Of a stretch of 64,000 nucleotides of DNA, positions 1 to 64,000 are shown piece after piece. The DNA is from an uncultured beta proteobacterium (GTDB taxonomy: Bacteria > Pseudomonadota > Gammaproteobacteria > Burkholderiales > Casimicrobiaceae). Made by a program: the position numbers and the translations under genes. A model generated the notes under the pieces. That model did not search any database, had not been told where the DNA came from, and worked only from the letters and a program-made list of their open reading frames with translations. The stretch covers positions 21,047 to 85,046 of the forward strand of contig CAVZYI010000003.1 of the NCBI GenBank assembly GCA_963779445.1. Reading direction: 5' to 3'. The stretch's first letter is position 1; every line of letters starts with the position of its first letter.

Positions 1-483
1 CCAGCATCTGCTGCTCGCCGCCGGAGAGCTTGGTGCCCTGGCTCGTCAGGCGCTCCTTCAGGTTCGGGAACAGCTCGAAGATCTGCTCGACGCGAAAGCC
101 CGCCGTCGCGCACCGACGGGCGGCAGCAGCAGGTTCTCCTCGACGTTGAGGCTCGCGAAGATGCCGCGCTCCTCCGGGCAATAGGCGATGCCCGAGCCGG
201 GCGATCCGGTTCGACGGCAGGCGCGACGATCTCGCGCCCTTCGAACGCGATCGAGCCCTCGCGCCGCGGCACGATGCCCATGATCGACTTCAGCGTCGTC
301 GTCTTGCCGGCGCCGTTGCGGCCGAGCAGCGTCACCACCTCGCCGGCCGCGACGTCGAAGGTCACGCCGTGCAGCACGTGCGATTCGCCGTACCACGCGT
401 TGAGATCGCGCACCGCGAGCAGCGGCGCGCGCGCCGCGCGCGGGCGCGCCGCGGGCGACGCCGCACGCGCGCTCGTCAGGCAT
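1..483 (-). pseudogene. livF: LivF-type branched-chain amino acid ABC transporter ATP-binding subunit; 3' end runs off the window; reading frame broken at least 3 times as assembled
   Basis: Minus-strand pieces lie in three frames: LSGGEQQML (nt 1-29), FRVEQIFELFPNLKERLTSQGTK, GIAYCPEERGIFASLNVEENLLLPP (frame of ORF 58..993), LPSNRIARLG, and PLLAVRDLNAWYGESHVLHGVTFDVAAGEVVTLLGRNGAGKTTTLKSIMG (Walker A). Frame changes near 95-115, 190-200 and 210-225. Confidence 0.6.
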
Positions 484-1234
484 CGACCACTCCCAAGATA
501 GGCCTGGACCACGTCCGGATGCTTCGACACGTGCGCGTAGTCGCCCTCGGCCAGGACCTCGCCGCGCGCGAGCACCGTGATGTGGTCGGACAGCGTCGAC
601 ACGACGCCCAGGTTGTGCTCGACCATCAGCACGGTGCGGTTCACCGCGACCTTGCGGATCAGCGCCGCGATCCGCTCGACGTCCTCGTGCGTCATGCCGG
701 CGGTCGGCTCGTCCAGCAGCATCATCTCCGGATCGAGCGCGAGCGTCGTCGCGATTTCGAGCGCGCGCTTGCGGCCGTAGGCGAGCTCGACCGCCGGCGT
801 GTCCGCGAACTCGGTGAGCCCGACCGCGTCGATCAGCTCGCAGCGCGCGGTCGTCGTGCCGCGCGAGCGCGCGTGCCGAGCGCCAGAAGTCGAACGAGTG
901 GCCGCGCGTGCGCTGCAGCGCGATGCGCACGTTCTCGAGCACGGTGAGGTTCGGGAACACCGCCGAGATCTGGAACGAGCGGACGAGGCCCATGCGCGCG
1001 ATCGCCGCCGGCCGCGAGCCGGTGATCTCGCGGCCGTTGTAGAAGATGTGGCCGCGCGTCGGCGTCAGGAAGTGCGTGAGCAGGTTGAAGCAGGTCGTCT
1101 TGCCGGCGCCGTTGGGACCGATCAGCGCGTGGATCGTGCCGCGGCGGATCGCGCAGGCTCACGTCCTTGACGGCGACGAAGCCCTTGAACTCCTTGGTGA
1201 GCGACCGGGTCTCGAGAATCGTGTCGTCGGCCAT
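476..1234 (-). pseudogene. livG: LivG-type branched-chain amino acid ABC transporter ATP-binding subunit; at least 2 frameshifts as assembled
   Basis: MADDTILETRSLTKEFKGFVAVKDVSL (ORF 833..1234) continues in another frame as IRRGTIHALIGPNGAGKTTCFNLL...MGLVRSFQISAVFPNLTVLENVRIALQ (ORF 58..993). A third frame then gives ELIDAVGLTEFADTPAVELAYGRKRALEIATTLALDPEMMLLDEPTAGM...VVQAYLG. Shifts near 1145 and 850-880; 3' end uncertain. Confidence 0.65.
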
Positions 1235-1511
1235 GCCGCGCCGTCACGCGCAGTGCGCCCCGGCTTCCCCCGCTTTGGTGACGGGGATTATGCGGCATCG
1301 CCGCACGGCTTGGCAATGCTCGCCCGAGGCGTGCGCCCGCGTGCGGCCGTCGACGGCGGGTTCGGTCAGCGGGACCGGCGGTCCGCCGGGGCACGGCCGG
1401 CGCCGCGGCCTTTCGACGCGGCGCGACGCATGCCCAGGGGCCCCGTCCGGCAGCGAACCGATCGATTCGCTTCGTCGGCGCGACGACTTCGAACCGCGTC
1501 CGCAGGCGCAC

Positions 1512-3689
1512 TCAGTACTCGATGCGGGCGAAATAGGTCTTCTGCGACGCCTCCCGCGCCTCGCCGAGCGTGCGGATGCCCTGCTCGGCCAGCAGCGGAA
1601 TCATGCGCAGGAAGACCTCGGCGGTCATGATGGCGTCGCCCAGCGCGGTGTGGCGGCCGATCGGGTTGACGCCCATGCGCTCGGCGATCGCCTCGAGGCG
1701 GTGCGCTTCGAGATCCGGGTGGATCACCGCGGACAGCAGCAGCGTGTCGAGCACCGGCTGCGTGAAGCGGACGCCGGTCGCCTCCTCCTTCAGACGCAGG
1801 AAGCGCATGTCGAACGCCGCGTTGTGCGCGACCAGCACCGTGTCCTCGCAGAACTGCAGGAACGCGGGCAGCACCTTGTCGATCGTCGGCTGGTTCTCGA
1901 GCATCGACGTCTCGATGCCGGTGATCCGCTCGCTTCGGGCGACATGTCGCGCCGCGGGTCGACCAGCTGCTCGAACACCTCGTGCTCCAGCAGCCGGCCG
2001 TTCACGATGCGCACCGCGCCGATCGGACACGATCTCGTCGCCGCCGGACGGCTTGAGCCCCGTCGTCTCGGTGTCGAAGACGGTGTAGGTCAGCGCCGCG
2101 AGCGGCCGGTTGTCCAGCTCGGGCGTCTGCCCCGGCTGGTGGAACAGGTCGAAATCGTAGAACTCGGGCCGGCTCTGCGCGTCGGACGGCGCGCTCCACG
2201 GCGTCTCGTCGGGCAGGGTCACGGGGATCGCGATGCGGAAGTACTCGCGGTGCGACGGCTTGTGGATCTGGTACCAGATCTCGCCGTTGTGCCGCTCGAT
2301 GATCTGCTTCAGCGTCAGCGGACAGGCCTCGCCTCCCAGTTCCATCGAGTCGGTCTGCCACGCCGTCGTGGTTTCGATGCCGAGCGGCGCGCCGGTCCAG
2401 ATCAGGTCGAGATGAGCGAGCTTTCCCTCGCCCGCGAGTCCGAAGCGGATCTCCCGGATGCCGAACTCCTCGCGCAGGCGGCTGACGAGGTAGGTGATGC
2501 CCTGCATCAGCGAATAGCTGTCGACGTTGAGCCAGATCGATTCGTCGATCGCCTCGATCTTCGTCGGCAGCCCGAGCTTGCTCTCGATGCGGCGACGCGC
2601 CGCGGCGATCAGGTCGGCGCCGCGCATGTCCTCGAGCGGCCATTCGGTGCGCAGCGAATCGGCGAATTCGCCGACCGTCTGGTCGAGTCGGGCGGTCAGG
2701 CGCTGCGCTTCGTCGCCGATGATGCCGATGAAGCGGTTCTGCGCCGCCTTGTCCATGTCCGGGAACGACGCGATCGTCTCGACGGCGGCGCGCACGCTGG
2801 CGAGCGACGCGCGGGTACCCTGCGTCAGGCTCTGCAGCAGGAGGTCGCGGCGGCCGCCGGCCTCGATTCGGCGCGTGATGTTGTCGAGAACCAGCACGAA
2901 GCCGGTGATTCCGTCGGGCGCGCCTTCGGCCGGTGGCCCGGACGTGGAACCGAACACCGGCGCCATCTGCACCCTCACCAGCTGTCCGGCCGGCGCCGTC
3001 GTCACGAAGCTGGCGACTGGGCTGCGCTTGTCCTGGCGCACGCGGTCATGGATGCTCTCCAGGGCGTGGATGATCAGATTGCGATCGAAGATGGCAAACA
3101 CCGACCGCCCGAGCCCGACCAGGGAATGCGCCGTCCCGGCGGCCGCGCCGTCGAGCGGCATGCGCAGCAGCTGCATCGCGCGGGCATTGTAGAGAAGGAT
3201 GCGCCCCTCGATGTTGCACATGATCACGCTCTGCGCGAGCTCCGACATCAGCGCGGCGAGGCGGTTGCGCTCCTGCGCGATGCCGGCATTGGCTTCGCGC
3301 ACGCGCGCCTCGACATCGTGCCTCAGCGACTCGTTGGCGTCGGCGAAGCTGTTGAAGCCCACGGCCAGGCGCCGGGTCTCGGCCGATCCGCGCAGCGGCG
3401 CGCGATGCGCGGGATTGGCCGCGAGCATGATGCGCGCGTCCTCGGCGAGCTGCCTCGGCGCGACGACGTAGCGGGCGAGCAGCGCCTGAAGGACGAGAGC
3501 GAGGGGAAGGATCAGCAGCGTCACGACCACGACCGCGGCGACGGTCCGCTCCCGCAGGATGGCCGCGACCAGCGCGCGGTCCCGCTCGTCCAGGTCCGCG
3601 CCGACCAGAAGGACGGTGGCGCAGATGACGGCGACGACCAGTCCCCACGCGGCGGCCAGCACCAGAAGAAACCTGATCCTATCGCGCAT
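1512..3689 (-). CDS. Membrane sensor (2 TM, HAMP-like, PAS-like, histidine-kinase-like module lacking the H-box His) fused to a C-terminal DnaQ/Pol III epsilon-type 3'-5' exonuclease
   Basis: 725-aa ORF. Hydrophobic N-terminus; PAS-like IMCNIEGRILLYNARAMQLL; degenerate H-box TQGTRASLASVRAAVETI; Exo motifs YTVFDTETTGL, LVAHNAAFDMRFL, HTALGDAIMTAEVF. About 32 internal codons appear out of frame (see findings). Confidence 0.75.
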   Translation of the reverse strand: MRDRIRFLLVLAAAWGLVVAVICATVLLVGADLDERDRALVAAILRERTVAAVVVVTLLILPLALVLQALLARYVVAPRQLAEDARIMLAANPAHRAPLRGSAETRRLAVGFNSFADANESLRHDVEARVREANAGIAQERNRLAALMSELAQSVIMCNIEGRILLYNARAMQLLRMPLDGAAAGTAHSLVGLGRSVFAIFDRNLIIHALESIHDRVRQDKRSPVASFVTTAPAGQLVRVQMAPVFGSTSGPPAEGAPDGITGFVLVLDNITRRIEAGGRRDLLLQSLTQGTRASLASVRAAVETIASFPDMDKAAQNRFIGIIGDEAQRLTARLDQTVGEFADSLRTEWPLEDMRGADLIAAARRRIESKLGLPTKIEAIDESIWLNVDSYSLMQGITYLVSRLREEFGIREIRFGLAGEGKLAHLDLIWTGAPLGIETTTAWQTDSMELGGEACPLTLKQIIERHNGEIWYQIHKPSHREYFRIAIPVTLPDETPWSAPSDAQSRPEFYDFDLFHQPGQTPELDNRPLAALTYTVFDTETTGLKPSGGDEIVSDRRGAHRERPAAGARGVRAAGRPAARHVARSERITGIETSMLENQPTIDKVLPAFLQFCEDTVLVAHNAAFDMRFLRLKEEATGVRFTQPVLDTLLLSAVIHPDLEAHRLEAIAERMGVNPIGRHTALGDAIMTAEVFLRMIPLLAEQGIRTLGEAREASQKTYFARIEY

Positions 3690-3692
3690 GGG

Positions 3693-4061
3693 CTATTCGC
3701 CGAGCAATTGCCGAACCTTCGCGATCAGGTCCTGGGTGGAGAAGGGTTTGGTCACGTAGGCGTCGGCGCCGACGGCCATGCCCTTGGTCACCTCGATGTC
3801 GCGCCCCTTGGCGGACAGCATGATGATCCTGATGCCCTGCCAGGCCGGATTCTCCCGGACCTTCTGGCACAGGTCGTACCCGCTCATCAGCGGCATCATC
3901 ACGTCGAGCAGGATCAGGTCCGGGCCGAATTCTCCGACCGCGGCCAGCGCATCCACACCGGTGGTCACGACCTTGACGACGTAGCCCCGCTGCTTCATCA
4001 GGAATTCGAGCGAAACCACGATATTGGGCTCGTCGTCGGCGATCAGTATCTTCTTTGCCAT
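3693..4061 (-). CDS. Single-domain response regulator (CheY-like receiver, no output domain)
   Basis: MAKKILIADDEPNIVVSL...DLILLDVMMPLMSGYDLC...IIMLSAKG...GADAYVTKPF. ATG at 4061 is preceded by caggag. The longer ORF to 4196 has an Arg/Cys-rich non-homologous extension. Confidence 0.85.
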   Translation of the reverse strand: MAKKILIADDEPNIVVSLEFLMKQRGYVVKVVTTGVDALAAVGEFGPDLILLDVMMPLMSGYDLCQKVRENPAWQGIRIIMLSAKGRDIEVTKGMAVGADAYVTKPFSTQDLIAKVRQLLGE

Positions 4062-4113
4062 GCCTTGCTCCTGTGGCGCAGCGGCGCGGGTCTGCGCGCC
4101 GTACGCCGTTGCA

Positions 4114-6895
4114 TCATGCGCCCGGCGACGGGCCGTCCGGCGTCCGCTTAACCTCGTCGTGCCCCGGCAATGGCAGCACGAACACGAATGTCGCACCCTT
4201 GCCCGGCTCGCTCTCCACCCAGAGTCTGCCCCCCAGGTGCTCGACGATCTGGCGGCTGATCGCCAGCCCCAGCCCGGTGCCCTGGGGCTTCTCGGTCATC
4301 GTGTCGCCCGCCTGGCGGAATTTTTCGAAGATGACTTCGCGGTTCTCGACGCTGATGCCCGGCCCGTTGTCGGTCACGGCGACACGCAGGCCATCCGCGT
4401 CGCCGCGCAGCTCGACGACGACTCGACCCTCGCCGGGCGCGACGAATTTCACGGCGTTGGACAGCAGATTGATGAGCACCTGCATGAGACGGTCGCGATC
4501 CGCGCGCACCTGCGGAACGCCGTCGGGCAGGCGGGTCTCGAGGCCGACGCCGCGGTCGCGAAACAGCTGTCCCGTGGCCTCGATCGAATCCTCGATGGCC
4601 GCCTTGAGGTCGATCATCGAGACCTGCCACTCCGCGCGCCCCGATTCCAGCTTGGCGAGGTCGAGCACCTGGTTGATGAGCCGGGTGAGGCGCTCGCTTT
4701 CCTGGATGATGATGCCGAGGAAGCGGTGTCGTTCCGCGACGTCGAGCTCCGGGTTGTCGTGCAGGATCTCGGAAAAGGCCCGGATCGAGGTCAGCGGCGT
4801 GCGCAGCTCGTGCGTCACCGTCGACACGAAATCGTCCTTCAGGCGGTCGAGCTCCTTCAGCCGGTCGTTGGCGGCGCGCAGCTCGGCCGTGGCCGCCATC
4901 AGCTCGCGCGACTTGTGCTCCAGCTGGTGGCTGTAGGCGATGATCTGCGAGGCCTCGTCCAGCATGGTGCGGACTTCCCCGATGGTCAGTTCGTCCTCGT
5001 TGACGGTCGACGCGATCATGATCCGCGCGGAGGCGCCGCCGATCGCCCCGGCGAGCTCCGTCTCCGCGAACTGCACCGCGCCGGCGTCGGCCGGCATCTC
5101 GGCGGGAGACGCGAATCCGCGCCGGCGGGCGTAGTCGATCATGGCCGCTTCGGCGCGTTGCCGGCCAAGGAAGCGCGCAAGCAGCGCCTGCAGATCCGGC
5201 ATCGACGCCGTTCCCTTCCAAAGATGCACGTCGGAATCCTCGGCGCCGCGCCGGAAGACGTCGACGAAGCGCGCCGCCTGCGCCTGCTCGGCCACGCTCT
5301 GCCGGGTGAGCACCGAGACGACGACGTAGGCGCCGACATTGGCGATCATGCTCCACAGCATCGCATGCGTGATGTCGTTGAGGCCCTCGAGCCCGAACAG
5401 GGCGTAGGGCTTGAGCAGCGCGACGCCGAACGGCCCGTCCTTGAGGAACCCGATGGGCAGCCATCCCGACTTGGCGAACGACGGCAGCAGCAGCGTGTAG
5501 AGCCAGACGATGAACCCCGACGCGAGACCGGACAGCGCTCCGGTGCGGGTCGCGCCTTTCCAGTAGATTCCGCCGATGATCGCGGGGGCGAATTGCGCCA
5601 CGGCCGCGAACGAGATCAGGCCGATCGCCACCAGGGCGTAGGCTTCGCCGGCCAGGCGGAAATAGAGGTAGCCGAGCATCACGACCGCGACGATGGCCCC
5701 GCGGCGTATCCCGAGCAGCAGCCCCGTCAGGTTTCGCCGCTCCGCGAGCCGCATCGCCCTCACGCGCAGCAGCACCGGCATCACCAGGTCGTTGCACACC
5801 ATCGTCGACAGGGCGATGGTCTCGACGATCACCATCCCCGTGGCGGCGGACAGTCCGCCGATGAACACCAGCAACGCGAGGGCCTCCTGCCGCTCGGCCA
5901 TCGGCAGCGTCAGCACGAAGGTGTCGGGATCCACCGGCGTCGCGGAGAAGTGCATGACGCCGCCGAAGGCGACGGGAATCACGAACAGGTTCATCGCCAG
6001 CATGTACAGCGGGAACAGCCAGATCGCCTTGGCGAGGTGGTTCTCGTTGACGTTCTCGACGACCGCGACCTGGAACTGACGCGGAAGGAACACGATCGCC
6101 AGCATCGACAGCACCGTGAGCCAGGCCCAGCTCGCGTAGCTGCCCGCAGCCGCCCCCAGCGGGGCGAACAGCGGCGCCAGCTTCGGCGTGCGCGGCCGCG
6201 CGCTGGAAGATGTCGCCCAGCCCGTTGTAGATGCCGTAGGTGACGAAGCCGCCGACCGCGAGGAATGCGACCAGCTTCACCAGCGACTCGAACGCGATGG
6301 CCGCCACCAGGCCCTCGTGCCGCTCCGAGGCGTCGAGGTGGCGCGTGCCGAAGAGAATGGTGAAAGTGGCGAGCAGCAGCGCCATCCAGAACGCCGTGTC
6401 GGCCGGGATCGGAACCGTCTCCCGCGGCGCGGACAACACGACCTCGGGGTACTGGACCAGGATCGTGAAGCTGTGCGATACGGCCTTGAGCTGCAGCGCG
6501 ATGTAGGGGACGACGCCGATCACCGCGATGATCGTGACCAGTCCGGCAAGCAGCGCGCTCTTGCCGTATCGCGAGGAGATGAAATCGGCGAGGGAGGTGA
6601 TCCGGTTGGCCTTGCTGATGCGGATGATCTTGCGCAGCACCAGCCACCACAGCGCCATCATCATCGTCGGGCCGATGTAGATCGGCAGGAAGCCGACGCC
6701 ATCGGCAGCCGCGCGCCCGACGCTGCCGTAGAAAGTCCACGCGGTGGCGTAGACGCCGAGCGACAGCGAGTAGATATAGGGATTGGCGATGATCGAGCGG
6801 CCGCGATCCGCCCGATGGTCGCCGTAATAGGCGATGGCGAAGAGCACGCCCAGGTACGCCAGCGAAACCGGAATGACGACCCAGCTCTGGAGCAT
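4114..6895 (-). pseudogene. Solute:sodium symporter (SSS)-domain sensor histidine kinase (CbrA/CrbS-like architecture, no fused receiver); one frameshift near 6185 as assembled
   Basis: N-terminal SSS fold MLQSWVVIPVSLAYLGVLFAIAYYG...RITSLADFISSRYGKS (ORF 4148..6895) continues in the frame of ORF 4114..6114 (PKLAPLFAPLGAAAGSYASWAWLTVLSMLAIVFLPRQFQV...). C-terminus has H-box FVSTVTHELRTPLTSI and HATPase GTGLGLAISRQIVEHLGGRLWVES. Confidence 0.75.
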
Positions 6896-6922
6896 GCCTG
6901 TCCTTGCGGAATCGGGGCGCCG

Positions 6923-7120
6923 CTAGCGCGGGCGCTCCACCACCAGCGCAAGCAGTCCGATCAGCAGCGCCCACGACAGGAAGATGTAGGTGTAGAGCAG
7001 CGGTACGCCGAACGCCTCCGCGGCGCTGTTGAACAGCGCGAGCAGCGGGTAGTTGAACAGCAGCATGCCGAACAGGAACAGGGCCACGAGGCGCTGCGTC
7101 CTGATGTTCGATCTGATCAT
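6923..7120 (-). CDS. Small two-helix membrane protein (DUF3311-like accessory subunit of SSS proteins)
   Basis: 65 aa, MIRSNIRTQRLVALFLFGMLLFNYPLLALFNSAAEAFGVPLLYTYIFLSWALLIGLLALVVERPR. Strong RBS ggaggaggg upstream of ATG 7120. Stop lies 27 nt before the SSS-kinase start. Confidence 0.55.
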   Translation of the reverse strand: MIRSNIRTQRLVALFLFGMLLFNYPLLALFNSAAEAFGVPLLYTYIFLSWALLIGLLALVVERPR

Positions 7121-7257
7121 GGCCCACCCTCCTCCCGATCCGGTAGATCGCGGCCCGATACTAGCAAGAACGGAAACCGGCGCCGCGCCGGCCCGCCTCC
7201 GGTCGCATATGCCATTGCCGCCCGCGGCGATCCGCGGAGGCGTCCGCGCGACGATTG

Positions 7258-9165
7258 CTAGAGCCGGTACGACATCCGCAGGCGCTCCTGCAGCTGCTTC
7301 GCCTGCCGGAACGCCTCCTTCAGCATGCGCTGGTCGACCTCGTGCAGCGCGTACGGGTCGATCCGGTTCGCGGCACCCTGCGCGATGGCCGGATCCTGCT
7401 GGCGCAGGCGCAGGAACTGCAGGAAGTGGAACGCCTGCACCGTCGCGTCGACGTGCCGGGTGGCTACGTGCAGGCGCTCGCCGGCGATCCGCATCCTGGC
7501 GGCGGTTCCGGTCTCGGGGATGCCGAGAGCCAGCGCAAAGACACGGGCGCAGTCGACGAAGAGCCGCGTGCCGCGGGCCTTCAGGTCCAGCGTCCCCTTG
7601 ACCTTCGCCTCGTCGTCGACCGCGAACGTGCGGATGAGGCCCAGCGGCGGCTCGACCTCCAGCGCGTTCTGCACCATGAGCCTCAGGAATGCCGGATTCG
7701 CCTGCGTGTAGCCGAACAGCCAGTCGCGCAGCGCGTCGCAGAGGGTCGTGTCGCCATAGAGCGGACGGAAGTCGAAGACGATGTTGGCGCTGAGCAGCGC
7801 CTGCGGCGTCGGCGCCCGGATCCAGGCGAGAAACCTGGCCTTCCACTCGCCCGCGGACAGGCAGAGATCCGGGTTGCTCGCCATCACGTTGCCGGTGCAC
7901 AGCGGAAAGCCGAGCGTGTCGAGGCTGTCGTTCACCTCCCGCGCGAACGCGAGCAGCCGGACGCGCCGCCGCTCCGTCTCGGCCGCGTCGTCGGCGGCGG
8001 CGAAGAGCAGCGCGTTGTCCTGGTCGGTGGCGAAGGTCTGCTCGCCGCGCCCTTCGCTGCCCAGCGCGAGCCAGCACCAGTCGATGTCGTCGAGCTCGTG
8101 CCGCTCGAGCACGATCTCGATCGCCCGGCGCGACAGGCCGTCGTTGAGCGAGGCGATGGTGCGCGTCAGAGGCTCCGCGCCCACGCCCTGCGCCAGCAGG
8201 CTCTGCGTGAGCCGCCTGATGTCCTCGCCCGCCAACTTCAGCTGCCCGATCGTGTCGGACGCGTGCAGTTCCTCGATGACCTGGCGCATCGAAACGCGCT
8301 GCAGCGCGAAGAGATCGCGCTCGTTGATCACGCCGTGCAGCCGCCCGCCTTCGACGACGACGACCTGCCGGATTCCGCGCTCGGCCATCACATGCAGCGC
8401 TTCGGAGGCGGTGACCGACGCCGGCAGGGTGACGATCGGCGCCGACATCACCTCCGACAATGGCGTCGCCAGCGAACGCTCGGGCAGCACCACGCGGCGC
8501 AGCAGATCGACGAGCGTGAACATCCCGATCGGCGCGCCGTCGCTGTCGAGCACGACGATGGTGCGCACCTTCGCGTCGGCCATGCGCAGCAGGGCGTCGC
8601 GCAGCGGCACGGTCGCGGCGCAGGCGACCGGCGCCTGCCGGACGAGTTCGCCGAGCGTGCGCGTCAGCGTCTGCTGTTCCGCCGCTCTCTGGCTGTACTG
8701 GCTGCTGAGGCTCTCGAGCGATTGCCTCAGCTTCTCGGTGATCGCCTGCGTGCAGAAGCGCTCGAATTCCGGTGACGACTGCCGCAGTTCGAGAAAATCC
8801 TCGCGCGGCAGGACATGGCAGACGGTATCCTGCAGCGCGCGGAACGTCCGCGTCGTCACCCCGCCCGCCGAGAGGGCGCCGACGGGAAACATGTCGCCGG
8901 GGCCGAGCGTGCGCTCGGCGTCGATCTGGGCATTGGCGGAGTGGCTGCCGACGAGCCCGCGCTCGATGATGTGCAGGTGCTCGACAGGCCGCCCCTGCGC
9001 GGAGAGTATGGTCGCGTTCCTCGCGAAATGCGCGGGCTTGAGCCGGGCGGCCAGCGTGCGCAGCGCGCCCGCCTCCATCCGGTCGAATGGCGCGTAGCGG
9101 CGCAGCGTTTCGAGGACGGCTTCGCCCGCGGGCGGCACGGTTCCTTCGGCTGGACTCGGAGGCAT
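7258..9165 (-). CDS. cNMP-binding-like / tandem CBS / DUF294-type nucleotidyltransferase protein
   Basis: ILSAQGRPVEHLHIIERGLV (cNMP-like). CBS pair: VRTIVVLDSDGAPIGMFTLVDLL and IRQVVVVEGGRLHGVINERDLF. NTase core WCWLALGSEGRGEQTFATDQDNALLF. ATG 9165 chosen over the ORF start at 9564, whose extension is Arg-rich and overlaps actP. Confidence 0.8.
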   Translation of the reverse strand: MPPSPAEGTVPPAGEAVLETLRRYAPFDRMEAGALRTLAARLKPAHFARNATILSAQGRPVEHLHIIERGLVGSHSANAQIDAERTLGPGDMFPVGALSAGGVTTRTFRALQDTVCHVLPREDFLELRQSSPEFERFCTQAITEKLRQSLESLSSQYSQRAAEQQTLTRTLGELVRQAPVACAATVPLRDALLRMADAKVRTIVVLDSDGAPIGMFTLVDLLRRVVLPERSLATPLSEVMSAPIVTLPASVTASEALHVMAERGIRQVVVVEGGRLHGVINERDLFALQRVSMRQVIEELHASDTIGQLKLAGEDIRRLTQSLLAQGVGAEPLTRTIASLNDGLSRRAIEIVLERHELDDIDWCWLALGSEGRGEQTFATDQDNALLFAAADDAAETERRRVRLLAFAREVNDSLDTLGFPLCTGNVMASNPDLCLSAGEWKARFLAWIRAPTPQALLSANIVFDFRPLYGDTTLCDALRDWLFGYTQANPAFLRLMVQNALEVEPPLGLIRTFAVDDEAKVKGTLDLKARGTRLFVDCARVFALALGIPETGTAARMRIAGERLHVATRHVDATVQAFHFLQFLRLRQQDPAIAQGAANRIDPYALHEVDQRMLKEAFRQAKQLQERLRMSYRL

Positions 9166-9208
9166 GGTCACCGGCGGAGCGTAGTCACGGGCCGGGCGCC
9201 GCGCAAGC

Positions 9209-9232
9209 AAAAACCCCCGCGTGCGGCGGGGG
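9209..9232 (-). terminator. Rho-independent terminator downstream of actP
   Basis: Minus strand reads cccccgc-cgcac-gcggggg followed by ttttt (7-bp GC stem, 5-nt loop, T5), 28 nt after the actP stop. Confidence 0.6.
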
Positions 9233-9259
9233 CCCTTGCGTTGCGGCGACCGGAGAGCG

Positions 9260-11164
9260 TCAGTGCGCTGCGGCCTTCGATGCCAGGATGCCGGTGTTCT
9301 GGCGCACGTACAGTTCGTCCCACATGTCTTCCGCGCGCTTGTCCCGGTAGAGGAGCGAGCCGATGATGACCGCCAGGAATCCCAGCGGAATCGAGTACAG
9401 GCCCGGGTTGCGAAGTTCGAACCACGGCTTCTCGAGCCCGACGAGGCTCGTCTCGTCGTTCTTGAACTTGTCGAGATTGCCCTTGGCCGTCGCCACACCC
9501 TTGTCCATCGCCGCAATCGCGGTGCCGATCTTCGCCTTCGCGGCGTCGTCGGCCGCGGCCGCAAGATCGGCGTCCAGTTTCGGACGCGCCACCGCCGCAG
9601 CGTCGACCACCTTCTGCGCGCCCGCCTTGATCACCTTCGGGTAGGTCATGTTCGGCGAAACCAGAACCAGCCCGATCGCGGTGAGCGTGCCGACGATCAT
9701 GCCCAGCACGATGCCGCCGGTGTTGCAGCGCTTCCAGAAGAGCGTGAGCAGCACGCAGGGGAAGTTCGCGGAGGACGCGACGGCGAACGCCAGCGCCACC
9801 AGGTGCGCGACGTTCTGGCCCTTGGCCGAAATGCCGATGGCGATGGCCATGGCGCCGACGACGATCGTGGCGATGCGCGCTGCCCGGACCTGCTCCTGAG
9901 GCGTCACGTGGCCCTCGCGGATCACGCCGACGTAGATGTCGTGCGCCATCGCCGAGGCCGCCGCGAGCACGAGGCCGGCGACCACCGCGACGATGGTGGC
10001 GAAGGCCACCGCGGCGACGAAGGCGAGGAACAGGTTGCCGAGCATCGAGTCGGGTCCGCCGCCGACGTACTGCGCGAGCAGCGGGCCGGCCATGTTGCCG
10101 CCCGGGTCGACCGCCCTGATGTTGACCGCGCCGACGTTCATCGCCGCGCCCATGCCGAGGAACAGCGTCAGGACGTAGAAGCCGCCGATGATCGCCATCG
10201 CCCAGATCACCGAAACGCGCGCGGCCTGGGCCGTGGGCACGGTGAAGAAGCGCATCAGGATGTGCGGCATGCCGGCGGTGCCGAACACCAGCGCCATGCC
10301 CAGCGAAATCTGGTCGATGGGCGCCTTGAAGAGGAGCCCCGGTTCGAGGAAGCGCTGTCCCAGCTCGGCCGCGGTCATGTTCTTGCCGGCGTCGCCCAGC
10401 AGCGAAGCGACCTGCGCCTGCACCTTGGCGTCGCCGATGACCGCCGTCAGGAATGCCGGGAGGCTGAACCCGTAGGGCGTCCAGACGAACATGACCAGCA
10501 GGATCGATGCGGTGACCAGCAGGATGGCCTTGATGATCTGCACCCAGGTCGTCGCCACCATCCCGCCGAACAGCACGTACGAGAGCATCAGCACGCCGAC
10601 GACCATCACCGAGATCTCGTAGTCGATGCCGATCAGCGTCTTCACGAGCACGCCGCCGCCGACCATCTGCGCGGTCAGGTAGAACGTCGACACCGTGATC
10701 GTCGAGATCGCGCCGACGATGCGCACCTTCTTCGGGTCGTTGCGGTAGGCGAGGATGTCCGAAAGCGTGTACTTGCCGATGTTCCGGCAGGGCTCGGCGA
10801 TCACCAGCAGCACGGTGATGTAGGCGACGAGCCAGCCCACCGAATACATGAACCCGTCGTAGCCGTAGAGCGAGATCAGGCCGGCGATGCCGAGGAAGGA
10901 CGCCGCCGACAGGTAGTCGCCGGCGATGGCCCAGCCATTCTGCAGCCCGGAAACACCGCCCCCCGCGGCGTAGAAGTCGGCGGCGGTCTTGACCCGCTTG
11001 GCCGCGCGGTAGGTGACGTACATCGTCACGCTGATGATGGCGCCGAAGACGAGGAAGGTGAGCCAGCGCCACTTGTCGGCGACGGCGCCCTGCGCGAGCG
11101 CCGGCGTGGCGATGGCGAGCAGCGACAGGAAACCTGCGAAGCATGCCAGGCGGCGGGTGTTCAT
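9260..11164 (-). CDS. actP: Cation/acetate symporter ActP (SSS family), long form with an extra C-terminal loop
   Basis: 634 aa. GWAIAGDYLSAASFLGIAGLISLYGYDGFMYSVGW and FGTAGMPHILMRFFTVP. Start overlaps the stop of the DUF485 gene by 4 nt, the classic yjcH-actP arrangement. Confidence 0.9.
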   Translation of the reverse strand: MNTRRLACFAGFLSLLAIATPALAQGAVADKWRWLTFLVFGAIISVTMYVTYRAAKRVKTAADFYAAGGGVSGLQNGWAIAGDYLSAASFLGIAGLISLYGYDGFMYSVGWLVAYITVLLVIAEPCRNIGKYTLSDILAYRNDPKKVRIVGAISTITVSTFYLTAQMVGGGVLVKTLIGIDYEISVMVVGVLMLSYVLFGGMVATTWVQIIKAILLVTASILLVMFVWTPYGFSLPAFLTAVIGDAKVQAQVASLLGDAGKNMTAAELGQRFLEPGLLFKAPIDQISLGMALVFGTAGMPHILMRFFTVPTAQAARVSVIWAMAIIGGFYVLTLFLGMGAAMNVGAVNIRAVDPGGNMAGPLLAQYVGGGPDSMLGNLFLAFVAAVAFATIVAVVAGLVLAAASAMAHDIYVGVIREGHVTPQEQVRAARIATIVVGAMAIAIGISAKGQNVAHLVALAFAVASSANFPCVLLTLFWKRCNTGGIVLGMIVGTLTAIGLVLVSPNMTYPKVIKAGAQKVVDAAAVARPKLDADLAAAADDAAKAKIGTAIAAMDKGVATAKGNLDKFKNDETSLVGLEKPWFELRNPGLYSIPLGFLAVIIGSLLYRDKRAEDMWDELYVRQNTGILASKAAAH

Positions 11165-11493
11165 TGGCGGCCTCCCATCTTCTTCTCGACGTCCCTGACG
11201 ATCTCGGCGGCCATCGCATCGAACTCCCGGTTTGCGCGCCGCGAGTACCAGAAGGCGATGGCCCAGGCGACGACGAACTCGGACAGCGCGAAGACGAGGC
11301 CGAAATTCACCGGACCCCAGACCTTGACCTTGAACAGGTCCTGGAAGTAGGCCGCACCGACCGGCAGCAGGAAGTAGTAGATGATGGAAAAGACCATCAG
11401 CCCCCAGAGAAATGTGGTCTTTTTCCGGTGCAGCTCTTGAAACTTCGGATCGTCGTCGATCGCTTTCCAGTCCACCCGTGCCGCATCAGCCAT
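11161..11493 (-). CDS. yjcH: DUF485 inner-membrane protein (YjcH-like, ActP partner)
   Basis: MADAARVDWKAIDDDPKFQELHRKKTTFLWGLMVFSIIYYFLLPVGAAYF...; two TM helices. RBS gggaggaag before ATG 11493. Confidence 0.8.
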   Translation of the reverse strand: MADAARVDWKAIDDDPKFQELHRKKTTFLWGLMVFSIIYYFLLPVGAAYFQDLFKVKVWGPVNFGLVFALSEFVVAWAIAFWYSRRANREFDAMAAEIVRDVEKKMGGRQ

Positions 11494-11643
11494 GCTTCCT
11501 CCCGTGGAAATCCGCTTTCGCCGGCGAATGACGACCCGCCGCGCGCTCACCGGACGCCGATTGACTCACACCCGCCGCACTGTGTACTTGATCGAGGTCA
11601 AGCTCGCGCCACGGACCGGGGCCCCGAGGCGACTTTATTCTTG

Positions 11644-11657
11644 TATAAGATATAAGA
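11644..11657 (-). promoter_or_regulatory. Perfect tandem direct repeat TCTTATA-TCTTATA in an AT-rich island upstream of yjcH-actP (candidate regulator or promoter element)
   Basis: Forward tataagatataaga at 11644-11657, inside the only AT-rich patch (about 11628-11660) of the 230-nt yjcH upstream region. Confidence 0.3.
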
Positions 11658-11723
11658 CTGTCGCCCACCCGACATTCTACGCCGGAATCCCGGCGGCGGC
11701 GCGGGTCGCCGCGTCCACGCGCG

Positions 11724-12521
11724 TCAGTCGGCCCAATGCGGCTTGCGCTTGCCGACAAACGCGGCGGCGCCCTCCTGCCCGTCTTCGGCGAGCATGTTGC
11801 GCGTGATCACGATGCTGGCCTTGGCGTAGGCGTCCTCCAGCCCGCGTTCCAGCTGGTCGTAGAAGAACCGCTTGCCGGCGGCGATCGCGGACCGCGGCTT
11901 CTCGATGATCTGCTGCGCGAGCGCGGCCACTTCGGCGTCCAGCCGGTCGAGCGGCGCCACCCGGTTCACGAGCCCCCACGCGAGCGCCGTATTCGCGTCG
12001 ATGAATTCGCCGGTCATCAGCATCTCGAACGCCCGCTTCTGCGAGACGTTGCGCGAGACCGGAACGCCGGGGGTGGCGCAGAACAGGCCGAAGCTGATGC
12101 CCGAAGTCGCGAACCGCGCCCCTTCCTCGGCCACGGCAAGATCGCAGGCCGCGACGATCTGGCATCCCGCGGCGGTCGCGATTCCGTGCACCCGTGCGAT
12201 GACCGGCTGCGGCAGGCGCTGGATCGTCAGCATGACGTTGCAGCAGCGCCGGAAAAGGTCTCCGATGAACGCTTCGTTCGAATGGGCGAGCATCTCCTTC
12301 AGGTCGTGGCCCGGGGAGAACGCACGCCCGGCACCGGAGATGACGACGATCCTGACCGTCGGGTCGGCGCCGATGACGTCCAGCGCGGTCTGCATTTCGG
12401 CCAGCATCGCGCCGTTGATGGCATTGAACTGCGCGGGCCTGTTGAGCGTCAGCGTCGCGACGCCGCCGCGGTCTTCGCGCAGTACCAGGCGCTGCGCGGC
12501 GCTTTCGGGCGGAGCATTCAT
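11724..12521 (-). CDS. Enoyl-CoA hydratase/isomerase (crotonase) family protein
   Basis: 265 aa. VVISGAGRAFSPGHDLKE, ARVHGIATAAGCQIVAACDLAVA, FGLFCATPGV. Confidence 0.85.
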   Translation of the reverse strand: MNAPPESAAQRLVLREDRGGVATLTLNRPAQFNAINGAMLAEMQTALDVIGADPTVRIVVISGAGRAFSPGHDLKEMLAHSNEAFIGDLFRRCCNVMLTIQRLPQPVIARVHGIATAAGCQIVAACDLAVAEEGARFATSGISFGLFCATPGVPVSRNVSQKRAFEMLMTGEFIDANTALAWGLVNRVAPLDRLDAEVAALAQQIIEKPRSAIAAGKRFFYDQLERGLEDAYAKASIVITRNMLAEDGQEGAAAFVGKRKPHWAD

Positions 12522-12564
12522 TGCGTGATCCTCCTGGCCGGTCCGCAGGCCGCGAAAGCCGGCC

Positions 12565-14205
12565 TCATTCGATCGCGGCCGTCGACTTCACCTTCTCGCG
12601 CAGCAGGAATTTCTGGATCTTTCCGGTCGAGGTCTTGGGCAGGTCGCCGAAGACCACCTTCTTCGGGACCTTGAACCGCGCGAGATGCGTCTGGCAGTGC
12701 GCGATCAGGTCGACCTCGGTCGTCACCGCGCCGGGCTTGAGCTCGACGAAGGCGCAGGGCGTCTCGCCCCATTTGAAGTCGGGCTGGGCGACGACGGCCG
12801 CGGCCATCACCGCGGGATGGCGGTACAGCACGTCCTCGACTTCGAGCGAGCTGATGTTTTCGCCGCCCGAGATGATGATGTCCTTGGAACGGTCCTTGAT
12901 CTTCACGTAGCCGTCGGGCTGCATGACGGCGAGGTCGCCGGAATGGAACCAGTCGCCGGCGAACGCTTCCCCGGTCGCCTTCGCATTCTTCAGGTAGCCC
13001 TTCATGGTGATGTTGCCGCGGAACATGATCTCGCCCATCGTCTCGCCGTCCCACGGCACCGGCGCCATCGTTTCCGGGTCCAGCACCGTCATGCCCTCGG
13101 CGACGGTGTAGCGGACGCCCTGCCGGCCATTGCGCTCGGTGCGCGCGCCGATGTCGAGCGCATCCCACGCGGCGTGCTTCGCGCACACCGCCGCCGGGCC
13201 GTAGGTCTCCGTCAGTCCGTAGACGTGCGTGATGTCGAATCCCATGCGCTCCATGCCTTCGATCACCGCGGCGGGCGGCGCGGCGCCCGCCACCAGGCAG
13301 TGCACGACGTGGTCGATGCCGGCTTTCATTTCATCGGCGGCGTTGATGAGCATCAGGTGCACGATCGGCGCGCCGCAGTAGTGGGTGACCTTGTGCGTTC
13401 GGATCGCGTCGAAGATCAGCTGCGCGTCCACCCGGCGCAGGCACACGTTGACGCCGGCGTTGGCGGCCATGGTCCAGGCGAAGCACCAGCCGTTGCAGTG
13501 GAACATCGGCAGCGTCCACAGGTACACGGCATGCCGCGGCATTCCCCAGTCGATGATGTTCGACAGCGCATTGAGGTAGGCGCCGCGGTGATGGTAGACC
13601 ACGCCCTTCGGATTGCCCGTCGTCCCCGACGTGTAGTTGAGCGAGATCGCGCTCCATTCGTCGTCCGGATGCTTCCAGTCGTACGCCGGGTCGCCGCCTG
13701 CGATGAAGGCTTCGTAGTCCTGGGCGCCGAGCCGCTTGCCGCCCGGACCCAGCGCGTCGACGATGTCGATGACCCGCGGCTTCGCGTCCATCAGCGTCAG
13801 CGCCTTTTCGATCGTCGGCGAGAACTCGGTGTCGGTGATCAGCACCTTGGCCCCGCCATGCTGCAGCATGAACGCGATCGCCTCGGCGTCGAGCCGCGTA
13901 TTGAGCGTGTTGAGAACGCCGCCCGTCATCGGCACGCCGAAGTGCGCTTCGAACATCTCCGGCGTGTTGGCGGCCATCAGCGCGACCGTGTCGCCGACGC
14001 CGATCCCTGCCTGCGCCAGCGCCGACGCGAGCCGTCGGCAGCGGTCGTAGGATTCCGCCCAGGTGTAGCGCCGATCGCCGTGCACCACCGCGGGGTGGCC
14101 CGGATAGGTGTACGCCGCGCGGGCGATCAGCGATACCGGCGTCAGCGGCGTGTAGTTCGCGGCGTTGCGGTCGAGTTCGAGGTCGAACGGGTTCGGTCGG
14201 GACAT
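12565..14205 (-). CDS. AMP-forming acyl-CoA synthetase (short/medium-chain type)
   Basis: LNYTSGTTGNPKGVVYHHRG, GDWFHSGDLAV, IISGGENISS, LPKTSTGKIQKF. ATG 14205 (MSRPNPFDLELD...) chosen over the upstream ORF start. Confidence 0.85.
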   Translation of the reverse strand: MSRPNPFDLELDRNAANYTPLTPVSLIARAAYTYPGHPAVVHGDRRYTWAESYDRCRRLASALAQAGIGVGDTVALMAANTPEMFEAHFGVPMTGGVLNTLNTRLDAEAIAFMLQHGGAKVLITDTEFSPTIEKALTLMDAKPRVIDIVDALGPGGKRLGAQDYEAFIAGGDPAYDWKHPDDEWSAISLNYTSGTTGNPKGVVYHHRGAYLNALSNIIDWGMPRHAVYLWTLPMFHCNGWCFAWTMAANAGVNVCLRRVDAQLIFDAIRTHKVTHYCGAPIVHLMLINAADEMKAGIDHVVHCLVAGAAPPAAVIEGMERMGFDITHVYGLTETYGPAAVCAKHAAWDALDIGARTERNGRQGVRYTVAEGMTVLDPETMAPVPWDGETMGEIMFRGNITMKGYLKNAKATGEAFAGDWFHSGDLAVMQPDGYVKIKDRSKDIIISGGENISSLEVEDVLYRHPAVMAAAVVAQPDFKWGETPCAFVELKPGAVTTEVDLIAHCQTHLARFKVPKKVVFGDLPKTSTGKIQKFLLREKVKSTAAIE

Positions 14206-14438
14206 GGAATATCGGGGAGGGCCCCGCGTCGGGAGTTTGGGGACGGACGTCCAATGATACTTCGGGCGAGCGCCGCAGACGGAGGGCAACGGGATTTCGG
14301 CCATTCATCAAGGCGACGGGGCGCCGCGCCGGGTTCTCGCCGCGACCGACCGGCGAGGAGCGGTTCGCGCGGGCCCGACCGGCCCCAGCACCGGCGGCGG
14401 CACGGCCGCCGGCGCGCAGGGCCGTGGACGCCGGCGGC

Positions 14439-14467
14439 TTGCCCCGCCGAACGCCGTCTCGTATGCT
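14439..14467 (+). promoter_or_regulatory. Candidate sigma70 promoter for the adenosyltransferase gene
   Basis: TTGCCC (14439-14444), 17-nt spacer, TATGCT (14462-14467); 40 nt upstream of ATG 14508. Confidence 0.3.
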
Positions 14468-14507
14468 GCGCTGCGACCACGGCATCGAAAGCGAGACGCG
14501 CTCCCCC

Positions 14508-15068
14508 ATGGGCCACCGGTTATCCAGGATCGTCACCAAGACCGGCGACGACGGCACGACCGGGCTGGGCGACGGCTCGCGCCTTCCCAAGGATTCGGCG
14601 CGCATCGCCGCCATCGGCGAGGTCGACGAGACCAACTCGACCCTGGGCGCGTTGCTCGCCGAGGACCTTCCGGCGCCGGTCCGCGACTGCCTCGTCGCCG
14701 TCCAGCACGATCTCTTCGATCTCGGCGGCGAGCTGTCGATACCCGGGCACGCCGCCGTCACCGACGCGCACGTCGCGCGCATCGAGGAAGCCATCGGACG
14801 ATTGAACGCGGACCTCGCGCCGCTCAAGGAATTCATCCTCCCCGGCGGAACCCGCGGCGCCGCGGCAGCGCACGTGGCGCGCGCCACCTGCCGCCGCGCC
14901 GAGCGGGCGCTGGTGCATCTGGCGGCGATGGAAACGGTCGGCGACCCGGCGCGCCGCTATCTCAACCGCCTGTCGGACCTGCTGTTCGTGGTGGCCCGCA
15001 CGCTCAACCGCGCCGCGGGCCGGACCGACGTGCTCTGGCAGAAGCACCGGACCGGCGACCGGACCTGA
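14508..15068 (+). CDS. PduO/MMAB-type ATP:cob(I)alamin adenosyltransferase
   Basis: MGHRLSRIVTKTGDDGTTGLGDG..., LKEFILPGG, HVARATCRRAERAL, LNRLSDLLFVVAR. Confidence 0.85.
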   Translation: MGHRLSRIVTKTGDDGTTGLGDGSRLPKDSARIAAIGEVDETNSTLGALLAEDLPAPVRDCLVAVQHDLFDLGGELSIPGHAAVTDAHVARIEEAIGRLNADLAPLKEFILPGGTRGAAAAHVARATCRRAERALVHLAAMETVGDPARRYLNRLSDLLFVVARTLNRAAGRTDVLWQKHRTGDRT

Positions 15069-15207
15069 GCCCGCAGGGCGCGCGCCGGCTGCAACCGCCG
15101 GCCGGGCATCGGAATGCGGCACCGGCCGCACACCCGCGTCCGGCCCTTGTGCCCTGCGGAGCTTGCCGGCGCGATCGGTCCGCCCGGAAGCGGGCCCGGG
15201 AAGTCTG

Positions 15208-15447
15208 CTAGACGCGTTGCTGCGGGACGCCGAGAACCGCGTCCATTTCGGGCCCGGTCTCGCAGGCGCCGGTGGCACCGGCGCGCGCAAGAGTGTCGTC
15301 AGCCCGCGCCGTGACCGTCGGGCCCCCCGGGTCGCCAAGGTTCAGCTCCGCGGGAACGACGACCATGAGGCCGATGGTGAGCGCCGTCATCGCGGCGGAC
15401 GCGAGGGCGACGACCGGGCGGAAGGTCGAAGGTGGGTAGCGGTTCAT
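15208..15447 (-). CDS. Small hypothetical protein with one hydrophobic segment (79 aa)
   Basis: MNRYPPSTFRPVVALASAAMTALTIGLMVVVPAEL.... AGGAGA lies 6 nt upstream of ATG 15447. No family recognised. Confidence 0.35.
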   Translation of the reverse strand: MNRYPPSTFRPVVALASAAMTALTIGLMVVVPAELNLGDPGGPTVTARADDTLARAGATGACETGPEMDAVLGVPQQRV

Positions 15448-15714
15448 GATCATTCTCCTGTGTCGGTGTCCTGCCCGGCCCCGATGCGCTGCATCGGACC
15501 CGGCGTCGGGATACGGGCATCGTGCCGTCCCGTCCTGCGAACGCGGGAACCGGCCGTCGCTGCGTTCGATGGCATCCTAGGCAGGAGCGCCCGCGCGCTC
15601 AAGACGCAGGCGACGAACCGGCGGATTCGGCGCGCGAGCGTATCGCTGCGGCGACGAAATGCAGGGTGTGGTCACAGCCCGGGGCCGGGATCGGCACCCT
15701 GGCGAGTTCAGCGC

Positions 15715-16731
15715 CTAGCCGTTCGCCGAACGCACGACCTGGTCGATGGCGCCGAACACCGACCGGCCGTCGGCGTCGAACATTTCGATGCGGACCCGGT
15801 CGCCGAAGCGCATGAACGGCGTCGCCGCCGATCCGGTGAGAATCGTTTCGACGGTACGCTGCTCGGCGATGCACGAATAGCCGACCCCTCCGGCGGAAGC
15901 GGGCCGGCCCGGTCCGCCGCCTTCCTTGTTCGACACCGTGCCCGAACCGACGATGCTTCCCGCTTCGAGCTCGCGGGTCCTCGCCGCGTGCGCGACCAGT
16001 GTCGGAAAGTCGAAGGTCATGTCCGCGCCGGCGTCGGGGTGGCCGAACAGCGCGCCGTTGAGATGCGATACCAGGCGCAGCTGCACGCGCCCGCCGCGCC
16101 ACGCGGTCCCCAGCTCGTCGGGCGTCGCCGCGACGGGCGAGAAAGCGCTTGCCGGTTTCGACTGCAGGAAGCCGAAGCCCTTGGCCAGCTCGGCCGGGAT
16201 GAGATGGCGCAGGCTGACGTCGTTGACCAGCATCAGCAGCCGGATATGGCGTTCCGCTTCCGCCGCCGGCGTGCCCATCGGCACGTCGCCGGTGACGACG
16301 GCGACCTCGCTCTCGAAGTCGATGCCCCAGGCCTCGTCGGCGAGCACGATGTCGTCGCGCGCGCCCAGCATGCCGTCGGAGGCGCCCTGGTACATCAGCG
16401 GATCGGTCCAGAACTCGGGCGGCATGGGCGCGCCGCGCGCGCGGCGCACGAGCTCGACATGATTCACGTACGCCGACCCGTCGACCCACTGGTAGGCCCG
16501 GGGCAGCGGCGCCATGGCCGACGCCGGTTCGAAGGCCGCGGCATCGAAGAGCCGCCCGGCGTTCAGCTCGTCGGAGATCGTCTCCAGCGCCGACGCCGCG
16601 CCGTCCCAGTCGTCGAGCGCCGCCTGCAGCGTGCGTGCGATCTCGGGAACCGGCACGCAGCGCGACAGGTCGCGCGCGACGACGACGAGCTGCCCGTCGC
16701 GCGAGCCGTTCTTCAGCGTCGCGAGCTTCAT
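15715..16731 (-). CDS. Fumarylacetoacetate hydrolase (FAH) family protein
   Basis: 338 aa. MKLATLKNGSRDGQLVVVARDL..., WGIDFESEVAVVTGD, LMLVNDVSLR, GSIVGSGTVSN. Confidence 0.8.
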   Translation of the reverse strand: MKLATLKNGSRDGQLVVVARDLSRCVPVPEIARTLQAALDDWDGAASALETISDELNAGRLFDAAAFEPASAMAPLPRAYQWVDGSAYVNHVELVRRARGAPMPPEFWTDPLMYQGASDGMLGARDDIVLADEAWGIDFESEVAVVTGDVPMGTPAAEAERHIRLLMLVNDVSLRHLIPAELAKGFGFLQSKPASAFSPVAATPDELGTAWRGGRVQLRLVSHLNGALFGHPDAGADMTFDFPTLVAHAARTRELEAGSIVGSGTVSNKEGGGPGRPASAGGVGYSCIAEQRTVETILTGSAATPFMRFGDRVRIEMFDADGRSVFGAIDQVVRSANG

Positions 16732-16745
16732 CGTCTATCCATCCG

Positions 16746-18137
16746 TCATCCCCGCTTCTTCAGCGCATAGCCGTCGGCGCGGTCTTCCATCTCCCATCCC
16801 GCGGCGTGCATCTCGCCGCGAAGCCGGTCGGCGAGCGCCCAGTCCTTCGTCTGGCGCGCGCGCAGACGCGCTTCGGCGAGCGACTTCACGTCCTCGGGCG
16901 CGACGTCGACGACGGGTTCCCAGGCGGCGAGCCCGAGCCCGAACACCCGGTCGAAGGCGAGCAGCGTCGCGCGCCGGACCGCCGGCGGCAGGTCGCCGCG
17001 CAGCGTGTCCCACGCCACCGCCAGCGCGCGCGGAACGTTGAGATCGTCGTTGAGGTCGTCGGTGAAACGCTCGAGCTGCGCCGCATCCGGCGGGGCCGCG
17101 CCCGATTCGCGCAGGGCGTGCACGCCGTGGCGCATCCGGTCGAGGGCGACGGCCGCGGCGTCGAGCGCGTCCCAGGTGAAATTGAGCTGTCCGCGATAGT
17201 GCGCGGTCAGGCACAGATAGCGAAACGACAGCGGGTCGTAACCGCGTTCGATCAGCGATTCGATGCGCAGGAATTCTCCCGCCGACTTCGCCATCTTGGC
17301 GTCGTTCGACAGCAGGAAGTAGCCGTGCATCCAGAAATTCGCAAGGCGCGTGCCGACCCGCGCCTCGGTCTGCGCGATCTCGTTCGTGTGGTGGACCGGC
17401 AGGTGGTCCTCGCCGCCGCAATGGATGTCGAAAAAATCGCCGAGGTATTTCTGCGCCATCGCCGAGCACTCGATGTGCCAGCCGGGAAAGCCCCTTCCCC
17501 ATGGGCTGTCCCACTCCATCTGCCGCTTTTCCCCGGGCGCCGAGAACTTCCACAGCGCGAAGTCGGTCGCGCTGCGCTTCTCGCCCTGGTCGACGCGCTT
17601 CCCCGCTTCCAGCCCCTTGATGTCGAGGCGCGCGAGATGGCCGTAGTCCGCCTGTTTCGCCGTGTCGAAGTAGATGCCGTCGGCAGTGCGGTACGCGTAG
17701 CCGTTGTTCTCGATGTCGGCGATGAACTCGATCTGCTCGCGGATGTGGTCGGTCGCACGGCAGAGCACCGACGGGTCCTCGATATTGAGGCGCTTCATGT
17801 CGGCGAGGAACGCATCGGTGTAGAGCCGGGCGATCTCCCATGCCGTCTTTCCGGTGCGGCGGGCGCCCTTTTCCATCTTGTCCTCGCCGGTGTCGGCGTC
17901 GGACGTGAGGTGGCCGACATCGGTGATGTTCATCACGTGCCGGACGCGGTAGCCGTTCCATTCGAGCACGCGCTTCAGCACGTCCTCGAACAGGAACGTG
18001 CGGAAGTTGCCGATGTGCTGGTAGTCGTAGACCGTCGGGCCGCAGGTGTAGAGGCCGACCTCGCCGCCGGCGGCGAGCGGCGCGAACGGGCGCGCCGCCC
18101 GGGCGTAGTTGTCGTAGAACGTGAGCGGAGCGGGCAT
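16746..18137 (-). CDS. cysS: Cysteine--tRNA ligase
   Basis: 463 aa. LYTCGPTVYDYQHIGNFRTF (HIGH-type), NITDVGHLTSDADTGEDKMEKGA, CGGEDHLPVHHTNEIAQ, KMAKS loop (NDAKMAKSAGEF). Confidence 0.9.
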   Translation of the reverse strand: MPAPLTFYDNYARAARPFAPLAAGGEVGLYTCGPTVYDYQHIGNFRTFLFEDVLKRVLEWNGYRVRHVMNITDVGHLTSDADTGEDKMEKGARRTGKTAWEIARLYTDAFLADMKRLNIEDPSVLCRATDHIREQIEFIADIENNGYAYRTADGIYFDTAKQADYGHLARLDIKGLEAGKRVDQGEKRSATDFALWKFSAPGEKRQMEWDSPWGRGFPGWHIECSAMAQKYLGDFFDIHCGGEDHLPVHHTNEIAQTEARVGTRLANFWMHGYFLLSNDAKMAKSAGEFLRIESLIERGYDPLSFRYLCLTAHYRGQLNFTWDALDAAAVALDRMRHGVHALRESGAAPPDAAQLERFTDDLNDDLNVPRALAVAWDTLRGDLPPAVRRATLLAFDRVFGLGLAAWEPVVDVAPEDVKSLAEARLRARQTKDWALADRLRGEMHAAGWEMEDRADGYALKKRG

Positions 18138-18151
18138 AGGATCGGGACGTC

Positions 18152-18180
18152 AAAAAAAAACCGCCAGCTCGGCTGGCGGC
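18152..18180 (-). terminator. Rho-independent terminator ending 14 nt upstream of the cysS start codon
   Basis: Minus strand gccgccagc-cga-gctggcgg followed by T9; the next 14 nt (gacgtcccgatcct) lead directly into ATG 18137. Confidence 0.7.
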
Positions 18181-18386
18181 TCGCTCGTGGCGCTCCCCGC
18201 TAAGCCCGCAGGCGCCGGCAGCGTCCGCCGCGCGGCGGACGACAGCGGATCGCGACCATGACCAACATGCCCCGCATCGTAGCCAATCGCCGGGCGCAGG
18301 GCAAGGCGCGCGACCGGCGTCTTCGGCACGGAGCCCGGTCGTTCCGCGCCGACAGTCCGCCGCCCGGCGTCGCGGCGCCGGCCGCT

Positions 18387-18905
18387 TCAGCGTTCGGCGA
18401 GCGGGCGCGCCATCACGTAATCGTCCATCACGTGCCCGCCGCCGATGTCGACGACGACGGCCTCGCGAACGGCGAAGCCGTGCTTTTCGTAGAAGCCGAT
18501 CGCCTGCGCGTTGCGCTTGTTGACGTTGAGGATCAGTGTCGTCGCGCCGGCGGCGCGCGCCTTGTCGACGACGCGGGCGACGAGCCGGCCGCCCGTCCCG
18601 TAGCGCTGGCGCGAGGGCAGCACGTAGAGCTTGTCGAGTTTCGCCTGCGCCGGACGGTCCGTCAGGCACCAGGCGGCGAAACCGGTGACGGCTTCGCCGG
18701 CGATGGCGAGCTCCAGTCCGCGGCCCGGCCTCCCGACGAAGGATTCCAGCACGTCGAGCGCGTAGCCGCGATCGAGCATGTACTCGATCTGCTCCGCCGT
18801 GATGATGGAAGGGTAGTGGGCACGCCAGATCGCGCCCGCGAGCCGCTGCACTTCAGGCAACTGGTCCCGACGGGCCGGGACGATGGCGATCGCAGGCTCG
18901 TGCAT
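18387..18905 (-). CDS. GNAT family N-acetyltransferase
   Basis: MHEPAIAIVPARRDQLPEV..., LYVLPSRQRYGTGGRLVARVVDKA (acetyl-CoA loop), GFYEKHGF. Confidence 0.8.
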   Translation of the reverse strand: MHEPAIAIVPARRDQLPEVQRLAGAIWRAHYPSIITAEQIEYMLDRGYALDVLESFVGRPGRGLELAIAGEAVTGFAAWCLTDRPAQAKLDKLYVLPSRQRYGTGGRLVARVVDKARAAGATTLILNVNKRNAQAIGFYEKHGFAVREAVVVDIGGGHVMDDYVMARPLAER

Positions 18906-19103
18906 CGGCGCGCGTGTCGGTCGAAAGAGGCGAAGCGAGCTTAGCATGCGGCGCCCGCTCCCGAACTCCGCGGTCTCCCGGGCCTAGCCCGCAAGGCCGC
19001 AGCGCGACGTCACGGTAGAATCGGATCTTTCGCCCGCCCGGGGCGGCTGCCGGCACCTCGCGGCGTCCATCCTGCCCATGCCCTTCGCCAGCGCCGCCCT
19101 CCG

Positions 19104-20795
19104 ATGACCGGGTCCGCCGCCTTGCCGCCGCGCCCGGTGCTGTGGGCCGTCTTTGCGTCCGTCGCGCTGCTCTGGTTCGCCACGGTTGCCGGCCGCAGCC
19201 TTGTGCACCCCGACGAAGGCCGCTACGCCGAAATCGCGCGCGAAATGGCCGAGAGCGGCGACTGGGTCACGCCGCGGCTCAACGGCCTCAAGTATCTGGA
19301 AAAGCCGCCGTTCCAGTACTGGATGACCGCCGCGGCCTACAAGGCGCTCGGCATCCACGAATGGTCGTCGCGCCTGTGGCCGGCACTCGCCGGTCTGCTG
19401 GGCGTTGCCGCCATCGGCGGCGCCGGTTTCGCCCTCGGCGGCGCGCCGCTCGGGGCCTTCGCCGCGCTGGCGCTCGCCGGAACGCTGTGGCACGCCGCGA
19501 TGGCGCAGATCGCGACGCTGGATTCCGGACTGTCGTTCTTTCTGGCCCTGGGCTTCGCCGGGCTCGTGATCGCGCAGCGCGACGAGTCGAGCGCCGGCCT
19601 GCGCCGCGCGTCGATGTGGGTGGCGTGGGCGGCACTGGCCGGGGCGACGCTGTCGAAAGGTCTCGTCGGCCTGGCGCTGCCAGCCGGTGCCCTGGTCGCC
19701 TACACGGCGATCACCCGCGACTACGCGCTGTGGCGCCGGCTGCATCTCGCCTCGGGCCTGGCCATCGCCGTCGCGCTGACCGCGCCGTGGTTTCTCGCCG
19801 TCGCCCGCGCCAACGGCGAATTCCTGCAGTTCTTCTTCGTGCACGAGCATTTCCAGCGCTTTCTCACCGACGAGCACAACCGCACGGGGGCGTGGTACTA
19901 CTTCATCCCGCTGCTGATCGCGGGCAGCCTGCCGTGGTTTCCGGTGCTCGCCTTCGGCGCGCGCCGCGCCTGGGTCGATGGCGCGCCCAACGCGAATGGA
20001 TTTTCCTGGCCGAGGTTCGCCCTCGTCTGGATCGCTTTCGTGTTCCTGTTCTTCAGCGCGTCGGGCTCGAAGCTGCCGTCGTACATCCTGCCGCTGTTCG
20101 CGCCGGCGGCGCTGATCGCGGCGTGGCTGCTGCTTTCGCTCGACGCGCGGACGCTCTACCGGCTGACGCTGCCGGGCGCCGTGGCGGCGGGCGCGGTGGC
20201 CGTCGCGATGCTCGCCTTCTACGACAGGCTCGCGCCACGATTCGCCGGTGCCCAGCCGGCGGAGGTCCTGCTCGCCTATGGCGCCTGGCTCAAGGCCGCG
20301 GCCGTCGTCGTGGCGACCGGCGCGGCCGCGGCGCTGGTCGCGTTCCGGCGCGCGAACGGGCCGACGACCGCGCGCTACTGGGGCGTGGCCGCGCTGGCGC
20401 TGTGCACGCTGGGCGGCGTGCAGCTGGCCGCCGCCGGATTCGAGGTGTTCAGCACGACGCGATCGACTTCGGCTATCCTGCGCGCGGCACAACGCGAAGC
20501 GCCGTTCGCCGCCGGCGCGCCTTTCTATCAGGTACAGATGTACGACCAGACCGCTCCGTACTATCTCCGTCGCACGACGACGCTGGTGGCGTTCCGCGAC
20601 GAGCTTGCGCTCGGGATAGACGCCGAGCCCGAACGGCAGATCGCCAGCGTCGAGGACTGGCTCGCGCAGTGGCAGGGCCTGGCGCAGGGCTACGCCCTGA
20701 TGGCGCCGGCGGAGCACGAGCGGCTGGCGGCGGCCGGCGTTCCGATGCGACTGCTGGCGCGCGATTCGCGCCGCGTCGTGGTGAGCCGGCGATGA
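19104..20795 (+). CDS. arnT: Undecaprenyl-phosphate-L-Ara4N:lipid A transferase ArnT (GT39-like)
   Basis: 563 aa polytopic protein. LVHPDEGRYAEIAREMAESGDWVTPRLNGLKYLEKPPFQYW. First gene of the arn cluster. Confidence 0.85.
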   Translation: MTGSAALPPRPVLWAVFASVALLWFATVAGRSLVHPDEGRYAEIAREMAESGDWVTPRLNGLKYLEKPPFQYWMTAAAYKALGIHEWSSRLWPALAGLLGVAAIGGAGFALGGAPLGAFAALALAGTLWHAAMAQIATLDSGLSFFLALGFAGLVIAQRDESSAGLRRASMWVAWAALAGATLSKGLVGLALPAGALVAYTAITRDYALWRRLHLASGLAIAVALTAPWFLAVARANGEFLQFFFVHEHFQRFLTDEHNRTGAWYYFIPLLIAGSLPWFPVLAFGARRAWVDGAPNANGFSWPRFALVWIAFVFLFFSASGSKLPSYILPLFAPAALIAAWLLLSLDARTLYRLTLPGAVAAGAVAVAMLAFYDRLAPRFAGAQPAEVLLAYGAWLKAAAVVVATGAAAALVAFRRANGPTTARYWGVAALALCTLGGVQLAAAGFEVFSTTRSTSAILRAAQREAPFAAGAPFYQVQMYDQTAPYYLRRTTTLVAFRDELALGIDAEPERQIASVEDWLAQWQGLAQGYALMAPAEHERLAAAGVPMRLLARDSRRVVVSRR

Positions 20796-21163
20796 GCTAC
20801 GCCGCCCTCGCCTTCCTGATGACCGGCGTGCTGCTCAATGCCGGCGCGCAGCTCCTGCTCAAGGCCGGGACCAATGCGATGGGCGTCATCACGCTGACGC
20901 GCGACACCTGGCTCGAGACGATCGTGAAAATGGCGACGCAGCTGCCGTTCGCGCTGGGCGCCCTGTGCTACGTGCTGAGCCTGTTCGTCTGGATACTGGG
21001 CTTGTCGAGGGTGCCCGTCTCGGTCGCCTATCCGCTGCTGTCGGTCGGCTACGTCGTCAACGCCATCGCCGCGCATTACCTGTTCGGCGAAGCGGTCACC
21101 ATGACGCGATGGCTCGGCATCGGCTTCATCGTCGTCGGTGTGTGGCTGGTCGCCAGGAGCTGA
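20792..21163 (+). CDS. SMR/EamA-like small membrane protein, ArnE/ArnF-type flippase subunit (only one copy present)
   Basis: 123 aa, 4 TM. MSYAALAFLMTGVLLNAGAQLLLKAG...VSVAYPLLSVGYVVNAIAAHYLFGE. ATGA overlap with the arnT stop. Confidence 0.7.
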   Translation: MSYAALAFLMTGVLLNAGAQLLLKAGTNAMGVITLTRDTWLETIVKMATQLPFALGALCYVLSLFVWILGLSRVPVSVAYPLLSVGYVVNAIAAHYLFGEAVTMTRWLGIGFIVVGVWLVARS

Positions 21164-21179
21164 AGCGGCAGGCAAGCGG

Positions 21180-22319
21180 ATGGAAGCGCCCCCCTACCTC
21201 AAGTTCGCCGGTCCGGTCCTCGACGAAGCGACGATCGCCGAAGTCGCCGGCGTGTTGCGCTCGGGCCAGCTGACCAGCGGGCCCTGGGTGCGGAAATTCG
21301 AAGCGGCGCTGTCCGAACACTGCGGCGGGCGCCCCGTCCGGGTGTTGACGTCCGCCACGGCAGCCATCGAGGTCGCGCTGCAGCTCGCGGGGATCGGACC
21401 GGGCGACGAGGTGATCACCTGCGCCCAGAGCTTCTTCACGGTGCTCAACATGATCGTCAAGGTCGGCGCGGCGCCGGTGTTCGTCGACTGCGACCTCGTT
21501 ACGAGGAACATCGATCTCGCGGCCGTCGAGGCGGCGATCACTCCGCGGACGAAGGCGATCATGCCGACGCACTGGCCGGGCTCGCTCGTCGACCTCGATG
21601 CGCTGTACGCGACCGCGCAACGGCATGGCCTGCGGGTGATCGAGGATGCCGCGCTGGTCCTGGGCTCGCGCTGGCGGGAACGCAACGTCGGCGCGATCGG
21701 GGACCTGGTCACGTTCAGCTTCCACCCGAACAAGAACATCACGTCGATCGAGGGCGGCGCGCTGGTGTTCAACGACGCCGGCGACGCGAAGAACATCGAG
21801 GCGCTGCGCTTCCACGGGATCGGCTACCTCGCCGACGGCACCCGCGACGTGGCCTTCCCCGGCGGCAAGTTCAATCTGCCCGACGTCAACGCGCGGATCG
21901 GGCATGCGCAGCTCGCGCGGCTGCCCGAATTCCTGTCGACCCGCCGGGCGCTGGCCGGCCGTTACTTCGAGCGCCTGGCGAGCGATCCCGCGTGCCTGCT
22001 CCCGCCCGAGCCGCGCGACGGCGACGGCCAGTCCTGGAACATGTTCGCCGTGCTGCTCCCGCTCGACGCGCTACGCATCACGCGCCGGCAGTTCCGCGAC
22101 GCGCTGGACGCCCGGGGCATCGGCACCGGTGTATCGTACGAGGCGCTCCACCTTTCGACGCTGGGCCGGCGCCACGGCGGCCGGACCGGCGACCATCCGA
22201 ATGCCGAGCGCATTGCCCGCGAGACCGTGACGCTGCCGCTGCATGCGGCGATGACCCTGGCCGACGTCGACCGCGTGTGCGCCGCGGTCGGCGGCGTCAT
22301 CGCCGCAGCGCGCACCTGA
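21180..22319 (+). CDS. arnB: UDP-4-amino-4-deoxy-L-arabinose--oxoglutarate aminotransferase (DegT/DnrJ/EryC1 family)
   Basis: LKFAGPVLDEATIAEVAGVLRSGQLTSGPWVRKFE, FSFHPNKNITSIEGGALVF (PLP lysine). Confidence 0.85.
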   Translation: MEAPPYLKFAGPVLDEATIAEVAGVLRSGQLTSGPWVRKFEAALSEHCGGRPVRVLTSATAAIEVALQLAGIGPGDEVITCAQSFFTVLNMIVKVGAAPVFVDCDLVTRNIDLAAVEAAITPRTKAIMPTHWPGSLVDLDALYATAQRHGLRVIEDAALVLGSRWRERNVGAIGDLVTFSFHPNKNITSIEGGALVFNDAGDAKNIEALRFHGIGYLADGTRDVAFPGGKFNLPDVNARIGHAQLARLPEFLSTRRALAGRYFERLASDPACLLPPEPRDGDGQSWNMFAVLLPLDALRITRRQFRDALDARGIGTGVSYEALHLSTLGRRHGGRTGDHPNAERIARETVTLPLHAAMTLADVDRVCAAVGGVIAAART

Positions 22320-22348
22320 ACGCCGCCCCGAAAGCGACAGCGACGACG

Positions 22349-23341
22349 ATGCAAACCCCGCAGCTCTCGGTCGTGATCCCGGTCTACAACGAGTCGGACA
22401 GCCTGAGGGCCCTGTTCGCGCGGCTCTATCCGGCGCTGGACGCGCTGAAGATCCCCTACGAGATCATCTTCGTCGACGACGGCAGCCGCGACCGCACGGC
22501 GGCGCTGCTGCGCGAGCAATTCCAGCTCCGGCCGGATGTCACGCGCGTCGTTCTCTTCAACTCCAACTACGGCCAGCACCCGGCGATCGTCGCCGGATTC
22601 GAGCGCTGCCGCGGGGCGCGCGTCGTGACGCTGGATGCCGACCTGCAGAATCCGCCCGAGGAAATCGGCAAGCTGCTGGCGGCGATGGACGCCGGCCACG
22701 ACTACGTCGGCGGCGTGCGCCGCACGCGTGAGGATTCCTGGTGGCGAGGCGCGGCGTCGGTGGCGATGAACCGGCTGCGCGAGAGGATCACGCGGATCAC
22801 GATGACCGACCAGGGCTGCATGCTGCGCGCCTACAGCCGCGACATCGTCGACGCGGTCGCCGCGAGCCGCGAGGTCAGCACCTATATCCCGGCGCTGGCG
22901 TACACCTACGCGAACAACCCGACGGAGGTCGAGGTGGCGCATGCGGAGCGCGCCGCCGGAGATTCGAAATACTCGCTGTACAAGCTGATCCGGCTCAATT
23001 TCGATCTGGTCACCGGCTTTTCGCTCGTGCCGCTGCAGCTGTTCTCGATGTTCGGGATGTTCGTGTCGGCGATCGCGCTCGTCACCTACCTGATCGTGAT
23101 CGTCTACCGCCTCGTCTTCGTCGAGTGGCGCGGCGGACTGGGCGGGCTGGGCCTGCTGTGGGACCGTGACATCCTCGCCTTCTTCCTCGTCGGGATGCTC
23201 CTCTTCGGGCTCGGTCTCATCGGCGAATACGTCGGGAGGATCTACCAGCAGGTGCGCGAGCGGCCGCGCTATACCGTCCGCGCGGTGCTGGAGTCCGGCG
23301 AAGCCCCGGTGCGCGACCGCGCGACGCAGTCGACGCCTTGA
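22349..23341 (+). CDS. arnC: Undecaprenyl-phosphate 4-deoxy-4-formamido-L-arabinose transferase (GT2)
   Basis: LSVVIPVYNESDSL, IIFVDDGSRD, LDADLQNPPEEI, C-terminal TM helices. Confidence 0.85.
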   Translation: MQTPQLSVVIPVYNESDSLRALFARLYPALDALKIPYEIIFVDDGSRDRTAALLREQFQLRPDVTRVVLFNSNYGQHPAIVAGFERCRGARVVTLDADLQNPPEEIGKLLAAMDAGHDYVGGVRRTREDSWWRGAASVAMNRLRERITRITMTDQGCMLRAYSRDIVDAVAASREVSTYIPALAYTYANNPTEVEVAHAERAAGDSKYSLYKLIRLNFDLVTGFSLVPLQLFSMFGMFVSAIALVTYLIVIVYRLVFVEWRGGLGGLGLLWDRDILAFFLVGMLLFGLGLIGEYVGRIYQQVRERPRYTVRAVLESGEAPVRDRATQSTP

Positions 23342-23390
23342 CGGGTCGCCCCGCTGCGGCCACCGCTTCCGCCGTGACATCCTCGCCCTC

Positions 23391-24329
23391 ATGACCCGCG
23401 CCGTCGTCTTTGCGTATCACAACGTAGGCGTCCGGGGACTGGCCGTCCTTAGGGCGCACGCGATCGACGTTCCGCTGGTCGTCACCAACGCCGACAGCCC
23501 CGGCGAGAACATCTGGTTCGGCTCGGTGTCGGCAGCCGCCGCCGAAAGCGGCATCGCAACTGTCACTCCCGACGATCCCAATGCGCCCGAGGTCGTGGCC
23601 CGGATCGCCGCGCTGAAGCCGGATTTCCTGTTCTCGTTCTACTATCGCAGGATGCTGCACTCGCCGCTCCTGGCGCTGCCCGCGCGCGGCGCGCTCAACC
23701 TGCACGGCTCGCTGCTGCCGAAATTCCGCGGGCGCGCACCCGTCAACTGGGCCGTGCTGCACGGCGAGCGCGAGACAGGCGCCACGCTGCACTACATGAC
23801 GGAGAAGCCGGACATGGGCGACATCGTCGCGCAGACCGGGGTCCCTATCCTGCCCGACGACACCGCGCGCGAAGTCTTCGACAAGGTGACCGTCGCCGCC
23901 GAGATCACGCTCGACAGGGTGCTGCCCGCGCTGCTCGCCGGCGCCGCCCCGCGGCAGCCGCAGGACGCTTCGGCGGGCAGCTATTTCGGGGGCCGCCGGC
24001 CGGCGGACGGCATCATCGACTGGACCCGCGATGCGGGCGCGATCCACAACCTGGTCCGCGCGGTCGCGCCGCCGTATCCCGGCGCGTTCACCGCGGTCGG
24101 CGGCGTGCGCGCGCGCGTGCTGAGGACGCGGATGCTCGATGCCGGCACGGCGCCGACGCTCGCGCCAACGCTGGCGGCGCGTGACGGACGCCTGCAGGCG
24201 CATTGCGGCGGCGGCGGCATGCTGCAGGTTCTGGCGCTGGAACTCGAGGATGGCGCATCCTCGCCGACCGGTTTCACGGCGCGTTTCGGGACCGCCCCGG
24301 TCCCGCTCGGCAGCCCCGACCCCGCATGA
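23391..24329 (+). CDS. arnA: UDP-L-Ara4N formyltransferase (stand-alone ArnA N-terminal domain)
   Basis: MTRAVVFAYHNVGVRGL..., NLHGSLLPKFRGRAPVNWAVLHGE, TGATLHYM. Confidence 0.85.
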   Translation: MTRAVVFAYHNVGVRGLAVLRAHAIDVPLVVTNADSPGENIWFGSVSAAAAESGIATVTPDDPNAPEVVARIAALKPDFLFSFYYRRMLHSPLLALPARGALNLHGSLLPKFRGRAPVNWAVLHGERETGATLHYMTEKPDMGDIVAQTGVPILPDDTAREVFDKVTVAAEITLDRVLPALLAGAAPRQPQDASAGSYFGGRRPADGIIDWTRDAGAIHNLVRAVAPPYPGAFTAVGGVRARVLRTRMLDAGTAPTLAPTLAARDGRLQAHCGGGGMLQVLALELEDGASSPTGFTARFGTAPVPLGSPDPA

Positions 24330-25021
24330 CGCACGATTCCGATCGCGTCGAACTCGACACCCGCGGCCTCGGCAAGAACCGGATCGAGGCGCTCGCCGAC
24401 GGCATCTTCGCCGTGTCGATGACGCTGCTCGTCCTCGACATCAAGGCGCCGGATGCGCCCTGGCTCGACTCGAACCGGACGCTCATCGAGCACCTGGCCA
24501 CCCTCGAGCACAGCTTCGCGATGTACGTGATCAGCTTCTTCGTCCTCGCGATCTTCTGGGTCGCGCATCACACGCTGTTTCATTTCGTCCGCCACATGGA
24601 CCGCCGCCTGCTGTGGATCAACCTGGCGTTTCTGCTGCTGGTCACCTGCGTCCCGTTCTCGACCGACCTGCTCGGCGACCACGGGCACCTCAGCCTTCCG
24701 GTGCTGATCTACGGGGTCAACCTGCTGGCGCTGGGGGCGCTGCTCCGTTTCCATGTACGCTGTCTGGCGGCGAACCCGCACCTGGCCACCCCCGATCTCA
24801 CCGCCGAAACCATTGCGCACATGCGCCGCGAGGTCGGCGTGTATGCGCTGATACCGGTGGCCTCGATCGCCGTCTCGCTCTACAGCCCGCGGCTGGGTAT
24901 GTACACCTACCTGCTGCTCGCCATCCCGACGTTCAGCCCGAGCCGCCTCGACCGCGTCATCCGGCCGGCGACGGTCGCCCGGCCCGGCCACTCTTCGGAA
25001 GACACATGCGAAAAATCCTGA
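24326..25021 (+). CDS. TMEM175/DUF1211 family membrane protein (K+ channel-like), embedded in the arn operon
   Basis: 231 aa. RIEALADGIFAVSMTLLVLDI, SFFVLAIFWVAHHTLF, about 6 TM. ATGA overlap with the formyltransferase stop and a 16-nt overlap with the next gene. Confidence 0.7.
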   Translation: MTHDSDRVELDTRGLGKNRIEALADGIFAVSMTLLVLDIKAPDAPWLDSNRTLIEHLATLEHSFAMYVISFFVLAIFWVAHHTLFHFVRHMDRRLLWINLAFLLLVTCVPFSTDLLGDHGHLSLPVLIYGVNLLALGALLRFHVRCLAANPHLATPDLTAETIAHMRREVGVYALIPVASIAVSLYSPRLGMYTYLLLAIPTFSPSRLDRVIRPATVARPGHSSEDTCEKS

Positions 25022-26049
25022 TCCTCGGCGTGAACGGCTTCATCGGCCACCACCTCTCCCGGCGCATCCTCGACGCGACCGACTGGGAGATCTACGGCAT
25101 GGACATGCAGACCGACCGCCTCGCCGACCTGCTCGACGACCGGAGGTTCCGCTTCTTCGAGGGCGACATCACCATCAACAAGGAGTGGATCGAGTACCAC
25201 ATCAAGAAATGCGACACGGTGCTGCCGCTGGTGGCGATCGCCACCCCCGCCACCTACGTCCGCGAGCCGCTGCGCGTGTTCGAACTCGACTTCGAAGCGA
25301 ACCTTCCCATCGTGCGGCAATGCGTCCGGCACCGGAAGCGGATCATCTTCCCGTCGACTTCCGAGGTCTACGGCATGTGCGGCGACGCGCTGTTCGATCC
25401 CGAAGAGTCGAACCTGGTGCTCGGTCCGATCAACAAGCCGCGCTGGATCTATTCGTGCGCGAAGCAGTTGATGGATCGCGTGATCCACGCCTACGGCATG
25501 CAGGAGGGCCTCGACTACACGCTGTTCCGGCCATTCAACTGGATCGGCGCCGGGCTCGATTCGATCAATACCGCCAAGGAAGGCAGCTCCCGCGTCGTCA
25601 CCCAGTTCCTCGGGCACATCGTGCGCGGCGAGGAGATCAAGCTGGTCGACGGCGGCACCCAGAAGCGCGCCTTCACCTACATCGACGACGGCATCGATGC
25701 GCTGCTGAAGATCATCGCCAACGAAGGCGGGATCGCCACCGGCAGGATCTACAACATCGGCAATCCGGACAACAATTTTTCCGTGCGCGAGCTGGCGACG
25801 ATGATGGTCGACCTGGCGCTCAGCTATCCTGAGTACCGCGAAAGCGCCGCGCGCGTGACCATCGTCGAGACGACCTCGTCCGATTACTACGGCAGCGGAT
25901 ACCAGGACGTGCAGAACCGCGTGCCGATGATCGCCGGAACGCGCGCGGACCTCGACTGGACGCCGACGGTGCCGATGGACGAGGCGCTGAAGCGCATCTT
26001 CGACGCCTACCGCGGGCAGGTGGCGGAAGCCCGGAGGCTGGTAGAGTGA
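25006..26049 (+). CDS. arnA: UDP-glucuronate oxidative decarboxylase (stand-alone ArnA C-terminal domain, extended SDR)
   Basis: MRKILILGVNGFIGHHL (GxxGxxG), FPSTSEVYG, YSCAKQLMDR (YxxxK). Confidence 0.85.
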   Translation: MRKILILGVNGFIGHHLSRRILDATDWEIYGMDMQTDRLADLLDDRRFRFFEGDITINKEWIEYHIKKCDTVLPLVAIATPATYVREPLRVFELDFEANLPIVRQCVRHRKRIIFPSTSEVYGMCGDALFDPEESNLVLGPINKPRWIYSCAKQLMDRVIHAYGMQEGLDYTLFRPFNWIGAGLDSINTAKEGSSRVVTQFLGHIVRGEEIKLVDGGTQKRAFTYIDDGIDALLKIIANEGGIATGRIYNIGNPDNNFSVRELATMMVDLALSYPEYRESAARVTIVETTSSDYYGSGYQDVQNRVPMIAGTRADLDWTPTVPMDEALKRIFDAYRGQVAEARRLVE

Positions 26050-26168
26050 CGGCCTGCGCCCGTCGGGAAATCAGAATCGGACTCGACTTTCCGAACGCGA
26101 TTTCCCCGGGTGCCGGTTTGCGGAAAGACCGATTCCGACGCTGATTCCCGACGCTGGCCCATCGATTC

Positions 26169-27100
26169 GTGCTGCTCGCCCTCAAGATCGACGTCGACAC
26201 GCTTCGCGGCACGCGCGAGGGCGTCCCCAACCTCGTCGCGCAGCTGAAGAAGCACGGGTCCCGCGCGACGTTCCTTTTTCGCTCGGCCCGGACCATACCG
26301 GGCGCTCGATCCGGCGGGCGTTCCGGCCGGGATTCATCGGCAAGGTCAGGCGCACGTCGGTGGTCAGGCACTACGGCGTCAGGACGCTGCTCTACGGCAC
26401 GCTGCTGCCGGGGCCGGACATCGGGCGCCGCACCGCGGGCATCATGCGCGGCGTGCGCGACGCCGGCTTCGAGACCGGCATCCACGCCTGGGATCACGTC
26501 CGGTGGCAGGACGGCGTCGCCACCGCCGACGCGGCCTGGACACGCGCGGAAATGCACCGCGCCTGCGAGCGCTACACCGACATCTTCGGCACGGCCCCGC
26601 TGACGCACGGCGCCGCCGGCTGGCAGATGAACGTCCACGCGCTGCGGCTCACGCAGCGCCTCGGCTTCGAGTATTGCTCCGATGGCCGCGGCACGCACCC
26701 GCACCTGCCGGTGTGGAACGCCGAACTCATCCGCTGCCCGCAACTGCCCACGACGCTGCCGACGCTGGACGAGCTGATCGGGCGCGACGGCATCACCGAG
26801 GACAACGTCGCCGCGCACCTCCTCGAAATGACCCGGGAGGGAGCCGGCGCCGGCCATGTCTTCACCCTGCACGCGGAACTCGAAGGCATGCGGCTCGCAC
26901 CCGCCTTCGAGAAGCTGCTGGCGGGGTGGAAGGCGCAAGGCTGGAAACTCGTCTCGACCCGCACGCTGTTCGAGACGCTGCAGCCGTTCGCGCTGCCGCG
27001 CTGCGAGGTCCATCCGGGAAGCGTCGCCGGTCGCGGCGGGACGCTGCTGGTCCAGGGCCGCGAATTCCTCGGCGACGGCAGCGTCGCGCGCGCCGCCTGA
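26169..27100 (+). pseudogene. arnD: 4-deoxy-4-formamido-L-arabinose-phosphoundecaprenol deformylase ArnD; 1-nt frameshift at the T-run 26275-26279 as assembled
   Basis: GTG start, [36 protein letters not shown]. Frame then changes to [42 protein letters not shown]...[10 protein letters not shown] (ORF 26360..27100). Confidence 0.75.
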
Positions 27101-27129
27101 TCCCTGATCCCGTCCAAGGAGGATTTCCC

Positions 27130-27585
27130 ATGCTCGGAACCAAGGTCGCCCGATTCACCGCAGCCGCGACCGGCGGCGCCGCATTCGATCTGTCGAGCCA
27201 CATGGGGCACCCCGTGGTGCTGTACTTCTACCCGAAGGACAACACCCCCGGCTGCACGCAGGAAGGCGCCGATTTCCGCGACCTGCACGGGAAATTCGCG
27301 AAGCTCGGCGCCGTCGTCGCGGGCATCTCGCGCGACAGCATTAAGGCGCACGAGGCGTTCAAGGCGAAGATGGGGTTCCCCTTCGATCTCATTTCCGACG
27401 CCGACGAGAAGCTGTGCGCGCAATTCGGGGTGATCAAGATGAAGAACATGTACGGCAAGAAGGTGCGCGGCATCGAGCGCAGCACGTTCCTGATCGACGG
27501 CAAGGGCATCCTCGTCCGCGAATGGCGCGGGCTGAAGGTCGCCGGCCACGCGGCCGAGGTGCTCGAGGCCGTCAAGGCGCTGTGA
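27130..27585 (+). CDS. bcp: Peroxiredoxin Bcp (thiol peroxidase)
   Basis: VVLYFYPKDNTPGCTQE (peroxidatic Cys), FPFDLISDADEKLCAQFGV, RSTFLIDGKG. Confidence 0.85.
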   Translation: MLGTKVARFTAAATGGAAFDLSSHMGHPVVLYFYPKDNTPGCTQEGADFRDLHGKFAKLGAVVAGISRDSIKAHEAFKAKMGFPFDLISDADEKLCAQFGVIKMKNMYGKKVRGIERSTFLIDGKGILVREWRGLKVAGHAAEVLEAVKAL

Positions 27586-27658
27586 CCGTCCGCCCCGCGC
27601 AGCTGACGGACCGCGTCCGGCCGCGCCCTTCGCAGTATTCCGCCCGCGCTGACCGGAC

Positions 27659-28105
27659 TCAGTCGTCCGCGACGGTGAACACCGTGAGCCCGGCGTTCAT
27701 CAGCCACCACTTCCATTTGGCGACGGCACGATACGGAAGAATTCCCTCGACCGCGGCCCGGGTCGGGCGGCCCTTCACCATCTCGAACGCGATCGACGGC
27801 TGCTGATCGACCGCGGCATTGCACGACCAGTTGTCGCGATCGACCACGGTGCAATCGCTGTACTTGCCCGACGGCGCGTTCGAATCCCTGATCCAGTAGA
27901 TGACCTCGTGCCGGCGCACGCTGGCGCGGAACGCGTACCTCTCTCCGGGCGCCAGGTGTCCGGTGCAATGCGCCACCTGCCAGGTCCCCTGCACGCAGCG
28001 GACAGTGAAAATCGTGCGCTCGCCCTGGAGGGTGATCCGATCGCTCGCCCACAGCGGAATCGCCACAAGGGCGGCGAAGAGCATTCCGACGATCAGTCTG
28101 CGCAT
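27659..28105 (-). CDS. Hypothetical exported protein (signal-peptide-like N-terminus, 4 Cys)
   Basis: 148 aa. MRRLIVGMLFAALVAIPLWASD.... No family recognised. Confidence 0.4.
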   Translation of the reverse strand: MRRLIVGMLFAALVAIPLWASDRITLQGERTIFTVRCVQGTWQVAHCTGHLAPGERYAFRASVRRHEVIYWIRDSNAPSGKYSDCTVVDRDNWSCNAAVDQQPSIAFEMVKGRPTRAAVEGILPYRAVAKWKWWLMNAGLTVFTVADD

Positions 28106-28456
28106 CGAGGAAATCCACCGAAAATGCCGCCGGGAAGGCGGCGGCCGTCCCGTCTCGACCGGTCGGCGCCGCGGCGCGGCCTCCCCGCCGGGTCGAGTCG
28201 CGATGGCGCATTGCCCGCGAGCATCGCCGCTGACGTCGGCGCCGGACGGACCGCGTTCGCGTCGCAGCCTGCTGAAGTCTACGCCGTCGCGGCGACTTCA
28301 CCGAGGGTCCCGGCGTTCGCAGCTGCTCGGGCGTCGCCGCGTCCCGCGCGCGCCTCCGCGAGTCGCGGGTGCCGTCAACCCGGGCGCCGGGTCCGCGGCG
28401 TCGTGAACAAAACACCACAACCTGTGGCAGCGGTCGGCCGATCGGACCACCACCCC

Positions 28457-28486
28457 TTGTGCGGGACGGCGCCGCGGCGCTAGCAT
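28457..28486 (+). promoter_or_regulatory. Candidate sigma70 promoter for the PhoH-like gene
   Basis: TTGTGC (28457-28462), 18-nt spacer, TAGCAT (28481-28486). RBS aaggagg at 28533-28539 before ATG 28544. Confidence 0.3.
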
Positions 28487-28543
28487 GGGCGCGAAGTCGC
28501 CGTCTTCCGTCCACCGCCGCACAGAGAAGCACCAAGGAGGCCC

Positions 28544-30028
28544 ATGGTCGAGCGCAAGACCCGCCCCGCCCCACTCACCCTCGTCGCCCGCAAATCCGCC
28601 AAACCCGCCGGCAAGCCCGGTCCAGCCACCCGCTTCCAGTTCCCCAGCAAGCTGTTCGTGCTCGACACCAACGTACTGATGCACGATCCGACGAGCCTGT
28701 TCCGCTTCGAGGAGCACGACATCTACCTCCCGATCCTCACGCTCGAGGAACTCGACAACAACAAGAAGGGCGTCAGCGAAGTCGCGCGCAATGCCCGGCA
28801 GGCCTCGCGTTTTCTCGACGAACTCGTCACGGCGATGCCCAACGGCATCGCCGAAGGCATACCGCTCACCGCGAAGTCGGGCGGCGCCGCGACCGGCAAG
28901 CTCTACCTGCAGACCGAAGTCATCACCACGGTGCTGCCCAGCTCGCTGGCGAACGGCAAGGCCGACAACCAGATTCTCGCCGTGGTCATGCACCTTCAGC
29001 ATGCGCACCCGAAACGCAGCGTGATCCTGGTCAGCAAGGACATCAACATGCGCATCAAGGCGCGCGCGCTGGGGATCGCCGCCGAGGATTACTTCAACGA
29101 CAAGGTGCTCGAGGACACCGAGCTGCTGTATTCAGGAATGCAGGAGCTCCCGGGGGACTTCTGGGAGCGTCACGGCAAGGGCATGGAATCCTGGCAGCAC
29201 GGCGGTCACACCTACTACCGGATCAACGGGCCGCTGGTGCCCTCGCTGCTCATCAACGAGTTCGTCTACCTCGAAACTCCGGGCGAGGCGCCGCTGAACG
29301 CGCTGGTCAAGGAAATCAGCGGCAGGAGCGCGGTGCTGCAGACGCTGAAGGACTATACGCACCAGAAGAACAACGTCTGGGGCATCACCGCGCGCAACCG
29401 CGAACAGAACTTCGCGCTCAACCTGCTGATGAATCCGGAGGCCGACTTCGTATCGCTGCTGGGCCAGGCCGGCACCGGCAAGACGCTGCTGACGCTGGCG
29501 GCGGGCCTGATGCTGACGCTCGAGTTCAAGGTCTATTCCGAGATCATCATGACGCGGGTGACGGTGCCGGTCGGCGAGGACATCGGCTTCCTGCCGGGCA
29601 CCGAGGAAGAGAAGATGAATCCCTGGATGGGAGCGCTCGAGGACAATCTCGACGTGCTCAACAAGACCGACGACGAGGCCGGAGAATGGGGCCGCGCCGC
29701 GACGCGCGATCTGATCCGCTCGCGGATCAAGGTGAAGAGCCTGAACTTCATGCGCGGACGCACGTTCATCAACAAGTTCCTGATCATCGACGAGGCGCAG
29801 AACCTCACTCCGAAGCAGATGAAGACGCTGGTCACCCGCGCGGGCCCCGGGACCAAGGTCGTCTGCCTCGGCAACATCGCCCAGATCGACACGCCGTATC
29901 TGACCGAGGGCAGTTCGGGCATCACCTACGTCGTCGACCGCTTCAAGGGCTGGGCGCATTCCGGCCACGTGACGCTGCAGCGCGGCGAGCGCTCGCGGCT
30001 CGCCGACCACGCCGCCGAAATTCTCTAG
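28544..30028 (+). CDS. PIN-domain PhoH-like ATPase (YlaK-type)
   Basis: FVLDTNVLMHDPTSLF (PIN), LLGQAGTGKTLLTLAAG (P-loop), FLIIDEAQNLT, GNIAQIDTPY. Confidence 0.85.
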   Translation: MVERKTRPAPLTLVARKSAKPAGKPGPATRFQFPSKLFVLDTNVLMHDPTSLFRFEEHDIYLPILTLEELDNNKKGVSEVARNARQASRFLDELVTAMPNGIAEGIPLTAKSGGAATGKLYLQTEVITTVLPSSLANGKADNQILAVVMHLQHAHPKRSVILVSKDINMRIKARALGIAAEDYFNDKVLEDTELLYSGMQELPGDFWERHGKGMESWQHGGHTYYRINGPLVPSLLINEFVYLETPGEAPLNALVKEISGRSAVLQTLKDYTHQKNNVWGITARNREQNFALNLLMNPEADFVSLLGQAGTGKTLLTLAAGLMLTLEFKVYSEIIMTRVTVPVGEDIGFLPGTEEEKMNPWMGALEDNLDVLNKTDDEAGEWGRAATRDLIRSRIKVKSLNFMRGRTFINKFLIIDEAQNLTPKQMKTLVTRAGPGTKVVCLGNIAQIDTPYLTEGSSGITYVVDRFKGWAHSGHVTLQRGERSRLADHAAEIL

Positions 30029-30098
30029 CGTCCGCCGTCGCGGCGGCAGGTCCGCAGCCGCTACAATCGGGGCAACGCAATCCGCCGGCGTCGCCCGC

Positions 30099-31790
30099 AT
30101 GGCCCAACCTTCGCTCCTCGAGCAGCTCGACAACGCGGTGACCGCCGCCGCCGGCAATCCCGCGGCGCGCGTGCGCGCATTGACGGCGCTGGCGACGGAG
30201 CTTGCCCGGGCCGGCCACGCCAAGCGCGGGCTCGGGGTCGCGCAGGAGGCGCGCGCCGCCGCCGACGCGCTGTCGGACCCGGAACTCGTGGCCGCCTCGA
30301 TGCATGCGCTGGCGCGCTGCAGGTTCTACCTCGCCGATTTCGTCTCCTCGCTCGAGCTGCTGCTCGAAGCCGCGCGCCTCTACCAGGACCAGGGCGACCT
30401 CGCCAATGCCGCCACCGCGCTTGCCGGCGTCGGGTTGTGCCAGCACCGGCTGGGCGCGCAGGAGGACGCGGTGGCCTCGCTGCTGCGCGCGCTCGGTTCG
30501 GCCCGCGACCTGGGATTCGTCACGCTCGAGATCAATGTCCACAACTCTCTCGGCTCGGCGCTGCTGGCTGCGGGCCGCACCGACGACGCCGCGCTGCACC
30601 TCGCGACCGGCGCCCGGCTTGCCGTGGCGCAGGAAAACAAGAGCCTGCTGACCAAACTGGTCCACAACCAGACCCTGCTGGCACAGAAGCGCGGCGACAA
30701 CGCCGCCGATCCGGAGTCGGCGGCACGCGAATACGAAGCCGGTCTGGCGCTATGCGAGAGCGCCCTTGCCCTGGCCCGCGAGCTCGGCAATCGCTATGAC
30801 GAGGCGCATTCGCTCGGCCAATCGGGAACCATGCTGCGCCTTCTCGATCGCGGCGCCGACGCCGAAACGGCGTTGCAGGCGGCGCTCGCGCTGGGCCGCG
30901 ATCTCGACGAGACGCACGTGCAGGCGGAAGCGCTGCTCGAGCTGGGGCGTCTGCATTCGAAGCGCGACGCGGAGCGGGCGCGCCGCTGCTTCGGCGAGGC
31001 GATCGCTCTCGCCGAACGGATCAATGCCAGGACGATGCTGGCGGACACCTGCGCGGAGCTGTCGGCGCAACACGAGCGCGACGGCGAAGTCGCGGAGGCG
31101 CTCGCGCTGTACAAACGCTTCCACGAGGTCCGCGAGGCGGAGTTCGCGGCGACCCGGCGGCATGCGGCGCGCGCGGCGCAGCTGTGGATCGACTTCCAGC
31201 AGGCCACCCGGCAGGTCACCGAGTATCGCGAGCAGGCGCTGGCGCTCGCGGAGGACAAGGCGGCGCTTTCGAGACAGGCGGAGGCGCTCGCCGCCGCCTC
31301 GCAGCAGGACCCGCTGACGGGCCTCCTCAATCGCCGCGGGCTCGATGCCCAGGTCGGCGCACTGGTCGCGGCAAGCGAGGTCAACGGCGTGCCGCTGACG
31401 ATCGCGCTGATCGACATCGACCGGTTCAAGGCGATCAACGACAGCTTCTCGCACACCGTCGGCGATGCGGTCCTGAGACGCGTCGCCGGAATCATCCGCG
31501 CGCACTGCCGCGTCAACGATCTGCCTGTCCGCTACGGCGGCGACGAGTTCCTGGTGGTGCTCGCCGGTGCGGATGCGGAAGGCAGCCTCCTGGTGCTGAC
31601 GCGACTGAAGGACGCCGTCGATGGCTGCCCCTGGAGCGACGAGGCGATCGAGCTCGTCGTCACGCTTTCCATAGGCGCCGCGACGCGGATCGCCGGCGCG
31701 ACGATTGCGGCCACGATCGCGGCCGCGGACCGCGCGCTGTACGCGGCCAAGCGCGGCGGACGCGACCGCATCGAGATCGCCCCGGCCTGA
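30099..31790 (+). CDS. TPR-repeat diguanylate cyclase (GGDEF)
   Basis: 563 aa. N-terminal TPR-like repeats; DPLTGLLNRRG, LIDIDRFKAINDSFSHTVGD, RYGGDEFLVV, ADRALYAAKRGGRD. Confidence 0.85.
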   Translation: MAQPSLLEQLDNAVTAAAGNPAARVRALTALATELARAGHAKRGLGVAQEARAAADALSDPELVAASMHALARCRFYLADFVSSLELLLEAARLYQDQGDLANAATALAGVGLCQHRLGAQEDAVASLLRALGSARDLGFVTLEINVHNSLGSALLAAGRTDDAALHLATGARLAVAQENKSLLTKLVHNQTLLAQKRGDNAADPESAAREYEAGLALCESALALARELGNRYDEAHSLGQSGTMLRLLDRGADAETALQAALALGRDLDETHVQAEALLELGRLHSKRDAERARRCFGEAIALAERINARTMLADTCAELSAQHERDGEVAEALALYKRFHEVREAEFAATRRHAARAAQLWIDFQQATRQVTEYREQALALAEDKAALSRQAEALAAASQQDPLTGLLNRRGLDAQVGALVAASEVNGVPLTIALIDIDRFKAINDSFSHTVGDAVLRRVAGIIRAHCRVNDLPVRYGGDEFLVVLAGADAEGSLLVLTRLKDAVDGCPWSDEAIELVVTLSIGAATRIAGATIAATIAAADRALYAAKRGGRDRIEIAPA

Positions 31791-31932
31791 ACGGCGACGC
31801 GGTGCGTGCCTGCCGACATCGCGCATCGCGAATGCCGGAAATCCGGCGAACGGCCGCGGCCGTCCTCACGGCAGGGTTTGCCTTCCCGTTGGCGCACGAC
31901 GCCGGCGTCAACGCGCCGGACGGCGTTCCGGA

Positions 31933-33082
31933 TCAGCTGGAAACGGGCGCCGCGGATTCGACCGGCCGGCCGGGGAAACGCGCGAACGGCACGCCCCCGG
32001 CCGGCGCGCCGGCGAGCGCACGGCGCGTGGCCTCGAGAAACTGGTGGCCGAAGCGCTGGTCGGGTTCGAGGTGGGCCGCTTCGGCCCATTCGTTCCAGGC
32101 GTTGATGAACACCAGACGGTCGTCGCCGCCGGTGCCGCTCCAGCGCGCGGGCGACGATCTCGCGAAGCCAAAGTTCGTAGATCTCCGGCGTCGCGTTGAC
32201 GAAAGTCAGCGCCTGATTCTGGCCTCTCGCGGTGTTGTCCCAGCCCGGCATCACCGTCCCATGAACGCGGTACGCCGGTTCGGTACGCGCGAGCGCGTCG
32301 AGCACGAACTGCCGGTAGTCGACGATCTGCCCGTCGAAATCGGGGTTGGCGAGATCGAACTGCGCGTTGATCGGCGGCGTGCGCACGCCGTGCGGCGGGA
32401 ACTCCACCACGGCGTCGAACCCGTACTGCGTCGGATCGGCCGCGTTGTACGAGTCCGCCGCGCAGAGATACAGGTCGCCGACGCCCTCGCGGCGGCAGAC
32501 GTCGCGCCAGAGCGCGACGCTCGCGCGCGCGTCCGGCAGCACCCCGACGCGGTAGACCATGAACAGCGGCCGGCCGGAAACGCGGATATAGCGTGGATCG
32601 CGGAAGTGCGGCAGCAGGTCGCGTATCAGCTGCAGATCGTCGGCACGCGCGGGGTCCTGCGCGATCAGGATCTCGCGATCCGCGCCATCCCAGCGCCGGG
32701 TCCAGTTCTCGTTGGCCCAGCACAGGCAGTACGGGAAATCCGGACGGCCGGATGAGCGCATTTCCTCCACCGGGCGCTCGAGCAGGCGCCGGCCAGCAAA
32801 CCAGTAGTAGTAATGGCAGAAGCCGTGGATGCCGTAGGCACGGGCGAGCGCGACCTGCTGCTCGCGCGTCTCGGGGACGCGCAGATCGTAGAACCCGAGA
32901 TCAGCCGGAAGATGCGGCTGATGGTGCCCGTCGAAATTCGGACGCGCGCGCGTCACGTTGGTCCACTCGGTGAAACCCTTGCCCCACCAGCGATCGTTCT
33001 CCGGGATGGGATGAAACTGCGGCAGGTGAAACGCGATGGCGCGCAGGGGCGTTTCGTAACCTTCTGCCCGCGCATCCATCAC
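31933..33082 (-). pseudogene. WbsX-family glycosyl transferase/hydrolase-like protein; one frameshift near 32128-32140 as assembled
   Basis: AIAFHLPQFHPIPENDRWWGKGFTEWTNV, CWANENWTRRWDG (ORF 31532..33082). After ...[10 protein letters not shown] the homologous reading [37 protein letters not shown]... is in another frame and ends at TGA 31933. Confidence 0.7.
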
Positions 33083-34689
33083 GCGACTTTCGTCACCGGG
33101 TCCGCGACGGCAGCGTCAGTGCGAGCGGCGCCAGCGAGGAACTCGCGGTAGCGCCGGACCTGCGCCTGCCCGTCGAACAGCATCCGCACCTTGTCGTGGC
33201 CCGCGCGACCGACCGCAGCCGCCATCGCCGGCGCACCGCGCAGCTCCGCGAGCTGCTGCTGCGCCTCGGCGTTCGACGCGTACAGGAATCCGTCGACCCC
33301 GTGCTCGATGCGCTCGGCATGAATGGAACCGAACGGGCACAGCACCGGCACGCCCAGCGCCATCGCGCCGTACAGTTCGCGGCCCGCGGTGTCCTGCCAC
33401 CACGCCTGCGTACGGTGAACGAAGCAGCTAAGCTGCGCCAGGAACGGATCGAGCCCGCCCGGACGCCGCTCGAAGAAACGGACGATCGGGTCGCCCCCCA
33501 GGACGTAGCGGAAGCGCCCCGGATCGTAGATGTGCATCCGGCCGGCGATCCCGCCCAGCGCCGTTATGAAATCGGCATCGGGCGGCTCGCCCACGACCTG
33601 CGGATTCTGCCCGACGATGCCGACGGTCCACGCCACCGGGTCTCCGCCGCGAAGCCCGTCGTGCGCGACCGCGTCGCGCGCAAGCGCCGCCGCCGGCGCC
33701 GCGAACTCGAGCGGCGGAGGCAGCACGGCATGGCCCCGCCCGAACCGCCGCGCCATCGCCTGCGAAGCGAAGACGAGCTCGACCGGACGCGCGCCGTCGA
33801 GGGCGATGGCCCGCAACTGATCGAGATAGCGCGTCGGCGCCGCCGACTGACAGAACACGATCACGCGTTCGGCGTCGGCGCGGCCGACCCAGGCGGCGCA
33901 TTCGAAATCGACGCCGACGAACACCTGCGTGCCGCCGCGCGGCACCGCGCCCGTGCCGCCGTCGACCCGGTGGGCGCGGCGCGCGCCGACGGCCTCGGTG
34001 CCGTCGCCGTCGGCCGCCCAGACGACGACGGCGTCGCCATCGAGAAGCTCGGTCAGCCGGCGCAGCAGCCAGGCGTCGTCGCCGTCGCCGGCGTCGGCGC
34101 GTCCGATCAAATGGACGAACGGCGGGCCGTTCGCGGCCGTCGCTGCGATGCCCGTTCGACCGACGCGGGCGGCGGCGCTCGGGGCGAGCGCGAGGTCAAC
34201 GAGTATCGGAAGCGCCCGTTCGGCGAGCTGCTCCGGCTGCGCGCGTGCACGCGCAAGACGCGCGTCGTGCGCGAGCAGCCGGTTATGCTCGATCGCGGCG
34301 TACGGCGGCCGCAATGACATCGCGGCCGAGATCAGGCGTTCGGCCTCGTCGATGTTTCCGCGGCCCAGCTCGATGACGCCCAGCATGTGCAGCGCGTCGT
34401 GGGTACCGGGGGCGGTGGCGATCACCTCGCGGTACTCGCGCGCGGCCTCGTCGACACGGCCGGCCCTCTGCATCGCCATCGCCTGCTCCATGCGCGCACC
34501 GAGCAGGTCGCGCGCCGCCCCGCCGAGGTGCGCCCATTCGCGACCCGGTGCGCGATAGGCGGATCGCGGCGGTGCGCCCGCCCCGGCGCCGGACCCGCCC
34601 AGCTCCCCGTGGCATTCCTTGTAGCGGCGTCCGCTGCCGCAGGGACAGGGGCTGTTGCGTGAAACGGGCGCGACGACCGCTACGCTCAT
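33079..34689 (-). CDS. SEC-C motif / TPR / GT-B-like glycosyltransferase fusion protein
   Basis: 536 aa. MSVAVVAPVSRNSPCPCGSGRRYKECHG (SEC-C), TPR GRVDEAAREYREVIATAPGTHDALHMLGVIELGRGNIDEAE, C-terminal GT-B-like half ELYGAMALGVPVLCPFGSIHAERIEHGVDGFLY. Confidence 0.65.
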   Translation of the reverse strand: MSVAVVAPVSRNSPCPCGSGRRYKECHGELGGSGAGAGAPPRSAYRAPGREWAHLGGAARDLLGARMEQAMAMQRAGRVDEAAREYREVIATAPGTHDALHMLGVIELGRGNIDEAERLISAAMSLRPPYAAIEHNRLLAHDARLARARAQPEQLAERALPILVDLALAPSAAARVGRTGIAATAANGPPFVHLIGRADAGDGDDAWLLRRLTELLDGDAVVVWAADGDGTEAVGARRAHRVDGGTGAVPRGGTQVFVGVDFECAAWVGRADAERVIVFCQSAAPTRYLDQLRAIALDGARPVELVFASQAMARRFGRGHAVLPPPLEFAAPAAALARDAVAHDGLRGGDPVAWTVGIVGQNPQVVGEPPDADFITALGGIAGRMHIYDPGRFRYVLGGDPIVRFFERRPGGLDPFLAQLSCFVHRTQAWWQDTAGRELYGAMALGVPVLCPFGSIHAERIEHGVDGFLYASNAEAQQQLAELRGAPAMAAAVGRAGHDKVRMLFDGQAQVRRYREFLAGAARTDAAVADPVTKVA

Positions 34690-35474
34690 GCGATCGGACT
34701 GACCCCTGACGCCCGGTGAACGGCCGGACTCGCAGCGCCCGAGGACGCGGCGGCAGCCCGCGCGTCGACCACGTACTGGAGCGCGTAGAGGTCCTCGAGA
34801 TCTTCGCGGCTGCCAAACGCGATCGACAGGTGCCGGGTGACGAGCCTTCCGGGCCGGCGCGCGACGACGTACGGGTCGACCGTCCCCGGCTGCGTCAGCG
34901 GTTCCATGTGCGCGACGGCATACCCCGTTTCCTCGAACATGCAGCGCAGCGAAGCGCGGGTGAAGAACCGCAGGTGCGTGATGTCGAGCACGCCGTGGGG
35001 ACCGTATTCCCACCGGCCGGCGGCGAGTTCGTCCAGGCTCGCGAGGTTGCGGATGTTCGGCACGCTCGCCAGCACGCGCGTGCCGGTGGCGAGCCAGCCG
35101 CGGATTCGGGTCAGCGCGCGCCACGGGTCGTAGAGATGCTCCAGCACATCGAGCAGCAGCACCGTGCCGATGGTCACCTCGCCCACGTGCTTCGCCAGCT
35201 CGACCTCGTCGATGCTCGCGCACACGACGTCGTCGAGGAACTGCCGCGCGTGCTCCGCGGCGTGCGGATTGAGCTCGATGCCGATCACCCGCGTGCCCGG
35301 GTATTTCTCCTTGATGAGCCTGCCGACCGCACCGCCGCCGCAGCCGACGTCGAGCACCACGCCGGGCGCCTCGTTGATGAAGCTTGCGATCTCGACGCGG
35401 GGACTCTCGTGGTAATGCGGATCGAACGCCGCGTCGGCGGCGAGGTGGGTCTGCCAGACGGGTGCGGTGGTCAT
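34686..35474 (-). CDS. Class I SAM-dependent methyltransferase
   Basis: VLDVGCGGGAVGRLIKEKYPGTRVIGIELN (motif I), VLLLDVLEHLYDP. 4-nt overlap with the downstream SEC-C/GT gene. Confidence 0.8.
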   Translation of the reverse strand: MTTAPVWQTHLAADAAFDPHYHESPRVEIASFINEAPGVVLDVGCGGGAVGRLIKEKYPGTRVIGIELNPHAAEHARQFLDDVVCASIDEVELAKHVGEVTIGTVLLLDVLEHLYDPWRALTRIRGWLATGTRVLASVPNIRNLASLDELAAGRWEYGPHGVLDITHLRFFTRASLRCMFEETGYAVAHMEPLTQPGTVDPYVVARRPGRLVTRHLSIAFGSREDLEDLYALQYVVDARAAAASSGAASPAVHRASGVSPIA

Positions 35475-35761
35475 GGGCGCGAGGGACGCGGCGGCCGACA
35501 AGTATCCTCCGACCGCGCCGGAGGCTCAAGGCCGGGCGGCCTCCGGGCGGATCGCAGCTCGATGCCCGGGATAGGGCCGATCAACGCACCGGCGATCGCC
35601 GGCCGGCACGGTTCGACGCTCGGCGCCGACGCAAGCTTCGCCGGCAGGTGTCGGTGTCGCGTGCGCGGGCCGCGGGGTCAAACCGGCGAGCGGGCGTCCG
35701 CCGGCACGCGCGTCGCGACGCGCGACGGTGGTGGCGGCGATGGCGCGCGTTCGCTTCCGCG

Positions 35762-38578
35762 TCATTCGGCCTTTCGCGCGGGCCATGAATCGAAGTTTCT
35801 CCGCGCCGACGCCAGCACCTCCGGCAATCGCGTCGCCACGCGCCGCTTCAGTTCGTCGAGCCCGATCAGCGCGCGTGCGCACAGCTGCTCCAGCTGCCGA
35901 CAATCGAGGTTGCGGGAATCGACGACCCAATCCGGCAATCCGAAGAGCTGCCAGAGTCCTTCGAACTTGCCCTGGTACGAAATTCCGATGGTCGGCGTTC
36001 CCATGCCCAGCGCCGCGATGGCGAGGTGCATGCGGCCGGTGACCACCAGATCCGCCATTCCCGCCAGGCGCTTCGCCTCGGCCGGGCTGGCGGGCACGAC
36101 GTGGTGATGGAGTCCGCTGCCGACCGATCCCCCGGACATGAGACTCCGCAGTTTCATGACGATGGCGACGTCGCCGTCGTCGCCGCTCGCGCCGGGCCGC
36201 AGGTCGTGGGCGCACCACAGAACGCCGAGCCGGTGATCGGCGACCAGCCTCGCCGCCAGGTCGGCGAATTCGCCGTACCCGCCGCCGCGCGCGGCCGGCG
36301 CTCCGGAGAGCACATGCCGCGACAGGTTGATCATCAGTATGCGCCGGCCCGACGCTTTCTGCGCCCGGATCCAGGCCTCGGCGTCTCGGGTGACGAACGA
36401 GGACTCGGCCGGCGGCATGAGAAAGGCGACATCGGCCACCGGAGTCACCGATGCCAGGCCGCGGTCCGCCAGGCGCCGGACCGAGACCGGATCGCGCACG
36501 CAAAGCGGAATCCGCCCCGCGAGGCGGGCAAGATCGGCGATGGCCTCGTCGCGCGGGACTTCGTTGACGCTGAAGCCGAAAACGGCGGTCGCCAGGCCCC
36601 GCCGTGCGGCGATGTCCACCAGCGCCAGACGATGGCGCGTTTCGTCCAGCGAATAGTAGCCGTCCAGCACGTCGGCGCCGAAAAGAGCGAACGCGTCGTA
36701 CCGATGGAGGACCCCCTCCACTTTCGCCAGCGCATCCGACCCCGACACGGCGTCGCCGGGGTTCACCGCGATGACGCGGCGCACGCCGGGCAGCTGCGGC
36801 CAGCCCGCCCCGCCGTAGATCGAAATCAGGTCGACCGCCCATTCGGCAGCTGCGGCATCCCGCCAGGCAAGAAGTCCCCGGACCATGGCCTCGTCACCCA
36901 GGCTGCCGTAGCCGGCCGGCACCAGCACCAGCGCGGCGGGCCGGACGCCCGCGTCGCGCGCGGCATCGGCGCGGGCCTCCTTCCGCGCGATGGACCGATC
37001 CCTCAGCTCCACCAGCACGCTGCGCGCGGCCTCGGGCGAGAAGTGGCGACGAAGGGTCTCCATCGCATCGTCGGAAATCGCCGTCCACAGCCCGGCGTCG
37101 CCATAGATGCGCACGATGGCGTCGGCGAAGTCCTGCGCGGTGTCGGCGATCAGCGCATTGCGCCCGGACTCGAGGTGCATGCCTTCGGCCGCACGCGTCG
37201 TCGCAATGACCGGAACGCCGGAACCCTGCGCAGTGCCGATCTTGCCCTTCACGCCCGCGCCGTAGCGCAGCGGTGCCACCGATGCCCGGCAGCCGTCGAG
37301 ATACGGCGTCAGGTCCGGGGCGTGCCCGACGGCAACGATTCCGTCGCCGGCGAGAGCCCGCACCGAGTCGGGCATGTTGCTGCCGATCAGATACGTCACC
37401 ACGCCGGGCAGCTCGCGCCGCACCTTCGGCCACACCTCGGCCGCGTACCAGCACACCGCGTCGACATTGGGCGCATGCGCGAAACCGCCGACGAAGAACA
37501 GGTCGCGGCGAGCGGCGAAACCCGCCTGCCGGCCGCGCACCTCGTGGATGTTCGACAGGTTCCGGACCCGCGCGCCCGGAACCTCGCCGGCCAGGAGGCG
37601 GCTTTCGAATTCGCTGACCACCAGCGTGCAATCGGCAGCCCGGATGACGCCCAGTTCCTGCGCCTGCGTCATCGCCGCATGGCGCGTGGACTCGGGGTCA
37701 CCGGTGATTTCAGCCATCCGCCTCTCGCGCAGGAAATGCAGGTCGACGGTATCGACGACGAACGTGGCATCGGGCGCGTAGTGGCGCAGCAGCGTGATGT
37801 ACGGCTGCGCGAGGTTGAACCGGCTGATGAAGATCAGATCGAACTCGCCCCCGCGCGTGGCAAGAATCTGCGTGAGCCCGCCCCAGACCTACGGCGGGCG
37901 CAGGACTTCAATGCCTTCGTCCTCCATCCAGCCGTCGCGCGACGCGGCGTAGTCCATGTCCAGGGCGTGGAAGGCCACGCTGCAGCCGATATTCCGCAGC
38001 AGTCGCAGGATCGACACCAGGCGAACCGACGCCGAATCCCGGTCGCGCTGCGGCGCGCAACCGTCGACGTAGAGCACTCTCGCCCCCTCGCGAACGCTCG
38101 GTGCTGCGATCGCGCCGGCGACCCCGGCTTCGGCGTGGCTGCGATCGCCGGCGCTCGCGGCGACGGTCGGCCCGGGCGAGCCGGCGAACGCGGCGGTCCG
38201 CTCGTCCCACGTCGCCGCGTCCCAGGTGGCGGAGTCGTCGACCATGCGGGATACGACCAGCGACAGGTTGTGCTTCATCGCATCGACGGACCAGCCGGTG
38301 ATCTGCAGCGCCTGCCAGATGAGCCGGGCGGCTTCGACGTATCGGCCGGTCTGGTAGCAGATCACTCCCAGCATGTGCAGGCAGTCGGGTTCGTCGCGCG
38401 ACGTTGCCAGCGCCTTGCGATAGATTGCTTCGGCCGCCGGGAGGTTGCCCGCCTGCTGCTGCTGCAGCGCCCCGTGCATGGCGCCGCGGAGGTCGCCGTC
38501 GCCGGCGTCGCCGCGTCCGCAGCAATGCTTGTAGCGCCTGCCGCTTCCGCAGGGGCAAGGACTCATCCGCGAAGTCAC
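35762..38578 (-). pseudogene. SEC-C motif / TPR / glycosyltransferase / polysaccharide pyruvyl transferase multidomain protein, interrupted by one in-frame TAG (37889-37891)
   Basis: ORFs 37889..38578 (MSPCPCGSGRRYKHCCG, TPR, RVLYVDGCAPQRDRDSASVRLVS) and 35762..37717 are in the same frame. The 57 codons between them are open and read VWGGLTQILATRGGEFDLIFISRF...VDTVDLHFLRE. C-terminal half is pyruvyl-transferase-like (LVVTGRMHLAIAALGMGTPTIGISY). Confidence 0.65.
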
Positions 38579-38654
38579 GGCGCTACCCGGAATGCGACCG
38601 CGCCGCGACGCGCGCCGCCGCCATGTCGCCCGTCGTCCCCACGCCCCGCCTTCG

Positions 38655-40022
38655 TCAATAGCTCCCGGGCGAGGCGAAGCTTTCGAATCGCGTGTACTCG
38701 CCGAGGAAGGTGAGGCGCACCGTGCCTATCGGGCCGTTCCGCTGCTTGCCGATGATGATCTCGGCCACGCCCTTTTCCTGCGTGTCGGGGTTGTAGACCT
38801 CGTCGCGATAGATGAACAGGATCAGGTCGGCATCCTGCTCGATCGCCCCGCTCTCGCGAAGATCGGACATCACCGGCCGCTTGTTCGGCCGCTGTTCGAG
38901 CGACCGGTTGAGCTGCGAGAGCGCCATCACCGGAACCCGGAGCTCCTTCGCCAGCGCCTTCATCGATCGCGAGATCTCGGAGATCTCGGTGGCGCGATTC
39001 TCCCCGCTCGTCGATGCCTGCATCAGCTGCAGGTAATCGACGATGACGAGGCCGAGCTTGCCGTAGCTCTTCATGAGCCGCCGGGCGCGCGAGCGCACTT
39101 CGATCGCGTTGAGCGCGGGCGTTTCGTCGATGAGTATCGGAGCCTCGTTGAGCCGGCCGAGCGCGGCGGTGAGCCTTTCCCAGTCCTCGCTGGCGAGCCG
39201 TCCGGTGCGCAGCTTGTGCTGGTCGAGGCGGCCGACCGATCCGATCATGCGCAGCGCGAGCTGCGAGGCGCCCATTTCCATGGAAAAGACCACCACCGGC
39301 AGGCCGGCGTTGAGCGCGACGTGCTCGCCGATGTTCAATGCCAGCGCCGTCTTGCCCATGCTCGGGCGTCCGGCGACGACGACGAGATCGCCCGGCTGCA
39401 AGCCCGAGGTCATCCGGTCGAGATCAGGGAACCCCGTCGGCACGCCGGTGACGTCGGAGGGATCGTCGCGGTTGTAGAGCGTCTCGATCCGCTCGACCAC
39501 GCCGGCCAGCAGCGTGCCGATCTCCTGGAACTGCTGCGTTCCGCGCGAGCCCTGCTCGGCGATGTGCAGCACCTTGGCTTCGGCCTGGTCGAGGACTTCC
39601 TTCGCGCTGCGGCCGAGCGGATTGTACGCGGCGTCGGCGATGTCGCCGGCGGTCGCCGCGAGCTGGCGCAATATGGAGCGGTCGCGGACGATCTGCGCAT
39701 AGTGGCGGATGTTCGCGGCGGTGGGGACGTTCTGGACCAGCGCGCCCAGGTAGGCGAGCCCGCCGATGTAGTCGAGCTTCTGCGTCGAGGCGAGCGATTC
39801 GGATACGGTCACCACGTCCGCCGGCTTGCCGTCGGCGACGAGGCCGACGACGTGCTGATAGACGTGCCGATGCGCCTCGCTGTAGAAATCGGTGTCGGAC
39901 AGGACGTCGCCGACCTTGTCGACGGCCTCGTTGTCGAGCAGGAGTCCGCCCAGCACCGACTGCTCGGCCTCCAGCGAATGCGGCGGCAGCTTGAGGGCGT
40001 CGAGTTGCGGGTCGTCGGGCAT
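38655..40022 (-). CDS. dnaB: Replicative DNA helicase DnaB
   Basis: LPPHSLEAEQSVLGGLLLDN, AGRPSMGKTALALN (Walker A), VIVDYLQLM, ALSQLNRSLEQR. ATG 40022. Confidence 0.92.
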   Translation of the reverse strand: MPDDPQLDALKLPPHSLEAEQSVLGGLLLDNEAVDKVGDVLSDTDFYSEAHRHVYQHVVGLVADGKPADVVTVSESLASTQKLDYIGGLAYLGALVQNVPTAANIRHYAQIVRDRSILRQLAATAGDIADAAYNPLGRSAKEVLDQAEAKVLHIAEQGSRGTQQFQEIGTLLAGVVERIETLYNRDDPSDVTGVPTGFPDLDRMTSGLQPGDLVVVAGRPSMGKTALALNIGEHVALNAGLPVVVFSMEMGASQLALRMIGSVGRLDQHKLRTGRLASEDWERLTAALGRLNEAPILIDETPALNAIEVRSRARRLMKSYGKLGLVIVDYLQLMQASTSGENRATEISEISRSMKALAKELRVPVMALSQLNRSLEQRPNKRPVMSDLRESGAIEQDADLILFIYRDEVYNPDTQEKGVAEIIIGKQRNGPIGTVRLTFLGEYTRFESFASPGSY

Positions 40023-40232
40023 GGTGGGGGGTTTGCGCCGTTGCTCTGGCCGTCCGGAAGTCGGCAACCGATGGCGGGACCGTGCGCGATTCGGCGAGCC
40101 CGGCGGATGCATCCGGGAACGTCGATTCTAGCAGGCCGGCGAAGGTCGCCGCGGACCGCCTTCGCGTCGCGGCGTCGGGTGCCGGCGGCAGCACGCGCGG
40201 CGGATGGCGGCGGACGGCCCGCCCCGGCGGCG

Positions 40233-40260
40233 AAAAAAAAGCCCCGCCGTTCGACGGGGC
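40233..40260 (-). terminator. Rho-independent terminator downstream of rplI
   Basis: Minus strand gccccg-tcgaacgg-cggggc followed by T8, 45 nt after the rplI stop. Confidence 0.6.
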
Positions 40261-40304
40261 TTCTTCCGCGGCCCGACCTCGCCGCGCGATCGGAACTGCG
40301 GCTG

Positions 40305-40769
40305 TCAGCCCGCCGCGGTCGACGTGTCGCCCAGCACGGTCACCGTGATGTTCGCCGTCGCGTCGGTATGCACCGCCACGACCAGCGGGTGGTCGCCGAT
40401 GTGCTTCAGGGGTCCGGCCGGCATGCGGATGGCCGCCTTCTCGATGGGGAAGCCCTGGGCCTTCAGCGCGTCGGAGATGTCGCTGTTGGTGACCGAGCCG
40501 AAGAGGCGACCGTCGACGCCGGACTTCTGCGTGATCTGGATCGTCAGGCCTTCGAGCTTGGCGACCTGCTCCTGCGCCGCGGCGAGCTTGTCGGCAGCCG
40601 CCTTCTCGAGTTCGGCGCGCTTCTCGTCCAGCATCTTGATGTTCTCGGGCGTGGCGCGCTTCGCCTTCCCTTGCGGGATCAGGAAGTTGCGCGCGTAACC
40701 TTGCTTGACCTTGACGACGTCGCCCAGATTGCCGACGTTGACGATCTTCTCGAGCAGGATGATTTGCAT
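40305..40769 (-). CDS. rplI: 50S ribosomal protein L9
   Basis: [36 protein letters not shown]. Confidence 0.92.
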
Positions 40770-40781
40770 GGGGTTCTCCGC

Positions 40782-41063
40782 TCAATGCAGGTCGGTGTAC
40801 GGGATGAGCGCGAGGTAGCGCGCGCGCTTGATCGCCGTGCCCAGCTGGCGCTGGTAGCGGGACTTGGTGCCGGTGATCCGCGCCGGCATGATCTTGCCGT
40901 TTTCCTGGACGAAGTCCTTCAGGACCTCGATGTCCTTGTAGTCGATCTCCTTGACGCCTTCCGCGGTGAAGCGGCAGAACTTCTTGCGCTTGAACAGGTT
41001 GTTCCCGCGTTCACGCTTCTTGCCATCCTTCTTCTTGCCAAATCTTCCTTGGGGGCGGGGCAT
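40782..41063 (-). CDS. rpsR: 30S ribosomal protein S18
   Basis: [43 protein letters not shown]. Confidence 0.92.
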
Positions 41064-41064
41064 T

Positions 41065-41373
41065 TCAGTTTCCTTCCGTCAATTCGAATTCGTTTATGTG
41101 CAGGGCCACGGTGATGCCGGTGCGGTAACGCCGCGCGAGAAAACCGGTGCAGCGCAACGCGGTCCCGACCGGCACGTGAGCCAGCGCCTTTGCCGGTTCA
41201 CCGAACGCCACCGCCGCCAGCTCGCAATCGACCTTGCGCAGGGCACCGCCTTCAGGCTGGACCGACGCATGCTTCAGGACGCATTCCAGTGCCGCGATGC
41301 CGGCCGGGGTATAGCGCAGGTCGCCGCGTTCGGAAAGCGTGGCATCAAGCGTGAGCCGATTCGCGCCGGGCAC
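41065..41373 (-). CDS. priB: Primosomal replication protein N (PriB)
   Basis: GTG 41373; [55 protein letters not shown]. Sits between rpsF and rpsR as in the conserved operon. The ORF start at 41544 overlaps rpsF and is rejected. Confidence 0.75.
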
Positions 41374-41398
41374 GGGGCCGAGGGTCGCGCGAATCCCG

Positions 41399-41893
41399 TT
41401 ACGCCGCGGTTGTCGGAGCTGCCGGGTCGGCCGCAGGCGGCGCTTCGGCGACAGCCGGTGCCGGCCGCGGTCCGCGGTCGCCACGGTCGCCGCGATCACC
41501 GCGGTCGCCGCGATCGCCACGGTCACCGCGATCGCCACGGTCACCGCGATCGCCGTCGCGGGCAGGCCTGGGCTTTTCTTCCCGCATCATCGGCGACGGC
41601 GCCACGACGGCTTCCTTCATCGCGACGATCAGGTGGCGCAGCACCGCGTCGTTGAACTTGAACGCGTGTTCGAGCTCGTCGAGCGTCTCCTGGTCGACCT
41701 CGATGTTCATCAGCACGTAGTGTGCCTTGTGGATCTTGGCGATCGGGTAGGCGAGCTGGCGCCGGCCCCAGTCTTCGAGGCGGTGGATCCGGCCATTCTT
41801 GCCGGTGATGGTCGTGCGATAGCGCTCGACCATCGCGGGCACCTGCTCGCTCTGGTCGGGATGCACGATGAAAACGACTTCGTAATGACGCAT
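41399..41893 (-). CDS. rpsF: 30S ribosomal protein S6 with an Arg/Asp/Gly repeat C-terminal extension
   Basis: [25 protein letters not shown]...[18 protein letters not shown]; tail RDG(DRG)x9 then a Pro/Ala-rich end. Confidence 0.9.
41471..41560 (-). repeat. In-frame tandem repeat (9-nt / 18-nt periodicity) encoding (DRG)n in the S6 tail
   Basis: Forward ...cgcgatcgccacggtcaccgcgatcgccacggtcaccgcgatcgcc...; about 10 triplet-peptide units. Confidence 0.8.
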
Positions 41894-41980
41894 GCAGATC
41901 GCTCCTTGTGGGCTGTTGGGCGGCGCGAAGGGCCGCGGTCGGCCTCCCCGTCTGCGGCGGGTGAGGCAAGGGAACCGATG

Positions 41981-42009
41981 ATTCTAAACGATTTTGCCAT
42001 CCAAAACAA
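41981..42009 (-). promoter_or_regulatory. Candidate sigma70 promoter of the rpsF operon
   Basis: Minus strand TTGTTT (42004-42009), 17-nt spacer, TAGAAT (41981-41986); about 85 nt upstream of the rpsF ATG. Confidence 0.4.
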
Positions 42010-42111
42010 GGTGAAGCCGCCGGTGCCTCGCGGCCGGGTCGTCGTTTCCGGCCTGCGACGGCGCCTCGCTCTCCCGCATTCCTGAAGCGCGCCGGCGCCG
42101 GTCGCGACCGG

Positions 42112-44004
42112 TCAGCGCCGGTCGAGCCGATAGATCCGCGACTCGCCATAGGCCTTGGCCAGCTCCAGGCGGCCGATGTATTCCAGCGCGAATTCGTCCT
42201 TGCCGGTGGCGACCAGCGTCGCGGCGAAGGCTTCGCTCGCGTACACCATGCCGGTCGGCGTCACCGGCTCGATACGCGCCGCCTTGGTGACGCTCGATCC
42301 GAAATAGCTCTCGCGGCCCATGATCGGGTCGAATCCGCAGAACACCGGGCCGGCGTGCAGCGCGATGCGGATCTGGCTGCTGTCCGGCAGCCCGGCCGCC
42401 GTCCAGTCGATGCCGAGCATGTTCGCCAGAAGGCGCAACGCGAACTCGGCGCCGTCGCGGGGCGACGCGAACACGGCGTACAGCGCATCGCCCCAGGTCT
42501 TGGCTTCCAGCGGCTTGATCGGAGAGGCCGCGATTTCCGCGGCGACGACATCGAGGAAACGTGACTGGAACAGCGGCGCATAGGCATCGTGCAGCCGGCT
42601 GTAGCCCGCAAAGTCGGCGAACAGCAGCGTCTTCAGCGTCCGTTGCGGGAGCGTGGCAGCGCCCATTCCGTCGGACACGACGACCGCAGCGGGCCCACCC
42701 GCTGCCCCGGGCATCGGGCCGCGACCGGGCGCGCCATCCGCGACGGCCCTGGTGCCGGAACCGGCCTCTGCCCGAAGCAGGCTCAGGTCGATCACCTGCG
42801 GCGGGCCGACGTTCGCCTGCCAGCGCTCGAACGACGACAGCGTGCCGCCCACCCCGCCTCGCGCCGCCGAATCGAGCACGCAGAGCAGCGACGGAGCGGT
42901 CTGCAGCTGCGCGGCGCGCAGCACGGCAAAGCCTTCGAGCAGCAGCGCCGCGTGTTCGAAGAGCACGTCGTCATCGAGGTAACCCTCTTCGGTGGCCATG
43001 ATCACCCGCGTCGCCCGGGCGAGAGCCGCGTCGAAGCGCGGCAGCCACGCGGCGCCGCCGACGGCCACGCTGCTGCGCACGAAGTCCTCACGGTCGAAGG
43101 GCAGCACCACGTTGACCTCGGCGCCGACGGCAAGCGCCGCCTCGATGAACATCAGGTCGGAGCCGCAGGCGGCCGACGTATAGACGACGGGCTCGTGGAG
43201 GCGCGCGAGATGCCGGCGGAATGCATCCTCGACGGCGCTCGCCAGCGCCGCCGGAAACCGGGGCACGGGCCGCCCTGGGGCGTCGATCATGTGGCCGGCG
43301 AACGCCAGCACGTCGGCGGCAGGCAGGACCCGCATCGCGCCGGCGGCTTCGGGTATGACCCGTGCGAGCAACCCGACCTGCCGGCGCATCGTCGCCACGC
43401 TGCCGGCGTCGCCCGGAGCGAGCGCGAACGCGGCGGCGTAGCTCTGCCGCGCCCGATCGAACGCTCCGAGCAGCAATTCGGCCTCGCCTGCCGTCGCGTG
43501 GTCCCAGCACGTCGGCGGCGTCGCCTGCGCGGCAAGCTGCGCGAGGATTTCCTGCGCGAGCCGTCGCGCCTCCGCACGGTCGCCGAGCAGCAGCGACAGG
43601 GTGGCGGCATTGATGCCGGGGTACGTGTCGTGCCGCAGCGCGTAAGCCGCGAGATATTCGTCGCGCGCGCGCTCGGCCATCGCCGCCGCGCCGGGGGAAT
43701 CCGGCGCGCGATGGAAGCCGTCCTTCCACAGGCGTCCGCGCAGGCTCAGGATGTCGGCGAGCAGCGCTGCCGGCGCGCCAGCCTGCGCCCGGTCGAGCAG
43801 CGCGTGCGCCTCGTGGGTTGCGCCTGCCCTCGCGTGGGCCAGCGCGCCGCAATAGAGGAGCTCGGGTTCGAGCGGCCGCGACGCGACCGCGTCGCGGAAC
43901 GCGTCGCAGGCGTCCCAAGGCGCGCCGTGCGCGAGATGGCTGCGGATGCGCGCGCAGGCGTCGGCAGCGGCGGGGGGGGCCCCGTCGGAAAGGATCTGCT
44001 GCAT
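42112..44004 (-). CDS. DUF4071/TRAF-binding-like TPR region + SLOG/DprA-like Rossmann region + class III nucleotidyl (adenylate/guanylate-type) cyclase
   Basis: 630 aa. LSLRGRLWKDGF...YALRHDTYPGINAATLSLLLG; VLAFAGHMIDAPG...VVYTSAACGSDLMFIEAALAVGAEVNVVLPF; cyclase LLFADFAGYSRL, TWGDALYAVF, IRIALHAGPVFCG, YFGSSVTKAARIE. Confidence 0.7.
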   Translation of the reverse strand: MQQILSDGAPPAAADACARIRSHLAHGAPWDACDAFRDAVASRPLEPELLYCGALAHARAGATHEAHALLDRAQAGAPAALLADILSLRGRLWKDGFHRAPDSPGAAAMAERARDEYLAAYALRHDTYPGINAATLSLLLGDRAEARRLAQEILAQLAAQATPPTCWDHATAGEAELLLGAFDRARQSYAAAFALAPGDAGSVATMRRQVGLLARVIPEAAGAMRVLPAADVLAFAGHMIDAPGRPVPRFPAALASAVEDAFRRHLARLHEPVVYTSAACGSDLMFIEAALAVGAEVNVVLPFDREDFVRSSVAVGGAAWLPRFDAALARATRVIMATEEGYLDDDVLFEHAALLLEGFAVLRAAQLQTAPSLLCVLDSAARGGVGGTLSSFERWQANVGPPQVIDLSLLRAEAGSGTRAVADGAPGRGPMPGAAGGPAAVVVSDGMGAATLPQRTLKTLLFADFAGYSRLHDAYAPLFQSRFLDVVAAEIAASPIKPLEAKTWGDALYAVFASPRDGAEFALRLLANMLGIDWTAAGLPDSSQIRIALHAGPVFCGFDPIMGRESYFGSSVTKAARIEPVTPTGMVYASEAFAATLVATGKDEFALEYIGRLELAKAYGESRIYRLDRR

Positions 44005-44123
44005 GCGGGGTGTCGGGCCGATCGTCGCGGACGCCTAGCGCTGCCGCTTCAATCCTTCGGCGATGCGCTCACGCCACACCTGTGCGGTCCCCGGCGCGCG
44101 CATTTCGTTCGGCGGCTCGACGC

Positions 44124-47100
44124 TCAGCGCGTTGCGCGCCGTGCGTCGGCAATCAGCGCCTGCGCAGTCAGGCTCCTGCGCGCGCCACGCGCTTCGGCAG
44201 GCAAGCTGTCGAGCGCGGCCTGGGCTTCGGCGAGCAGGGCGCCGGCTTTCGACGGCGTCGATTGCGCCGAGGCCAGCAGCGCGAGCGCCAGGCTGAGCTT
44301 GTGCCACTGCTCGTCGGTCTTTCGCGCACTGAATTCGCGCTGGAACGCGAGCGCGGGTCCGGCCAGCGCGCGTGCTTCGTCGTTGCGTCCGACGCGAGCC
44401 AGCGCGATCGCGAGCAGCACCGCATCGTCGGCCGCTTCGCGCCGTCCGCCGAGGGTGCGCGCGGGCAGCTGCTTGCGCGCTTCGGCGAGACGGCCGAATT
44501 GCTCCTGCGCGGCGGCGAAGTCCCCGTCCTGCAGTTCGGCCCAGCCCAGCGCCAGGTGCAGATTGCGAAGTCCGTCCGCAACGCGCTCGCGGCCGAAGGC
44601 ATCGGGAGGCTTCAGTTGCAGCAGCTTCTCCCGCACTCCCTTGGCGGCGGCACGGGCGCGCGCCGGGTCGCCCAGGCGTGCGGCCAGCTGCACCGGGCCG
44701 ACAGCCGTCCCTGCGCGAAAGATGGCATGCTCGAAAGAGGTCTCGGGGATGCCGCGCATGAAGGTGTCGAAATAGCGCAGCGAGTCGGCGAGGTATCTCT
44801 CTGCCGCCGCAGGCTGTCCGAGGTCGGCGGCGAGCATCGAGGCCCAGTAGAGCGACTCGGAGACCGGGCCCGCGATCAGGGGCGAGGTCGCGGCAAGGGC
44901 CTCTCCCTCACGGTTCTCCAGGAACCTGGCCAGTGCGTCGCGCAGGCGCCCCATATCCCACAAGGCACCCGCCGCGTTCGAGCGCGAGATGAGCGAGTTG
45001 CCTCTCGCGATCATGTTGCTGGGGTCGATCCTCGCCAGCAGCGCCGAGTCCCGCATCGACTGTTCGGCAGCGGCCAGGCGGCGTGCCGGCTGCACTTCGC
45101 TTTCCGCCACCTGGGCCAGCGCCGATGAAATCAATCCACGTGCGCGCAAGGCGAGCATGTTGGTCGGCTGCTGATCGAGCACCAGCGAGGTCGCTCGAAG
45201 TCCTTCTTCACCTGTACGGACGGCGTCTTCCGGCCGGCCCAGATTGCCGTAGGTCTCGACCAGCCAGCCGGCCGCGATGCCGAAACGGGCCGCGGCATCG
45301 CTGTCGGCCCGCAGGTTGTCGATGCTGCGGTAGGCTGCCAGCGCCGCGTTCTGTGAGACCAGCGCGGTTTCGTACTGGCCCTGGCGGGTTTGCACGTATC
45401 CGAGCTGATCCAGAGCCGCCGCATAGGCGCGCCGCAGGGCGACGCTCGCGTCGCTCGCCTTCGCCGCCGGCAGAAGCACCGTCACGGCCCGTTCCGCGGG
45501 GGGCAGCGCGGCGCGGTCGAAGCCGCCCGAGTCCACCGCGCGCGACTGCGCGACCAGACCGAGAGACAGGCCGATCGCGGCGGCCTCGCTCGCATCGCCC
45601 TTCGCGCGCAGTGCATCGAGCGCAGGAATCGCCACCGCGAACACCTCGCGCGCTTCGTCGACCTTGCCCTGGGTGCGCAGCACCGCGCCGTAGCGCACCT
45701 GTGCCAGCGCCTGGTTGCGCTCGGTGTCGGGCGTGCGCAATTCGGCCGGCAGGGCGTTGTAGTAGTCGATCGCGCGCTTGGCAAGCTCGCCGACGATGTT
45801 GAGACGGCCGACGGGTTCGAGTTCGCGGTAGAAGTCGTCGAGCAGGTAGACGACGAGCTTTTCGGATTCTCCGCGCGCGGTTTCGGCGATCGCCCGCGTG
45901 GCCTGCGCGCGCTGCATGTTCCAGACACCGAACACGGCCGCGCCGACGGCGACGACGGCCAGCGCGACGCAACCGGCCGCGATCTTGCGCGCGCGGATCA
46001 GCGCCTTGCGTGTGGCGATTTCGCGATCGCGCTGCTCGGCGAGCCTGCGCTCGGCCTCGTCGCGCGCTTCCCGCTCGTGGCGCAGGTCGCGGCTCGCCGT
46101 CACGACGCTGCACAGCACGTCGTGCGTCAGCTCCACGCGGCGCAGGTCGAGCCGCTCCTCGATGCGCAGGAGCCGCCGGTTGACCAGCTTCGACAGCGCG
46201 TCCGGCGGGGCCCCTGCCGCGGCGAACGCCTTCCGCACCCGCTCCTCGGCCAGGCTCTCCCTGAAGCCGGACTCGGTGATCATCTCGTCCTCGACGAACT
46301 TGCGCACGCCAGGCGGCTGGTCGGCGAGCGCGCGCTCGTAGAACTCGGAGAGGATCGTGTCGCGCGAGCCGGCGAGCAGGTCGGCGGAGATCTCGCTCCT
46401 GCCCTGCGCGATGCGGGCGTTGTTCAACTCGCGGCAGATGAGCGAGAGCAGCGAGGGCTCGACCTCGGCGTTGCGCAGTTCCGAGCCGCCGGCGATGAAG
46501 CGCACGATCGATTCGGCGATCTCCTCGTTGACGAGCGCCCCGCCGGGCTTCACCACGGCGTCGAGCGCCTGCGCGCCGGTCATCCGCGCGAGCCGCATCC
46601 GGTTCTGCGTGATCGAGGGCATCCCGCCCTTCACACCCTCGAGGTGCGCGAGGTAGTCCTCGCGCAGCGCGATCAGGATCCGATAGTCCTCGCGAGTGAA
46701 GTCGAAGCGCTCGGCGGCCGAGTCGTCGTTGTCGATGCGCTCCTCGACGGCCTTCGGCGCCCGGTTCTCCACCAGGTCGGCGAGGTCGGCGATGAACTCC
46801 GCCGCCCGCCGGCGGCCGAACTCGTCGGTCTGGGCGAGCGTGAAGATCTCCTCGAACTGGTCGAAGATGAGCAGCGGGATCAGCGTCTTTCCGTCGGCGT
46901 CGCGCAGCACGTCGTCGCGGTGGTGCAGGAACTCCCACAGCGACTCGCCCTCGACCGCAGCGCCGGCCTGCGTCCATTGCCCCGAGGCCTGCGTTGCCCG
47001 GAAGATCGCCTTCTTGATCTGCTCGGCCGGTGGCGGCGACTCGGGGGCGTAGTCGATGCGCACGTAGACGGGACAGTAGCCCAGCGGGCGCAGCCGCGGG

Positions 47101-47330
47101 ACGATGCCGGCGCGCAGGATCGACGTCTTGCCGAGCCCCGACTGGCCGAACAGGATCGTCAGCAGCTTGCGCTGGACACGACGGCCGAGCTCCGCCACCT
47201 CCTCCTCGCGCCCGTAGAAGTACGCGCGCGTCTCCTCGGTGAACGAGTCGAGGCCGAGCCAGGGGTGCTGCCGGTCGATGGCGGATTGCGAGTCCGCCGG
47301 GATCGCCGGGGCCGTTGCGATTTCGTTCAT
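44124..47330 (-). CDS. STAND-class P-loop NTPase (nSTAND-like) with one predicted TM helix and about 600 aa of C-terminal TPR-like repeats
   Basis: 1068 aa. HPWLGLDSFTEETRAYFYGREEEVAEL, Walker A GQSGLGKTS (47121-47147), Walker B LLIFDQFEE, EPSLLSLICRELN, VELTHDVL, TM IAAGCVALAVVAVGAAVFGVW (45921-45983), then Ala/Leu-rich helical repeats. Confidence 0.7.
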   Translation of the reverse strand: MNEIATAPAIPADSQSAIDRQHPWLGLDSFTEETRAYFYGREEEVAELGRRVQRKLLTILFGQSGLGKTSILRAGIVPRLRPLGYCPVYVRIDYAPESPPPAEQIKKAIFRATQASGQWTQAGAAVEGESLWEFLHHRDDVLRDADGKTLIPLLIFDQFEEIFTLAQTDEFGRRRAAEFIADLADLVENRAPKAVEERIDNDDSAAERFDFTREDYRILIALREDYLAHLEGVKGGMPSITQNRMRLARMTGAQALDAVVKPGGALVNEEIAESIVRFIAGGSELRNAEVEPSLLSLICRELNNARIAQGRSEISADLLAGSRDTILSEFYERALADQPPGVRKFVEDEMITESGFRESLAEERVRKAFAAAGAPPDALSKLVNRRLLRIEERLDLRRVELTHDVLCSVVTASRDLRHEREARDEAERRLAEQRDREIATRKALIRARKIAAGCVALAVVAVGAAVFGVWNMQRAQATRAIAETARGESEKLVVYLLDDFYRELEPVGRLNIVGELAKRAIDYYNALPAELRTPDTERNQALAQVRYGAVLRTQGKVDEAREVFAVAIPALDALRAKGDASEAAAIGLSLGLVAQSRAVDSGGFDRAALPPAERAVTVLLPAAKASDASVALRRAYAAALDQLGYVQTRQGQYETALVSQNAALAAYRSIDNLRADSDAAARFGIAAGWLVETYGNLGRPEDAVRTGEEGLRATSLVLDQQPTNMLALRARGLISSALAQVAESEVQPARRLAAAEQSMRDSALLARIDPSNMIARGNSLISRSNAAGALWDMGRLRDALARFLENREGEALAATSPLIAGPVSESLYWASMLAADLGQPAAAERYLADSLRYFDTFMRGIPETSFEHAIFRAGTAVGPVQLAARLGDPARARAAAKGVREKLLQLKPPDAFGRERVADGLRNLHLALGWAELQDGDFAAAQEQFGRLAEARKQLPARTLGGRREAADDAVLLAIALARVGRNDEARALAGPALAFQREFSARKTDEQWHKLSLALALLASAQSTPSKAGALLAEAQAALDSLPAEARGARRSLTAQALIADARRATR

Positions 47331-47364
47331 GCGGCGGTCGGGTCTGGCACGGGAGGTGCGGCCG

Positions 47365-48753
47365 TCAGGCCGTTCGCGCCGAGAGGAGATCCTGCAGCCG
47401 GCGCACGAACTCGGGCGTGACCTCGCCGGCGGCGAGCCGCGTGAAATGCACCGCCTTGAAGTGCTCGGGCACGCGCGCGTCGCCGGCGTTCGTGTCGTCG
47501 ATGCACACCGGCAGGACGAACACCGCCCCGTCGGCCATGTTGCGGGTGCGGTCGATCGCGTAGCTCCACTCGCGGCGGAAGTAGCCTTCGAGCCGCCTCT
47601 CCGTCGCCGCCGAGACGACCGGAATGAAGAACGAGCAGCGGGCGATGTTGCGGTGGATCATCCGGTCGAAGTCGTCGCCGCCTTCGAGGCGCTCCATGTC
47701 GAACCAGGCCCTGATCCCGGCGGCGTCGAGCCCGGCCTTGAGCTTCTGCACGGCGGCGAGGTCGTCGCGCGCATAGCTGACGAACACGGCCTGGTCCGGC
47801 ATCTCGCGTTCCGGCGGCATGAAACGCAACGGCGCCGCGCCGATGGCGATGACGTCCGCCGGTCTGTGCCGCGCCGTCCAGCGCCGATGCAGCTCGTCGA
47901 CGAACTTGCCGGCGCCGCCGTAGATGCGCGTGCGCACGCTGACCTGCTGCAGGAAGCTCATCAGGCGGCTGTCGCTGCCGGAGTGGCTGTCGGCGAGGAC
48001 CTCGCCCACCTCGCGCGGGTCGGACAGCCGGTGGCGCTTGGTCATCCGCAGAAAGAATCGCGCGAGCCAGTTGGTGAAGCTGCTGCCGATCAGCAGCAGG
48101 TGATTGTGCTCGAGCTCGTGGAACAGCTTCTCCGGCGTCAGGTGCTCGCTCTGCAATGCGCAGATGAACTCCAGCGTATCCTCGTCCGAGATCACGTACG
48201 TCGGCGACGCCGACAGGCGGCCCATCAGGTGATAGACGACCGGGCGCTGGAGCCGCTCGCGCTCGGTCGGCAGGTCGGCGACGCGGTTCGGCGAATACGC
48301 GATCACCTCGGTGGACTGCGCGCCACCGAACCGCTCGCCGTTGATCGCCTGCTCGAGCAGCGGGTCGAAGGTCGTCGTGACGTACAGGTCGAAATCGGTG
48401 ATCTGGGCGAGCTGCCGCAGCGCGTGGGGAGGCGCGAAGTTCGCGTCGCGCAGGATGCTGCGCAGCCGCGTGTAGGCCTCCTCGCGGCGCCCGCGCGAAG
48501 CGAGAAACCAGCAGACGACGTCGTTCAGCGTGTACGGCTGCGGAAGCAGTGCCGTGTCGACGTTGAGCTTGCCGGCCAGCTTTTCCGCGAGCCATTCGTA
48601 CAGCAGCCGCGGGCCGGATTCGGTCTCGACCTTGAGCAGCTCCGGCCCGATGATCGGGATGACGCGGCGTTCCTCGATGAAGTTGAGGAGGTCCTCCCAC
48701 GCGTCATCGTCGAGCGTGGCGAGCGGCGGATGGATGGAAAGCAGGCTGGTCAT
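47365..48753 (-). CDS. SIR2-like (SIR2_2-type) domain fused to a C-terminal TIR domain
   Basis: ATG 48753 (ORF track starts 2 codons earlier at TTG). RVIPIIGPELL, LYVTTTFDPLLEQA, VVYHLMGRL, HLLLIGSSFTNW. TIR: AVFVSYARDDLAAVQKLKAGLDAAGIRAWFDMERLEGGDDF, CSFFIPVVS, GYFRREWSYA. Confidence 0.7.
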   Translation of the reverse strand: MTSLLSIHPPLATLDDDAWEDLLNFIEERRVIPIIGPELLKVETESGPRLLYEWLAEKLAGKLNVDTALLPQPYTLNDVVCWFLASRGRREEAYTRLRSILRDANFAPPHALRQLAQITDFDLYVTTTFDPLLEQAINGERFGGAQSTEVIAYSPNRVADLPTERERLQRPVVYHLMGRLSASPTYVISDEDTLEFICALQSEHLTPEKLFHELEHNHLLLIGSSFTNWLARFFLRMTKRHRLSDPREVGEVLADSHSGSDSRLMSFLQQVSVRTRIYGGAGKFVDELHRRWTARHRPADVIAIGAAPLRFMPPEREMPDQAVFVSYARDDLAAVQKLKAGLDAAGIRAWFDMERLEGGDDFDRMIHRNIARCSFFIPVVSAATERRLEGYFRREWSYAIDRTRNMADGAVFVLPVCIDDTNAGDARVPEHFKAVHFTRLAAGEVTPEFVRRLQDLLSARTA

Positions 48754-48882
48754 GCGCAATGTCCGCTACAAGCGAACTGTCTTTCCGGTTGCACGGCACC
48801 CCTCATTGCGCTCGGCCGGCTGCGATCCCGCCCGCGCGAGTCGCAGTGTCCACGATTCCCAAACGACGGTCAAACCTCGCGA

Positions 48883-50022
48883 TCAGCGCCGCGTGACCGC
48901 TTCCGGCGCGAGCGCGAGGCGATCGAGCGACGCGTCGCGTTCGTCCTTGGGCAGCGCCGCCAGCACCTTGACCCGGCCGTAGAAGCGCGGCAGATCGCCG
49001 CCCTCCGCGCGCAGCAGCGCGGCGAACTGCGGAACCCGGTCGGTGTAGAGACCCGCCGCCGCGATTCCGGCGTTGTTGGCGCCCGCGGCGAACCAGCGGT
49101 CGAAACCGGCGGCTCCGTCCCATCCGGCCTTCAGCCGTTCGTATTCGTTGCGCATCATTGCGAACTCGGCCGCCTTGCCGGCGCGCTTGTCGGCTTCGGT
49201 CGCATCGCTCGCGTACAGCGCCTCGAGCCGGCTGCGGGTCGCCCGGATGAGCAACCGGAACTCCGAGCGCAGCCGCTGCACCCGGGCGACGTCCGCCGCG
49301 AACTGCGCGGCGTCCGGGCGGTCCCGCTGCCCGACCAGCCAGCGCGCGAGCCCCTCCTCCTCCACGGCCACCGCGAAGGATTCGTTGAACGCACTGTCGT
49401 CCTTGACGTAGACGACCTGGTGCGCGAGCTCGTGGAAGATGAGGCGCGCCACCTCGGCCTCGCGATAGCGGATGAACGTCGAGAGCACCGGATCGTCGAA
49501 GTAGCCGAGCGTCGAGTACGCCGGCACGCCGCTCATGTGCACGTCGAGGTTCTCCGCGGCGAGCCTCGCCGCCTCGGTTCGCGCGTCGGCTTCGGCAAAG
49601 TAGCCGCGGTACGCGACGCAGCCCGCCACCGGAAAGCACCACTGCCGCGGCGTCAGCGACAGCTCGGGCGTCGCGAATACGTTCCAGACGACGAACGGGC
49701 GGCCGAGGTCGGCGTAGCGCGTGTAGCTGGCGTTGTCGGGCAGCGCCAGTTCGCGGCTCGCGTAGGCGCGGATCTCCTGGACGCGCAGCAGCCGGTCCCT
49801 CAGCGCGGGATCCGGGGTCGACTCGGCGACCTCCGGAATCGGCTTCGCCCGGGAGAGCAGGTCGAGCTGCCCGGCGATGCCCTGCCAGTAGAATTCGACG
49901 GCCGAGCAGCCCCCGAGCAGCAGCGCGGCCGCCGCGATCGGCACGAGGCGGCGCGCGGCGGCGCCGGCCGCGGGTCCGCAGGCTCCCGGCGTCATGGTCG
50001 TGCCTGCGGAACGCGCGGCCAC
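48883..50022 (-). CDS. Predicted zinc aminopeptidase (DUF2265-type), probable lipoprotein
   Basis: LLLGGCSAVEFYWQ (lipobox), YSTLGYFDDPVLSTF, IFHELAHQVVY (HExxH). Start may be the internal ATG at 49995. Confidence 0.75.
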   Translation of the reverse strand: MAARSAGTTMTPGACGPAAGAAARRLVPIAAAALLLGGCSAVEFYWQGIAGQLDLLSRAKPIPEVAESTPDPALRDRLLRVQEIRAYASRELALPDNASYTRYADLGRPFVVWNVFATPELSLTPRQWCFPVAGCVAYRGYFAEADARTEAARLAAENLDVHMSGVPAYSTLGYFDDPVLSTFIRYREAEVARLIFHELAHQVVYVKDDSAFNESFAVAVEEEGLARWLVGQRDRPDAAQFAADVARVQRLRSEFRLLIRATRSRLEALYASDATEADKRAGKAAEFAMMRNEYERLKAGWDGAAGFDRWFAAGANNAGIAAAGLYTDRVPQFAALLRAEGGDLPRFYGRVKVLAALPKDERDASLDRLALAPEAVTRR

Positions 50023-50025
50023 GCG

Positions 50026-51225
50026 CTACAGAAAGCGCCGCAGGCGCGCCACACCGTCGGCGAGCTTTTCGATGTCGACGGTGTAGGCGAAGCGCACGTG
50101 CGACGCCGCGCGGTGGCGCCCGAAGTCGACGCCCGGCGTGATCGCGACGCCCGCCCCCTCGAGCACGTCGCGGCAAAAGCGCTCGCTGTCGTCACCGAAG
50201 CGCGAGCTGTCCGCGTACACGAAGAAACCCCCGGTGGGCATGACCGGGATGCCGAACCCCAGATCGCGCAGCGCGGGGACGAGAAAGTCGCGGCGGTCGC
50301 GGAACGCGAGCCGGCGCCGCTCGACGATGGCGATGGTCTCGGGCGTGAAGCACGCGAGCGCCGCGCGCTGCGACAGCGTCGGCGGCGATATGTACAGGTT
50401 CTGCGCGAGTTTCTCGAGATCGCGGACGTGCCGCTCCGGCGCGACGATCCATCCGAGCCTCCATCCGGTCATGTTGAAGTACTTCGAAAAGCTGGAGACG
50501 ATGAACAGGTCGTCGGCACAGGGGCCGGCGGCGGTCAGCGCCGAGCATGGGCCGGCGCTGCCTTCGCCGTCGTAGGAGAGCCCGAGGTAGATCTCGTCGA
50601 CGACCAGGCGCCCGCCGAGTCGCGCGACGGTTTCGGCGATCCGGCGCATTTCGCCGGGGGCGACCTGGGTCCCGGTGGGATTCGACGGCGAGGCGATCAG
50701 GGCGCCGCGCGTGCGCGGCGACCAGTGCCGCTCGATCAGCTCGGCGGAGAGCTGGTAGCCGGTGTCCGGGCCGACCGGGATCCCCACCGGCTCGCCTTCG
50801 AGCACGCGGACGAAATGGCGGTTGCACGGGTAGCCCGGGTCGGAGAGCAGAATCCGGTCGTCGCGGTCGACGAGGAATGCCATCACCAGCAACAGCGCGG
50901 CCGACGATCCCGCCGTGACGATCACGCGCTCGGGCGCGACGGCGGCGCCGAAATGGTCGGCGTAATGCCGCGCGATCGCCTGCCTGAGTTCGGGAATGCC
51001 CAGCGCCGACGTGTAGTAGATCCCTCCGCTGGAGAGTGCGCGCTGCGCTTCCGCCACGACCGTCGCCGGGGTCGGAAAATCGGGCTCGCCGATTTCCATG
51101 TGCACGACGCTGCGCCCGCCGGCTTCGATGCGGCGCGCCGCCGTCTGCACTTCCATGACGTGGAAAGGCGCGATGTCGCCCACGCGCGCCGCGCAGGGGC
51201 CCATGGCTTGATCGGGAGTTTCCAT
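50026..51225 (-). CDS. Class I/II pyridoxal-phosphate-dependent aminotransferase
   Basis: [42 protein letters not shown] (PLP lysine). Confidence 0.85.
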
Positions 51226-51318
51226 CGAAAGGCGTAGGCCGGACGGCCGCGAAAAGCGTTATGGTAATGCCTGGGACCGGGATTCCGGCCCTTTGCTCCC
51301 ATCCGAATAGACCCCGCC

Positions 51319-51834
51319 ATGATGCGCCATCATCGCGCCGCCTCCTGCGCAACGCTCTTTGCAGCGCTCTTCGTGCCGCTTGCCGGCGCCGCGGAAGTCT
51401 ACAAGTGCGCCGGCGACAGCAAGACGCCGGTCTACCAGGAGATGCCCTGCCCCCCCGGCCGCGAGCTTCGCAATTTCCAGACCGATCCGCCGGAGATCAC
51501 GGTGCTTCCGGGACCCGTCCGCGGCAACCCTGCCCCCGCGGCGACGGGCGACGCTGCAAGGAGGGACGCCCGGCCCGCCCGGGAAACTGCCGCGGCCAGC
51601 CCCGCAAAGCCATCGAAGGCCGACGCCTCCGAGCGCCGCCATGCGCGCGCCGGCATGACCCAGGGCGAGGTGCTGGCCAAGCTCGGCTCGCCGGACATGA
51701 CCGGAACGCGCAAGAACGGGAAGCAGGCGCGCTGGACCTGGCTACCCGCCGACGGCGATCCGGAGACCATCACGACGCTGGTGCTGGTCGACGGGATCGT
51801 GACCGAGGTCGAGCGCCGGATCATGAAGAAGTGA
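51319..51834 (+). CDS. DUF4124-like exported protein
   Basis: Signal peptide [47 protein letters not shown]; Pro/Ala-rich linker. Confidence 0.6.
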
Positions 51835-52283
51835 GGGCGCTGGTCCAGCGCGTGCGCGAAGCCTCGGTGCGCGTCGGCGGCCGCGAGACCGGCGCCATCG
51901 GCCCGGGTCTCCTCGTGCTGGCGGCGATGGCAGGCGACGACGGCGACGAAGACCGCGACTGGCTCGCGCGCAAGATCGTCGCGCTGCGCATATTCGACGA
52001 TGAAGCCGGCGTCATGAACCGCTCGGTCGTCGACGTGGACGGCGGCGTCCTCGCGGTCAGTCAGTTCACGCTGTACGCGTCGACCAAAAAGGGCAACCGT
52101 CCGTCCTGGTCGGACGCCGCGCCGCCGGAGATCGCCGAACCGCGGTTCGATGCCTTCGTCGCCGCGCTCGCGCGCGGGCTGGGCAAACCCGTTCCCACCG
52201 GAGTGTTCGGCGCCGACATGCAGGTCGCGCTGGTCAACGACGGTCCGGTGACGATCTTCCTGGACACCCGGCGGCGCGAGTGA
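51831..52283 (+). CDS. dtd: D-aminoacyl-tRNA deacylase
   Basis: GTG 51831 overlapping the upstream stop. [36 protein letters not shown]. Confidence 0.85.
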
Positions 52284-52310
52284 CGCCGGAAGCGGCGCAT
52301 CCCGGCGCTT

Positions 52311-53009
52311 CTACGGCAGGTCGAACAGCAGGATTTCGGCGGATTCCCCGCGGTCGAGGGCGACGGTCGACGCGTCGGTGATCATCGCCGCATCGCCGGT
52401 GGCGAGCGCCCTGTCGTTGACGTGCACGCGGCCGCGGGCGACGTGCACGTAGGCCCGGCGGCCGGCGGCGAGATCGTGGCGCGCCGACTCGGCGCCATCG
52501 AGGAGGGCCGCCGACACGGTGGCATCCTGATGGACGGTGACCGAGCCTTCGCGGCCGTCGGCCGAGGCGATCAGCCGCAGCCGCCCGCGCATCTGCCCCG
52601 GCTCGACGCGCGTCTGCTCGTAGCCGGGTTCGATGCCCGTGAATTTCGGCAGGATCCAGATCTGCAGGAAATGCACGGGCAGCGTCCGCGAAGGGTTGTA
52701 TTCGCTGTGCTGCACGCCGCGGCCCGCGCTCATCCGCTGCACGTCGCCCGGCGCGATGATCGAGCCGTTGCCCATGTTGTCGTTGTGCTGAAGCTGCCCT
52801 TCGAGCACATAGGTGAGAATCTCCATGTCCTTGTGGCCGTGCGTGCCGAAGCCCATGCCCGGCCGGACGCGATCCTCATTGATGACCCGCAGCGCGCCGA
52901 AGCCCATGTGCTCCGGGTCGTAGTAATCGGCGAACGAGAAGCTGTGATGCGAATCGAGCCAGCCGTGGTCGGCGTGGCCGCGATCTTCAGACCGGCGAAT
53001 CGTGATCAT
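52311..53009 (-). CDS. Pirin family protein
   Basis: GHADHGWLDSHHSFSFADYYDP, GFGTHGHKDMEILTYVLEG, SAGRGVQHSEYN. Confidence 0.88.
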   Translation of the reverse strand: MITIRRSEDRGHADHGWLDSHHSFSFADYYDPEHMGFGALRVINEDRVRPGMGFGTHGHKDMEILTYVLEGQLQHNDNMGNGSIIAPGDVQRMSAGRGVQHSEYNPSRTLPVHFLQIWILPKFTGIEPGYEQTRVEPGQMRGRLRLIASADGREGSVTVHQDATVSAALLDGAESARHDLAAGRRAYVHVARGRVHVNDRALATGDAAMITDASTVALDRGESAEILLFDLP

Positions 53010-53054
53010 GGAATCTCCCGCGCGGTCGACGGCGCAACGCGTCGCCGTGGCGCT

Positions 53055-54473
53055 TCAGAGTTTGTACGCACGCTTGGCGAGGCCATAGGCGAGCTCCGGC
53101 GCCAGCTCGAACGCCTCGTCCTCGCCGATCCGGTGTTCGACGACGAGCGTCGCGAGAAAGCGGCAATCCATGCGCCGCGCGACATCGTGGCGGGCGGGAA
53201 TCGACATGAACGCCCGCGTGTCGTCGTTGAAGCCGACCGTGTTGTAGAAGCCGGCGGTCTCGGTCGCCTGTTCGCGAAAGCGCTGCATCCCTTCCGGGCT
53301 GTCGTGGAACCACCACGGCGGGCCGAGCTTCAGGATCGGGTAGTGGCCGGCGAGCGGCGCCAGCTCGCGGGCGTACACGGTCTCGTCGAGCGTGAACAGG
53401 ATCACCGTCAGGTCGCGCTCGTTGCCGTAGCGGTCGAGCAGCGGCTTCAGCGCGCGGACGTAATCGGTGCGCGTCGGAATGTCGGCGCCCTTGTCGCGGC
53501 CGAAGTCGCGAAAGACCGTCGGGTTGTGGTTGCGCAGGCTCCCCGGATGGATCTGCATGACGAGGCCGTCGTCGATGCTCATCGCCGCCATCTCGGTGAG
53601 CATCTGGCCGCGGAACTCCTCCGCCTCGTCGGGCGTCGCCGTTCCGGCCAGCGCGCGGTCGAGCAGCCTCTGGCAGGCGTTCTCGGGCAGGTCGCAGGTG
53701 CGCGCGGTCGGGTGCCCGTGGTCGGTCGACGTCGCGCCCATCGACTTGAAGAACGCGCGTCGGCTGCGGTGCGCGGCGAGGTAGCCGCGCCAGGTCGCGG
53801 CGTTCTCGCCGGTGAGCGCGCCGAGCCTGGCGACGTTGTCGCGGAACCCTTCGAACTCGGGATCGACGACCGGATCGGGACGGTAGGCGGTGATCACGCG
53901 TCCCTTCCAGCCGGACGCGCGGATCTTCCGGTGGTGCTCGAGCGGGTCGAGCGGCGACTCGGTCGTCGCGATGACTTCGATGTTGAAGCGCTCGAACAGG
54001 GCCCGCGGCCGGAACGCCGGCTGGGCGAGGCAGGCATTGATCCGGTCGAAATGACGATCGGCCGACGCCGCGGTCAGGCGCTCGTCGATGCCGAAGACGG
54101 TCGCGAACGCGTGGTCGAGCCAGCTCCGCGTCGGCGTGCCGCGAAACAGATGATAGTTCGACGCGAGGATGTGCCAGATTCTGCGCGCGTCCTCCTCGAC
54201 CGGACCGCCGTCGCGGCGCGGGATGCCGAGATCCTCGAGCCGGACGCCCTGGCTGTAGAGCATCCGGAACACGTAATGATCGGGCGTGATGAACAGCGCG
54301 GAGGCATTGGCGAAGGGCGCGTCGTCGGCGAACCATTGCGGATCGGTGTGCCCGTGCGGGCTGATGATCGGCAGGTCCTTGACCGTCGCGTAGAGCTCGC
54401 GCGCGAGGCGCCGCAGCGCCGGGTCGGCGGGGAACAGGCGATCGGGATGGAGGTCGAGAGCGATTGAGGCCAT
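53055..54473 (-). CDS. uxaC: Glucuronate isomerase
   Basis: ATG 54473. LPIISPHGHTDPQWFADD, ITPDHYVFRMLYSQG, GPPWWFHDSPEGM. Confidence 0.88.
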   Translation of the reverse strand: MASIALDLHPDRLFPADPALRRLARELYATVKDLPIISPHGHTDPQWFADDAPFANASALFITPDHYVFRMLYSQGVRLEDLGIPRRDGGPVEEDARRIWHILASNYHLFRGTPTRSWLDHAFATVFGIDERLTAASADRHFDRINACLAQPAFRPRALFERFNIEVIATTESPLDPLEHHRKIRASGWKGRVITAYRPDPVVDPEFEGFRDNVARLGALTGENAATWRGYLAAHRSRRAFFKSMGATSTDHGHPTARTCDLPENACQRLLDRALAGTATPDEAEEFRGQMLTEMAAMSIDDGLVMQIHPGSLRNHNPTVFRDFGRDKGADIPTRTDYVRALKPLLDRYGNERDLTVILFTLDETVYARELAPLAGHYPILKLGPPWWFHDSPEGMQRFREQATETAGFYNTVGFNDDTRAFMSIPARHDVARRMDCRFLATLVVEHRIGEDEAFELAPELAYGLAKRAYKL

Positions 54474-54483
54474 GGTGCGTGTC

Positions 54484-56001
54484 CTACGTCGAGGGGTGCG
54501 CAAGATGCGCGGCCAGCGTCGCCCGCACGCCGTCCCGGAAGAGGGCAACGACTTTCCGGCCGACGATGCGGCGGAACGCGGCGTCGGCGCGAAGATCGGC
54601 GCCGAACACGGCGGTGAGGTCGAGGAAGCCTTCGGCGAGGCCGGCGGCGTTGCCTCCCGCCGCGGCGGCGATCCGCCGGAAAGTCGCCGCCAGCGGGTCG
54701 GCGACCTCGATCGCGCGGCCCTGCTCGTCGGTGCCGCTGGCGTAGCGGATCCAGGCGGCGACGCCGAGCGCAAGATGGTCGATCGACGATCCGCTCGCCA
54801 TCCGGTCGCGGACGGTGCCCAGCAGGCGCTGCGGCAATTTCTGCGACCCGTCCATCGCGATCTGCTGCGTCCGGTGCGGCAACGCCGGATTGCCGAAGCG
54901 CGCGCGCAGCTCGGCGCCGTACGCGGAGAGGTCCTGCCCCGGCGGCGCGGCCAGCGTCGGCGTCACCTCGTCGGCCATCAGCCTCTCGATCAATGCCGCG
55001 AGCTGCGGGTCCGAAGACGCCTGCCAGATGAACTCGTGTCCGGCGAGGTAGCCGAGATAGGCGAGCGTCGAATGGCTGCCGTTGAGCAGGCGCAGCTTCA
55101 TGGTTTCGAACGGCGCGACATCGGCGACGCGCTGCGCGCCGGCGCGCTCCCACTCGGGCCGCGCGGCGACGAAGCGATCCTCGATCACCCACTGCGTGAA
55201 CGGCTCGCAGACGACCGGAGCGGCATCGCGCAGGCCCAGAATGCGGGCCGCCTCGGCGAGATCGGCGTCGGTCGTCGCCGGAACAATCCGGTCCACCATG
55301 GTGCAGGGAAACGCCGCGTTCGAGCCGATCCAGGCTGCGAGCGCGGGATCGATCGCCTGCGCCAGTTCCCGGACGATGCCTTCGACGGTGCGGCCGTTGT
55401 GCGGAAGGTTGTCGCAGCAGACGACGTTGATCGGCCCGCCTCCCGCGGCGCGGCGGCCGGCGAGGCCGGCGACGAGTATGCCGGGCGCGCTGATCGAGTT
55501 CCCCGGATCCGCCATGTCGTGCGCGATGTCGGGATGACCGAAGTTCAGTGCGCCGGTGGCCGGGTCGTGGCAGTAGCCCTTTTCGGTCACCGTCAGAGTG
55601 ACGACGGTGACGCGCCGATCGGCGAGCCGCGCAGCAGCCGCGCCCGGTCCTCGCCGAGGAACAGCACCTCGCGCAGCGCGCCGATCACCCGCGCCCGCGT
55701 GCCCGCCACGCTCTTTTCGAGCACTGCATAGAGCCCGTCCTGCGCGGCCAGCGCGACGGTCGCGCGCGGCGTCTTGAGGCTCACGCCGCAGATGCCCCAG
55801 CGCGCGTCGCCCTGAAGGACGGTGTCGATGTACATCGCCTGGTGCGCCCGGTGAAATGCGCCGAGGCCCAGGTGCACGATGCCGATGCCGACGGCACCGA
55901 CGTCGTACGCCGGGCGCGCGACTTCCGGCGCCAGCATGGCGAGGGTCGAGCGGCGCAGCAGCGGCGCAAGCGTGCCGTCGCCGCCGCCGGCGGACGTCAT
56001 T
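54484..56001 (-). pseudogene. Mannitol dehydrogenase family hexuronate reductase (UxuB/UxaB-like); one frameshift near 55625-55635 as assembled
   Basis: N-terminus MTSAGGGDG...VGIGIVHLGLGAFHRAHQAMYID...VLFLGEDRARLL is in the frame of ORF 55593..56339. It continues as RLADRRVTVVTLTVTEKGYCHDP...MVDRIVPAT... in ORF 54484..55590. ATGA overlap with the dctM stop. Confidence 0.7.
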
Positions 56002-57285
56002 TCAGGAGCCAGTTGGGCACGGCGAGCGAGACCGCCGGCACGTAGGTGACGAACATCAGCGCCACGAACATGGCGAGATAGAACGGCCAGATCGTCTTCA
56101 CCGTTTCCTCGATCCTGATCTTGCCGATCGAGCAGCCGACGAACAGGCAGGTGCCCACCGGCGGCGTGCACAGGCCGGTGCCGAGGTTGAGCATCATCAG
56201 CATCCCGAACTGGATCGGATCCATGCCGATCGACTTGCACCACCGGCAGGAAGATCGGCGTGCAGATCAGGATCAGGCCCGCCATGTCCATGATGCAGCC
56301 GAGGATCAGCAGGATGACGTTGATGATGAAGAGGATCACGCAGAGGATTGTCGGAGATCCCGTGCATCAGCGCGATGGTCTTGGCCGGCACCTGGTGCAT
56401 CGCCAGCACGTAACCGAAGGCGCTGGCCGTGCCGATCAGCAGCATCACCATCGCCGTGGTCTTGGTGGCGTTGATCGTCGCCTTCCAGAAGTCGGCCGCG
56501 GAGAGGCTGCGGTAGACGAACACCGTGACGAGCAGCGCGTAGATCGCGCCGACCGCCGCCGACTCGGTCACGGTGAAGATGCCCGGACAACGTGCCGCCG
56601 ATGATGATCACGGTCGCGAACAGTCCCGGCGCCGCGCCCAGAAAGGTCAGGCCCACCGCATTTCCAGCCCGGCCATGCATCCTTCGGATAGCCGCGCTTG
56701 ACGGCCACCGCATATGCCGCGATCATCAGGCACAGGCCGGTCAGGACGCCCGGGACGATGCCCGGCCATGAACAGCGCGGCGATCGACACGCCACCGCCC
56801 GCGGCCAGCGAATAGATGATCATGTTGTGCGACGGCGGAATCAGGATGCCGGTCGTCGACGCCGTGATCGTCACGTTGACGGCGTAGTCGGCGCCGTAGC
56901 CTTTCTTCTTCATCAGCGGAATCAGGATCGCACCCAGCGCCGATGTGTCGGCGACCGCGGAACCCGAGATGCCGCCGAACAGCATGCTGGCCAGCACGTT
57001 GACGAGGCCGAGGCCGCCGCGGACGTGGCCGACCAGCGAGTTGGCGAATTGCACCAGCCGCTCGGCGATGCCGCCGAACAGCATCAACTCGCCCGCGTAG
57101 ATGAAGAACGGGATCGCGAGCAGCGAGAAGACCGAGATCCCCGACGCGATCCGCTGCACCTCGACCATCAGCGGGAGACCGTCGTAGACCAGCGTCGCCG
57201 CCGCCGCGATGCCCAGCGCGAAGGCGATGGGCACGTTGAACGCGATCAGCAGGAAGAAGCTTCCGAACAGGATGACGAGTTCCAT
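55997..57285 (-). pseudogene. TRAP transporter large permease (DctM family); about 5 frameshifts as assembled
   Basis: Consecutive homologous segments lie in different frames: MELVILFGSFFLLIAFNVPIAFALG...ALFMAG / IVPGVLTGLCLMIAAYAVAVKRGYPKD / VGLTFLGAAPGLFATVIIIGGTLSG / IFTVTESAAVGAIYALLV...GISDNPL / VILFIINVILLILGCIMDMAGLILICTPIFLPVV / KSIGMDPIQFGMLMMLNLGTGLCTPPVG...NWLLK. Shifts near 56762, 56660, 56583, 56340 and 56238. Confidence 0.7.
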
Positions 57286-57807
57286 TCAGGCACTGTCCTT
57301 CGTGCCGATGACCAGGCGCAGCATCAGCTCGAGTGCGAATGAAACGATCAGCAGCCCGCCCAGGGGAATCGCGAAGTAGGTCGCGCCCTCCGGAATCCGG
57401 ATGATCGGAGTCGCGACGTCCCAGGTCTCGCGGACCAGGAGGATGCCGTTCCACGCCAGCACGCCGCCGAATGCGGCGACGATCAGGAACACCGCTGCGC
57501 CGACGATCTTGCGCAGCAGCGGCGGCAGCGAATCGCTGATGAACGAAATGCCGAGGTGCGACTCCTCGCGGACGCCGACGGCACCGGCGAGGAACGAGAA
57601 ATAGAGCACGAGGAGCAGGGCGATGCGCTCGACCCATTGCGGCGAGTCGTTCAGCACGTAGCGGCCGAAGACCTGCCAGCCGGTGATCGCCGTCATGACC
57701 AGCAGACCCAGCGCGGAGAGCCCGAGCGCCCACTCCGCGATCCGGTCGTTGGCGCGCGTGAGGCGCGAGAGGACGCTTGCCAGCGCCGGCGAACGCGTGG
57801 AATGCAT
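57286..57807 (-). CDS. TRAP transporter small permease (DctQ family)
   Basis: 173 aa, 4 TM. ITGWQVFGRYVLNDSPQWVERIALLLVLYFSFLGAAVG-like pattern. Stop abuts the dctM start. Confidence 0.8.
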   Translation of the reverse strand: MHSTRSPALASVLSRLTRANDRIAEWALGLSALGLLVMTAITGWQVFGRYVLNDSPQWVERIALLLVLYFSFLAGAVGVREESHLGISFISDSLPPLLRKIVGAAVFLIVAAFGGVLAWNGILLVRETWDVATPIIRIPEGATYFAIPLGGLLIVSFALELMLRLVIGTKDSA

Positions 57808-57874
57808 GCCTTGGCCTGCCTTGGTCGGGAGCGGGGCGGACGCCGGCAACGCGGCACCCGCCCCGGCACCGTCG

Positions 57875-58846
57875 TCAGTTGGTTGCCTGGATCTTGCTCA
57901 CCATGTCCTTGAGCTTCGGGTCGGTGATGAATTTGTCGTAGACCGGCTTCATCGCATCCTGGAACGACTTCTTGTCGACTTCGGTGATCTTGGCGCCGCC
58001 GGCCTCGACCACTGCCCGCGACTTCGCCTCCTTTTCGTCCCACAGCTTGCGCATGTACGGCACCGACTCCTTGGCCGCTTCGCGGAAGATCTTCTGCTGC
58101 TCCGGCGTCAGGCCGTCGTACACCTTCTTCGACATCAGCAGCATCTCGGGCGCCATCGAATGCTCGGTCAGCGCGTAGTATGGCGCGACCTCGAAGTGAC
58201 GCGCGGTGTCGTACGACGGCCAATTGTTCTCGGCGCCGTCGACTACGCCGGTCTTGAGCGATGTGTAGACCTCGCCGTACGGAATCGGCGTCGCGTTCGC
58301 GCCCATCGCCTGCAGCAGCGCGACCCACAGGTCCGATTGCTGGACGCGAATCTTCAGGCCCTTGACGTCGGCCAACGTCTTGACCTGCTTCTTCGTCGTG
58401 TAGAGCGAGCGCGAGCCCGAATCGTAGAACGCGAGGCCGACGTAGCCCTGCGGCTCGCAGGCCTTGAGGATCTGGTCGCCGATCGGGCCGTCGAGCACCT
58501 TGCGCATGTGCTCCTTCGACTTGAACAGGAACGGCATCGTCGGCACCATCGTCTCGGCGCAGATATTGTTCATCGGCGCGACGTTGATGCGCACGAGATC
58601 GAGCGCGCCGATCTTCACCTGCTCGATCGTGTCCTTCTCGCCGCCCAGCTGATTGCCCGTGTAGACCTTGATCGTGTCCTTCCCGCCGGTCTTCTTGGAA
58701 ATGACGTCGCTCATGAACTTGACCGCCATGACCGTCGGATAATCCTCCGGGTGCACGTCGGCGGAACGGAACTCCTTCGCCGCGGCGGTGGCGGCCAGCG
58801 CCGCCGCGCAAGCGGAAACTGCAAATCGTGTGACCAACTTCCTCAT
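57875..58846 (-). CDS. TRAP transporter substrate-binding protein (DctP family)
   Basis: Signal peptide [23 protein letters not shown]; [44 protein letters not shown]. Confidence 0.85.
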
Positions 58847-58957
58847 GGCACTCCTCCAGATGGCGTTGAAAGCGACCGGCTCTTGCCCGGCAAATGCGGC
58901 CGTCGCGTCACCGCGACCGGCTGAACCCGTTCCTCGGCGTCCGACGCGGGGACTTCA

Positions 58958-59815
58958 TCATGCCGCGCGCGGGTGTTCCTTGACGCGGCTCACGAGCTGC
59001 GTCGGATTGACGAAACGCAGCGCGATCAGCAGCCACACCAGCGTGACGACCATGTAGATCATCGCCATGGCGTCCACCGACTGCGGAGCCCTCACCCCGG
59101 CGGCGAAGACGGCATAGTAGAGCGCCACGACGAGGGTCTGCGAATCCGGACCGGCGGTAAGGAACGTGAGCTCGAACATGGCGATGGTGCGCACCAGCAC
59201 GAGCAGCGAAGCGGCGAGTATTCCCGGCCCGAGCAGCGGGACGAGGATATGCCAGAACATGCGCCCGGTGCCGGCGCCGAACACCCGCGCGGCAGATTCC
59301 AGGTTGGGATCGATCTGCTCGATGAACGGGGTCATCACCAGGATCACGAACGGCGCCGCCGGAATCAGGTTGGCGAGGATGACGCCGTAGATCGTCCCGG
59401 CGAGATGAAACTTGTAGAGCACGGTCGCGAGCGGAATGCCGTAGGTGATCGGCGGGACCATCAGCGGCAAAAGGAAGAGCAGCATCAGCGCCTTCTTGCC
59501 GGGAAAATCCCGGCGCGCGAGCGCGTAGCCCGCCGGCACGCCGATCAGCAGGGCCAGCAGCACGACGGCGAGGACGACCTGGACGGTCACCCACAGGATG
59601 GCGTCGAGCTGGAACTCCTTCCACGCCGACGCGTACCAGTCGGTGGTCCATCCGTCCGGCAGCCAGGTTCCGAGCCAGCGCCGGGCGAAGGAGTTGGTCG
59701 TGACCGCCGCGATCATCAGGCCGATGTTGACCAGGAACAGCGTCATCAGCCCCCAGAGGAATCCGGTCCACGCGCGGTCGAGCCAGCGGCCGTGGAGGAT
59801 GCCGGCGGCGCTCAT
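58958..59815 (-). CDS. ABC transporter permease (PotC-like)
   Basis: 285 aa, 6 TM. EAA-type loop IEQIDPNLESAARVFGAGTGRMFWHILVPLLGPG. ATGA overlap with the upstream permease gene. Confidence 0.8.
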   Translation of the reverse strand: MSAAGILHGRWLDRAWTGFLWGLMTLFLVNIGLMIAAVTTNSFARRWLGTWLPDGWTTDWYASAWKEFQLDAILWVTVQVVLAVVLLALLIGVPAGYALARRDFPGKKALMLLFLLPLMVPPITYGIPLATVLYKFHLAGTIYGVILANLIPAAPFVILVMTPFIEQIDPNLESAARVFGAGTGRMFWHILVPLLGPGILAASLLVLVRTIAMFELTFLTAGPDSQTLVVALYYAVFAAGVRAPQSVDAMAMIYMVVTLVWLLIALRFVNPTQLVSRVKEHPRAA

Positions 59816-60693
59816 CCCTTGCCTCCGGTGACGGGACCGCGGTACGCGAGCCTGCGCAGACCCAGCACGGCGGCGACGATGACGAGCTGGACGAAGCCCA
59901 TGATCATCGCGATCGCGGACGCCAGCGAATAGTCGTACTGCTCGAAGGCGGCCTCGTAGGCGGCGATCGATATGACGCGCGTCGGGCCCGCCGGCGAACC
60001 CAGCAGCACGGCCGACGGGAAGACCGAGAAGGCCTGCACGAAGGCAAGGCAGAAGCACATCGCGAGACCGGGGGTCAGCAGCGGCAGATAGATGTGACGG
60101 AACTGCGCACGCGGCCCGGCGCCCAGCGTCGATGCCGCGCGCGCCAGCACCGGATCGATGCCGGTGATGTACGAAAGGATCAGCAGGAAGGCGAAGGGAA
60201 ACCCCGAAATCACCAGCGATATCAGCACGCCCCAGTAGTTGTGCGTGAGCCGGATCGAGCCCTCGTACAGGTGGAAGAACTGCAGGAACTGCGCCAGCCA
60301 CCCTTTCGGGCCGAAGTACGTCAGCATCCCCTCGGCGATCAGCACCGTGCCCAGCGTGATGGGGATCACGAGGATCGTCGTGGCCCAGCGCTGGTACGGC
60401 GATTTCACGCGCATCTTGAAGGCGATCGGCAAGGCGAGGCCGACGTTGATGAGCGTGGCCGGAAGCGCGAGACGCAGCGTCGTCCAGATCGTCGGCCAGA
60501 GATTGTCGGTGGTGAAGAAATGCTCGTAGTTCGCCAGCGCGCCGCCTTCCTTGGGATTGAACGACAGCGCGAGACCGTAGAGGAACGGATAGACGAACAG
60601 CAGCAGCATGAACGCGGCGCCCGGGACGACCAGCAGGAAGACGCGGTCGAACTGCGCGCGCGTCACGCCACCGGCGGCGGCCGCGCTACTCAT
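59812..60693 (-). CDS. ABC transporter permease (PotB-like)
   Basis: ATG 60693. ITGIDPVLARAASTLGAGPRAQFRHIYLPLLTPG; 6 TM. Confidence 0.8.
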   Translation of the reverse strand: MSSAAAAGGVTRAQFDRVFLLVVPGAAFMLLLFVYPFLYGLALSFNPKEGGALANYEHFFTTDNLWPTIWTTLRLALPATLINVGLALPIAFKMRVKSPYQRWATTILVIPITLGTVLIAEGMLTYFGPKGWLAQFLQFFHLYEGSIRLTHNYWGVLISLVISGFPFAFLLILSYITGIDPVLARAASTLGAGPRAQFRHIYLPLLTPGLAMCFCLAFVQAFSVFPSAVLLGSPAGPTRVISIAAYEAAFEQYDYSLASAIAMIMGFVQLVIVAAVLGLRRLAYRGPVTGGKG

Positions 60694-61765
60694 GCGGATA
60701 CACCAGCGTGCGCTCGACCGGAACGTGCGCCGAGACGGCGTCGCCCACCAGCGGCGTTCCCGCGGCACGCACGTGCAGCAGCGCGCCGGAGGCGGTCACG
60801 ATATCGACCAGCGAATCGCGGCCGCAGTATTCGACGTTGGCGACCCGCCCGGCGACGGTGTTGGCCCCCGGCGGGGCCTCGCCCAGCGAAAGCTCCTCGG
60901 GTCGCATGGCCACGCACGCGCGCCCGCCCGCGAGCAGCTGCTTGCGCGTGCCGGTCAGCCGGATCCCGTCGCCGACAAGCGTCACCTGATCGCCGTGCTC
61001 CGCCTCGACGCCGAGGTCGAGCACGTTGCGATAGCCCATGAACCGCGCCACGTGCAGGTTCGCCGGCTGCGCATAGACCTCGTGCGGCGTGGCGATCTGC
61101 TGCACGACGCCGTCCTTCATCACGACGATGCGATCGGCGAGCGAGAGCGCCTCGTCCTGGTCGTGGGTGACGTAGATCGTCGCCCGGCCGAGTTCGCTGT
61201 GGATGCGCCGGATTTCGGCACGCGTCTCGATCCGCAGCTTGGCGTCGAGGTTGGACAGCGGCTCGTCCATGAGGATCAGCGGCGGCTCGATGACGATGGC
61301 GCGCGCGATCGCGACGCGCTGCTGCTGGCCGCCCGACAGCTGCCCCGGAAGCTTGTGTTCCTGTCCGGTCAGCTGGACCATCTCCAGCGCCCGCGCCACG
61401 CGCGGCGCGATGGCGGCGTCCGGGACGCCGCGCATGCGGAGCCCGAAGCCGACGTTCTTCTCGACGGTCATGTGCGGAAACAGCGCGTAGTTCTGGAACA
61501 CCATGCCGAATCCGCGCTGTTCCGGCGGCAGCGTGTCGATGCGGGTCGAGTCGAGCCAGATGCTGCCGCCGGACAGCTGCAGCAGCCCGGCGATGCAGTT
61601 GAGCGCGGTCGACTTGCCGCAGCCGGACGGCCCGAGCAGCGCGATGAACTCGCCGCGCCTGATGGTCATCGTCAGCTCGTACAGCGCCTTGAAGGCCTGC
61701 CCGCCCGCGCCGGCGAAACGGCGCGTGACGCCGTCGAGCCGGAGTTCGTTGAAGTCGTGGTTCAT
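60686..61765 (-). CDS. ABC transporter ATP-binding protein (PotA/UgpC-like)
   Basis: ATG 61765. [46 protein letters not shown]. Confidence 0.88.
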
Positions 61766-61906
61766 CCCGAAGCATCCCCGATCGAAGGCATTGCGGGCCC
61801 GGCACGGAATCCGCCCGCCCTCGCGGGGGGGCCGATCGCGCGGCGTCCCGGTTGGCGCGGCCGTCTCCGATGCGGGAGTCGGCACTCCCGCATTCGGAGA
61901 CCCGGG

Positions 61907-63136
61907 TCACTTGGTCTTCTGCGCGCCGACCTGCTGGTCCCAGATCCGGAAGGCCTCGACCTGCGCCTGCGGCGGCAGCGACTGCGTGTGCGGGAACTGC
62001 TTCAGCCACCCCTCGTACTCCGGGCGGCCGAATTCCTTGATCGCGTCCTGGCTCTCCTTCGGCGCCATCGACAGCGAGACGTTCTTGACCGCCGGGCCCG
62101 GATAGAAATAGCCCTTGTCGTAGGTGTAGGCCTGCGCTTCCGGCGTCAGCAGATACGCCATCAGGTCGAGCACGACGGCGACCTTTTCCGGCGCCACGCC
62201 CTTCGGGATCACCATGTAGTGCGCGTCGTTGACCCAGGTCATGCCCTTGAAGGGCGCCACCTTGTAGTTCTTCGGCACGATGCCGAGCACGCGCGGGTTG
62301 ATGTCCCAGCCCGTCATCGTCATCGTCATGTCGCGCGAGCCTTCGCCCAGCTCCTTCATCACCGCGCCGGTGCCCGTCGGGTAGTACTCGATGCAGCTGT
62401 TGAGGTCCTTCAGGTAGGCCCAGGTCTTGTCCCAGCCGTTGACCGGATCCTTCGGATTCTTGTCGCCGAGGATGTACGGCAGCCCCATGATGAACGTGCG
62501 GCCGGGACCGGAATTGGCCGGCCGCGCGTAGATCAGCCGGTTCGGATTCGCCTTGCACCAGGCGAGGAGTTCGGCCGGCGTCGTCGGCACCTGCTTGACC
62601 TTGTCCGGGATTGAACTCCATCAGCGGGCCCGCCGGCATGAACGACGACGCGATGCCGTAGTCCTGCGCGAGTTCCTGCATCTTCGCCGCGGCCGGCTGG
62701 TAGTTGGCGATCAGGTTGGGAAACTTCGCCGCGTATGTCCGGCAGCAGCTTCATCAGCACGCCCTGCTCGATGCCGGCGGCCAGGAAATCGGTGCCGGTG
62801 AGCACGAGGTCGATGTCGCTGCGGCCCGCGCCCTGCATCGCCTTCAGCTTGCCGGGCAAGCTCGGGCGCCGGCGCCTTGGTGAAGTTGAACTTGGCGACG
62901 AGCGTCCGGATGCTTCTTCTGGTAGGCGTCGATCGCGTCCTGCGTCAGCGCCAGATTGCCGGCGACGTCGACGATGTTGATGCGTCACCGGGCTCTTGGG
63001 CATCGCGCGGCAGCCCTGCGCCGCCGACCGGCAGCGCACGCCGATCGTCGTCAACACGGCGGCGACCGCCAGCGCCAGCGCGCCGCGCAGCGCGCAACGG
63101 CGCGTGCGCGGCTCTGATCCTGTTCGACTTGTTCAT
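61907..63136 (-). pseudogene. ABC transporter periplasmic substrate-binding protein; 5-6 frameshifts in the 5' 550 nt as assembled
   Basis: 3' part intact (ORF 61907..62590). Upstream homologous pieces lie in alternating frames: MNKSNRIRA / ALRGALALAVAAVLTTIG / INIVDVAGNLALTQDAIDAYQKKHPD / LVAKFNFTKAPAPELA / GKLKAMQGAGRSDIDLVLTGTDFLAAGIEQGVLMKLLPD / YAAKFPNLIANYQPAAAKMQELAQDYGIASSFMPAGPLMEFN. Shifts near 62608, 62738, 62858, 62905, 62985 and possibly 63100. Confidence 0.65.
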
Positions 63137-63167
63137 CTCATCTTCTCCTCGTGCGATTGAACTTCGA

Positions 63168-64000
63168 TCACCCGTGCCGCGGTGCGTCGATCCGACTCGC
63201 CATCGACGCTGCGCGCGCCGCCGCGGCGACTCGCGTGATCCCGCCGGATCCCGATCCGCGGTCATCCGTCATGCCCGCACCGGCGCCCGCGCGACGCGCT
63301 TGCGCCGCCGCGGCCCTCGCCGCGCATCTTCGCCGGGCGGCGTCGTTCACGCCGCGCTGGAATTCGCGCACGACGCGGGAGATGTGCCGGTGCATCGCGG
63401 CCCGCGCCGCGTCGGGATCGCGCGCCGTGATCGCCGCGAGGATCGCCGCGTGGTCGCGGATCGTCTGCCGCGCGAGCGCTTCGGTGTGGAAATGCTGCTG
63501 CATCCGCCCCCAGAGCTCGGCGCGCTGGTTCCACAGCCCCTCGACGACGAGCTCGAGCGAGCCGTTGCCGGTGGCCTTGGCGATGCCGAGGTGGAAGTCG
63601 CGGTCGGTCTCCTCGCGGATCGCAGAAATCGTCGACGTGCGCCTCCATCCGCGCGACCGCCTGCTGCAGGGCGGCGAGGTCGTCGGGCTTGGCGTTGGCG
63701 GCGGCGAGCGCCGCGATTTCGCCTTCGACCAGCTTGCGCGCGTTGAGGAGCTCGAACGGGCCGGGACCCTTGTCGCCGCTGGGCTCGTCGCCGCCGGCGC
63801 GGCCCGGTGACGAAGATGCCGCTGCCGACGCGGACTTCGACCAGCCCGGCGATTTCGAGCGAGATCACCGCCTCGCGAACCGACGTGCGCGACACGCCGA
63901 GCAGCGTGGCGAGCTCGCGTTCGGCCGGCAGCCGCGAACCGCGCGCGAATTCGCCGCTCTCGATGAGCCCCGCAATCTGCTCGGCGATCTGCCGGTACAG
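63168..64000 (-). pseudogene. GntR/FadR-family transcriptional regulator; 5' end beyond the window; at least 2 frameshifts as assembled
   Basis: LYRQIAEQIAGLIESGEFARGSRLPAERELATLLGVSRTSVREAVISLEIAGLVEVRVGSGIFV (wHTH). FCD-like part is split over frames: GGDEPSGDKGPGPFELLNARKLVEGEIAALAA...MEAHVDDF / IREETDRDFHLGIAKATGNGSLELVVEGLWNQRAELW...AMHRHISRVVREF. Shifts near 63805 and 63625. Confidence 0.65.

Follow-up and report, generated by a model that had tools for sequence, protein, structure and literature searches.

The window, by which we mean the whole stretch of 64,000 nucleotides that was analysed, carries a three-gene operon encoding a SIR2-like/TIR protein (gene 1), a membrane nSTAND1 NTPase (gene 2) and a protein that combines a TPR-S array, a SLOG-fold domain and a class III nucleotide cyclase (gene 3, here TSC), and we judge this locus to be a variant of Thoeris-like signalling. 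The chances are about even, in our estimate, that the three proteins form a relay coupling two second-messenger systems. Specifically, gene 2 would be a single-pass membrane receptor or switch with its nSTAND1 ATPase in the cytoplasm, and the fast-evolving TPR array past its transmembrane (TM) helix would take the primary cue, most likely in the periplasm. NTP-dependent oligomerisation of the STAND protein would recruit and activate gene 1, whose TIR domain (Glu395) would cleave NAD+ to an ADP-ribose-derived messenger, probably of the cADPR type. This messenger may be bound by the TPR-S and/or the SLOG-fold domain of gene 3 and so switch on the class III cyclase, which would make a cyclic mononucleotide (cNMP) that is read elsewhere; relatives have a Crp-family regulator or other cNMP-binding protein in an adjacent position.

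Operon layout and co-inheritance

All three genes are intact and lie on the minus strand in the order gene 1-gene 2-gene 3, with ORF boundaries and spacers exactly as in the initial annotation, whose quoted motifs were all located in the three proteins. Its domain calls also held in Pfam (SIR2_2, TIR_2, nSTAND1, TPR and Guanylate_cyc), while SLOG was recognised by fold only.

48754..48882, minus strand: intergenic region 5′ of gene 1, presumed promoter region, 129 nt
47365..48753, minus strand: gene 1, SIR2-like + TIR protein, 462 aa, start codon ATG at 48753 (ORF and Pfam SIR2_2, TIR_2)
47331..47364, minus strand: spacer between genes 1 and 2, 34 nt
44124..47330, minus strand: gene 2, nSTAND1 NTPase, single TM helix, then TPR array, 1068 aa (ORF and Pfam)
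44005..44123, minus strand: spacer between genes 2 and 3, 119 nt
42112..44004, minus strand: gene 3 (TSC), TPR-S + SLOG-fold domain + class III nucleotide cyclase, 630 aa
42013..42029, minus strand: terminator-like hairpin and T-run about 85 nt past the gene 3 stop (consensus match only; such matches are no commoner than in shuffled sequence)

GC3 is 0.87-0.93 in genes 1-3, as for real genes of a genome with about 70% GC, and dN/dS values of 0.12-0.44 throughout indicate strong purifying selection on all three. No sigma-70 consensus was found in the 129-nt region upstream of gene 1.

As a conserved unit, the triad extends well past its source genome. Among 48 dereplicated loci with full flanks in which gene 3 is at least 55% identical, an nSTAND1 partner lies upstream in every one and the full triad, in the order gene 1-2-3, is present in 44; loci seeded with gene 1 contain it in three of three cases. 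In a family of soil bacteria, genes 1, 2 and 3 are thus strictly co-inherited.

Domains of the three proteins

Gene 2 contains an nSTAND1 module (Pfam E 1.1e-32) followed by weak TPR matches, with the following features.

46029..47264, minus strand: nSTAND1 NTPase module, aa 23-434 (Walker A GQSGLGKTS at 47121-47147; Walker B LLIFDQFEE at 46848-46874)
45927..45983, minus strand: single predicted TM helix, aa 450-468; N-flank rich in Arg/Lys (hydropathy scan)
44127..45923, minus strand: C-terminal helical/TPR array, aa 470-1068, predicted outside the membrane (weak TPR Pfam matches)

The hydropathy scan places one hydrophobic segment at the TM position in 39 of 39 intact orthologues (counted once in 27 and as two overlapping windows on the same helix in 12), and an Arg-rich N-flank with one TM helix is common to all gene 2 orthologues and nearly all TIR partners (see below). 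The TM helix and the TPR-like repeats proposed earlier, which span about 600 aa, are thereby upheld; lying past this helix, the array probably faces outward and not into the cytoplasm, according to the predicted topology. From aa ~561 onwards it evolves faster than any other part of the operon, with orthologue identities of 0.21-0.46 versus 0.77-0.94 for the NTPase (77-94%), a dN about four times higher and a dN/dS of 0.44 versus 0.16. A search for a shared adaptor domain linking gene 1 to gene 2 found none.

Gene 1, which is 75-95% identical across orthologues, comprises two domains.

47854..48696, minus strand: SIR2-like domain, aa ~20-300 (Pfam SIR2_2 match, aa 123-247, at 48013-48387, E 1.2e-12; motifs IIGPEL, TTTFD, YHLMG)
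47440..47787, minus strand: TIR domain, aa 323-438 (Pfam TIR_2, E 4.6e-18; PDB TIR matches; putative catalytic Glu E395 at 47569-47571)

The Glu of RREW, singled out at the outset for mutation, is E395, which aligns with the conserved catalytic Glu of all 26 partner TIRs, and by its sequence the TIR domain looks enzymatically competent. The SIR2-like domain departs from what we take to be the canonical SIR2_2 motifs, with GPE in place of GAG, TTTFD in place of TTNYD and the His displaced. These departures are invariant among 30 orthologues, and a sequence search matched gene 1 to none of the solved SIR2 structures. The presence of a SIR2 domain is upheld, but NAD+ depletion by it is doubtful because its motifs are invariantly non-canonical; a role in regulation, NAD binding or assembly is more likely for it than that of the NADase.

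Gene 3 was modelled with AlphaFold over its full length (pLDDT 80.6, pTM 0.82) and falls into three parts.

43327..43968, minus strand: TPR-S helical array, aa 13-226 (Pfam TPR-S, aa 32-137, at 43594-43911, E 2.2e-13; AlphaFold)
42757..43323, minus strand: SLOG-superfamily (DprA/LOG-like) Rossmannoid domain by fold, aa 228-416 (AlphaFold and Foldseek)
42115..42642, minus strand: class III cyclase domain, aa 455-630 (Pfam Guanylate_cyc, aa 459-625, E 2.5e-8; PDB profile alignments; Foldseek cyclase matches; residue census)

The region first called DUF4071-like corresponds to Pfam TPR-S, with MAP3K_TRAF_bd (formerly DUF4071) matching just under the Pfam cut-off. This combination of TPR-S and sub-threshold MAP3K_TRAF_bd resembles the N-terminal region of ASK kinases, and one relative (P0261) has, like ASK, a Ser/Thr kinase fused to TPR-S. 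Residues ~228-416 have no Pfam or PDB sequence match, profile search included, but the confident model of this domain (pLDDT 94) matches ShosA and DprA in Foldseek (E 3.8e-7 to 3e-4, probability 1.00) with low TM-scores of 0.38-0.43, and the earlier SLOG-like call is consistent with this fold. Several of its motifs show little or no variation (GHMxDxPxRxxPRFP, SAACGxD, ExN/HxxLPF, GGT): in 117 diverse sequences G237, G281, D283 and P302 are invariant, and H238, D241, R249, F250, P251, A279, C280, E296, G386 and G387 are kept in ~80-99%.

Burroughs & Aravind 2020 (J Bacteriol 202:e00365-20) reportedly predicted that TPR-S binds NAD+-derived signals, and by analogy such a signal is the predicted ligand of the TPR-S in gene 3, whose parts are therefore less novel than the initial annotation implied. 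One indirect experimental link comes from Yirmiya et al. 2025, who back this attribution in the case of ThsI, the type VIII Thoeris effector, which is activated by canonical cADPR and whose TPR they credit with cADPR perception; the introduction of that paper describes the SLOG fold as the 3′cADPR receptor domain of ThsA. Gene 3 accordingly resembles both type VIII Thoeris (ThsB + ThsI), through its TPR-S receiver, and type I (ThsB + ThsA), through its SLOG fold. If the triad, or the TPR-S-SLOG-cyclase architecture, is described in Burroughs & Aravind 2020, the locus belongs to a class already predicted by computation.

For the cyclase, Pfam, PDB profile alignments and Foldseek agree, as anticipated. 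The domain looks competent from its residues, since D464, D506 and R577 are kept (107/112, 106/109 and 103/107 in the broad family), but its activity could be low or absent because the transition-state Asn is replaced by Thr, at T573 in gene 3 and likewise in most Casimicrobiaceae orthologues. At the specificity positions gene 3 has K502 and S566, and the broad family Asn/Asn; being non-canonical, these residues leave the base of the cNMP uncertain.

TIR partners and the direction of signalling

Proteins of the TSC architecture occur widely, in 4077 clusters at 50% identity, and their pairing with TIR proteins is recurrent. Among 15 divergent loci with full flanks, in which gene 3 is less than 55% identical, a TIR protein lies within 3 ORFs of the TSC gene in 11. 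The partners are TIR-TM-TPR proteins (L079, L133, L136, L153), TIR-TM-WD40 proteins (L083, L123) and small TIRs (L085, L152, L158), and the triad itself recurs in L124 and L144. Since TIR is here fused straight to a TM + TPR module of the gene 2 type, domain-fusion logic suggests that genes 1 and 2 act together, and since the TIR partners bear variable sensor modules while TSC stays constant, TIR is probably upstream. Of the two orders originally considered, the one from a TIR product through gene 3 to the cyclase is therefore the better supported.

The reverse order, in which gene 3 senses and makes a cNMP that activates SIR2-TIR, possibly via STAND, to deplete NAD+, strikes us as quite improbable. 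Pycsar (PycC + cNMP-activated effector) does combine a cyclase of the PF00211 family with effectors of the TIR or TM type, and the locus shares with it such a cyclase beside a TIR protein as well as non-canonical purine-specifying residues, which in the Asn/Asn form of the broad family allow an unusual nucleotide product. Genes 1 and 2, however, have no cNMP-binding domain in Pfam, the defining feature of Pycsar effectors; the cyclase bears an N-terminal TPR-S + SLOG receiver, both domains being putative receivers of NAD-derived ligands; the large sensor arrays on TIR partners (WD40, TPR, STAND) fit an upstream TIR; and the triad has three genes, including a STAND NTPase, with signalling probably in the opposite direction. 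Yirmiya et al. 2025 class every PF00211-containing TIR system as Pycsar and discard it, which is why the triad is missing from their survey of TIR defence.

The cNMP-binding proteins near TSC genes are Crp-type regulators (L118, L120, L139, L012, L019, L097) or other types (L158, L163), at a modest enrichment roughly estimated at ~3-fold; that they are regulators or transporters and not TIR proteins also speaks against the reverse order. The operon in the window has no cNMP-binding gene, the nearest candidate being 33 kb off.

TIR and SIR2 domains usually act in STAND systems like Avs as terminal effectors and not as signal generators, which makes the relay less certain. An Avs-like abortive-infection module, with STAND sensing an invader, SIR2-TIR as terminal NAD+-depleting effector and gene 3 as a secondary branch that senses ADPR by-products to amplify, report or limit the response, seems unlikely to us. 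STAND with TIR/SIR2 is the classic sensor-effector layout of antiviral STAND systems, gene 1 has two NAD-related domains and the sensor region is the one that diverges most rapidly. The locus shares with Avs/bNACHT and the nSTAND1 conflict systems (Kaur et al. 2020/2021) an nSTAND1 NTPase that has Walker A and B motifs and leads into a repeat array; nSTAND1 is described as the central NTPase of counter-invader systems with TIR effectors (PMC8195603). On the other hand, TIR-TSC pairs occur without any STAND or SIR2 protein, which makes TSC a constant TIR partner and not a STAND accessory; the SIR2 motifs are non-canonical; the putative sensor of gene 2 sits past a TM helix that separates it from the NTPase; the effector is encoded in trans and not as an N-terminal fusion; and in PADLOC gene 2 matches no STAND-defence model, be it Avs, DSR or another. 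The searched text of Kaur 2020 does not contain 'SIR2' or 'TPR-S', and no passage on 'cyclase' or 'SLOG' in it describes the triad.

Genomic context, role and known systems

An anti-phage role remains an unproven assumption, because no defence-island context and no copies on phage contigs were found and selection on all three genes is purifying. Where a defence island had been looked for, the neighbours at the locus and at gene 1-seeded loci are metabolic or housekeeping genes instead. The same wiring could serve as a lineage-wide envelope or environmental cascade, running from an outside cue through a TIR messenger and a cNMP to Crp-type transcription, a reading whose chances we put somewhat below even. 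Besides this neighbourhood, it is favoured by the presence of the triad across dozens of genomes, counted at species level, from Casimicrobiaceae and related Burkholderiales, the high conservation of gene 1 and low dN/dS, plasmid relatives that are distant only, a sensor predicted beyond the membrane, and relatives with kinase, receiver or RyR fusions or adjacent Crp regulators. Against it, the cassette occupies at least 12 unrelated flanking contexts (mostly metabolic), its sensor region diverges quickly, and a relative on a Caballeronia plasmid lies near TIR, WD40 and DUF4231 genes. The variant locus L032 has an extra CHAT-protease/TPR-S protein of a kind usual in conflict systems, which also counts against this reading; TPR-S on such a protein is what one would expect of a shared signal-receiver domain. 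To our knowledge, bacterial TIR signalling has so far been linked to immunity.

PADLOC and NCBIfam match genes 1-3 to no named system, in line with the initial annotation, and PADLOC ThsB models match weakly (E 0.003) while ThsA models do not match. The placement near Thoeris comes from the pairing of a TIR protein with a partner that has a receiver domain for TIR products, a gene-pair logic that recurs across lineages, and the predicted TPR-S NAD+-signal systems likewise resemble gene 3 in its association with TIR and SIR2 proteins. In contrast to Thoeris, (i) the predicted output of gene 3 is a second messenger from a class III cyclase rather than a toxic effector, (ii) the TIR in the window is fused to a SIR2-like domain, (iii) a membrane STAND ATPase, as a protein of its own, provides the sensor, (iv) nearly all TIRs that partner TSC are predicted single-pass membrane proteins, whereas Thoeris TIRs are described as soluble, and (v) no defence-island setting was found for the triad. 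By analogy only, the TIR-TM-TPR and TIR-TM-WD40 partners recall animal Toll-like receptors in their predicted topology, with the repeats outside, a single TM helix and the TIR in the cytoplasm; in the window the TIR is supplied in trans. The ectodomains are non-homologous, and the bacterial TIR is presumably an enzyme.

The three-gene operon and its proteins

At about 70% GC, most long ORFs in the window are spurious, and a GC3 filter gives a clean gene map. The ORF calls and this map reproduce exactly the positions and spacers (34 nt and 119 nt) that the initial annotation gave for three co-directional minus-strand genes, referred to here as the triad:

47365-48753, minus strand: gene 1, SIR2-like and TIR protein, ATG at 48753, 462 aa
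44124-47330, minus strand: gene 2, nSTAND1 NTPase with one transmembrane (TM) helix and a TPR array, 1068 aa
42112-44004, minus strand: gene 3, TPR-S, SLOG-fold and class III cyclase protein (TSC), 630 aa

Gene 1 is matched by the Pfam families SIR2_2 (E 1.2e-12) and TIR_2 (E 4.6e-18). In an alignment with 26 TIR domains of TIR partners (TIR proteins encoded near TSC genes in relatives), E395, which is part of FRREW, falls on the conserved Glu of an S-x-W-V-x-x-E motif; this overrules I400, the catalytic position suggested by a pairwise alignment with PdTIR. The SIR2 part is more divergent. Canonical SIR2_2 motifs are GAGxS, TTNYD and KLHG (the Gly-rich loop, the TTNYD-type Asn and the His of HG), and gene 1 carries in what we take to be their places IIGPEL, TTTFD and YHLMG, which are invariant over 30 orthologues except for M/L/F at the HLxG position. 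No solved SIR2 structure matches gene 1 by sequence, and the domain is presumably inactive or derived.

For gene 2, Pfam returns nSTAND1 (E 1.1e-32) and weak TPR matches. Both the Walker A (GQSGLGKTS) and Walker B (LLIFDQFEE) motifs are intact and, together with the family profile match, they make the protein a member of the nSTAND1 clade. A single hydrophobic segment at aa ~450-468 is present in all 39 intact orthologues; in 12 of the 39 the TM scan lists this one helix twice, in overlapping windows. In nearly all TIR partners, too, exactly one TM helix separates the TIR domain from the repeat array (TPR or WD40). The N-terminal flank of the helix is rich in Arg (e.g. RRDAQRRNRRMAR), and the positive-inside rule accordingly predicts a cytoplasmic TIR or NTPase domain and a repeat array outside. 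Among orthologues, identity to the window protein is 77-94% in the NTPase and only 21-46% beyond aa 560. The dN/dS values, of which only the ranking is meaningful since dS is unreliable at this GC3 bias, rise from 0.12-0.16 (gene 1 and the NTPase) through 0.27-0.38 (gene 3) to 0.44 (C-terminus of gene 2). Positive selection on the sensor region of gene 2 is unsupported, as this last value is the highest in the operon yet below 1.

Gene 3 is matched by TPR-S (E 2.2e-13), by Guanylate_cyc (E 2.5e-8) and, below threshold, by MAP3K_TRAF_bd (the former DUF4071); an exact look-up of its product returned no record. At aa ~228-416, scanning each member found no Pfam model, and a profile of 33 diverse members found no PDB sequence match. 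The full-length model yields only cyclase and TPR matches in Foldseek. Modelled alone (pLDDT 94), the middle domain most resembles ShosA and several DprA proteins (E 3.8e-7 to 3e-4, prob 1.00, TM 0.38-0.43), all of the Smf/DprA-LOG (SLOG) superfamily. The description of this region as ‘SLOG-like’ in the initial annotation thus stands for the fold and is not borne out by sequence profiles, there being no match to a Pfam SLOG-family model or a PDB sequence. Within the domain, G237, G281, D283 and P302 are invariant in 117 of 117 diverse relatives, and H238, D241, R249, C280, E296 and GG386-387 are among a set kept in roughly 80-99% of them, a pattern that points to a putative conserved ligand or catalytic pocket.

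In the cyclase domain, PDB profile alignments and a residue census show family-wide conservation of the metal-binding D464 and D506 and of the transition-state R577. The position of the transition-state Asn is T573 in the window protein (N 56, T 21 and S 15 of 107 in the broad family). The purine-specifying pair is K/S in the window protein and N/N in the broad family; being neither ATP-type nor GTP-type, it does not allow the cyclase product to be predicted.

Conservation of the triad and its variants

Scanning the gene 3 alignment over one genome per species gave 79 loci, almost all from Casimicrobiaceae, other Burkholderiales or unclassified betaproteobacterial MAGs, and a metagenome scan added 80 more. 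By tblastn, the order of genes 1, 2 and 3 is kept, save in four variants, in all loci with at least 5 kb upstream and a gene 3 at least 55% identical. After dereplication, the full-flank loci at this identity have an nSTAND1 partner in 48 of 48 cases (44 triads and the 4 variants), and look-ups seeded with gene 1, whose orthologues average 81% identity to the window, found the triad in 3 of 3, amid metabolic genes. The triad is thus present well beyond the single genome that the initial annotation could consider. The cassette occurs in at least 12 unrelated flanking contexts, and functional linkage of the three genes is strongly supported.

The neighbours inspected around triads are metabolic or housekeeping genes. 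Neither integrase nor transposase was seen in the subset of flanks that is annotated, and a mobile-element explanation for the cassette was rejected on this ground. A scan of viral contigs found no relatives, and a plasmid search recovered distant relatives only.

Two irregularities were seen among the related loci (designated by L-numbers). At L013, gene 1 is 93% and the best gene 2 segment 89% identical to the window and gene 3 only 68%, possibly because gene 3 has recombined or been replaced inside the cassette. In several long-read MAGs (L001, L008, L013, L020, L166 and L167), tblastn recovers the gene 2 and gene 3 homologues in pieces split over several ORFs; this looks like assembly indel error and not pseudogenisation.

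In the four variants (L011, L032, L046 and L072), genes 1 and 2 are replaced by one protein with nSTAND1, a TM helix and TPRs, whose N-terminus matches DUF4062 at E 0.004, below the curated Pfam cut-off. A PEP-CTERM protein is always encoded between the nSTAND1 and TSC genes; this secreted protein with a PEP-CTERM sorting signal has 265-312 aa (e.g. L032 9079-9927). Directly upstream of the variant system at L032 (10-5460, plus strand) lies the gene for a 1816-aa protein with DUF7379 (alpha/beta hydrolase), CHAT protease and TPR-S domains, which would be a second TPR-S-bearing output in the same locus.

Further afield, gene 3 aa 1-450 searched against 1.84 billion representatives matches 4077 clusters at 50% identity, of which 687 have E < 1e-30. 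The TPR-S-SLOG-cyclase architecture, found in 112 of the best 149 of the 4077 cluster matches, is not rare. TPR-S itself is said to have been defined by Burroughs and Aravind in 2020, in work that may already depict this architecture; a full-text literature search for TPR-S found nothing. Loci with a gene 3 about 40% identical encode a TIR-TM-TPR protein with a C-terminal module homologous to that of gene 2. More generally, where gene 3 is less than 55% identical and the flanks are complete, a TIR protein is encoded at most 3 ORFs away in 11 of 15 cases, and it may be TIR-TM-TPR, TIR-TM-WD40, a small C-terminal TIR or the triad again. From the variants and the divergent relatives it follows that the constant pair is TIR plus TSC, a core to which particular lineages have added the STAND ATPase and the SIR2-like domain.

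In several lineages, small conserved genes separate the TIR-TM-repeat gene from the gene for TSC, at L076 (9401-9946), L079 (9392-9901), L141 (6607-7269), L149 (4094-4810) and L083 (5662-6309). Their products are a putative lipoprotein of 169-181 aa, proteins of 220-238 aa that have no Pfam match and a 215-aa Abhydrolase_2-like protein, and they may be additional components.

Other relatives carry an extra domain, which is RyR or a Ser/Thr kinase at the N-terminus or a response-regulator receiver at the C-terminus. Individual TPR-S-SLOG proteins with RyR, kinase (in an ASK-like layout) or receiver domains are P0290, P0299, P0365, P0284 (L082), P0261 (L084) and P0326. The RyR fusion is intriguing in view of the link between ryanodine receptors and cADPR signalling in eukaryotes, and all three kinds of fusion are relevant to the proposal that the sensor region of the ASK signalosome arose in bacteria.

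A cultured strain, Caballeronia sp. SBC1/SBC2, carries a distant TPR-S-SLOG-cyclase gene on a plasmid, which makes the relay proposed below directly testable:

NZ_CP049320.1 24054-41037: L169, Caballeronia sp. SBC2 plasmid pSBC2-4

Here the TSC gene and a DUF4231 (SLATT-like) gene are about 3.4 kb apart, and TIR and WD40 genes come after the latter. The DUF4231, TIR and WD40 genes recall type VII Thoeris (TIR+SLATT), which uses cADPR.

Relation to known systems and a proposed relay

PADLOC has only generic TIR-domain matches for gene 1 and no meaningful one for gene 2 or gene 3, and NCBIfam has no name for any of the three, in agreement with the earlier statement that the set matches no named system. 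Both nSTAND1 and cNMP cyclases are described as parts of conflict systems in Kaur et al. 2020, 2021; a search of the 2020 text turned up neither ‘SIR2’ nor ‘TPR-S’, and no passage on ‘cyclase’ or ‘SLOG’ describes the triad. The triad is rated here as known parts in a new arrangement, a putative form of Thoeris-like TIR signalling whose output is a cyclase and whose receptor is a membrane STAND protein.

The likeness to Thoeris lies in the ligand-sensing-type domains of gene 3 (TPR-S and a SLOG-superfamily fold). Gene 1 has a TIR_2 domain in which E395 aligns to the conserved partner-TIR Glu, and it is a putative signal producer. In type I Thoeris a SLOG domain binds 3'cADPR, and type VIII uses canonical cADPR, whose perception is ascribed to a TPR domain that Aravind's group had predicted (Yirmiya et al. 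2025, bioRxiv 10.64898/2025.12.03.692087). The triad also has a TPR-S protein encoded beside a TIR/SIR2 enzyme, the layout of the TPR-S systems with NAD+-derived messengers that Burroughs and Aravind reportedly described in 2020. Unlike Thoeris, however, the output domain of gene 3 is a class III nucleotide cyclase and not an effector that arrests growth or kills the cell. In their survey, Yirmiya et al. 2025 (bioRxiv 10.64898/2025.12.03.692087) took all multigene TIR systems with PF00211 to be Pycsar and dropped them. The TIR-TSC class was therefore excluded by design, and with such candidates removed from the latest systematic TIR survey it has probably been overlooked.

The best reading is a relay in which (i) the repeat array outside the membrane would act as sensor, (ii) the STAND module of gene 2 would be the switch, (iii) the TIR domain of gene 1 would make an NAD-derived messenger, (iv) the TPR-S/SLOG part of gene 3 would receive it, (v) the gene 3 cyclase would make a cNMP and (vi) cNMP receptors would read the output. 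We infer this direction because the variable sensors belong to the TIR partners, TSC is the partner that stays constant and TPR-S is also found on a CHAT protease. The order could be reversed, as in Pycsar, with which gene 3 shares a PF00211-type cyclase that keeps its metal-binding Asp residues and its Arg, but genes 1 and 2 have no cNMP_binding match at E <= 0.1, and this weakens the reversed order. Another rival is an Avs-like module for NAD+ depletion with TSC as an accessory. Avs and other antiviral STAND proteins are single polypeptides with an N-terminal effector, a STAND NTPase and a C-terminal cytoplasmic sensor, whereas gene 2 begins at nSTAND1, its effector candidate is a separate gene and a TM helix precedes the TPR array; PADLOC reports no Avs match for gene 2.

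For the last step of the proposed relay, cNMP-binding proteins were found beside TSC genes. Crp-family regulators adjoin them at L118, L120/L143, L139, L012, L019 and L097, a 622-aa cNMP-binding protein and a SulP-STAS-cNMP transporter at L158, and an MMPL-cNMP protein at L163. No cNMP_binding gene lies within the operon of the window. About 33 kb away, at 7261-9630 (minus strand), a 790-aa protein with cNMP_binding, two CBS and DUF294 nucleotidyltransferase domains is a candidate cyclic-nucleotide receptor.

The same wiring could serve ordinary signal transduction instead of immunity, and here the evidence is mixed. A wide, conserved presence in one bacterial family, the metabolic neighbourhoods of the triad and the lack of phage copies in the viral contig scan speak against a defence island of the usual kind, whereas the many insertion contexts, the fast-diverging sensor of gene 2, the CHAT/TPR-S companion at L032 and the Caballeronia plasmid relative near TIR, WD40 and DUF4231 genes favour a role in conflict. 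A broader and rather doubtful proposal, to which we give clearly less than even weight, is that of a widespread bacterial receptor pathway with the topology of Toll-like receptors. An outside TPR or WD40 array, one TM helix and a cytoplasmic TIR domain (or, here, a STAND ATPase engaging SIR2-TIR in trans) would convert an outside cue into an NAD-derived messenger, then through the TPR-S/SLOG-cyclase into cNMP and finally into Crp-type transcription, a two-tier second-messenger cascade for which abortive infection is not required.

If true, the relay would (i) be the first case of a TIR-made NAD-derived messenger directly targeting a second messenger synthase and not a toxic effector, and (ii) connect Thoeris-type with Pycsar/cAMP-type signalling, the two main nucleotide-based arms of immunity in bacteria. 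With their single membrane pass, the TIR and STAND partners also make it conceivable that bacterial TIR signalling can be driven from outside the cytoplasm.

Flanks of the operon in the window

The operon is flanked by housekeeping genes. Upstream are a PF10023 aminopeptidase gene, separated from the operon by a 129-nt gap, and aminotransferase, pirin and uronate-metabolism genes; downstream is rpsF-priB-rpsR-rplI-dnaB. A promoter scan found no sigma-70 consensus upstream of gene 1, and a terminator-like hairpin with a weak consensus match lies 3' of gene 3.

Downstream of dnaB, and apparently unrelated to the operon, are genes for a small protein with a SEC-C motif and TPRs (37889-38578, minus strand) and a fused glycosyltransferase/polysaccharide pyruvyl-transferase (35762-37717, minus strand). 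The C-terminal part of rpsF (ribosomal protein S6; 41399-41893, minus strand) consists of a (GDR)x9 tail followed by a Pro/Ala-rich tail, and (GDR)x9 is coded by an 18-nt tandem repeat at 41464-41555 (4.6 copies, 90% matches).
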